Of a stretch of 64,000 bases of DNA, positions 1 through 64,000 are shown in pieces. The notes under the pieces are model-generated. The model was not told the origin of the DNA and searched no databases. It was given only the letters and a program-made list of their open reading frames with translations. A program made the position numbers and the translations under genes. The stretch comes from Mobula hypostoma. Its lineage: Eukaryota. The stretch spans positions 11,284,001 to 11,348,000 of the forward strand of contig NC_086106.1 in assembly GCF_963921235.1 (NCBI RefSeq), in the 5' to 3' direction. Within the stretch, counting starts at the first letter, position 1; every line of letters starts with the position of its first letter.

Positions 1-19
1 TTTCTGCTCCTACTACTTG

Positions 20-575
20 GTTTTTTACCTTAAAAAGAGGTCTGGTTTGACAACTAAAACACTCGAAAACCTCTACGAACGTACTGTGGAGAGCATTCTG
101 ACTGGCTGCATCATCACCACCGGGTATTGGGGTGGCGGGGGGGGAAGCTACTGCATCAAATCAAAATAAGTTTCAGAAACTTGTAAACTCAGTCAGCTCC
201 ATCATGGACACCAGCCTCCGTAGTATCCAAGACATCTTCAAGGAGCAGTGCCTCAGGTCCATCGTTAAGGACCCCCACCACCCAGGAGGTGCCTTGTTGT
301 CATTGCTACAATCGGGAAGGAGGTACAGAAGCCCGAAGGCACACACTCAGTGATTCAGGAACAGCTTTTCCCCTCTGCCATCCGATTTCTGAATGGACAC
401 TGAACCCATGAACACTACCTCACTACTTTTTTTTAAGTTTCTGTTTTATTTTGCACTACTTGTTTTTAACTTTTTTTTCTCTAATATTAATTTGTCATGC
501 ATTTCATTGCGCTGCTGCCGTAAAGTTAACGAAATCCACAACATGTGCCGGTGATATTAAACCTGATTCTGATTC
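20..575 (+). mobile_element. Rex1/Babar-like LINE 3' fragment
   Basis: Translates to SIVKDPHHPGGALLSLLQSGRRYRS...FRNSF, the ORF2 C-terminus seen in many copies here; ends in a gattctgattctga tail; disrupted by stops. Confidence 0.75.
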
Positions 576-1834
576 TGAAAATGCTTTGCAGCCAGGTGAG
601 GTACAACTGAAGTGTATTCTCTTCTGGAAATGCTGGTCACTGCAGTCAGTGTAGGCACAACAAGATCCCAAGAACATTAAGGTTCCTGACCTGAGCCACA
701 TTGGCCCGAGTCAAGGAGCAGAGCTCGTGCTCATTGCTTGCCTGTGAAAATGGTGCACAGGCTTATACTCGCAGATTGGGTCTGCCTAGCTGCTGTGTCT
801 GAAGTAGAAAGGAATTTGCAAATCCGTGACGGTGGTGGAGTTCCCGCTTTTGGAGCCTGCCGAGCGGCCTGGCGTTCCAATAGCTCCAGGAGTGGCCTGG
901 AAGACGCATGCCTTCTGGGCCCCATCCCTCGCCAGAGTGCCAACTCTAGCATTGCGGGACAGCAGGACATCGAGACAGCGGGTGCGGCACTCTGTACTCG
1001 TGCGATTGTTCTCTCTCTCTCGATGGTGATAGAGAACTTGCGGCCGATTCTCGAGTCAGAGAAACTAAAAGCGACGCTGCAGACTGTAACATCAAAACGG
1101 CGAACTGTTGGCCTTCCCTCTCACAGTGGAAGGAGTGATACCTCTCTCTCCCTCGTTAGTAAGAGATACAGCCTGTGGCACTTTGCAAGTGCTCGGTTAT
1201 GAACTGGAATTTGTGATGGACTATAGATCACGGTCTTTGGGGGCTTGCTTATTGAGTGGGTGTTTGGGGGGGCCCCAGAACAATTGGGGGAGGGGAGGGT
1301 TGATGATTTGCTGCTGCTAGTGCATTGGGTGGGGGTTTTGGGGTTCTAACATTTGTCTGTCATTCATTCTTTGGGATTTGTCTCCTGTTTCGTGGATGTC
1401 TGTGAAGAGTAAGAATTTCAGGTTGTATACTATATACATTCTCTGTTATGTAACGGAAACATTGAACCATTTGTAAGAACGAGTCAAGAACTGGAAATCA
1501 AAGTCCAAAAATAAAGGCTCAGTCTTTAGGATTGAAATGAGAACCTTCCTCACTCGAGCATTTCAGAGTGAATTCTCTACCCAAGAGAGTTTCAGACAGG
1601 AATTGCATTCAAAACAGGGTGTGGTGGATTTCTAGATAAAAAGGAAACAAGAGATAAGGAATAAGGGTAGGAATCTTGTACTTGAGTTAGAGTATTAGGC
1701 TTATTATGGAATATCAGGTTTTTGGGTTTCTTTGTTTTGTGGCTGCCTGCAAGGAGATGAATCTCAAGGTTGTATATAGAATACATTCTTCAATAATGTG
1801 TACTTTGAACTTCGATGATCTTGCTAAATTGCAA

Positions 1835-2365
1835 AGGAGGTTGGTCAGATCGCACTTGAAGTACTGTGAGCAGTTTTGGGCCCCTTATCTAAGGAAGGAT
1901 GTGCTGGCTTTGGAGAGGGTCCAGAGGAGGTTCACAGGAATGATAGGGCAATAATTGATGGCTCTGGGCCTGTACTCGCTGCAGGGGAGTTCTCACTGAA
2001 ACCTATCGAATATTGAAAAGCCTAGATAGAATGGATGTGGAGAGGATGTGTCCTAGAGTTGGGGAGTCTAGGACCAGAGAGCACTGCTTCAGAAGGACAT
2101 CCCTTTAGAACAGAGATGAGAAGGAATTTTTTTTAGCCAAAGGATGATGAATCTGTGGAATTCATTGGCATAGATAGATGACTATGGAGGCCAAGTTATT
2201 TGGTATACTTAAAACAGTTTGTAAGCTTCTTGATTAGTCAGTGAGTCAAAGGTTACAGGGAGAAGGCAGGAATATGGGGTTCAGAGGGATAATAAATCAA
2301 TACGTTGGAATGGCGGAACAGATTTGATGGGCTGAATGGCTTAACTCTGCTCCGATGTCTTATGA
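1835..2365 (+). mobile_element. CR1/HER1-like LINE 3' fragment
   Basis: LVRSHLKYCEQFWAPYLRKDVLALERVQRRFT motif typical of CR1 ORF2 C-terminus, followed by the CR1 3' UTR. Confidence 0.8.
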
Positions 2366-2389
2366 ACATCTGACGTCCCACTCTTCCTG

Positions 2390-2614
2390 CAACACACACA
2401 AAATGCTGGTGAATGCAGCAGGCCAGGCAGCATCTATAGGAAGAGGTACAGTTGACGTTTCGGGCCGAGACCCAGAGTAAGATCCTGACGAAGGGTCTCA
2501 GCCCGAAATGTTGACTGTACCTCTTCCTATAGATGCTGCCTGGCCTGCTGCGTTCCACCAGCATTTTGTGTGTGTTACTTGAATTTCCAGCATCTGCAGA
2601 TTTCCTCGTATTTG
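2390..2614 (+). mobile_element. Penelope-derived fold-back element (inverted terminal repeat) with hammerhead-like core
   Basis: Arms ~2391-2473 and ~2492-2576 are reverse complements. Flanked by cgtcccactcttcctg (2374-2389) and cgtcctactcttcctg (2615-2630), a 16-bp TSD with 1 mismatch. Sequence matches the 3' end of the GIY-YIG elements at 22846 and 50128. Confidence 0.8.
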
Positions 2615-2927
2615 CGTCCTACTCTTCCTGTTTGTTTTAATTCAGTACAAGAGACATATTGGATCATTCAATAAGGTTCTGAGTTAGATAGAACAAAAAA
2701 CAGGCCATTCAGCCCCAATCATCCATGCCAACCAAGCAGTGCAATATCAGGGACTGATACAGCTATTTGTCACGGAATAGGCCATATAACCCTGGATATT
2801 GTTCTAGGTGGTGCTGGATCAGGGATAAAGTATAATCCAGGACTCCTTGAAGAAGTCACCTGTTGATATTGTTTGAAACTTCTAGCTGATAAGGAATAAC
2901 AGAATGTTACATGTAAAGATATTTTTG

Positions 2928-2928
<1 letters not shown>

Positions 2929-2960
<32 letters not shown>
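2929..2960. repeat. (CT)n(AT)n compound microsatellite
   Basis: Directly visible. Confidence 0.9.
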
Positions 2961-3264
2961 CACTGCATGTGGGGAAGATATCTCTTTAAGGTTAAAAAGT
3001 GAGCTGAGAGCTTTTAACAAATTTCACGACATATGCCGATGATATTAAACCTGATATACGCTAGTTATCGTAGGCTAGATGGAGAAAATCAGTTCTCTGC
3101 CAAGAGTTACGAAGATGTTGCCAGGACTCAGAGGCCTGAGTTATAAGATTGGGCAGGACAGGTCTTCATTCTTTGGAATATGGGAGATAGAGGGGTACTA
3201 TTGTAGAGGTGCATAATATTGTGAAGGATGCAAACGGAGTGAAAGTATAAACACTTCCCCTAAG

Positions 3265-3532
3265 TTCCCTCCTCCTTCCCTTTCTCCTGTGGCCCACTTG
3301 CCTCTCCTATCAGATTCCTTCCTCTCCGGCCCTTAATTTTTCCCACCCACTTGGCTTCACCTATCCCCTTCTAGCTATCCTCCTTCCCCTTCCCCTCCAT
3401 CTTTTTATTCTAGTGTCTTCCCCCTTCCATTTCAGACCTGAAGAAGGACCTCGGCCCAAAACTGTTTATTCATCTCCACAGATGCTGCCTGACCTGCTGA
3501 GCTCCTCCAGCACATTGTGTGTGTTTTGCTTC
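3265..3532 (+). mobile_element. Penelope-like 3' terminal fragment
   Basis: CT-rich body, then ctgaagaaggacctcggcccaaaac and gatgctgcctgacctgctgagctcctccagcacattgtgtgtg, homologous to other Penelope termini in the window. Confidence 0.6.
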
Positions 3533-3881
3533 AAGGGAAAAGTGATGTTTTATTTTCTCCTGGAGGTCGTGCCTGCGAATGCAGATTCCATAAGTAATGG
3601 GGCTGTGAGCATAACTGGCATTCGTGAAGAATAAATTTTTTAAAAAACGCGAGCGGAGCTGCTGAGGTATTGGAACGAAGCACAAATTCTCCTTCTAACA
3701 CCCAAGACAAGAACGACTGGGACGTTTACTTGTTCTAAGAAAACAGTGGATTGGAATATGTTACAGCCTAAAAGAGCGGATCGGCTCCGGTTCGATTGAG
3801 ACAGCGCGATTCGAGACCTCATGCCAACAAGCAGGCACAAGGAAGCCCGGAGGCTTGGGAGGGACGAGTAGCCGGCTGGCT

Positions 3882-4235
3882 TTAATCCGGGCAGGGACCG
3901 CACTTCCCACCCCGCAGTTTCTGGATCATCTCTTCCAGGAGGCACCGGTTGGGTCCCTTGAACTGGAAGACCTTGGAGCCGTTCCTGTAGAACTGGAAGG
4001 TGGGGAACCACGCGATGCGGCAGCGCTGCACCACCTCCCTGGCCGCGTTGATGTCCACCTCGCAGAAGTGGACGTCCTGGTAGCGCTCGGCGAACTCGCC
4101 GAGGTACAGCCGGATCATCTGGCAGAACTCGCACCAGCTGGTGGAGAAGAGCACGACCACCAGCTGCCGGTGGCTGACCCGCAGCGCCGACGCCAAGTCC
4201 AGGACTCCGCTGACGGTCTTCACCCGGCTGTCCAT
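3882..4235 (-). CDS. Intronless thioredoxin-like protein (117 aa) with atypical WCEFC site and C-terminal CGPC
   Basis: Full thioredoxin-fold pattern: LVVVLFSTSWCxxC, F-x-EVD, cis-Pro loop FPTFQFY, NGSKV..FKGPN. ATG at 4235-4233 in good Kozak context (ACGATGG); TAA stop; AATAAA on the - strand at 3554-3549; no disabling mutations. Confidence 0.88.
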   Translation of the reverse strand: MDSRVKTVSGVLDLASALRVSHRQLVVVLFSTSWCEFCQMIRLYLGEFAERYQDVHFCEVDINAAREVVQRCRIAWFPTFQFYRNGSKVFQFKGPNRCLLEEMIQKLRGGKCGPCPD

Positions 4236-4259
4236 CGTCGCCCCGCCTGAGTGAGACCC

Positions 4260-5520
4260 CCGGCCAATTACTGACGTCAGCCGACGTGGCACTCAAGCAC
4301 TTTCCGCAACGCCATTGGTCAACGCCTTACGGTGGCCCTTGCCCTAGCCAATGGGCTCGGTCCTTTTCCATATCATAGCAACGAATGTTAAAAATATAAG
4401 ACTGCGTACTCCACGCCAAATTATTACACATCGCCGCACATTTCATCATTAGTGATTCAACCGTTAACTGTGGCACATTTGTCAGAACATGTTTGAGCTG
4501 AGTTGTGTTTAAGGAACGAAATTTAAGACAAGAGCATGCTCTCCTCCGATTGATCCATGCTGTTGTCAGTCATGGTTCCTCCCCGCCTCTACCGTGATCG
4601 GTGGGGAGAGCAGCCAATCCGCGCTGGAGAGCGGGAGCCCTGCCCTCCCATTGGTCGTCAGACGCCGAGGTGGCACCAATGGCAGCGCCGAGGGGGCGTC
4701 TGCCTCCGGTCGGCGAGTCTTGATTGCCCGGAGCGCGGCAGCTGGGAAAAACAAGACGAAGTCGGCGGGGAGCGGGTAGTTGATGGCGGTCAGGCGGCGG
4801 CGGTGATGATGATGATCGGGGCGCTGAAAACTCCCGTGCAGAGTCGCTCGAAAGTAACTCAGCAGGTAGGCGATCTTGGGGGAATCCGCTTCACTTTGAA
4901 GGTTTTGTTAGTATTTTTTTTTGGAGCGCCCGCTATAACTAAGGGTGAGAGTGGGCTACTCGACGGAGCAGGCAGTGTGAACGGTCCCCAGGTGTCCTGG
5001 CAGGGACTTTGCGGCTGCTCTGGGACCCCCAGGGTTGGGGTCGGGTGCCGAAGTGCCGAGGAAGGTGGGGGTGGTGGTCGCTAAATGTCGTTGGGGGGGG
5101 CCAGAAGAGCTAGGGTTGCCCCCACTGCGCATGTGCGTGGCGCACAGGCTGGGAGTTGGAGTCCAGCGGAACTTCGGCTCTCTTTCCAAGTATCGCCTGG
5201 CGTTTGGGGGTGTTGTCCGAAGGGAGAGGCCGAAATCCGCTCGACGGGTTGTGGGGTGGGGGGGATGTGAGGGAGCCTTCCTCCCCCCACCCTTCAGCGG
5301 CTCCGAGGCTGGGTCGTGTGCCTACAATTCCCAGCGTGCCTCGGGCCTTTTTTAAAAAAAAGAACAGGTGGGACGAAGCTGCCGACTGGGCATGCGCAGT
5401 GGGTCCGGCGCAGATGGGCGGCCGGAGGCTCCGGGTTTCCGCCCACGGTCCGGCAGCGGAGGCGGCCGCCGGCGCGGGGGTGGGGAGGAGGGAGACGGGG
5501 CTGATGCTCACTCGGAGCAC
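4260..5520. promoter_or_regulatory. CpG-island bidirectional promoter between thioredoxin-like (-) and SERTAD3-like (+)
   Basis: CpG-rich. Perfect CRE TGACGTCA 4272-4279; CCAAT/ATTGG at 4264, 4314, 4348, 4614, 4650, 4676; GC box 4581-4587; NRF1-like TGCGCATGTGC ~5126 and GCATGCGCA ~5390; ZNF143/Staf-type CTACAATTCCCAGCGTGC 5322-5339. Confidence 0.75.
4806..4865 (+). CDS. Putative first coding segment (exon 1 3' end) of SERTAD3-like gene, giving an optional N-terminal extension
   Basis: ATGATGATG...CAGCAG followed by donor GTAGGC at 4866; phase 0 and in frame with the acceptor at 8613 (GTC CCA ATG GTC GGG AAG). Confidence 0.45.
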
Positions 5521-6984
5521 GGAGAAATGCAAGAATCCTCTCCTTTCAGGGGGCGACCAGGACTTTGAACACCGTAACCAGCGAGTGACACCCCCCCACC
5601 CCTGTTTATTAGGGAGCATGTCGAATTGTCGGGTGACCCATTAGCACTACAGACCAGGGTCTCTCTTGGGGGCTTGCTCGGTGGGTGCTGATGCTTTTCA
5701 CTGAAATAAGAACGGGAGGGTTATTCCTTCTCCCTGGAAAACCACCGCACCCCGTTTTGAATACAATCCCTCTCTGAAACTCGCATGGGTAGAGAATTCA
5801 CTCAAAATGCTTAGAGGGCTTTTTTTGGGGGGGGGTGGGAGGTGGTCTAACGTTTTACTGTCACTCATTCTTTTGGGCTGCTCTGCTGTTATATTTTTTC
5901 CGTGGATGCCTGCGAAGGGCAAGAATTTCCCGTTGAATGTGTTCTCTGGTGTTAAATTGAACTGTTGAGCTTGGAGAAAAGCAAAAGGGTTTGTGCAAGC
6001 GAACATGTTTGACGAGCCTGCCGCAGTTTTTCTGCTCTTGTGACTGTCAAAATTGATGCGGGGAATCTCTTCGTAGTATTCGAACCTATGTTTAGACTCG
6101 GGGGGGGGGGCGGGGGGTCACTAGTTGTAAGTATAGGGACTGGCTACTCGCAGTAAACAGGAATTTTTTTTGCTTGGGGTGTTTATAGGAACTGGTGCTG
6201 TCCATTATTATGTCCAATTAAAAAAAAACAAGTTGCTGACTTGATCTGACTACCCAACTGTTCTGTGCGTTTGTTTTTAATTTCGAACTTCCAGCATTCC
6301 AGGGGTTTAATTTGAAATGACATATCCAAGGCTGAATCGAGGTGTGAGTTGTGTGGGGGGGGATGCTGCGGGTGTTTCGGGGGCTGTTGGTGCAAATAAG
6401 TCAGGAGATCGTGGTTGAGGTGCAGACTGACTTGTGCAGTGTCCATGTTCCGGAGCGGGGGTGTGGGGAAGGAGAGGTACAGTATTTTAAATGAGGTGAG
6501 GTTATTACTTGTTTAGATTCTCTTGAATTGTTGAATCTACATGAAGCAGTCAGGTGGCGGAATGTACAAGGTTAAAGGAGTTGCTGTAATGATAAAGGAA
6601 AGCACATCTGTTCAGGTCAGATCTTGCTGCCCAAGGAAAGATGCACCCTGTGCTGCAAAGTTTCCTGGGATTAGTCCCCCGGGTGATGAATCTGTTACGG
6701 CTGGCTCTGGACTCTGTAAAGTTTAGAAAAATGGGGTGATCTCGTTGAATTTGTACAAAAATTTAAAGGGGTTATGCAAGTGTGTTTAAATTTAGAGGGG
6801 TTGATGCAGGTGCGTTTCCCTGTCTGAGGTGCTTGGAACCAGAAATCAGGAATACCAATTGAGGGACTGGCCGTTCATGACTGGGTTGAGAAGAAATTTC
6901 ACCCTGTGAATCGAGAATCATTGAAATTCTCTATCTGAAGATTCCATGGAGTCACGGGTTGAACTGCAGGATAACACTGAAGTT

Positions 6985-7385
6985 TCAAAGTTCCAAATAT
7001 GATTTATTATTGGAGAACATACATGTCACTACATACAACCCTGTGATTATTTTCCTGTGGGCATACTCATCAAATCTATAGAACAGTAACTGTAAACGGG
7101 ATCAAGGAACAGCAAATTGTGCAAATGCAAATATAAATAAACAGCAACAAATAACAAAAGATAAAGAGTCCTTAATGTGAGAGCATCGGTTGTGGGAACG
7201 CCAGAAGTAGAACGAGTGTTGCTATCCCCTTTTGTTCAGGAGCCTGATGGCTGAGGGGTAGTAACTGTTCTTGAACCTGGAGTTGCGAGTCCTGAGGTTC
7301 TTGTACCTTCATGTACCTTGATGGTAGTGAGAAAGGAGCGTGCCTGGGTGGTGAGGATCTTTGCTGCATGCTGCTTTTCTGTGAC
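6985..7385 (-). mobile_element. Rex1/Babar-like LINE 3' fragment
   Basis: Reverse complement of the Rex-like 3' end seen at 39600-40180. Confidence 0.65.
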
Positions 7386-7892
7386 AATTTCACTCAGTGA
7401 AAATAATTGAAATTCTGGTGAATTCCATGTAGTCATCAGTCAAATTTGAGGCTCAGACTGCAATTTTATGCAAAAGAAATCAGTGGTATTGGGGTTAATG
7501 CAGGAAATTTGGATCGAGGTGAAAGGTCAGTCGTGACAAAGGTCTCTCCCTTTACACGTGGCTAATGGTGAGAGATTTTACATTGTTTCGGGGAAGTGAT
7601 TTTACGAAATAGACTCTAAGGAACTAAATTCACCCAGAGTACTTGATTCATTCCTGTTATTTCAAAAAGAGCCGTCCAGCAGCGACAGATTTGTAGTTTT
7701 TGTTCCTCACATTTTGATGTTTTTAAGATGATTTTCTCTTTTCTTCCTCCCATCAGTCCCAGATCTTTACCAGTATTTCTTAACGTTGTGCCAATTACTG
7801 AAAATCTACGTTCTGCTGAAGTAAATTGCACCTTCCTATTCACCCTGCTTGAGCCCTTCGGTGAAATCTCCCCTTGGACTTTTGAGTTATTA

Positions 7893-8050
7893 GGTGGTAC
7901 GGTAGCACAGTGGTTAGCACAATACTTAACAGTGCCAGCGACCCAGGTTCAATTCCCACCACGGACTGTCGGGAGTTTGGTAGGCTGATTGGTCATTGTG
8001 AATCGTCCAGTGGCTGGAAGAGCTTATTCTACACTGTATCCCAATAAATT
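7893..8050 (+). mobile_element. tRNA-derived SINE (V-SINE/HE1-like)
   Basis: Box A TAGCACAGTGG and box B GGTTCAATTCC; AATAAA tail; related copies at 12675, 21480 and 54415. Confidence 0.6.
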
Positions 8051-8054
8051 GCTC

Positions 8055-8548
8055 TTTGATGTTGGTAAATGCAAGGTCATCCACTTTGGAAAGAAAACTA
8101 AAAGAGCAGATTATTATTTAAATGATAAAAAATGGCAGCACGCTGCTGTGCAGAGGGACTTGGTGTGCTATGCATGAATCACAAAAGGTTGGCTTGCAGG
8201 CTATCAGGAAGGAAAATTGAATGTTGGCCTTCATTGCTAGAGGGACTGAATTCAAGAGCAGGGAGGTTATGCTGCAACTGTACGGGGTATCGGTGAGGCC
8301 GCACCTGGAGTACTGTGTGCAGTTGTGGTCTCCTTGCTTGAGGAAGGATATACTGGCTTTGGAGGCAGTGCAGAGGAGGTTCACCAGGTTGATTCCAGAG
8401 ATGAGGGGGTTAGACTATGAGGGACTGTACTCGCTGGAATTCAGAAGAATGAGAGAAGATCTTATAGAAAGATAAAATTATGAAAGGGGTAGATGAGATG
8501 GAGGCAGGAAAGTTGTTTCCACTGGTAGGTGAGACTGGAACTAGGGGA
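8055..8548 (+). mobile_element. CR1/HER1-like LINE fragment
   Basis: KCKVIHFG...[19 protein letters not shown]...[11 protein letters not shown] motifs, with stops. Confidence 0.85.
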
Positions 8549-8618
8549 TGTGCTGGATACCTTGCTGGGCTCTTACTTATGCCACGTTAACAAAGTCTCT
8601 TTGCCTTGGCAGGTCCCA

Positions 8619-9422
8619 ATGGTCGGGAAGGGTGTGAAGCGAAAGCGCCTTGCCGAAGGGGGCCTGGACTCCTTCCAGAATCTGGCCGACTGCCCACAGT
8701 CCTACAGCCTCAAGCGGCAGCTGGTGCTCAACACCTCACTGAATAAGATGCAGAGCGGGCGCGCGCTGCCCGAGCTCAGCCTCCGGCGCACCGTGCTGAT
8801 CGCCAACACCCTGCGGCAGATCCAGGAGGAGATCCGGCTGGAGAGTAGCCAGCTGGTGTCGGCCATGGACTTGGAGGTGGGCGGGGCGGAGCAGGGCGTC
8901 CCGCGGGAGCCCTTGCCTTCGCGGCTGACCACAGAGAGCTACCCGGCCAGCTTTGGGGATGGCCTTGAGGACTACATGGCCATTGCCTCCGACGAAGACT
9001 TCTCCCTGTCCTCCGCCATTAACTCCATTCTCCGGGACCTTGACCTAGTCATCGACGGGAGCCCTCCGTTGTCGTCCCCACAGGACGCGGTAGAGACAAT
9101 GGACCTAGCAGGGGAAGAGGGAGCTCAATCCTCAGATCCTCCTAGACCCCTGGAGTCGGTGTTTGGCAGTTTTGAGATCATGAGCTCCAGCTACCTCGTA
9201 GGTGTGACCTTGGACGACCTCTTCCTCGACATTGACACGTCCGTGTGCGACTGCGACGTAGCGGGCTCGGTTCCCGGCGGCCGGGTGGCTCCCCCGGGCC
9301 CGGCTGAAGATTCAGGCAAGAGTTTCCCCTCGTGCAATTCCTCGTCGCTTGGGGCCAGTCCGAGTTTAAGGACGGACCTAAATGACCTCGATCACATCAT
9401 GGAAATCCTGGTCAGTTCCTAA
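8619..9422 (+). CDS. SERTAD3: SERTA domain-containing protein (SERTAD3-like, TRIP-Br family), 267 aa
   Basis: N-terminal MVGKGVKRK; SERTA motif SLRRTVLIANTLRQIQEE; central DFSLSSAINSILRDL; DDLFLDIDTS; C-terminal DLNDLDHIMEILVSS. Splice acceptor AG 8611-8612 lies just before the ATG. SERTAD3 versus SERTAD2/CDCA4 assignment relies on the tandem position upstream of SERTAD1. Confidence 0.85.
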   Translation: MVGKGVKRKRLAEGGLDSFQNLADCPQSYSLKRQLVLNTSLNKMQSGRALPELSLRRTVLIANTLRQIQEEIRLESSQLVSAMDLEVGGAEQGVPREPLPSRLTTESYPASFGDGLEDYMAIASDEDFSLSSAINSILRDLDLVIDGSPPLSSPQDAVETMDLAGEEGAQSSDPPRPLESVFGSFEIMSSSYLVGVTLDDLFLDIDTSVCDCDVAGSVPGGRVAPPGPAEDSGKSFPSCNSSSLGASPSLRTDLNDLDHIMEILVSS

Positions 9423-10039
9423 GGAGCCATTATACTGTGACAGGACACTAACCTCCACTAGCCAAAGATGACGCCTCTCACCTAATACCCCACTCTTTCC
9501 CATCGCTCCCCCCAGAAAAAAAATCCCCTCTATGACTTGCTGGAGGGGAGGTAAACCAGTCCAGCCCCATGGCTCACGATCTACTCAGGGCCCTCAATCA
9601 GCATGGGGCAACACCTGTATTCGGTGAGGGAAGGTGGAAGGGACGAGGCTGTAACTTTTTAAAACAATCGATTTAGGTACTCCCAAGATCATTGAGCGAG
9701 TGTGCCTCTAGGCCACTGTGCAAGGTCCCAGGTGAGGTAGATCAAGGGTTTTTCACCTGGCAATGCGGTTGGGAGAATTTTTTTAAAAACTAATGATCGT
9801 ATTGAATGTGCATTTTCTCTCTGGATTCTGCTTTTTAGTTTCTCCGCGAGTTCAGTTTTAAGGCTCTTTTTTTAAAAAAAGGAAAAGGGAAGACAGATCC
9901 TTTTCGCGTCTCCATTTGAACATGAAGAATTAAGAATGAAGCCGGTCCAGGTATATGCTGCTGGAAACCCATTCCAGAGATCTGGCTACCACGTAGAGGG
10001 GTCTCCTGCCCTCGTCAACATCTATCTCCCTCTCCCCCC

Positions 10040-10305
10040 NNNNNNNNNNNNNNNNNNNNNNNNNNNNNNNNNNNNNNNNNNNNNNNNNNNNNNNNNNNNN
10101 NNNNNNNNNNNNNNNNNNNNNNNNNNNNNNNNNNNNNNNNNNNNNNNNNNNNNNNNNNNNNNNNNNNNNNNNNNNNNNNNNNNNNNNNNNNNNNNNNNNN
10201 NNNNNNNNNNNNNNNNNNNNNNNNNNNNNNNNNNNNNNNNNNNNNNNNNNNNNNNNNNNNNNNNNNNNNNNNNNNNNNNNNNNNNNNNNNNNNNNNNNNN
10301 NNNNN
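10040..10305. other. Assembly gap (N run)
   Basis: Run of N. Confidence 1.
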
Positions 10306-10913
10306 GATGAATGAGGTTGGGAAATGTGACCACCAGTTAGCCTTCGAGCTGCGTCTCACAGGTCAGAGAGCAGAGGTTGGTTTTGGACTCGACAGTCTTG
10401 ACGCTCAGGTCATTCCAGTTTCTTCACTCTCACCTGACAAGACCCTTGGAGACTTTGCACGTTTGCTGAACTTCTGAGATCAATCTCCTGCTTTCCTCCC
10501 ACTCCCCACTTTGCCTTGCTCACTGTATCACCTCCACAGCCTAAATTTGCACTGTGGACATTTGACCGTCTAAAGGGGCGATGTGTGTGTGTGTGTTTTT
10601 ATTTAAGCCTTGCCCCACAGTCATCCTGCTGCGGTGGTCCTGAGACGTCCTCTGCCTTAATGCCCTGGGTACTTCACAGGGGAAACGGGAGTCTGCTGTG
10701 GAGGCTCTCGCCTTTGTCCCGGAAGTGCCAGTCTCTCGTGTTATACAGTCCAAATGAAGTCGCCGAGCACAATGCCTTTGAACTAAGTCTCGCTGTTGGA
10801 AAATGAGTGAAAGTGGGCCACCTGGCAAAAAGAGAAAGAACCGTGTCAGCTAAATGCCTTTTGTGTAGCTTTTGGGTTCTCCTAAGTGACGTGGTGCTGG
10901 AACGGCCCTATAC

Positions 10914-10967
10914 CGGGGGTTCCCAGCCGTTAATGGAGCGCCTGTGGACCCGCATTGGGAACCCCTG
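10914..10967. mobile_element. Tiny hAT-type MITE
   Basis: Ends cgggggttcccagcc...ttgggaacccctg; flanks ccctatac / ctctgtac resemble an 8-bp TSD (6/8 match). Confidence 0.5.
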
Positions 10968-12674
10968 CTCTGTACTGATCATTTTTGATCTGGTCACTCG
11001 TTTTTGTCTACATTGCATTTTCTTTTTTATATACCACTTTGTGCGAGATGTAGGGTGCAATTCTTTCAGTAGCTCAGTTTTTGATCCTTTTCAATACAGG
11101 GGAGGGGTCTGTACCATTCAGTATTTTAGTAATTTTTTTTTAGGGTGTCTTGAATGTTTTCTGATGTATTAAGAGTATGGTCACAGCTTTGCAAAGCTGT
11201 GGTTCTTGTTCTGTTTTATAAGAGATATTAACGTTAAACAGCCATAATTGATGTTTCATAACCGCACTACAGGCACAGTTAAGTATTTTTAGACTTTGTT
11301 TCATGATGGCACATTGTATGGGGCAGAGTTTAGCAGTAATTAAGTTGAATATTTCTATTGGTTGTATATGCCACTTACTTTGTCTTCCTGTGTAAATTTT
11401 TTTTTAGTGGGTGGGTGGTGGGTTCAGATGGAGTGTAAATTTATAATGAAGGCAGCTTGCCTTTCCTGAGCCATTTCCAGAATTTGCTTCTTGCGTGGGG
11501 AAAAGCTGAGCAGCAAATCTGAAAGGCAAGACCAGTGATTCAGCGGATGAACGAGTTCTTCCTTAAAAGGGCTAGGTTTGGGATTAAGAACGCAAGGTCG
11601 GTTCTGCGAGGCAAGGTTTTTTGTGCTGTGGCCTTCAGAAAATCATGAAGCAATAAGTGTTTTGACGCAAAGCGAGGGAAGTGCCTCTGGGTTCTGCCGG
11701 GCTGCATGTCTGCATGCTCCCGGTCACCTATGGGAGAGTTTAACTTATTCTTGTGGCAGCCTTACTATTACTGTTTAGCCCCCCTCCCTCCCCCACCCCG
11801 TGGTGTGTATTCCACGCATTTGAGCAGTACAGTGAGTGGTCACTTTTGGGGAGTGGGAAACTAGGTGTACATTTAAAACTTCTTAATTTTGTTCTGTCAC
11901 TTTATCTATGTTGGGTTTGCACCTGCTATCTTGGGACAACAGTAAATGTGACTTTTAATGAAACTCCTTTCCAGTACTACACTTGCCTGCGCTTCCTGCA
12001 TGGGGACGCTTCACGAAGAGTATTCTGAATCTCAAAAGCCATGCTTTGATCGTGGGATTTTTACCCTTTCACTTGTCAGTAATTGTTTTTGCAATCTTCT
12101 GTACAAGACTTATTTGTGCACGTGTGCTGTCTCCAAACATTTGTAGCCGTTTGCCTTGCTTCTGGAAGCAAAGGAATTGGGCATCAGTGGTGATTCTGTA
12201 CCAGTCACTTGGAATGGTTCTTTATTGATTAACTGTTGCTCTCCCTCTCCAGATTGGCACTGCTGGTAATTGATCCCTGCTTTTGCCTTTGTGCTGAAGT
12301 CACTCAGAGGTTTAGGCATCTATAAACTTTGCCCATAGCTCACCCTCACGGCCACACCAATATTGGAAGCACTGCACTCTTAGCCATTTACTCCGCAAGT
12401 TTACTTTTTGATTTTTCTATTTAAAAAGCGGTTGTTTTAACTGTGAACTAAAATGGGGGCGGGGCACAGTTTCATTGCTTCCTAAGCCAGGCTTTAAAGT
12501 TTTAAAAAATGTAACTAATATTTTCCCCGATTTTAATTGTGCGTTGCTGCAACCCAGAGATCGTAAAGACGTGGACTACCTTGCTAAATGTTGTCCACAT
12601 TTTTAAGGGTTGGATTTAACCATTAGTGACTGTAAGAAATATCAAAAAGAAAGAGGAACCACTAGAAAGCATGC

Positions 12675-12910
12675 CACGGTAGGGTAGTGTCTAGCACAAT
12701 GCTGTTACAGCATCAGAGTTGAACCCCAACACTGTTCCTACATCGTTCCCGTGAGCAGTGTGTTTCCACCAGCTGCTCCAGTTTCCTCCCACAGTCGAGA
12801 GATGAACCTATTAGTCATTGTAAATTGTCCCGTGGTTAGGCTAGGATTGAGTCGGTGGGTCACAGTTCCTCCGACCGGTAGGGCCTGTTCTGTGCTCTAT
12901 CTAAATAAAT
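12675..12910 (+). mobile_element. tRNA-derived SINE (V-SINE/HE1-like), degenerate
   Basis: Box B-like GAGTTGAACCC; body gctccagtttcctcccacagtc; ends ctaaataaat. Confidence 0.55.
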
Positions 12911-15269
12911 TAATAAGTTGCAAGTTTGATTGGTCATTGGTGTCAGTGGGTTGACATTACCTTTCCAGGTTTTTCCTGTGTCCAGTCCAGGTTACACAGA
13001 CTGATCCCTAATCTGTCATTAGGGCCAAGGCAGCTGTGGTTGGCAGGGCCGTCCGATAGCAGGGGTCTGTGGGCTCCAGGTTGGGAGCCCCTGTCCTTGT
13101 AGCACACAGCTGGAGAGGGAGGCTTTTCCATACTGTTTACAATCATGATAAGTTCATATTGCTTGTGGCTACCTTCATTCCATTGTTTTGGTGCTAATTC
13201 CCGTGTGATTTGTAAGCTGCTTTGCTCCCGTGACCGTTCTGTATTCGGTGTGAGACCGAGCAAGTCCTCTAGCTCTGCTCCTCATACCCAGAATGCAAGA
13301 TCAGTGACCGAGGATACCCAGCAATTAAGGACAAACAATGCTTTGTTTTTTCCTATTCCTATATTTTAATTTTTGCCCTTTTCTAGTCCAGGACTTCAGA
13401 AGTCATATTTGTGTTTGCAGAGAAACGGTGCTGTTGGAAGCTGTCAGCTATGGAAAGCGATAAGCAAGTTAATATTTCAAGTGGGTCCATTCATTAACTA
13501 ATCTCTCTTCCCGAGCAGACTGACCTTGTGCATCTCCACATTCCCTATTTTGTTCTGCTTGGTAGAAGCTGACTCCTGTCTGCATGGACTTTAACTTGAG
13601 AATGCAGCTGTCAGTTTGGCAATGTGTTGTCTTTGCTTCGCAATATCAAGGACTGAGAGTCAGATTAATGCTGTTGATCAGTAACAATGAAAGGTCTGCT
13701 GCGATTGTTGGAGAGCCAGTGTTCAAAGCAAAGTCTTGTGCACATCAAGAGACGACAATGTTGTTGAAAATTATGTGAATTTTATTTAATGTGAGTAATT
13801 ATATATTTATGAAAATGTTTAACATGAAGTTTTGCTTCGCAGCAAGTCTTTTAGAATAAGTTGACACATCCTACCTGTAAACAGTTCCACATAAACCCAG
13901 CACAACCCTCAAATGTAGATTTTTTTAATAGTTTTGTTTTAGGGGCGGGCAATGCCATTCTGAATGTCCAGCTCCTCTCCAGACTTCTGCGACATGTGGC
14001 GAATCTTCCTGATTCCACGTACCAATCCTCAGCTGTGCGCTTCCTGGAAAAAGGAGGTACTTCCCTGCCTCCCCTGAGAATAATCCTCAGTTACCAGTGG
14101 GTGCACGCGGAGGCCTGTTGAACTGTTAGCTGTGGCGTTTGGCACAAGTCTGCTGTGTATGGTGCTTGTATTATAAGAACCCCCTCTCCCCGTCCCCTGT
14201 GAGGGCAGGGAATGTGAAGGATTGGGTGACTTTGGGCTCACAAGGTGCTTGCTAGTGAGACTGCTACTAGAACACCTGTTTGGTTTATTGGTTGTGCTGT
14301 GGTTTAAGTTATCAACCAGATTGAGGTGCTGCTCAAATGTCTATGCAATTACTGTCCAATACAAAATGCAGGTATTTACATTTTCTTAAATAAAACTTTT
14401 AAAACAAAATTGAACGTGCTCGTGTTTTTTTTTAAACTTAATTATTGTCCGTGTCATAATTTTGATGTTTTTGCAGCAGCAGATTTGCTTCAGCCTTTGG
14501 TGGTGGACTCCTGTTGGAATTGAAACTAGATCGGCTTTAACACGGCACTTTCAGCTTTGCAAAATGTTCATGCCTGATTCTGTGTGGTCCCTGTCGCAAT
14601 ATAGGAGACGTCAGTCAATTTCCACAAACCACAGTTAGGGGGTTGATGGCCAGGCCAGTTTTGCATAGCACCTTGTTTAGGAGGTAGCCATTTAACTAAA
14701 GCATCAATAACAACTTGCTGGTTCAGTAGTAACACAGAATTTTTCATGTCTGTTTATGGTCTCTCAGTTTCAGAATAACCTGCTTGAGCCCAGATCTGCA
14801 ATTGCATCAGCTTCTAATGCTGGTAATAGGGCACAGCCGATGCAGACAATGGGGTTTCCTTAACTTCATGCAGTGGCGTGTCACAGATTAGCCCAGTGGT
14901 GCAGCCCCAGTGACCCAGGCTGCACCCTGACCTCTGCGACTAACTGAAAAGTTTGCATGTTCTCCCAGGTTCGCACCCCCTTCAGCAACCTGAACTGACA
15001 TCCACCTCTGTTTTGGTCACTTCAAATGATCCACAACTTCAATGGAACTTTTTTTTTGGAGGTAGAGGATGAGTTCCAAATGTCCACCACCCTCTGTGTT
15101 AAGAGGACAACCTGGTTCTGTGCACTACTGCCTGGAGAAAGTAATTTCCTGCAAAATACTGCAGGCGATAGGAATCTGAATATTGGATGAGCAGGAGAGA
15201 GAGGAAAGTAAACAATAGTTCAGGCCATTTGTTGTTGCATCCACCAGGGTGCAATGAAATTCCATTAGA

Positions 15270-15800
15270 CATAGCATAACTGGCCTATTCAGCCCATCGA
15301 GTCTGGTCTGTCCATGGCGAAATTACTATCCCTCTTAACTTCATTCCACTGGCTTCCTGTTACTGTTGATGTCCTCTGACTAATCGAGAACAGATCAACT
15401 TTAAAGAGACCTGGCATTCACAGCCACCCGTGGCAACAAATTCCACCGATTCACCAAAGAAAGTCATCCTCATGTGTGTTCTAAATGGACATCCCTATTC
15501 CGCCCCTGGACACGCCTACCATAAGAAACACTCTCCTCTCAATCCCAGTCTCCTGCTTTCTCTCTGAAACCTTTAACAGCCTTACTAATCAAGAACCTAT
15601 CAACCTCCACTTTAATTAGAATCAATAACTTCCCTATGGGAATGAATTACACAGGTTACAATGAATTACCACCATCTTGCAAAAGAAGTTCCTCATGTCT
15701 GTCCTAAAGGGATGTCCTCTTATGATGCTGTGCAGACTGGTTCTAACCCCCCCCCCCATAGGAAACATCATCTCCACGTCCACTCACTATTCGATAGGGT
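15270..15800 (-). mobile_element. CR1-like LINE 3' fragments
   Basis: Reverse complement of the CR1 3' region (aattccaccgattcacc; ctattcagcccatcgag). Confidence 0.6.
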
Positions 15801-16264
15801 TGTTATTCACATAAGGAGCCATGCGTAAAATTACATAAATACAACGATAAACGCAATAGCAAGCCAATGGTGCAGAGGAAGGGAGCGTGTTGCGGGCGAT
15901 GGGGGTCCTTAACGCTGGATGCTGTCTTATTGCTGCATCACCTTTTGAAGGTGTCCTGGGTGGCGGGGAGATTCGTGCCCGGGATGGAGCCGAGTTTACA
16001 ACTTACTGCGCGCGTTGCAATATACTGCTTACCGCAAAACAACAAAATGTCACGGCGTATGCCAGTGATACCGAACATTCTGATTCTGCAGTTGAGTTCA
16101 ATGGCGGGGAGGGCTTTATCTGTGACGGACCGGGCTGTTCTGCTTAGACCATTGGCGCACCAGGCCGTAATGCAGCCCAGTCAGTGTACTCCCCACTGCG
16201 CACCTATAGAAGTTTGTCAAAACATGCCAAAACCTTCGCAGATTTCTCGACCGGTAGAATAGTA

Positions 16265-16700
16265 AGCACGAAAAAGTCCGCAGGCGCTGGAAATCCAGAG
16301 CAACACACACACACAATGCTGGAGGAACTCAGCAGGCCAGGCAGCCTCTATGGAAATGAATAAACAGTCGGCGTTTTGGGCTGAGACTCTTCTTCAGAAC
16401 TGAAAATAAAGAGGGAAGGCACCAGATTAAAAAGGTGGAGAGCGAGGAAGATTAGCTAGAAGACGATAGATGAAGCCAGGTAGGTGGGAAAGATAAAGGG
16501 CTGGATACAAAAAGGAATCTGATAGGAGAGGAGAGTGGACTCCAGGTGGAGGGAACCGGGGGAGATGAGACACAGGTGAGAAGAGGTAAGAGGCCGGAAT
16601 GGGGAATAGAAGAAGAGGGGAGGGGGGGTGTGATTTTTTTTTCCCGGAAGCAGACATCGACATTCATGCCATCAGGTTGGAGGCTACCCAGATGGAATAC
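16265..16700 (-). mobile_element. Penelope-like 3' fragment
   Basis: Homologous to 22846-23300, including atgccatcaggttggaggctacccagatggaata. Confidence 0.7.
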
Positions 16701-17479
16701 GTTCCCGACCTCTTGCTCAGTCCGGCCAAGTCACATTAAAACCTCTTCACCATTCATAGCCCCATCGGACGATCTGGGAGGGGGGGATCTCAGCGGGCCG
16801 AGCAGCCTCCGTGGGTGGAAAAACCACAGGTGCGAAGTGTGGAGCGGGGAGGAGGCAGGAATCGTGACAGGTGGATCGGGGAGCGATGAAGGATCGTGGG
16901 GTGGAACTGAGAGAGGAGCAGGTGGACGGAGCGGGGGGGGGGGTGGGGTGGGCTGGGGGCAAGAAGCGGGGGCACAGGGGAATCCCATAACCATGGAAGG
17001 TGGTAATGGGGACTATTAAGTGATTACTGAATCCAAACCGGCGCCAGAACCAGGTGGGGGAGGAGTGGATAGATGGAACGCGAAAGGGGGACGAAATGGG
17101 TACCTCAGTCCTCTTTATCGACCCGAAACATTAACAATTCCTTCCAGCCAGCCCCCCACCCCCGAGCCGCTGAGTTCCTCCAGCATATCCTGTGTGCTCC
17201 TCTAGAGGTTTGCGGCTCCAGATTCCAGCAGCTGGCGTCCCTTGTGCCTCCGGTTTGCTGTCGGTGGCAAACCTCGAGAAATTATATTCTTTTCCCTTAT
17301 CCAGACCACCAAAGACCCGCTGAGGCCTCGCGGGTATCGCCTACCACCCTGAAATAGAGCAGTTTCCTGCTCTCTGCTTCATGGGATTTATGCAAAAAAA
17401 AAATCACCAATGCACGATTCCAAATGAAAAATGGTTGTATTTACTGCAATTATTACAAAGCTATTTGCGAGGCTTGCTG

Positions 17480-17751
17480 TGCGCCAATCGGACGTTAAAG
17501 GGAGGTTCATCTATCTGAATGCAATCTCTATTTTTCTGGACCTCTGGGTGCCGAGACCTCACCTCCTACAGACCAGCCCGCACTCGTGTGCGCAGGCGCT
17601 AGCTGGGGGGAGGGGGCGGGGCATCGAAACGCCCTCGCCCCGCCCACTCGGTCAAGTTGCCCGGCAACTAGATCCGGGTCCGCGATCGGAAGCAGCTGAC
17701 ACCCACGAGCGAGACTGACAGCGAAAGGTTACAATGTAGCGCGTCGGCTGG
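17480..17751 (+). promoter_or_regulatory. CpG-island promoter and probable non-coding first exon (likely SERTAD1-like)
   Basis: CCAAT 17484; NRF1-like TGCGCAGGCGC 17589-17599; GC box 17612-17621; palindromic RFX X-box GTTGCCCGGCAAC 17656-17668; consensus donor G|GTAAGT at 17752. Confidence 0.6.
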
Positions 17752-18909
17752 GTAAGTTACAAAGTATCAATTTCACGAGTTTTTCCACAGTGGATACTTT
17801 TTTTTTGTGGCCGCTGGCCAGTTCTCGTCCCACGTGAGACTCGAGGCAGGAGGGTCATTTTTTAAAGTTACCAAATTCCGAAAGTTGATTTCGCTCACTT
17901 GGTTGGGTCCTGGCTCGAAATGAAGTTGCCTGAAATCTCTAGGCTTAGTTGGGAGTGCTCCAGTCATTTTTTTTTAACAAAACGAGTATAAAAGTGAGGA
18001 AAAGGCGCGCGCGGGCGGGGGAGAGCGAGAGGGAAGAGGCGGCGAGAGATGCGTGTGTATTCGTGATTCATCGCCTGGGAGGAGAGAGCGCCTTCGGGAT
18101 CGTGACGAATCGAGCAGAGAGTCAGCCACGACCCGCTTCCCTCCTCTACACTTTAGCTCCTTTTTTTTTGGGAAGATGGCCAAAAACAAAAAAAAAAGTT
18201 TGCGAAAGGTTTTGGGAGTTCGGCTTTGGTAATAAAAGTTAAGAGGGTGAGACTGAACTGTCCAGGTTGGGTTCCCGAAAGGAGAGGTCTCGGCTTTGGG
18301 AGGAGCAAGGGTGGATGGAGGGGCGGGGACGGTAGTTGGATTACTCAGACTTGACGCGGCAAAGACAAGTTCAGTTGTTGAATTTAGCAATCCTTGCCTC
18401 CCTCTCCTGTGGGAATCAATAGCCCCCGACTCTCCTTTACCCACACGGCCCCTTCCCGTACGACTCTCTCCAACCACCGTCCTCCCCAGTCCGGAGACAC
18501 TTGCAATTTCCTAGGTACTCCCCTCCCTTCCTTCCCCTCATCCGGTGACTCCCTTCCTTCCCCACAGCCCCCACCCGTTCCCTCTATCCTCTGTCCGGTG
18601 GCTGGCTGGTCGTCAGTTCTCCCGTCTGATTCCTAGCCCCGCCGCCTCCTCACATTCTCATCTTCCCCCATCCCTCCATTCTTCCCCTTTCACGCTTGTT
18701 TCACCCGTGAAGTCAAAGTGAAACAGAAATGAAGTCAGTCACGGGAGGCAGTGACTGAACTCCACGGAGCAACACAAACCAAGTGACACCACATCCACTA
18801 CAATCCGGGGGGGGGGGGGCGGGGGCGATTAGTTCCCGAACGTCCAGTGGGCCGCGGAATCAAGGATCATTACCGGCATACTTCGTGAAATTTGTGTTTG
18901 TGGCAGAGG

Positions 18910-19555
18910 TAAAATGCAAAGGGATTTGGGAGGCCTCGTGCAGGATTCCCGAAAGGTCAATTTGCAGGTTGAGTCGGTGGTGAGGAAGGCGAATGCAATG
19001 TTGGCATTCATTTCGCGAGGACCAGAATATGAACGCCTGGATGTTCAAAGCACTGGTGAGGCTTCACCTTGGAGTATTGGGAGCAGGACTGACCACAAAA
19101 TGTTGGAGCAGAATCAGGCCATTTGACCCATCGAGTCTGCTGCCATTTCACCCTGGCTGATCCATTTCCCTCTCAGCCCCATTCTCCTGCCTTCTCCCTG
19201 TAACCTTTAACGCCCTGACCGATCAAGAACCCATCAACCTCTGCCTGAAGTATGCCCAGTGACCCGTCCTCCACAACCGCCAGTGGCAATGAATTCCACA
19301 GATTCACTACCCTCTGGCCAAAGAAACTCCTCCTCATCTGTCCTAAAAGGACACCCCTCTATTTTAGACCCACCCCCACCAAAGGAAACATCCTCTCCGC
19401 ATCCACTCTATTGAGGCCTTTCATAGGTTTCAGTAAAGTCGCCCCTCATTCAGCGATTAGAGGCACAGAGCTGTCAACCTCTGCTCCCACGATAACCCTT
19501 CATTCCCGGAATCATTCTCCTGAACCCTCTCCAATGTCAGCACGTTCTTCTCTTT
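18910..19555. mobile_element. Two CR1-like fragments in opposite orientation
   Basis: QRDLGGLVQ...KANAMLAFISRG on + (18914-19085); CR1 3' end on - (19100-19550). Confidence 0.7.
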
Positions 19556-20294
19556 TTTAAAAAAAAACTATGGATTACAATTGAAGATTTAAGTACATTT
19601 ATTAATACAGTACGTATACAGGGCATACCTCTGAGATCCGTCCTCCCACAGGCAGCCATGAAACAAAGAAACACTAAGAGACCCGTTCAAGAAACGTCAA
19701 AGGCCTAAAGCGGGGAAAAAAGAACGAATTGCACCATCAGCAAAGAGTGTGCGAACAACACATTGGATATCAAACGTCAGACTGGTAGTTTGGTGCCACA
19801 CCACCAGCCAATGCAGGCCGTTGGGGGCATTCTCCGCCGAAGCGCCCTAGTCTGCCTCGATCGCCCTGATCGAACCGCTCATATAGTGTAAAAGGAGAGC
19901 AGAATCTAGGGAAGCAGGTCTCATGGGCTGGTTCATTGTCCCTTCAGAAATCTAATGGTGGATTGAGCCTGTGGTCACTGGGGGTGTAATGACATCCAAT
20001 GCAGGGCAGTGTCTGGTCAATGAAATTACACAGAGGTCTGCCAGCAGCAACGTGGACTGGAACTTCCGGGGAGAATGAGGTGCAAGAAACCTGGCGGTGT
20101 GCGGAAAGATCTGGTGATGTTGGGTTCTTGGCTCTGTGATTGGTGAGGCTGGGGGTGGGGCGGGGTGAGGTCAAAATGAACCAATAAAGGTCAGACTTGG
20201 CACTGTGATTGGTGAGACTGGGGGGAGGGAAGGGTCTGTGGGGTCATTATGGACATCAGACTTGGCACTGCAATTGGTGAAGCTGGTGCTGGGC

Positions 20295-20620
20295 CTTTCC
20301 ATAACCACGATTGTTCTTGGCAAAATTTTTCTACAGAAGTAGTTTGCCATTGCTTTCTTCTGGGCAGTGTCTTTACAAGGCGGGTGACCCCGACAATTAT
20401 CAATACCCTCCAGAGATTGTCTCCCTGGCGTCAGTGGTCGCATAACCAGGACTTGTGACCTGCATCGGCTGCTCATACAACCATCCACCACCTTCTCCCA
20501 TGGCTTCACATGACCCTGATCGGGCGGCTAAGCTGGTGCTAAGGGTGACCTGCAGGCTAGCGGAGGTAAGGGGTGTCTTACACCTCCTTTGGTAGAGAGT
20601 TATCTCCACCCTGCCAACCA
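20295..20620 (-). repeat. Unclassified ~320-bp interspersed repeat (SINE-like, possibly RTE-tailed)
   Basis: Near reverse-complement copy at ~24470-24800 (ggcaatggcaaac...aaattttgccaagaacaatc). Confidence 0.6.
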
Positions 20621-21479
20621 GATCAGGGAGCGGGGTGATTTGGATTTGGGGGTAAGGAGGAATATGGTGTTGGGAGAGGATCAGAGCTGGAACCATTGTC
20701 ATTATAACCAGTGATTTGAACAGGGACAGTTAACGCCATACTGATCTGTGCAGGTTATTAGGCGCGGGGGGGGTGAGGGGCAGTTGGGTTCTGGTGGACG
20801 TGTGGGAGGAGCTACTGCAGAGGGACGAGCGCAGTTTAAGGATAGAGTGAGGAGTTCAGGTTTATCCTCATTCCACCATGGGCAGCCCTTCTGTTACACG
20901 TCCAGGATGGGGAGGGACGGGAGAGAGATCTCCCGACCATTCTCTCAGCAGTTGTCACGATCCGTGGCAGGGTCTTGCGGTCCGATGCCTCGCAATTCTC
21001 ATACCGGACGGTGATATAACTGCTCAGGACACTCTCAACGTGGTTGGAGTGGTGGGAGGGAGGGGGAAGGTCCTAACTCCCCTCAATCTCCTCGGGAAGT
21101 GGAGACGCTGCTGTGCTTTCTTGACCAAAGAGGTGGTGTTGAGGGTCCAGGTGAGATCGTCCATGACGTTCACTCCAAGAAATTCGGTGCTCCGGAAACT
21201 TGCAGAAAGTGGGGGCAAAGCAATTCATATTTGCTCGCGTTGTGGAAGGAGGCCATTCAGCCCCTCATGAGTATGCCCACTCTCGGTGCAATCCCAGCAG
21301 TTCCTTTGCCCCAGTTATTTCATTGCAACTACTCTTTCATTTCCCACCCCTTTAAGATTCTAAAATCCCTCACTCAGTAACAATTTAACCCACCGACCAC
21401 ATGTCATTTGGATGTTTAAAGGCATGGCTGTGTTTAGTTTACGCATCACCACCCCCCCCCCGCCCAATTCATCTACTAA

Positions 21480-21645
21480 TCCGTATGCCCCTTTTTGGAC
21501 TGTGGGAGGAAACTGGAGCTCCCAGAGGAAACCCACGCGGGTCGTGGGGTGAACATACAAATTTCTTACGGGCAGTGACAGGAATTGAACCGGGGTCACT
21601 GGTGCTGTAATGGTGTTGCTCCGTGCTACTGTGCCATCCTGTGAG
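21480..21645 (-). mobile_element. tRNA-derived SINE (V-SINE/HE1-like)
   Basis: Reverse complement of the SINE at 7893 and 54415. Confidence 0.55.
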
Positions 21646-22845
21646 CCCCCTCCCCGTGGGATCGTACACTTGGGGTGGAAGGTCAAAGGTTGCAGAACGT
21701 AGAATGTGGGGGCTTCATACGAACCAGGAAAGTTGTAGTGGCGTATCTTGTGGTATGTGTCAATGAACTTATCTCATCTAACACATGGATACTTTATTGA
21801 TCCCAAAGGAAATTGCAGAGTCACAGTAGCATTACAAGTGCATGGATGAACAAATATCAGAAAAGAAGTAAGAAAGAAGTTTAAAAAAGGTTACCTCAAA
21901 CAGTCTGATGGGGTGGGGGGGGGTCATCACTTCCCCAGCTATAGGTTGACTCATTATGGAGCCTAATGGCCGAGGGTAATAATGACCTCATATAGAGCTC
22001 TTTGGAACAGTGCAGTTGTCTTCGTCTATTACTAAAATTGCTCCTCTGTTCAGCCAAGGTGGCATGCAGAGGGTGAGAAACATTGTCCAGAATTGCCAGG
22101 ATTTTCCGTAGGGTCCTTTGTTCTACCACAGCCTCCAGTGTGTCCAGTTTGACTCCTATAACAGAGCCAGGCTTTCCAATCAGTTTATTGAGCCTGTTGG
22201 CATCACCCGTGTTGATGCCATTGCCCCAGCACACCACCGCATAGAAGATTGTACTGGCGACAACAGACTGGTAGAACATGCGAAGGAGAGGCCTGCATTC
22301 TCCAAAGGACCTCAGTCTCCTCAGGAAGTAGAGGCAACTCTGGCCCTTCTTGTACACAGCCTCTGTGTTGGTGTTCTACCCAAGTTTGTCATCCAGGTGC
22401 ACCCCCAGGTACCTGTAGGTCCTCACCACATCCACGTCCTCACCATCAACAGTAAAAGGGATCAATGCAGGCTTAGTCTTCCTGAAGTCCATGACCATCT
22501 CCTTTTCTCTTATTGATGCTGAGCTGCAGATGATTCAGCTTGCACCATTTGACAAAGTCCTCCCCCAGGGCCCTGTATTCATCCTCCCATCCTCCCTTTA
22601 TACACCCAACTGTTGCTGAGTCACCAGAGAATTTCTGCAGAAGACATGACTCAGTGTTGTACCTGAAGTCCGAGATATACAGGGTAAACAGGAAAGGGAC
22701 ACAAACTGCGGCCTGCCAGTCAGGTAGTCCATTACCCAGGATACAATGGAAGTGTCAGCCTGCATTGAACAGAACTTTTCCGTCAGTGATGAGGGCTGTA
22801 TGGTATTGAAGGCACTTGAGAAATCAAAACAATAGATCCTCACAG

Positions 22846-23568
22846 CAACACACATCAAAGTTGCCGGTGAACGCAGCAGGCCAGGCAGCATTTCTAGGAA
22901 GAGGTGCAGTCGACGTTTCAGGCCGAGACCCTTCGTCAGGACTAACTGAAGGAAGAGTGAGTAAGAGATTTGAAAGTGGGAGGGGGAGGGGGAGATCCAA
23001 AATAATAGGAAAAGACAGGAGGGGGAGGGTTGGAGCCGAGAGCTGGACAGGTGATTGGCAAAAGGGATATGACAGGATCATGGGACAGGAGGCCCAGGGA
23101 GAAAGACGGGGGGGGGGTGACCCAGAGGATGGGCAAGGGGTATAGTCAGAGGGACAGAGGGAGAAAAAGGAGAGAGAAAAAGAATGTGTGTATATAAATA
23201 AATAACGGATGGGGTATGAGGGAGAGGTGGGGCATTAGCAGAAGTTAGAGAAGTCGATGTTCATGCCATCAGGTTGGAGGCTACCCAGACGGAATATAAG
23301 GTGTTGTTCCTCCAACCTGAGTGTAGCTTCATCTTTACAGTAGAGGAGGCCGTGGATAGACATGTCAGAATGGGAATGGGATGTGGAATTAAAATGAGTG
23401 GCCACTGGGAGGTCCTGCTTTCTCTGGAGGACAGAGCATAGGTGTTCAGCAAAACGGTCTCCCAGTCTGCGACAGGTCTTGCCAATATATAGAAGGCCAC
23501 ATCGGGAGCACCGGACGCAGTATATCACCCCAGCCGACTCACAGGTGAAGTGTCGCCTCACCTGGAAG
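22846..23568 (-). mobile_element. Penelope-like element, 5'-truncated (GIY-YIG endonuclease plus 3' terminus)
   Basis: ORF 23235-23561 FTCESAGVIYCVRCSRCGLLYIGKT...RFAEH (GIY-YIG with CxxC). Perfect 11-bp TSD gatcctcacag at 22835-22845 and 23569-23579. Confidence 0.9.
22908..22943 (-). ncRNA. Minimal type I hammerhead ribozyme motif (Penelope-associated)
   Basis: The - strand reads AGUC CUGACGA AGG-GUCUCGG-CCU GAAA C GUC GACU: stem I AGUC/GACU, conserved CUGANGA and GAAA boxes, stem II AGG/CCU, GUC cleavage triplet, and palindromic ACGU in place of a stem III hairpin. Confidence 0.75.
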
Positions 23569-24220
23569 GATCCTCACAGTGCTGTCCTGCTTGTGCAAAT
23601 GGGAGTAGGCTCTGTTCAGCAGGTGGATGACAGCATCGTCGACTCCAATGTGCCTCTGGTAGGCAAACTGTGGGGGATCTGACTGGGGTCGGAGGTGAGC
23701 CAGGACCAGCTTCCCTAGGGTCTTCATGATGTGTGAAGTCAGGGCCACTGGACTTTCTGTTGGCCCCTTCTGGGACCACACGTGATGTTTTCTACACAGT
23801 CAGGACCCTTTCCAGGCTGAGCCTCAGATTGAAAAGGCACTGCAGAACTCCACACAGCTGCTCAGCACACTCCTTCAAGAGCTTGGGGTTCAAGTGCCTT
23901 GCCATGTCTGAGTTTCCCCAGAGCCGTTTCTCACCTGCTCAGTCATGAAGGTGAGTCCATGACGGCTGGGGCGTTGATTGGAAGGTGGGGGTCGAGACGA
24001 TAGCAGTTGGTCTGTGGAGGTGTGGATGGTAGGTGCAGGGCAAGGAGGCGACGGGGACAGTGGTAGCCTGTGTTGTTCATCCGCATGTTGAGCTGGAGGA
24101 GGGAGGAGGGGAGATGCTGTTGCTGAGGGGGCACTGGGTGCCTTGGCATCAGGGCTGGTGTGCTGAGAGGGTGTGAACAGGAGGACAAACCTATTTAAGA
24201 ATTGGTTTAACTCATTAGCC

Positions 24221-24370
24221 CAGTGGTCCCCAACCTCCGGGCCGCTGACCGATACATTGCCGTGAAGAATGCAGGGGCACAACGGTAGTTGGAACGCACC
24301 CAGCACATCTTTAAGAAAAAAGCCGAAATAAACAAGCTAATTAATTAGATGCGGAGGTTGGGGACCATTG
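24221..24370. mobile_element. hAT-like MITE (150 bp)
   Basis: Terminal inverted repeats cagtggtccccaacctcc / ggaggttggggaccattg; no clear TSD. Confidence 0.6.
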
Positions 24371-24469
24371 ACGGCTGCATTGCGAGGCTCTGCAGCGAGG
24401 CTGATTGAAGCCAGTGATGCTCTTTATGCCTCTCCTCACCTCCCGTGAGCTACTTTGGATGTCGAGATG

Positions 24470-24800
24470 GAGCTACGTCTCTACCAAAGAGGGCGTAAGG
24501 TTCTCCTTCCCTCCGCTAGCCTGCAGGACGCCCTCGGGCAAGGTGTAGCACCTGCTTAGCCCCCGATCAGGGTCACGCGAAGCCGTGGGGGTGGGTGGTG
24601 GACGGTCGTACGAGCAGCCAGTGCAGATCACAAGTCCTGGTTATGCGACCACTGACTTCAGGCAGGCAATCTCTGAAGGGTGTTGATAATGGCTGGGGGG
24701 GGTCACCCGTCTTGTAAAGACACTGCCCAGAAGAAGGCAATGGCAAACAACTTCGGCAGAAAACATTTTGCCAAAAACAATCATGGTCATGATCGTCCAC
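24470..24800 (+). repeat. Unclassified interspersed repeat, inverted copy of 20295-20620
   Basis: Direct sequence comparison. Confidence 0.6.
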
Positions 24801-25019
24801 AATATGATGAAACATGATGATGTCATACAACAGGGCACATGATGATGATGAAATATAGAACATGAGAGCACAGAAGCAGAGCCTTCAGGCCACTGTGTCT
24901 CTGCTGACCCCAATGCCAAATTACACTTATCTCATCCCTCCATTAGCTGCCTGTTAAATGCCTCTTAACTAACACACATTGGGGTCAAGGATAGTGGTGA
25001 ATATTCTTAGCTCGGGTTG

Positions 25020-26125
25020 AGGAGTTTGATGTTGTGGTGTTCGCCGAGCTTGGCAATTACCTTGCAGACGTTTCATCACCACTTGAGCTGACACCCTCGG
25101 TGCACGGTTGTTGGTGTTCCTCTCTGGGAGCGCTTGTGTTTATATTGCCCCCTCTCCCCATTCACTGATCGGCACCCCCTTCAGTTGACCTCTGAATTCT
25201 ATTGGCTCGTGTTTCTTTGCCTCCTAGGGATTCGTACATGGCGTCTATTTTGATATGTTTCAATAGACAATGGGTGCAGGAGTAGGCCATTCAGCCCCTC
25301 GAGCCAGCACCACCATTCACTGTGATCGTGGCTGATCATCCACAATCAGTACCCTGTTCCTGCCTTCTCCCCACATCCCTTCACTCCGCTATCTTTAAGA
25401 GCTCTATCTAACTCTTTCTTGAAAGAATCCAGAGAATTGGCCTCCACTGCCTTCTGAGGCAGAGCATTCCACAGAACCACAACCCTCTGTGTGAAAAAGT
25501 TCTTCCTCAACTCCGTTCTAAATTGTCTACCTCTTATTCTTAAACTGTGGCCTCTGGTTCTGGACTCCCCCAACATTGGGAACATGTTTCCTGCCTCTAG
25601 CGTGTCCAATCCCCTCATAATCTTATATGTTTCAATCAGATCCCCTCTCAGCCTTCTAAATTCCAGTGTATACAAGCCCAGTCGCTCCAATCTTTCAACA
25701 TATGACAGTCCCTCCTTCTTCATGGAGTTATCAGCGGAGAGGCAGGTTTCTAAAAATTTTGCCTGCCTGCTTCATGTTCTCCTGCGCCAGAACCTCCGTA
25801 GTCTCCCAGTTAAAGTGGTGACCTTCTTGGTCTTCGTGTACCAAGATCGGGGACAGTGGATCGTGTCTCTATACTGCCAGTTTGTGTTCCTGTAAAGGAG
25901 TTGAGAGTTTATGCCCTGTCTGGTCAATGTAACTCTTGCTGCAGTCTCCACAGGAGATCCTGTACACCACATTGCCTTTGTCAGTTGTCTTTTCTGGTTC
26001 CTTGGTTTGTGAGGCACCCCTCCTTAATGTCGCCGTTGGCTTGTGAGTGATTGTGATGCCGTGAGGTTCGTGCAGTCGAGCTGACATTTCTGAGATGTTC
26101 TTGATGTAGGGCAAGGTCATTGGGG
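25020..26125 (-). mobile_element. Second Penelope-like family (GIY-YIG), split by a CR1 insertion
   Basis: LPYIKNISEMSARL..GITITHKP..GNVVYRISCGDCSKSYIDQT..EH (25869-26120); terminus with gaaacgtc on the - strand near 25064-25103. Confidence 0.75.
25261..25715 (-). mobile_element. CR1/HER1-like LINE 3' end
   Basis: LSYVERLERLGLYTLEFRRLRGDLIETYK..TRGHSLRI..FFTQRVV. Confidence 0.9.
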
Positions 26126-26739
26126 GGGGGGTCTCTGTTCCACCCATCGCAGGACCCTCAGGATTGTCAGTGATCCCTCCCATCCATCCAACAATCGCTT
26201 TGACAACCCACCCTCCCCCACCATCAGGCAGGAGGTACTGTAGCATTGAGACAAGAACTGTTAGGGTGGGAATCATCTTCTTTCTCCAGGTCGTAAGACT
26301 ACTGAGATCCCTCCCACCACCCAGGTCTCATCACGCGTGAGGCACCAGTAGCATTATACTGTTAACTTTTTAAATTGTATCGTACATGCACCTTATCATT
26401 TGTTAATTTATTTGTGGTAATGTTACTTTATGCCTTCTATGCCTTACAAGGCGAAAACGAAAGACTGTGTGGCACACCACTGCTCTCACGGGCAGGAGGT
26501 GGCCATTGACTCACAGAGAGTCCATCCGCCCTCTGTCAGGTTTTGTTTTTAGTCCTGCTGGGTGCCTACGCACCCTCCTCCTTGGTTAACCAAAGTGCAC
26601 TGGTTGAGTCGCCGACAACCCGACCCGAGACAGGCAGTACTGGGCTACGTGGTACCAGTAGCAAGGCAGGGCCCTGAGTGTCGGAGTAATCCTAGGTAAC
26701 CCTGAGTAATCCTAGGCCTTAGTCGACATAGTAATATAA

Positions 26740-27345
26740 ACCATATAACCATATAACAATGACAGCATGGAAACAGGCCATCTCAGCCCTTCTAGTCTGT
26801 GCCGAACTCTTACTCTCACCTAGTCCCACTGACCTGCACTCAGCCCATAACCCTCCATTCCTTTCCTGTCCATATACTATCCCATTTTTTATAAATGACA
26901 AAATCGAACCTGCCTCTACCACTTCTGCTGGAAGTTCGTTCCACACAGCTACCACTCTCTGAGTCAAGAAGTTCCCCCTGATGTTACCCCTAAACTTTTG
27001 CCCTTTAACTCTCAACTCATGTCCTCTTGTTTGAATCTCCCCACTCTCAATGGAAAAAACCTATCCACGTCAACTCTATCAATCCCCCTCATAAATTTAA
27101 ATACCTCTATCAAGTCGTTCCCCCCCCCCACCAACCTTCTACGCTCCAAAGAATAAAGACCTAACTTGTTCAACCTTAGGTGCTGGAACGCAGGTAACAT
27201 TCTAGTAAATCTCTTCTGTACTCTCTCTAGTTGTTGACATCTTTCCTATAATTCGGTGACCAGAACTGTACACAATACTCCAAATTTGGCCTCACCATTG
27301 CCTTGTACAATTTTAACATTACTTCCCAACTCCTATACTCAATAG
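26740..27345 (-). mobile_element. CR1-like LINE 3' end
   Basis: LNKLGLYSLERRRL..NFLTQRVVAVWNELP; (ccatataa)n tail; near-identical to the 29915-30515 copy in opposite orientation. Confidence 0.85.
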
Positions 27346-27764
27346 TAGTAGTAATATTACTTTAAGTGTTTTGTGTGTGAGTTATAGGTACTCTGTTGTG
27401 CACCTTGGTCCAGAGGAACGTTGTCTCATCTTGTCTAGTGGTGTACACGTGTACAGTTGAATGACAATAAACTGAACTGTTACAGAACTCTGCAAAAGTT
27501 GCACATGTAAGACAACTGGAAAGTGAAGAAGCTTTCAAAAATGTCACATTTACTATAAAGAGCAGTAAACAGAATATAACTAAAATTGATATTTGGCGTG
27601 ACCACGCTTTAGCTTTAAAACTACACAAGTTCTCTCGGGTGCACTGTCATGCAGTGTTACAAGAAAATCGGCTGGTAGGTTGTTCAAGGCCTGTTGGAGA
27701 ACTAGCCACAGTTCTTCAGCAGACTTTGGCTGTCTGGCTTGCTTCTGCCTCTCCAGATAATGGC

Positions 27765-28190
27765 CAGTATGGGAACTGTACCTCCCTCGATCGCAGGACT
27801 CTGCAGAGAGTGGTGCGGACAGCCCAGCGCATCTGTAGATGTGAACTTCCCACTACTCAGGACATTTACAGAGACAGGTGTGTAGAAAAGGGCCTGAAGG
27901 ATCACTGGGGACCCGAGTCACCCCAACCACAAACTGTTCCAGCTGCTCCAATCCGGGAAACAGTACCGCAGCATAAAAGCCAGGACCAACAGGCTCTGGA
28001 ATAGCTTCTTCCACCAGACTGATTAATTCACGCTGACACAACTGTATCTCTATGTTATGTTGACTGTCCTGTTGTGCATACTATTTATTATAAATTACTA
28101 TAAGTTGCGCATTTAGACGGAGACGTAACGTAAAGACTTTTACTCCTCATTTATATGAAGGATGTAAGTAACAAACTCAATGCAATTCAG
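27765..28190 (+). mobile_element. Rex1/Babar-like LINE 3' fragment
   Basis: YGNCTSLDRRTLQRVVRTAQRI motif. Confidence 0.7.
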
Positions 28191-29914
28191 GCAGCCTCAG
28201 TGACGTCGAGGTCAGGGATCCGTGGAAGCCTTATCGTCTGAAACCATATTTTTAAAAAAATCCAGGGTGCCTAAGACTTTTGCAAGAGTACTGCACACCT
28301 GCTTCCATCTCCAGCCCTGACAGTGCTCTCGTTTACCCAGCCCGTCTCCTCTAAGTTATCCCCCAACACCTCAATGCCCTCTCTTCGTTTCCATCCTGGG
28401 AATAAGACGGGTTTCAGGGTCTGAGATAGGGGAATGCAAACCGCCACACACAACGGAGATTATTCCTGACCAAATAACTTCCTGGCCACTTGTTAAGCAG
28501 GTATAGTGGCTTTGAGAGAGGCGGAGGGCCAAAGCTATGAGGATTACAATGATTTTCATAAGTTGCAGGCCATTTGGCCCATCGAGTCTTTGCTGACTCT
28601 GAGCATTTATTTTTAGCAGTCCCATTCCCAGTAACCTGTTCCCTCCCACATAACCATCAGATAATGCCCCTAAATGTTTGGGAAGTGAGGGAAACCAACG
28701 CACCTCAGGAGAGTTGGGGTGGGGTGGAACCCCACACGGTCCCAGGGAGAACCTGCAAACTCCACACGGACAGCACCAGAGTTCGAGATCAAACCTTTGC
28801 CCCCGGAGCCGTTGAGACAGGGGTACTCTTTGCGGCCTAGGGTGGAGCGAGGGGCTGTCCTTCCTCGGTGGGTCCCGGGGGTTCTCCTGCCACGCACACC
28901 AAGCGCGCAGGAGTTGGACACGTGAGGCCCTGAATGCTCGGGACTTTTACCCGTAGAAGAGGGGAACTCCAGTGTTGCGAACATTCTGGGAGATGTAGGG
29001 AGGGGGGTGGTGTGTGGAACAGGACCTTAAGACATAGGAACAGAATTAGGCCATTCAGCCCATCGAATCTTCTCTGCCATTCAGTCTTGACTGGTTAACT
29101 TCCCCTCTCAACCCCATTCTTCCGCCGTCTCCCTGTAACCTTTGACGCCTTGACCAATCAAGAACCTATCAACGTCTGCTCGGCCCCCGCGGCCGTCTCT
29201 ATGGCAACGGATTCCACAGATTCGCCAATTGAAGAAATCCCTCCTCATCTCCGTTCTAAAGGGATGTCCTAGATGGTCCCTCTATTGGAAACACCCTCCT
29301 GCGCGTCAACTCTGTCTGGGCCTTTCAACATTCAGTAGGTTTCAATGCCCCCTCCTCCCCCCCCCCGCGTACAGTCCCAGAGCTCATCTTACATTAACCC
29401 TTTCATTCTCCTGAGCCTCCTCTGGACCCTCTCCAATACCAGCACCTACTTTTTTTTTGTTAATTTTTTTAATGCGTTTCTGCAATAGAGCTACAGAAAA
29501 AAACCCATCAACAAAATGGAGATTTATACAGTGCAAAACAAACAAGTCCAATATATAGTTCATAACTATGAAAAAAAAGCACCTAAAATAAAAACATGTA
29601 AGATTAGTATCCACCCCAACCTCCCACTGAGGAAAAAAAAACCCAGGCCAACCATTTCAGTGTGTAAAAGAAAAAAAAATTAATCGGAGCATTCAACCGC
29701 ACAGAGCTGTCAATATATATAAGAAAAGAGAAAATGTAATGCCGACCAGCAAAACTATAATGCAATTCACAACAAAAAACCGTAAAACTTACAGGAAAAA
29801 AAAGCTGAAAGTAAGGATTGTAGCATACAAAAAAAAGGATAAACTTTCTAAGGGACCCAAAACTCCTCACTATACTCCAAGGAAGGCCTCACCAGTGCTT
29901 TAGAAAGCCTCAGC

Positions 29915-30515
29915 ATTTTTAGGAGTATGGGAGTTGGGATGTAATGTTGAAATTGTACAAGGCATTGGTGAGGCCAAATTTGGAGTATTGCGTACAGTTC
30001 TGGTCACCGAATTATAGGAAAGATGTCAACAAAACAGAGAGAGTACAGAGAAGATTTACTAGAATGTTACCTGTGTTTCATCTCCTAAGTTACAGAGAAA
30101 GGTTGAACAAGTTGGGTCTTTATTCTTTGGAACATAGAAGTTTAAGGGGGGACTTGATAGAGGTGTTTAAAATTATGAGAGTTGATGTGGATAGGCTTTT
30201 TCCATTGAGATTGGAGGAGATTCAAACAAGAGGACATGAGTCGAGTGTTAAAGGGCAAAAGTTTAGGGGTAACATGAGGGGGAACTTCTTTACTCAGAGA
30301 GTGGTAGCTGTGTGGAACGAGCTTCCAGCAGAAGTGGTTGAGGCTGGTTCGATGTTGTCATTTAAAGTTAAATTGGACAGATATATGGACAGGAAGGGAA
30401 TGGAGGGTTATGGGTTGAGTGCAGGTTGGTGGGACTAGGCGAGAGTAAGAGTTCCGCAGGGACTAGAGGGGCCAAGATGGCCTGTTTCCATGCTGTAATT
30501 GTTATATGGTTATAT
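29915..30515 (+). mobile_element. CR1-like LINE 3' end
   Basis: ORF 29944-30438 MLKLYKALVRPNLEYCVQFWSP...TRGH...FFTQRVV. Confidence 0.9.
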
Positions 30516-30699
30516 GATATTCTAGTTCTCTGGAAATAAGTGCTAACATTCCATTTGCCCTTCTTTCCAATCTGCCAGTTAACCTTTCTGGAGTTCTGTA
30601 GGAGGACTCCCAAGCCCCTTTGCACCCCCCATTTCTGAATTCATTTCCCATCTTAAAAATAGCCTACATCGTTAATAGCAAACAGATCATTTTTTTGAG

Positions 30700-31800
30700 C
30701 CGGCTGCGTCCACCAGCAACTTTTCTGTGTATTTTTTGAACCCTGTGCTTGGCTGGAGGAAGTCTCCAGCTATCCGGGGTTGTGCAGAAGAGTGTGCGGA
30801 GTTTGGGGTCAGCAGGTCAGGCGCCTGACTTGCGCATTTCGTGCTCTGTCACCGCTGGATCCGAAGATTCAGGAAGAGGCCATTCCGCCCCTCGAGGCTG
30901 TCACACTTTTGCTCGATGAGATCGTGGGCTGATCGGCGCCCTTCTCGCCGGAGTCTCATGACGGGCCCGAGGAATCATCAGAAGTCCTCGGGCTCCGGCT
31001 TCTGCATTCGCCGCGATGCGGGATGAGTCAGCCCTGACTCGTCCGTGGGCTCCGTCCTCCGCTCCCACACTCGACTTCCTCCTACCCCCTGCTGCTCCTC
31101 AGGGCCGCTACGAGCCGGCTGCCCTCCTTGGAATGCCAGTCTGGCCCGGGGGACGTTAATTCACGGACTGCCGTCGCCCGGGTAGCTTCCTCGGAGCCAG
31201 TTTCATCTTCGGGCAGTTCGATTGAATTCTCCCCGGTGTAAAATCAGGGACTTTGCCAGAGGTGGTATCGGTGTTCCTGCTCTCTGAAGCCGGTCAGACA
31301 GGTACCTGAGTTTGCTCTTTGCTGCGGTGGGGGCTGTGTCGCCCTGCTTTGGGAGGGGATCTCGTTCCGTGAAACCCGGGTGTCAAAATCACACCCCCCC
31401 CACCCCAAGCACAGCCTCCCGGTTATGGAGTGGGAGGTTCGGATCTCTGGACAGTGTGTTGCTGCTGTCAGCTTTCAGTTTCTGTTCCCCTGTTGTGTGC
31501 GTGCGGATTGAAACGGGGGTGGCGACGGCTTTTTCCTGTATATCAGGTGACTCGGAGCGGCTGCCGCTGCCTCCCAGCCGGGCGAAGCTGCGGGCAGGAC
31601 ACTCGGCTCGGCAGCGGGCAGGAGGATGGGTTGACGCCGAGGTAAGGGCGGGGGGCGCTGGGGGGTAAACGCCGGCGGGCCGGTCCTGAGCCGGAGGAAG
31701 CGACGGTGGGCAGCCTCTCCTGCCCCCCCCCCCGCCCCCTCCGTGCCGTGAATGTTCTCAGTGACACGGTCTCACCCCTTGGCCCTGGTTCCCCGACTCT
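30700..31800. promoter_or_regulatory. CpG-rich region containing a probable 5' UTR exon (31547-31641) of the SERTAD1-like gene
   Basis: High CpG density; acceptor ttttcctgtatatcAG 31545-31546; donor GAG|GTAAGG at 31642; X-box-like GTTACCCTGGCAAC nearby at 31955-31968. Confidence 0.45.
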
Positions 31801-33704
31801 TCTATCTTCACCCTGAACCTCTGGAAGAATTGCCGCTTGTTGTTTGGACAGCGATTTGGGACGGGGAGGGGGTTGTCTTGCGAATTCTGGAGGGGCAGGC
31901 TGTCTTCCTGCTCCTTTTGACGGCTGGGACCTCTTTCCGGCTTCGAGTGAGCCAGTTACCCTGGCAACAGTTACCCTTCTGGGGTGGGGGTGGGGGTACG
32001 CACCCGTCTCCCTGGCGTTGCTGCTCCCATCTCCCAAGGGTGCCCCGTGCCACCAAGGCTGGGCGAACCTCTCCTACACTGGGATAGGATCTTCCTGCCC
32101 CATCCTCTCCACCTGTGGGTGGACTTTGAGGGGGGAGATGAGGGAGACCAGCTCTGGAGATCGAACAGCATCCATCCATACAGTGAAGGTGGGGGGGGAG
32201 GGGTAACTTTAACCCGTTCCAACTTTAACCCATTACACTTGCCCAAAGTACGTACTCTTGATCCATCTCTGATATGCATCTGATTAGTTTGGCGGGAGAG
32301 GGAGGGGGTAGGAGGGGCAAATATGGGGGTAGGGGAGAAGGACTTTGTGCTGCTGCTGTCTGTGAACGGGGGGGTGGGGGAGGAGAGGAGGGGAGGGGGT
32401 TTGTGTTAGGAGAAAGGCCAGTCTGGGAATGATGGGAGGTGTTGGGGGGGTAGGAATGGGTTAACATCCCCGCCAAATGGTGCCAACTGTCCGAGCCCCA
32501 GAGCTGGTCTATATCAGCTCCCCCTTGGTGTCCGCCTTTGTTGCCCAGATTTGGAAATGATGGGGCAGGAAGATCCCATCCCGATGTAGGTTCCCTTGGT
32601 GATAACCACCAGTTCAGAGCATCCGTAAGACATGCCAGATACCCAAGGAGAGATGAAGGGTCGCGGGGGGGGAGATGGAAGAGTCAATGGGTGCTGGCTG
32701 GGTACATTGGAGGTTGGCGGGGACTGGATGTGGGGGGTGTCAGGGAGGGTTGCGTGAGTAGACTGGAGATTGGTTGAGCTGGATGTGGGTGGCCCAGTGG
32801 GGGCCGGCTGGGTAGAGTTGTTGGTGGGGGGGGGGATCAACGGGAGCTGGCAGGATAGAGTTGAGTTTGGTGGAGGCTGGGTGGGAGAATGGAGGGGGGT
32901 CTCGATGGGGCCTGGGAGCTGTTGAGAAGCTCGCTGAGTGTGAATGATCAGGTAGGGGGCCTGGGTCACCCAGGAGGAGGCAATAATTTGAGGTCTCGGC
33001 TGATAACTTCCAAAATCGATCCGTTAGGATCAGAGCGGTTTAATATCTTGCCGACAATGATCAACTTCCTTCAACGGGCCTAAACGTTGTGGGGCATCTG
33101 GCGGGTGGGTCATGCCCCAGTGCCCGATGCCAAATCACGGGGACCATGGAAGGGGTGGGGTTTGGTGGAGACGGTCAGGGCAGAGGTTCGGGGCGTGGTG
33201 GGCCGATCAAGTTCAGGGACACCCAACGGGCTGGAGTGTCGAGACCGCAGAGATGGTTACGGAGGCGGGCGGGGTTAAGCTGCTCAACCTTCTGGTTCCA
33301 CTGGTGTTTGTTGCGTGAGCTACTCTGCCAGCCAGGGCTCACCGGGAACAATCCCAGATCTCTGGCAGCCGCTGAACAGCCTGTAGTGTTACCACGCTTC
33401 TAGTACTGACTCGGCATGGCTTACCAACACCAACTTTAAAAAGTGAGAGGAGACCGGAATACCCACGGAGTCACGGGGAGGTTATACAAGTTCCTCACAG
33501 GCAGCGGCGGGAATCGAACCCTGATAACAGCGCAGGCACGTACTTACTGCCAAGCTTCCGTGACGCCCGTCTGAGGTTCCTGAGAGAAGGGTGTTGCCTG
33601 GATTGGGGAGCATGCCTTATGAGAATAAGTTGAGTGAACGTGGTCTTTTCTCCTTGGAGTGACAGAGGATGAGAGGTGACCTGATAGAGGTGTATAAGAG
33701 GTGG

Positions 33705-34490
33705 CAAAAATAGGAAAACAGATTATTATCTGAATGGTGGCCGATTAGGAAAAGGGGAGGTGCAACGAGATCTGGGTGTCATTATACACCAGTCATTGAA
33801 AGTGGGCATGCAGGTACAGCAGGCGGTGAAAAAGGCGAATGGTAAGCTGGCATTTATAGCGAGAGGATTGGAGTACAGGAGCAGGGAGGTACTGCTGCAG
33901 TTGTACATGGCCTTGGTGAGACCACAACTGGAGTATTGTGTGCAGTTTTGGTCCCCTAATCTGAAGAAAGACATCCTTGCCACAGAGGGAGTACAAAGAA
34001 GGTTCACCAGATTGATTCCTGGGATGGCAGGACTTCCATATGAAGAAAGACTAGATGAACTGGGCTTGTACTCGTTGGAATTTAGAAGATTGAGGGGGGA
34101 TCTGATTGAAAGGTATAAAATCCTAAAGGGATTGGACAGGCTAGATGCAGGAAGATTGTTCCCGATGTTGGGGAAGTCCAGAACGAGGGGTCACAGTTTG
34201 AGGATAAGGGGGAAGCCTTTTAGGACCAAGATTAGGAAAAACTTCTTCACACAGAGAGTGGTGAATCTGTGGAATTCTCTGCCACAGGAAACAGTTGAGG
34301 CCAGTTCATTGGCTATATTTAAGAGGGAGTTAGACATGGCCCTTGTGGCTACGGGGATCAGGGGGCATGGAGGGAAGGCTGGTGCAGGGTTCTGAGTTGG
34401 ATGATCAGCCATGATCATAATAAATGGCGGTGCAGGCTCGAAGGGCCGAATGGCCTACTCCTGCACCTATTTTCTATGTTTCTACGTTTC
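33705..34490 (+). mobile_element. CR1/HER1-like LINE 3' end with intact reading frame
   Basis: ORF 33760-34395 (211 aa) is the CR1 ORF2 C-terminus; (tttctatg)n tail. Confidence 0.9.
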
Positions 34491-35133
34491 TAAGACGCTT
34501 AGAGGCAATGTGTGTGGTTAGGGCGTTGGGCTCACGATCTGAAGGTCGTGGGTTCGAGTCTCGGCCAGGGCAGCGTGTTGTGTCTTAACCAATTTCCCCC
34601 GGGATGAGTAAGTCATGACTATGACCATGTGGGTAGCCAGAGGCTTTTTCCCAGGGCTGAAATGGCTTACATGAGGGGTCATAGTTTTAAGGTACTTGGA
34701 AGCAGGTACAAGGGAAGTTTTTCACACAGTAGTGGGTGCATGGAATGCACTGCCGGCGACGGTGGTGGGGGCGGATACAATAGGCTCTTTTAAGAGATTA
34801 GATGGGTACATGGAGCTTAGGAAAATAGAGGTAGGGAAACTGTAGGCAGTTTCTAGACAAGGTTGCATGGTCGGCACAACATTGTGGGCTGAAGGGCCTG
34901 TGATGTGCTGTAGATTTCTATGATCCCACAAGGCATGCCCCCTTTATATTGCTACCTTCTTAGAGGAGAAACAGGAGCCTGAAGTTACACACTCTTATGT
35001 TTTCGGAACGGTTTCTTCCACTCCGCTATCCGATTTCTGAATGGACAATGAACCCATGACGCTCCCTCACTATTTGTCCTCTCCTTTTGCGCTACTTACT
35101 TAATTTTTTAATACTTTTCGTTATATTTTATTG

Positions 35134-60274: not shown

Positions 60275-61420
60275 TAAAGTTCAAAGTAAAATTTATTAGA
60301 GTACATACAGGTCACCACATACAACCCTGAGATTCTTTTCCCTGTGGGCATACTCAGCAAATCTATAGAACAGTAACTGTAAACAGGATCAATGGACAAC
60401 AAACTGTGTAAATGCAAATATAAATAATCAGCAATAAATAACGAGACCATGAAATAACAAGATAAAGAGTCCTTAAAGCAAGACTATCAGCTGTGGGAAC
60501 AGCTGAAATGTTCAAGAGCCTGATGGTTGAGGGGTAGTAACCTGGTGAACCTGGTGGTGCCAGTCCTGAGGCTCTTGTACCTTCTACCTGATGGCAGCAG
60601 TGAGAAAAGAGCACGGCCTGGGTGGTGAGGATCTTTGATCATGGATGCTGCTTTCCTACAGCAATGTTTCGTGTAGATGTACTCAATGGTTGGGAGGGCT
60701 TTACCCGTGATGTACTGGGCCAAATTAACTAACTTTTTGTCGGACTTTCCACTCATAAAGGCATTGGTGTTCCCATACCAGGCTGAAATGCAGCCAGTCG
60801 GCACACTTTTCCACCACACGTCTATAGAAGCTTGCTGAGGTTTTCAATGACATGCCATACCTCTGCAGACTCCTGAGGAGTCACCAATGCCATTGAATGG
60901 AAAAGCCTACAAAAAAATAGTGGATATGCCCCAGTCCATCACAGGTAAAGCACTGTCACAGAAAGGCAGCATCCATCATCAGGGACCTCCACCACCCAGG
61001 ACAAGTTCTCTTCTCACTGCTGCCATCAGGTGGAAGGTACAGGAGCCTCAGGACTCACACCACCGGGTTCAAGAACAGTTACCACCCCTCAACCAGCAGA
61101 CTCCTGAACCAGAGGGGATAACTTCACTCCACTTCACTGACTCCATCATGGAGCTGTTCTCACAGCCAACGGACTCACTTTCAAGGACTCTTCATCTCAT
61201 TGACGATATTTATTGCTTACTTATTCATTATTATTATTATTATTTCTTATTTTGTTTCTTTTTGCTTTTCCTCAGTTTGTTGTCGTTTGCACTCCGGTTG
61301 TTCGTCCGCCCTTCATCAATTCTGTTGTGGTTCATGTATCTACTGCGAATGCCCACAAGAAAATGAACCGCAGGATTGTACATGGTGACATAAATATAAA
61401 GATGATAAGTTTACTTTGAA
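60275..61420. mobile_element. Two Rex1/Babar-like LINE 3' ends in divergent orientation
   Basis: 60275-60880 (-) and 60880-61420 (+), both with DPHHPG..LLPSGRRY-type motifs. Confidence 0.8.
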
Positions 61421-62349
61421 CATTTGAACTTACTTTACTTTATTGTCGCCAAACAATTGATACCAGAGCGTACAATCATCACAGCGATATTTGATTCTGC
61501 TCTTCGCGCTCCCAGGAGTACAAATCGACAGTAAATATTAAAAATTTAAATTATAAATCATAAATAGAAAATAGAAAAGGGAAAGTAAGGTAGTGCAAAA
61601 AAACCGAGAGGCAGGTCCGGATATTTGGAGAGTACGGCCCAGATCCGGGTCAGGATCCGTTCAGCAGTCAGAACTTTTCATCTCATCCAGAGAGTCCTGG
61701 GAGCATGGAGGTCCGCAGGGGTTCTAGTCCATTACTAAAGCCTCTACCTTGGTTGGACAATGGATTGGCCAGTGATGGTCCATGGCTGATCTAGAACCCC
61801 CATTCATTTTCTCTTGACGTTATGTTAGTTCCTCAGCACGCCAGTTTGGCACTTCAGGTGGCAACCTTGCTGTTTCCTTAGCGTTTGCTCATTTTTGACA
61901 GAGCCAAGCTGCCGGCTCGAGGCTCAACCGACACGAGTAGAACTTGTGCGAGGAGCCGGCTGGATTCGAACCCGGGACCTCCCGCTCCGTAGCCCGGTGC
62001 GGATGGCAATATGCCATTGGCACAGACCTATCTCTTGGCACCTTTGGTTAAAAAGGACCAATGAGATATTTAATTGTCACAACGTCCTCCCACCCTTATT
62101 GGTAAAGGCTGGCAAGGATGAGTTCCATTTCCTTGACCTTCCATACAACCCCCTCATGGTAACATTACTAAATTCTTTAATGATTTTCAAGGCCAGATTG
62201 TCCTTTAAATGTCAAAGCCATAGGGACGTTAGACCAGGACACCTCACCTCATAATTCAATCATCTCAGGCCTGTGGAATTGTGTTGCTTTTCTTGAAAGC
62301 AGATTGGTCCTTCCCTGTTGGAGAGTGACCAAAAAATGACTTCCCTTCC

Positions 62350-62975
62350 CCGAATAACGAATCTGCACGTAGAGAGGAGGTGCGGAAACTGTCCGATTGG
62401 TGCAGGAACCACAACTGATCACTCAACCTCAAGAAGATGAAAGAAATGATCGTTGGCTTCAGGAAGATGAGAGGCCCTGAACAAGCTTCACTGTTGGTAA
62501 ACGGTGAGGCAGTGGACAGGGGCTCCAGTTTCAAGTGTTTCGGGGATGAACGTCACCCAGGAGCTCTCTTGGTCCGTCAACACAACCTCGCTAGTAGGGA
62601 AGGCACAACGCCTATCCTACCCGAGGTGCTTAAGGAGCGCTAATCTACCCCCAAAATTGCTGGCCAACTTTTATCGACGTGCAATAGCGAGCATACTGAC
62701 ATTAGCGAGCATAATGACGGTGTGGTGCTCTGGATGCAGCAAGGCAGATCACGATGCACTCCAACGGGTGATTAGGACGGCTCAGCGCATTGGAACCAGA
62801 CCTGGAGACAATCTACAACTCTGGATGCCCACGGCAACACTTGTAGTATCATCACAGACCCATCCCATCCCATCCCGGACACTCTCTGTCCAATCTGGTA
62901 GCAGATTCAGAGACATCTTGGCCAAGGCAGTAAGACTTCCCGAGCTTCTTCCCGAGGGCCATTCTGCAGCTGAAT
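62350..62975 (+). mobile_element. Rex1/Babar-like LINE fragment
   Basis: KEMIVGFRK..LANFYRRAIASIL..LQRVIRTAQRI. Confidence 0.75.
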
Positions 62976-63036
62976 AATGCCCCACCCTGGCTTGCCAATG
63001 GCCTTGCTATGGACTATCAATAATTCCATTTATATA

Positions 63037-63335
63037 GGCATCCGTTACTCTCGTGAGACCATGGATTTGCACCTTGGAAGGTTTCCAGGGCGCAGTCCTG
63101 GGCAACGTTGTATGGAAGACTAGCAGTTGCCCATGCTGCAAGTCTCCCCTCTCCGCGACACCGATGTTGTCCAAGGGAAGGGCATTAGGACCCATACAGC
63201 TTGGCACTGGTGTCGTCGCAGAGCAATGTGTGATTCAGTGCCTTGCTCAAGGACATAACATGTTGCCTCAGCTGAGGCTCGAACTAGTGACCTTCAGCTC
63301 ACTAGTCCGACGCCTTAACCACTTGGCCATGCGCA
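63037..63335 (-). mobile_element. tRNA-derived SINE (same family as 35195-35508)
   Basis: Reverse-complement homology, including boxes A and B. Confidence 0.8.
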
Positions 63336-64000
63336 TTCAGAGAAATGAACGCAATATGCATCCCAACTTTCTTGTTCTTCACGGACGTCCATGAAAACAG
63401 AAGAGTGCCCCAAAGAACGAGTGACAGTTAAAACATTAGGACCCTGAAGCCCCCCCCATGCACAAGCAGCAGCAAAGCAGCAATCCTCCACCTCCTGCAC
63501 TTAGTTCAGCAAAAGGCATCAGCCCCCTCCACCCACCAAGCAAGCAAAAGCAAAGTCCCTAAAAACAAAAACAAATCGTTCATTCAACAATTTGACATGC
63601 TACAGGCTCTCTCTCTCTCCCCCAATAAGGGGAAAAGAGTTGCCCCCTTTTCACATCGAGAGGGGAGTCATAACACATCAACTCACTGATTTACGATGGT
63701 AAAAGTCTGTTGCGCCTCCCATTTTCCCAAGTGCTTTGCCTGGAGAATCAGCGCGTTTGGTGTGTGTGTGTGTTTTTCTCTCTTGTTCTCTGTACAGTGT
63801 TTTTTGTTTTTTTTACATTGGGTTATTCTGGTTTCTTGCTCTGTGGCTGCCGGTAAGCAGACAAATCTCAAGGTGTAGAATTTAAGCCCAATTTATACTT
63901 CTGCATCAAATGTACGCCGTAGTTACCACATACCCTACGCTGTAGGGTGATGTGCACCTCCTCAAAAAAGTAACTCATGCGTCGTGGCGACGCAGACCGC

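What the first reader, a model, noticed from the sequence alone, without database searches (positions are those of the whole stretch)
3882..4235. Thioredoxin with a displaced catalytic motif: WCEFC in the fold, canonical CGPC on a C-terminal tail
Seen: the active-site position (4136-4122) encodes WCEFC rather than WCGPC. The usual buried acidic residue (VVDF) is Leu (VVLF) and the helix-2 proline (MIKP) is Leu. After the last helix the protein continues -RGGKCGPCPD*, placing a perfect CGPC (3902-3891) on a Gly-linked tail; there are 7 Cys in 117 aa. Known: CGPC is the signature thioredoxin dithiol, the XX residues tune redox potential, and flexible C-terminal redox pairs shuttle electrons in large thioredoxin reductases. 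Inference: a two-dithiol mini-oxidoreductase with an intramolecular relay arm or a metal-binding site. I do not recognise this architecture in vertebrate TXN or TXNDC8.
Basis: partly seen in the sequence, partly recalled or inferred. Interest (0 to 1): 0.8.

Follow-up and report, generated by a model that had tools for sequence, protein, structure and literature searches.

The report
Shark-and-ray thioredoxin copy with altered active site
This is a real, expressed, intron-free copy of the thioredoxin gene that all sharks and rays examined share; its unusual WCEFC active site is conserved, but the "second" CGPC motif on the tail is a recent stingray-only change, not a conserved part of the protein.

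Summary
Window 3882-4235(-) encodes a 117-aa thioredoxin-fold protein with WCEFC at the active site. Leu replaces the buried Asp26, Leu replaces Pro40, there are seven Cys, and the tail ends -KCGPCPD.

Six orthologues (stingray, skate, sawfish, three sharks) all keep WCEFC, L29, L43, C72 and C98. None has the tail CGPC: Hypanus, at 88% identity, has CGPW, and the others have unrelated, longer tails. AlphaFold2 models the tail as disordered.

What is conserved is a single-exon, presumably retroposed, TXN-family gene. It lies head-to-head with a SERTA-domain gene in every species where a neighbouring gene was listed. Its promoter is conserved across three batoid orders. RNA contigs from four runs show a roughly 530-nt unspliced transcript.

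The clade is monophyletic (100/100) on a very long stem with a short crown. Eight clade-invariant residues never seen in 43 ordinary TXNs lie mostly on the active-site and substrate face.

My reading is a neofunctionalised thiol-disulfide oxidoreductase with changed redox tuning and partners. This function is inferred, not shown. It is a new variant of a known kind and of moderate interest.

The parts
3882..4235 (-). Single-exon CDS (117 aa plus stop) of the WCEFC thioredoxin-like protein
   Evidence: Orthologous single-exon CDS in six other elasmobranchs.
4122..4136 (-). Active-site motif W34-C35-E36-F37-C38, with identical codons TGG TGC GAG TTC TGC in three batoid orders
   Evidence: Invariant in 7 of 7 species. 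Codons. E and F never occur at these positions in 43 TXNs.
3885..3911 (-). Variable C-terminal tail G109-D117 holding CGPC (3891-3902), which is restricted to this stingray lineage
   Evidence: pLDDT about 46. Identical in the RNA contigs of organisms A, B and D.
3711..3881 (-). 3' UTR of about 171 nt. A variant poly(A) signal AGTAAA lies at 3730-3725. RNA contigs end at 3711-3731.
4272..4279 (-). Palindromic CRE TGACGTCA, preceded by CACGTCG, about 40 nt upstream of the ATG. It is invariant in stingray, sawfish and skate.
4301..4399 (-). Conserved promoter block: CCAAT box at 4318-4314, inverted CCAAT at 4352-4348, and a nearly invariant 29-nt block at 4399-4371 that holds GTTGCTATGA
   Evidence: No RNA depth over 4258-4651, so the transcript starts between about 4240 and 4257.
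4720..4867 (+). Context: first (non-coding) exon of the divergently transcribed SERTA-domain gene, whose CDS is at 8619-9422(+)
   Evidence: Spliced RNA contigs of 1.4-2.2 kb lie only partly on this stretch. Pfam SERTA matches at E 1.6e-15. The same neighbour is listed in Hypanus, Pristis, Carcharodon and Scyliorhinus.

Best explanation
A TXN-family gene lost its introns, most simply by retroposition of an mRNA, and settled next to a SERTA-domain gene before sharks and batoids split. After a burst of change it has been kept as an expressed gene for a divergent thioredoxin. The fold, Trp34, both active-site cysteines and the cis-proline are retained. It therefore most likely still works as a thiol-disulfide oxidoreductase: Cys35 attacks a disulfide and Cys38 resolves the mixed disulfide. 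The extended active site has been rebuilt: Gly-Pro to Glu-Phe, buried Asp26 to Leu, Pro40 to Leu, Cys73-Met74 to Trp-Phe, Ser90 to Lys, Ala92 to Pro, Glu95 to Cys. These changes should shift cysteine pKa and redox potential and replace the partner-binding surface, including most thioredoxin-reductase contacts. Shown: gene structure, conservation, synteny, transcription and fold. Inferred: the redox activity and the altered specificity. The C-terminal CGPC is a young, lineage-restricted product of a freely evolving disordered tail and is not part of the conserved mechanism.
For: The ORF and motifs are confirmed. Seven species share an invariant WCEFC, L29, L43, C72, W76-F77-P78 and K93-G94-P95-N96-R97-C98, with no indel over residues 3-109. 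Every orthologue has a single-exon CDS. The canonical elasmobranch TXN-like genes instead have five exons over 12 kb (Pristis) or span 19.8 kb (Carcharodon) on other chromosomes. A SERTA gene is the neighbour in five species. The promoter is conserved across three batoid orders. One unspliced contig covering 3711/3731 to 4233/4240 appears in each of four RNA runs from three taxa, with zero depth in the flanks. The AlphaFold2 model has pLDDT 86.8 and superposes on human TXN at 0.8 A. The clade has 100/100 support, a stem of 1.0-1.25 substitutions per site and crown branches of 0.04-0.22. For the same species pair, Carcharodon and Pristis, this protein is 63% identical against 50.5% for the multi-exon TXN-like gene. 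The best-fitting codon model, GY+F3X4, gives omega 0.15, and omega = 1 is rejected at p 9e-12. Eight clade-invariant residues never occur in 43 TXNs. Seven of them lie in or next to the CxxC motif, in the buried acid position or the helix-2 proline, or among the partner-contact residues of human Trx1 listed in PMC10812433 Table 7. Only 3 of those 17 contact residues are kept.
Against: There is no biochemical evidence. Simple counting gives dN/dS of 0.54-0.84, and an equal-codon-frequency model cannot reject omega = 1. The low omega depends on accepting the extreme GC3 (0.90-0.94) as background composition. All five CDS differences from close relatives are non-synonymous, although all fall at variable positions. 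Loss of Asp26, of the Gly-Pro dipeptide and of Pro40 could instead mean loss of ordinary reductase activity. The tissue of expression is unknown. The parent gene is unresolved.
Confidence: 0.6

Rival explanations
1. Pseudo-enzyme or adaptor. The protein keeps the fold and uses the rebuilt aromatic surface (W34, F37, W76, F77) to bind a partner. It has lost catalytic turnover, and the cysteines serve as a redox sensor or play a structural role.
For: The proposed acid/base Asp26, the Gly-Pro dipeptide and Pro40 are all lost, invariantly. These belong to the extended active-site motif (PMC3961690; PMC3720550). 14 of the 17 Trx1 partner-contact residues are changed.
Against: Both cysteines, Trp34 and the cis-Pro are invariant over the whole clade. 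Other Trx-fold reductases work without the buried acid (PMC3720550 and PMC3961690).
Confidence: 0.15
2. Metal- or iron-sulfur-binding thioredoxin. Removing the proline from CxxC and adding Glu36, perhaps with C98 or C72 or through dimerisation, creates a metal or [2Fe-2S] site, as in glutaredoxins whose CxxC motif lacks proline.
For: The CxxC motif has no Pro and holds an acidic residue. There are two further invariant cysteines, C72 and C98. The glutaredoxin precedent (Fe-S clusters in CSYC/CGYC types) comes from my own knowledge and was not tested here.
Against: The cis-Pro78 is retained. From memory, this proline is reported to prevent metal binding by thioredoxin-family active sites. C72 is equivalent to human C69 and so is not new. 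No coordinates were available to test the geometry.
Confidence: 0.12
3. The reader's model, restricted to this stingray lineage. The flexible tail CGPC acts as a second dithiol that shuttles electrons to or from the WCEFC site.
For: The exact CGPC is real and is shared by three closely related taxa. It sits on a Gly-rich, disordered tail. From helix geometry, that tail is about long enough to reach the active-site face; this is inference only.
Against: The motif is absent in Hypanus (CGPW) and in all other orthologues. The most economical codon path, Tyr to Cys to Trp, implies Hypanus lost it without losing the gene (inference). The tail has the highest replacement rate of the protein and was shortened by a nonsense change. 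The model shows no docking of the tail.
Confidence: 0.07
4. A decaying retro-pseudogene or a neutral ORF that looks conserved only because elasmobranch DNA evolves slowly.
For: dN/dS by counting is 0.5-0.8. Third codon positions are as conserved as second positions. The differences from close relatives are five non-synonymous and none synonymous.
Against: There is no stop or frameshift in seven species and no indel across 107 codons, whereas the flanking DNA is gapped or unalignable. Replacement rates differ about five-fold between the N-terminus (dN about 0.5) and the core (0.08-0.16). The promoter is conserved and the gene is transcribed. It evolves more slowly than the canonical TXN-like gene in the same species pair.
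Confidence: 0.03

Closest known systems
Vertebrate cytosolic thioredoxin TXN/Trx1 (for example human, PDB 1ERU/1ERV)
   Same: Same fold (TM 0.96, rmsd 0.8 A). Collinear over residues 5-107 at about 37-46% identity. Trp-Cys..Cys, the cis-Pro, the PTFQF strand, C69 and G91/N93 are kept.
   Different: CEFC instead of CGPC. Asp26 to Leu, Pro40 to Leu, Cys73-Met74 to Trp-Phe, Ala92 to Pro, Glu95 to Cys. 14 of 17 partner-contact residues differ. Single exon instead of five. Different locus. A 10- to 16-residue tail.
TXNDC2 / Sptrx-1, the spermatid-specific thioredoxin
   Same: From memory (Miranda-Vizuete et al. 2001, not found in the paper library), it is also an intron-free TXN-derived gene, so there is precedent for a retained thioredoxin retrocopy.
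   Different: TXNDC2 keeps WCGPC and, from memory, carries a long N-terminal repeat region. Its Trx domain groups with mammalian TXN and not with this clade. It is a separate event in a different lineage.
TXNDC8 / Sptrx-3
   Same: A small single-domain TXN paralogue. A TXNDC8 cluster appears among the feature look-alikes.
   Different: The one TXNDC8 available (turtle, P0150) has WCGPC and Asp26 and does not group with the clade.
C-terminal redox arm of large thioredoxin reductases
   Same: A Cys pair on a flexible C-terminal extension.
   Different: In those enzymes the arm is conserved and essential (established knowledge). Here it is missing in all orthologues outside one stingray lineage.

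Membership tests
Thioredoxin family (Pfam PF00085, TXN-type) | Thioredoxin fold | tested here: met
   Pfam E 7e-17. AlphaFold2 pLDDT 86.8. Foldseek top hits are human TXN, rmsd 0.8 A.
Thioredoxin family (Pfam PF00085, TXN-type) | Trp-Cys-x-x-Cys at the start of helix 2 | tested here: met
   W34-C35-x-x-C38 is invariant in 7 species. Helix 2 starts at residue 36 in the model.
Thioredoxin family (Pfam PF00085, TXN-type) | Gly-Pro dipeptide between the cysteines (CGPC) | tested here: not met
   Glu-Phe in all 7 species. E and F occur 0 times in 43 TXNs at these columns.
Thioredoxin family (Pfam PF00085, TXN-type) | Buried acidic residue six positions before the first Cys (Asp26) | tested here: not met
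   Leu29 is invariant, whereas Asp occurs in 41 of 43 TXNs. The role of this residue is described in PMC3961690.
Thioredoxin family (Pfam PF00085, TXN-type) | Helix-2 proline (Pro40) and the cis-proline (Pro75) | tested here: inconclusive
   Pro40 is replaced by an invariant Leu43, whereas Pro occurs in 43 of 43 TXNs. Pro75 is kept as Pro78. The cis conformation could not be checked because no coordinates were accessible.
Thioredoxin family (Pfam PF00085, TXN-type) | Disulfide reductase activity recycled by thioredoxin reductase | not testable with these tools
   Of the TrxR-contact residues of human Trx1 (PMC10812433 Table 7), only Trp31 and Cys32 are kept.
Processed retrogene | Intron-free copy of a multi-exon parent at an unrelated locus | tested here: met
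   Single-exon CDS in 7 species and an unspliced RNA contig. The canonical TXN-like gene has 5 exons on another chromosome.
Processed retrogene | Poly(A) remnant, target-site duplications and an identified parent gene | not tested
   These are not expected to survive since before the shark-ray split. The parent is unresolved: the clade's position among vertebrate TXNs is a polytomy, and the AU test against the elasmobranch TXN-like clade gives p 0.049 and 0.08.
TXNDC8 / TXNDC2 (sperm thioredoxins) | Groups with those paralogues in a tree | tested here: not met
   One sequence of each was tested. Neither joins the WCEFC clade.
Two-dithiol enzyme with a C-terminal relay arm | The second Cys pair is conserved among orthologues | tested here: not met
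   CGPC occurs only in the window's lineage. Hypanus has CGPW and the other orthologues have unrelated tails.

The most novel reading that the evidence does not exclude
Elasmobranchs carry an uncharacterised thioredoxin subfamily in which the whole extended active site was replaced in one burst (CEFC, no buried acid, no helix-2 proline, an aromatic Trp-Phe wall, a new invariant Cys98) and then frozen.
Probability: 0.3. Interest if true: 0.6.

Novelty: new variant of a known kind. Interest (0 to 1): 0.4.

Why it matters
The CxxC dipeptide, the buried acid and the prolines are the textbook controls of thioredoxin reactivity. Here nature changed all of them together and then held the result fixed since before sharks and rays diverged. 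That makes the protein a ready-made natural experiment on how the thioredoxin fold is re-tuned. It is also an example of a retained ancient retrogene in cartilaginous fishes. The gene is only auto-annotated as 'thioredoxin-like', and the motif WCEFC does not occur in a thioredoxin context in the searched literature. The finding also shows that an eye-catching motif, CGPC on a tail, can be a lineage-specific accident.

Tried and rejected
(1) Second copy nearby. Two sharks have a second single-exon 105-aa Trx gene 7-9 kb downstream. tblastn found no such copy in the window or in the skate and sawfish loci. A look-up of the Heptranchias two-domain model found no record.

(2) Parent gene. The first tree put the clade beside amniote TXN (92/99, not starred). 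With slightly different sampling this dissolved into a polytomy. The AU tests were borderline. I make no claim about the parent.

(3) dN/dS. The result depends wholly on the codon-frequency model. I rely on the absence of indels, rate heterogeneity, the stem/crown contrast and the same-species comparison with the canonical gene, rather than on one omega value.

(4) Tissue of expression. Run metadata are coded and the word filter does not take tissues, so testis specificity could not be tested.

(5) Tail-to-active-site distance. Only the low pLDDT of the tail can be reported.

(6) Literature. Searches for CEFC or WCEFC with thioredoxin, and for Sptrx with intronless, returned nothing relevant.

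(7) The protein atlas gave only generic thioredoxin clusters.

(8) A search of earlier scan notes for 'thioredoxin' found nothing.

Full report
**Observation.** The minus strand of the window carries an ORF from the ATG at 4235 to the TAA at 3884-3882, encoding 117 aa.
- It matches Pfam Thioredoxin at E 7e-17.
- It aligns without a gap to human thioredoxin over residues 5-107, at E about 1e-20. Window residue number equals the human number plus 3.
WCEFC lies at 4136-4122. Leu29 stands at the Asp26 position and Leu43 at the Pro40 position. The cis-proline is kept as Pro78. There are seven cysteines, and the tail ends ...RGGKCGPCPD with CGPC at 3902-3891.
- RNA contigs of the same species reproduce the CDS and tail without a difference.

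**Orthologues.** The word-indexed search of 5.8 billion proteins found six close relatives, all auto-named 'thioredoxin-like':

| Species | Identity to window |
|---|---|
| Hypanus sabinus | 88% |
| Amblyraja radiata | 74% |
| Pristis pectinata | 66% |
| Hemiscyllium ocellatum | 65% |
| Carcharodon carcharias | 64% |
| Scyliorhinus canicula | 60% |

- The exhaustive HMMER search of 1.84 billion cluster representatives found only one close single-domain cluster. The only other hit below 1e-30 is a nine-domain protein. The single-domain hits inspected are at most 43% identical.
- Among the 150 best hits, WCEFC occurs only in this clade.
- In the seven-species alignment, 51 positions are invariant. 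They include W34-C35-E36-F37-C38, L29, L43, C72, W76-F77-P78-T79-F80-Q81-F82 and F90 through L100. There is no indel between residues 3 and 109.
- The tail is the opposite. Hypanus has CGPW. The skate has GARSYPELNPAKS, the sawfish GSRSFPKLSPAGH and the sharks D(D/G)S(Q/R)C.P.L.....
- At the DNA level, the stingray stop TAA lines up with a Leu codon (TTA/CTA) of skate and sawfish. C-G-P-C lines up with (A/S)-R-S-(Y/F).
- The tail was therefore shortened by a nonsense change and rewritten by point substitutions.
- Tyr to Cys to Trp is the shortest codon path. CGPC was therefore probably present in the common ancestor of Hypanus and the window species and then lost in Hypanus. This step is inference.
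- Two closely related taxa (organisms B and D, about 98% identical) keep the tail unchanged.

**Gene structure and origin.**
- In all six orthologues the called gene range equals the CDS length, so each is a single exon.
- The multi-exon TXN-like gene of Pristis has five exons over 12 kb on another chromosome. That of Carcharodon spans 19.8 kb.
- The WCEFC gene is collinear across all four intron positions. An intron-free copy at an unrelated locus is the signature of retroposition.
- A SERTA-domain gene lies head-to-head with it in Hypanus, Pristis, Carcharodon and Scyliorhinus. In the window the SERTA CDS is at 8619-9422(+), with a first exon at about 4720-4867.
- The insertion therefore predates the shark-batoid split.
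- In trees the clade is monophyletic (100/100) on a stem of 1.0-1.25 substitutions per site, with crown branches of only 0.04-0.22.
- Its place among vertebrate TXNs is unresolved. An apparent affinity to amniote TXN vanished with slightly different sampling.
- AU tests of union with the elasmobranch TXN-like clade gave p 0.049 and 0.08.
- The clade does not join the one TXNDC8 or the TXNDC2 thioredoxin domain that I could obtain.

**Is it a working gene?**
- *Transcription.* Each of four RNA runs from three taxa holds one contig of 507-527 nt covering 3711/3731 to 4233/4240. None is spliced. Depth is zero over 4258-4651. The neighbouring SERTA exon appears as part of spliced 1.4-2.2 kb contigs, which shows that these are RNA libraries. 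The contigs end 10-20 nt after an AGTAAA signal at 3730-3725.
- *Promoter.* The 165 nt upstream of the ATG hold blocks that are identical in stingray, sawfish and skate. These are CACGTCG.CTGACGTCAG with a full CRE at 4279-4272, a CCAAT box at 4318-4314, an inverted CCAAT at 4352-4348, and a 29-nt block at 4399-4371.
- *Coding constraint.* The result here needs care.
  - Nei-Gojobori counting gives dN/dS of 0.54-0.84 among the three batoids with DNA available.
  - A codon model with equal frequencies cannot reject omega = 1.
  - The far better-fitting GY+F3X4 model (lnL -875 against -939) gives omega 0.15 and rejects omega = 1 at p 9e-12.
  - The cause of the discrepancy is an extreme GC3 of 0.90-0.94, which makes third positions as conserved as second positions.
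- *Independent yardsticks* agree with constraint:
  - The first 16 codons have dN about equal to dS at about 0.5, while the core has dN of 0.08-0.16.
  - Flanking DNA is 70-77% identical to sawfish, and to skate it aligns only with many gaps (46-64% identity). The 107 core codons have no indel in seven species.
  - For the same species pair, Carcharodon and Pristis, this protein is 63% identical against 50.5% for the canonical TXN-like gene.
- The five CDS differences from close relatives are all non-synonymous. They all fall at positions that vary across the clade.
- The protein is thus a mosaic of a frozen core and free positions. It is not a decaying copy.

**Structure.** AlphaFold2 with a 50-sequence alignment gives a confident thioredoxin fold (mean pLDDT 86.8, pTM 0.81). 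Residues 111-117 average pLDDT 46. Foldseek's best matches are human thioredoxin structures (TM 0.96 on the target, rmsd 0.8 A). The model gives the tail no docked position. I could not measure distances because coordinates are not exposed.

**Where the protein changed.**
- I compared the seven clade members with 43 ordinary TXNs. Eight clade-invariant residues never occur in the TXN set:

| Window residue | Human TXN residue |
|---|---|
| L29 | D26 |
| E36 | G33 |
| F37 | P34 |
| L43 | P40 |
| W76 | C73 |
| F77 | M74 |
| P95 | A92 |
| C98 | E95 |

- K93 (S90), Q91 (E88) and L99 (K96) are nearly as exclusive.
- PMC10812433 Table 7 lists 17 residues of human Trx1 that contact TrxR, TXNIP or SlrP in solved complexes. 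Only W31, C32 and P75 are kept here. Most of the rest are replaced by new, invariant residues.
- The acid six residues before the first cysteine, and the Gly or Pro between the cysteines, are parts of the 'extended active-site motif' that sets cysteine pKa (PMC3961690). Thioredoxin-fold reductases that lack the acid do exist (PMC3720550).
- The divergence is therefore concentrated on the catalytic and substrate face. It happened on the stem branch and was then fixed. This is the pattern of neofunctionalisation.

**Mechanism (inferred).**
- Trp34, both cysteines and the cis-proline are invariant. The most likely activity therefore remains thiol-disulfide exchange through Cys35 and Cys38.
- Redox potential and pKa should be altered by an acidic residue and an aromatic residue in the motif and by the missing buried acid.
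- The binding groove is now aromatic (W34, F37, W76, F77) and most thioredoxin-reductase contacts are lost.
- I put about 0.6 on this reading, 0.15 on a non-catalytic binder or sensor, 0.12 on a metal or Fe-S site, 0.07 on a stingray-specific tail relay and 0.03 on a neutral ORF.

**Comparison and novelty.**
- The protein works like, and descends from, vertebrate TXN. It fails three sequence criteria of a canonical thioredoxin: CGPC, Asp26 and Pro40.
- The nearest precedent for a retained intron-free TXN copy is mammalian TXNDC2/Sptrx-1. I know this from memory and could not confirm it in the library. TXNDC2 is a separate event and keeps CGPC.
- No paper in the searched library mentions WCEFC or CEFC in a thioredoxin context.
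- I class it as a new variant of a known kind and of moderate interest.

Noticed in passing
Shark loci of P0005 (Hemiscyllium) and P0006 (Carcharodon), 7-9.5 kb downstream of the WCEFC gene: A second single-exon thioredoxin gene of 105 aa lies on the same strand. No such copy lies within 10 kb in skate or sawfish, or within the 3.9 kb available in the window. Its sequence could not be fetched. It may be a tandem sister of the WCEFC gene.
   Followed up: partly
window 1697-2681 and 3273-3666: These interspersed repeats have enormous summed depth in RNA contigs, up to 2e5. Loose-end consensus sequences at 3461 hold CTGATGA...GAAAC, the hammerhead ribozyme core. This fits the earlier scan note of a Penelope-derived hammerhead element at 2374-2630.
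   Followed up: partly
window 3885-4235 and the skate and sawfish orthologues (L001, L002): GC3 is 0.90-0.94, and codons in the conserved blocks are identical across three batoid orders. Synonymous sites are about 2-3 times more conserved than the flanks or the N-terminal codons. Biased gene conversion, CpG-island context or constraint at the RNA level could each explain this. It is unexplained.
   Followed up: partly
window 4371-4399 (minus strand): A 29-nt promoter block, TTATATTTTTAACA..CGTTGCTATGATA, is nearly invariant in stingray, sawfish and skate. The GTTGCTATG part resembles an RFX/X-box half-site. That resemblance is from memory and was not tested.
   Followed up: no
P0018/P0270 (Heptranchias), P0286/P0287/P0298 (Mobula): Elasmobranch TXN-like genes vary in other ways too. 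The Heptranchias 'isoforms' join two thioredoxin domains (WCGPC and WCMPC), probably by read-through of tandem genes. Mobula has WCQPC copies in which the residue before the cis-Pro is Leu.
   Followed up: no
window 46246-47112(-) and 54381-55055(-): Two ORFs of 288 and 224 aa have no Pfam match. They are probably chance ORFs or repeat-derived.
   Followed up: partly
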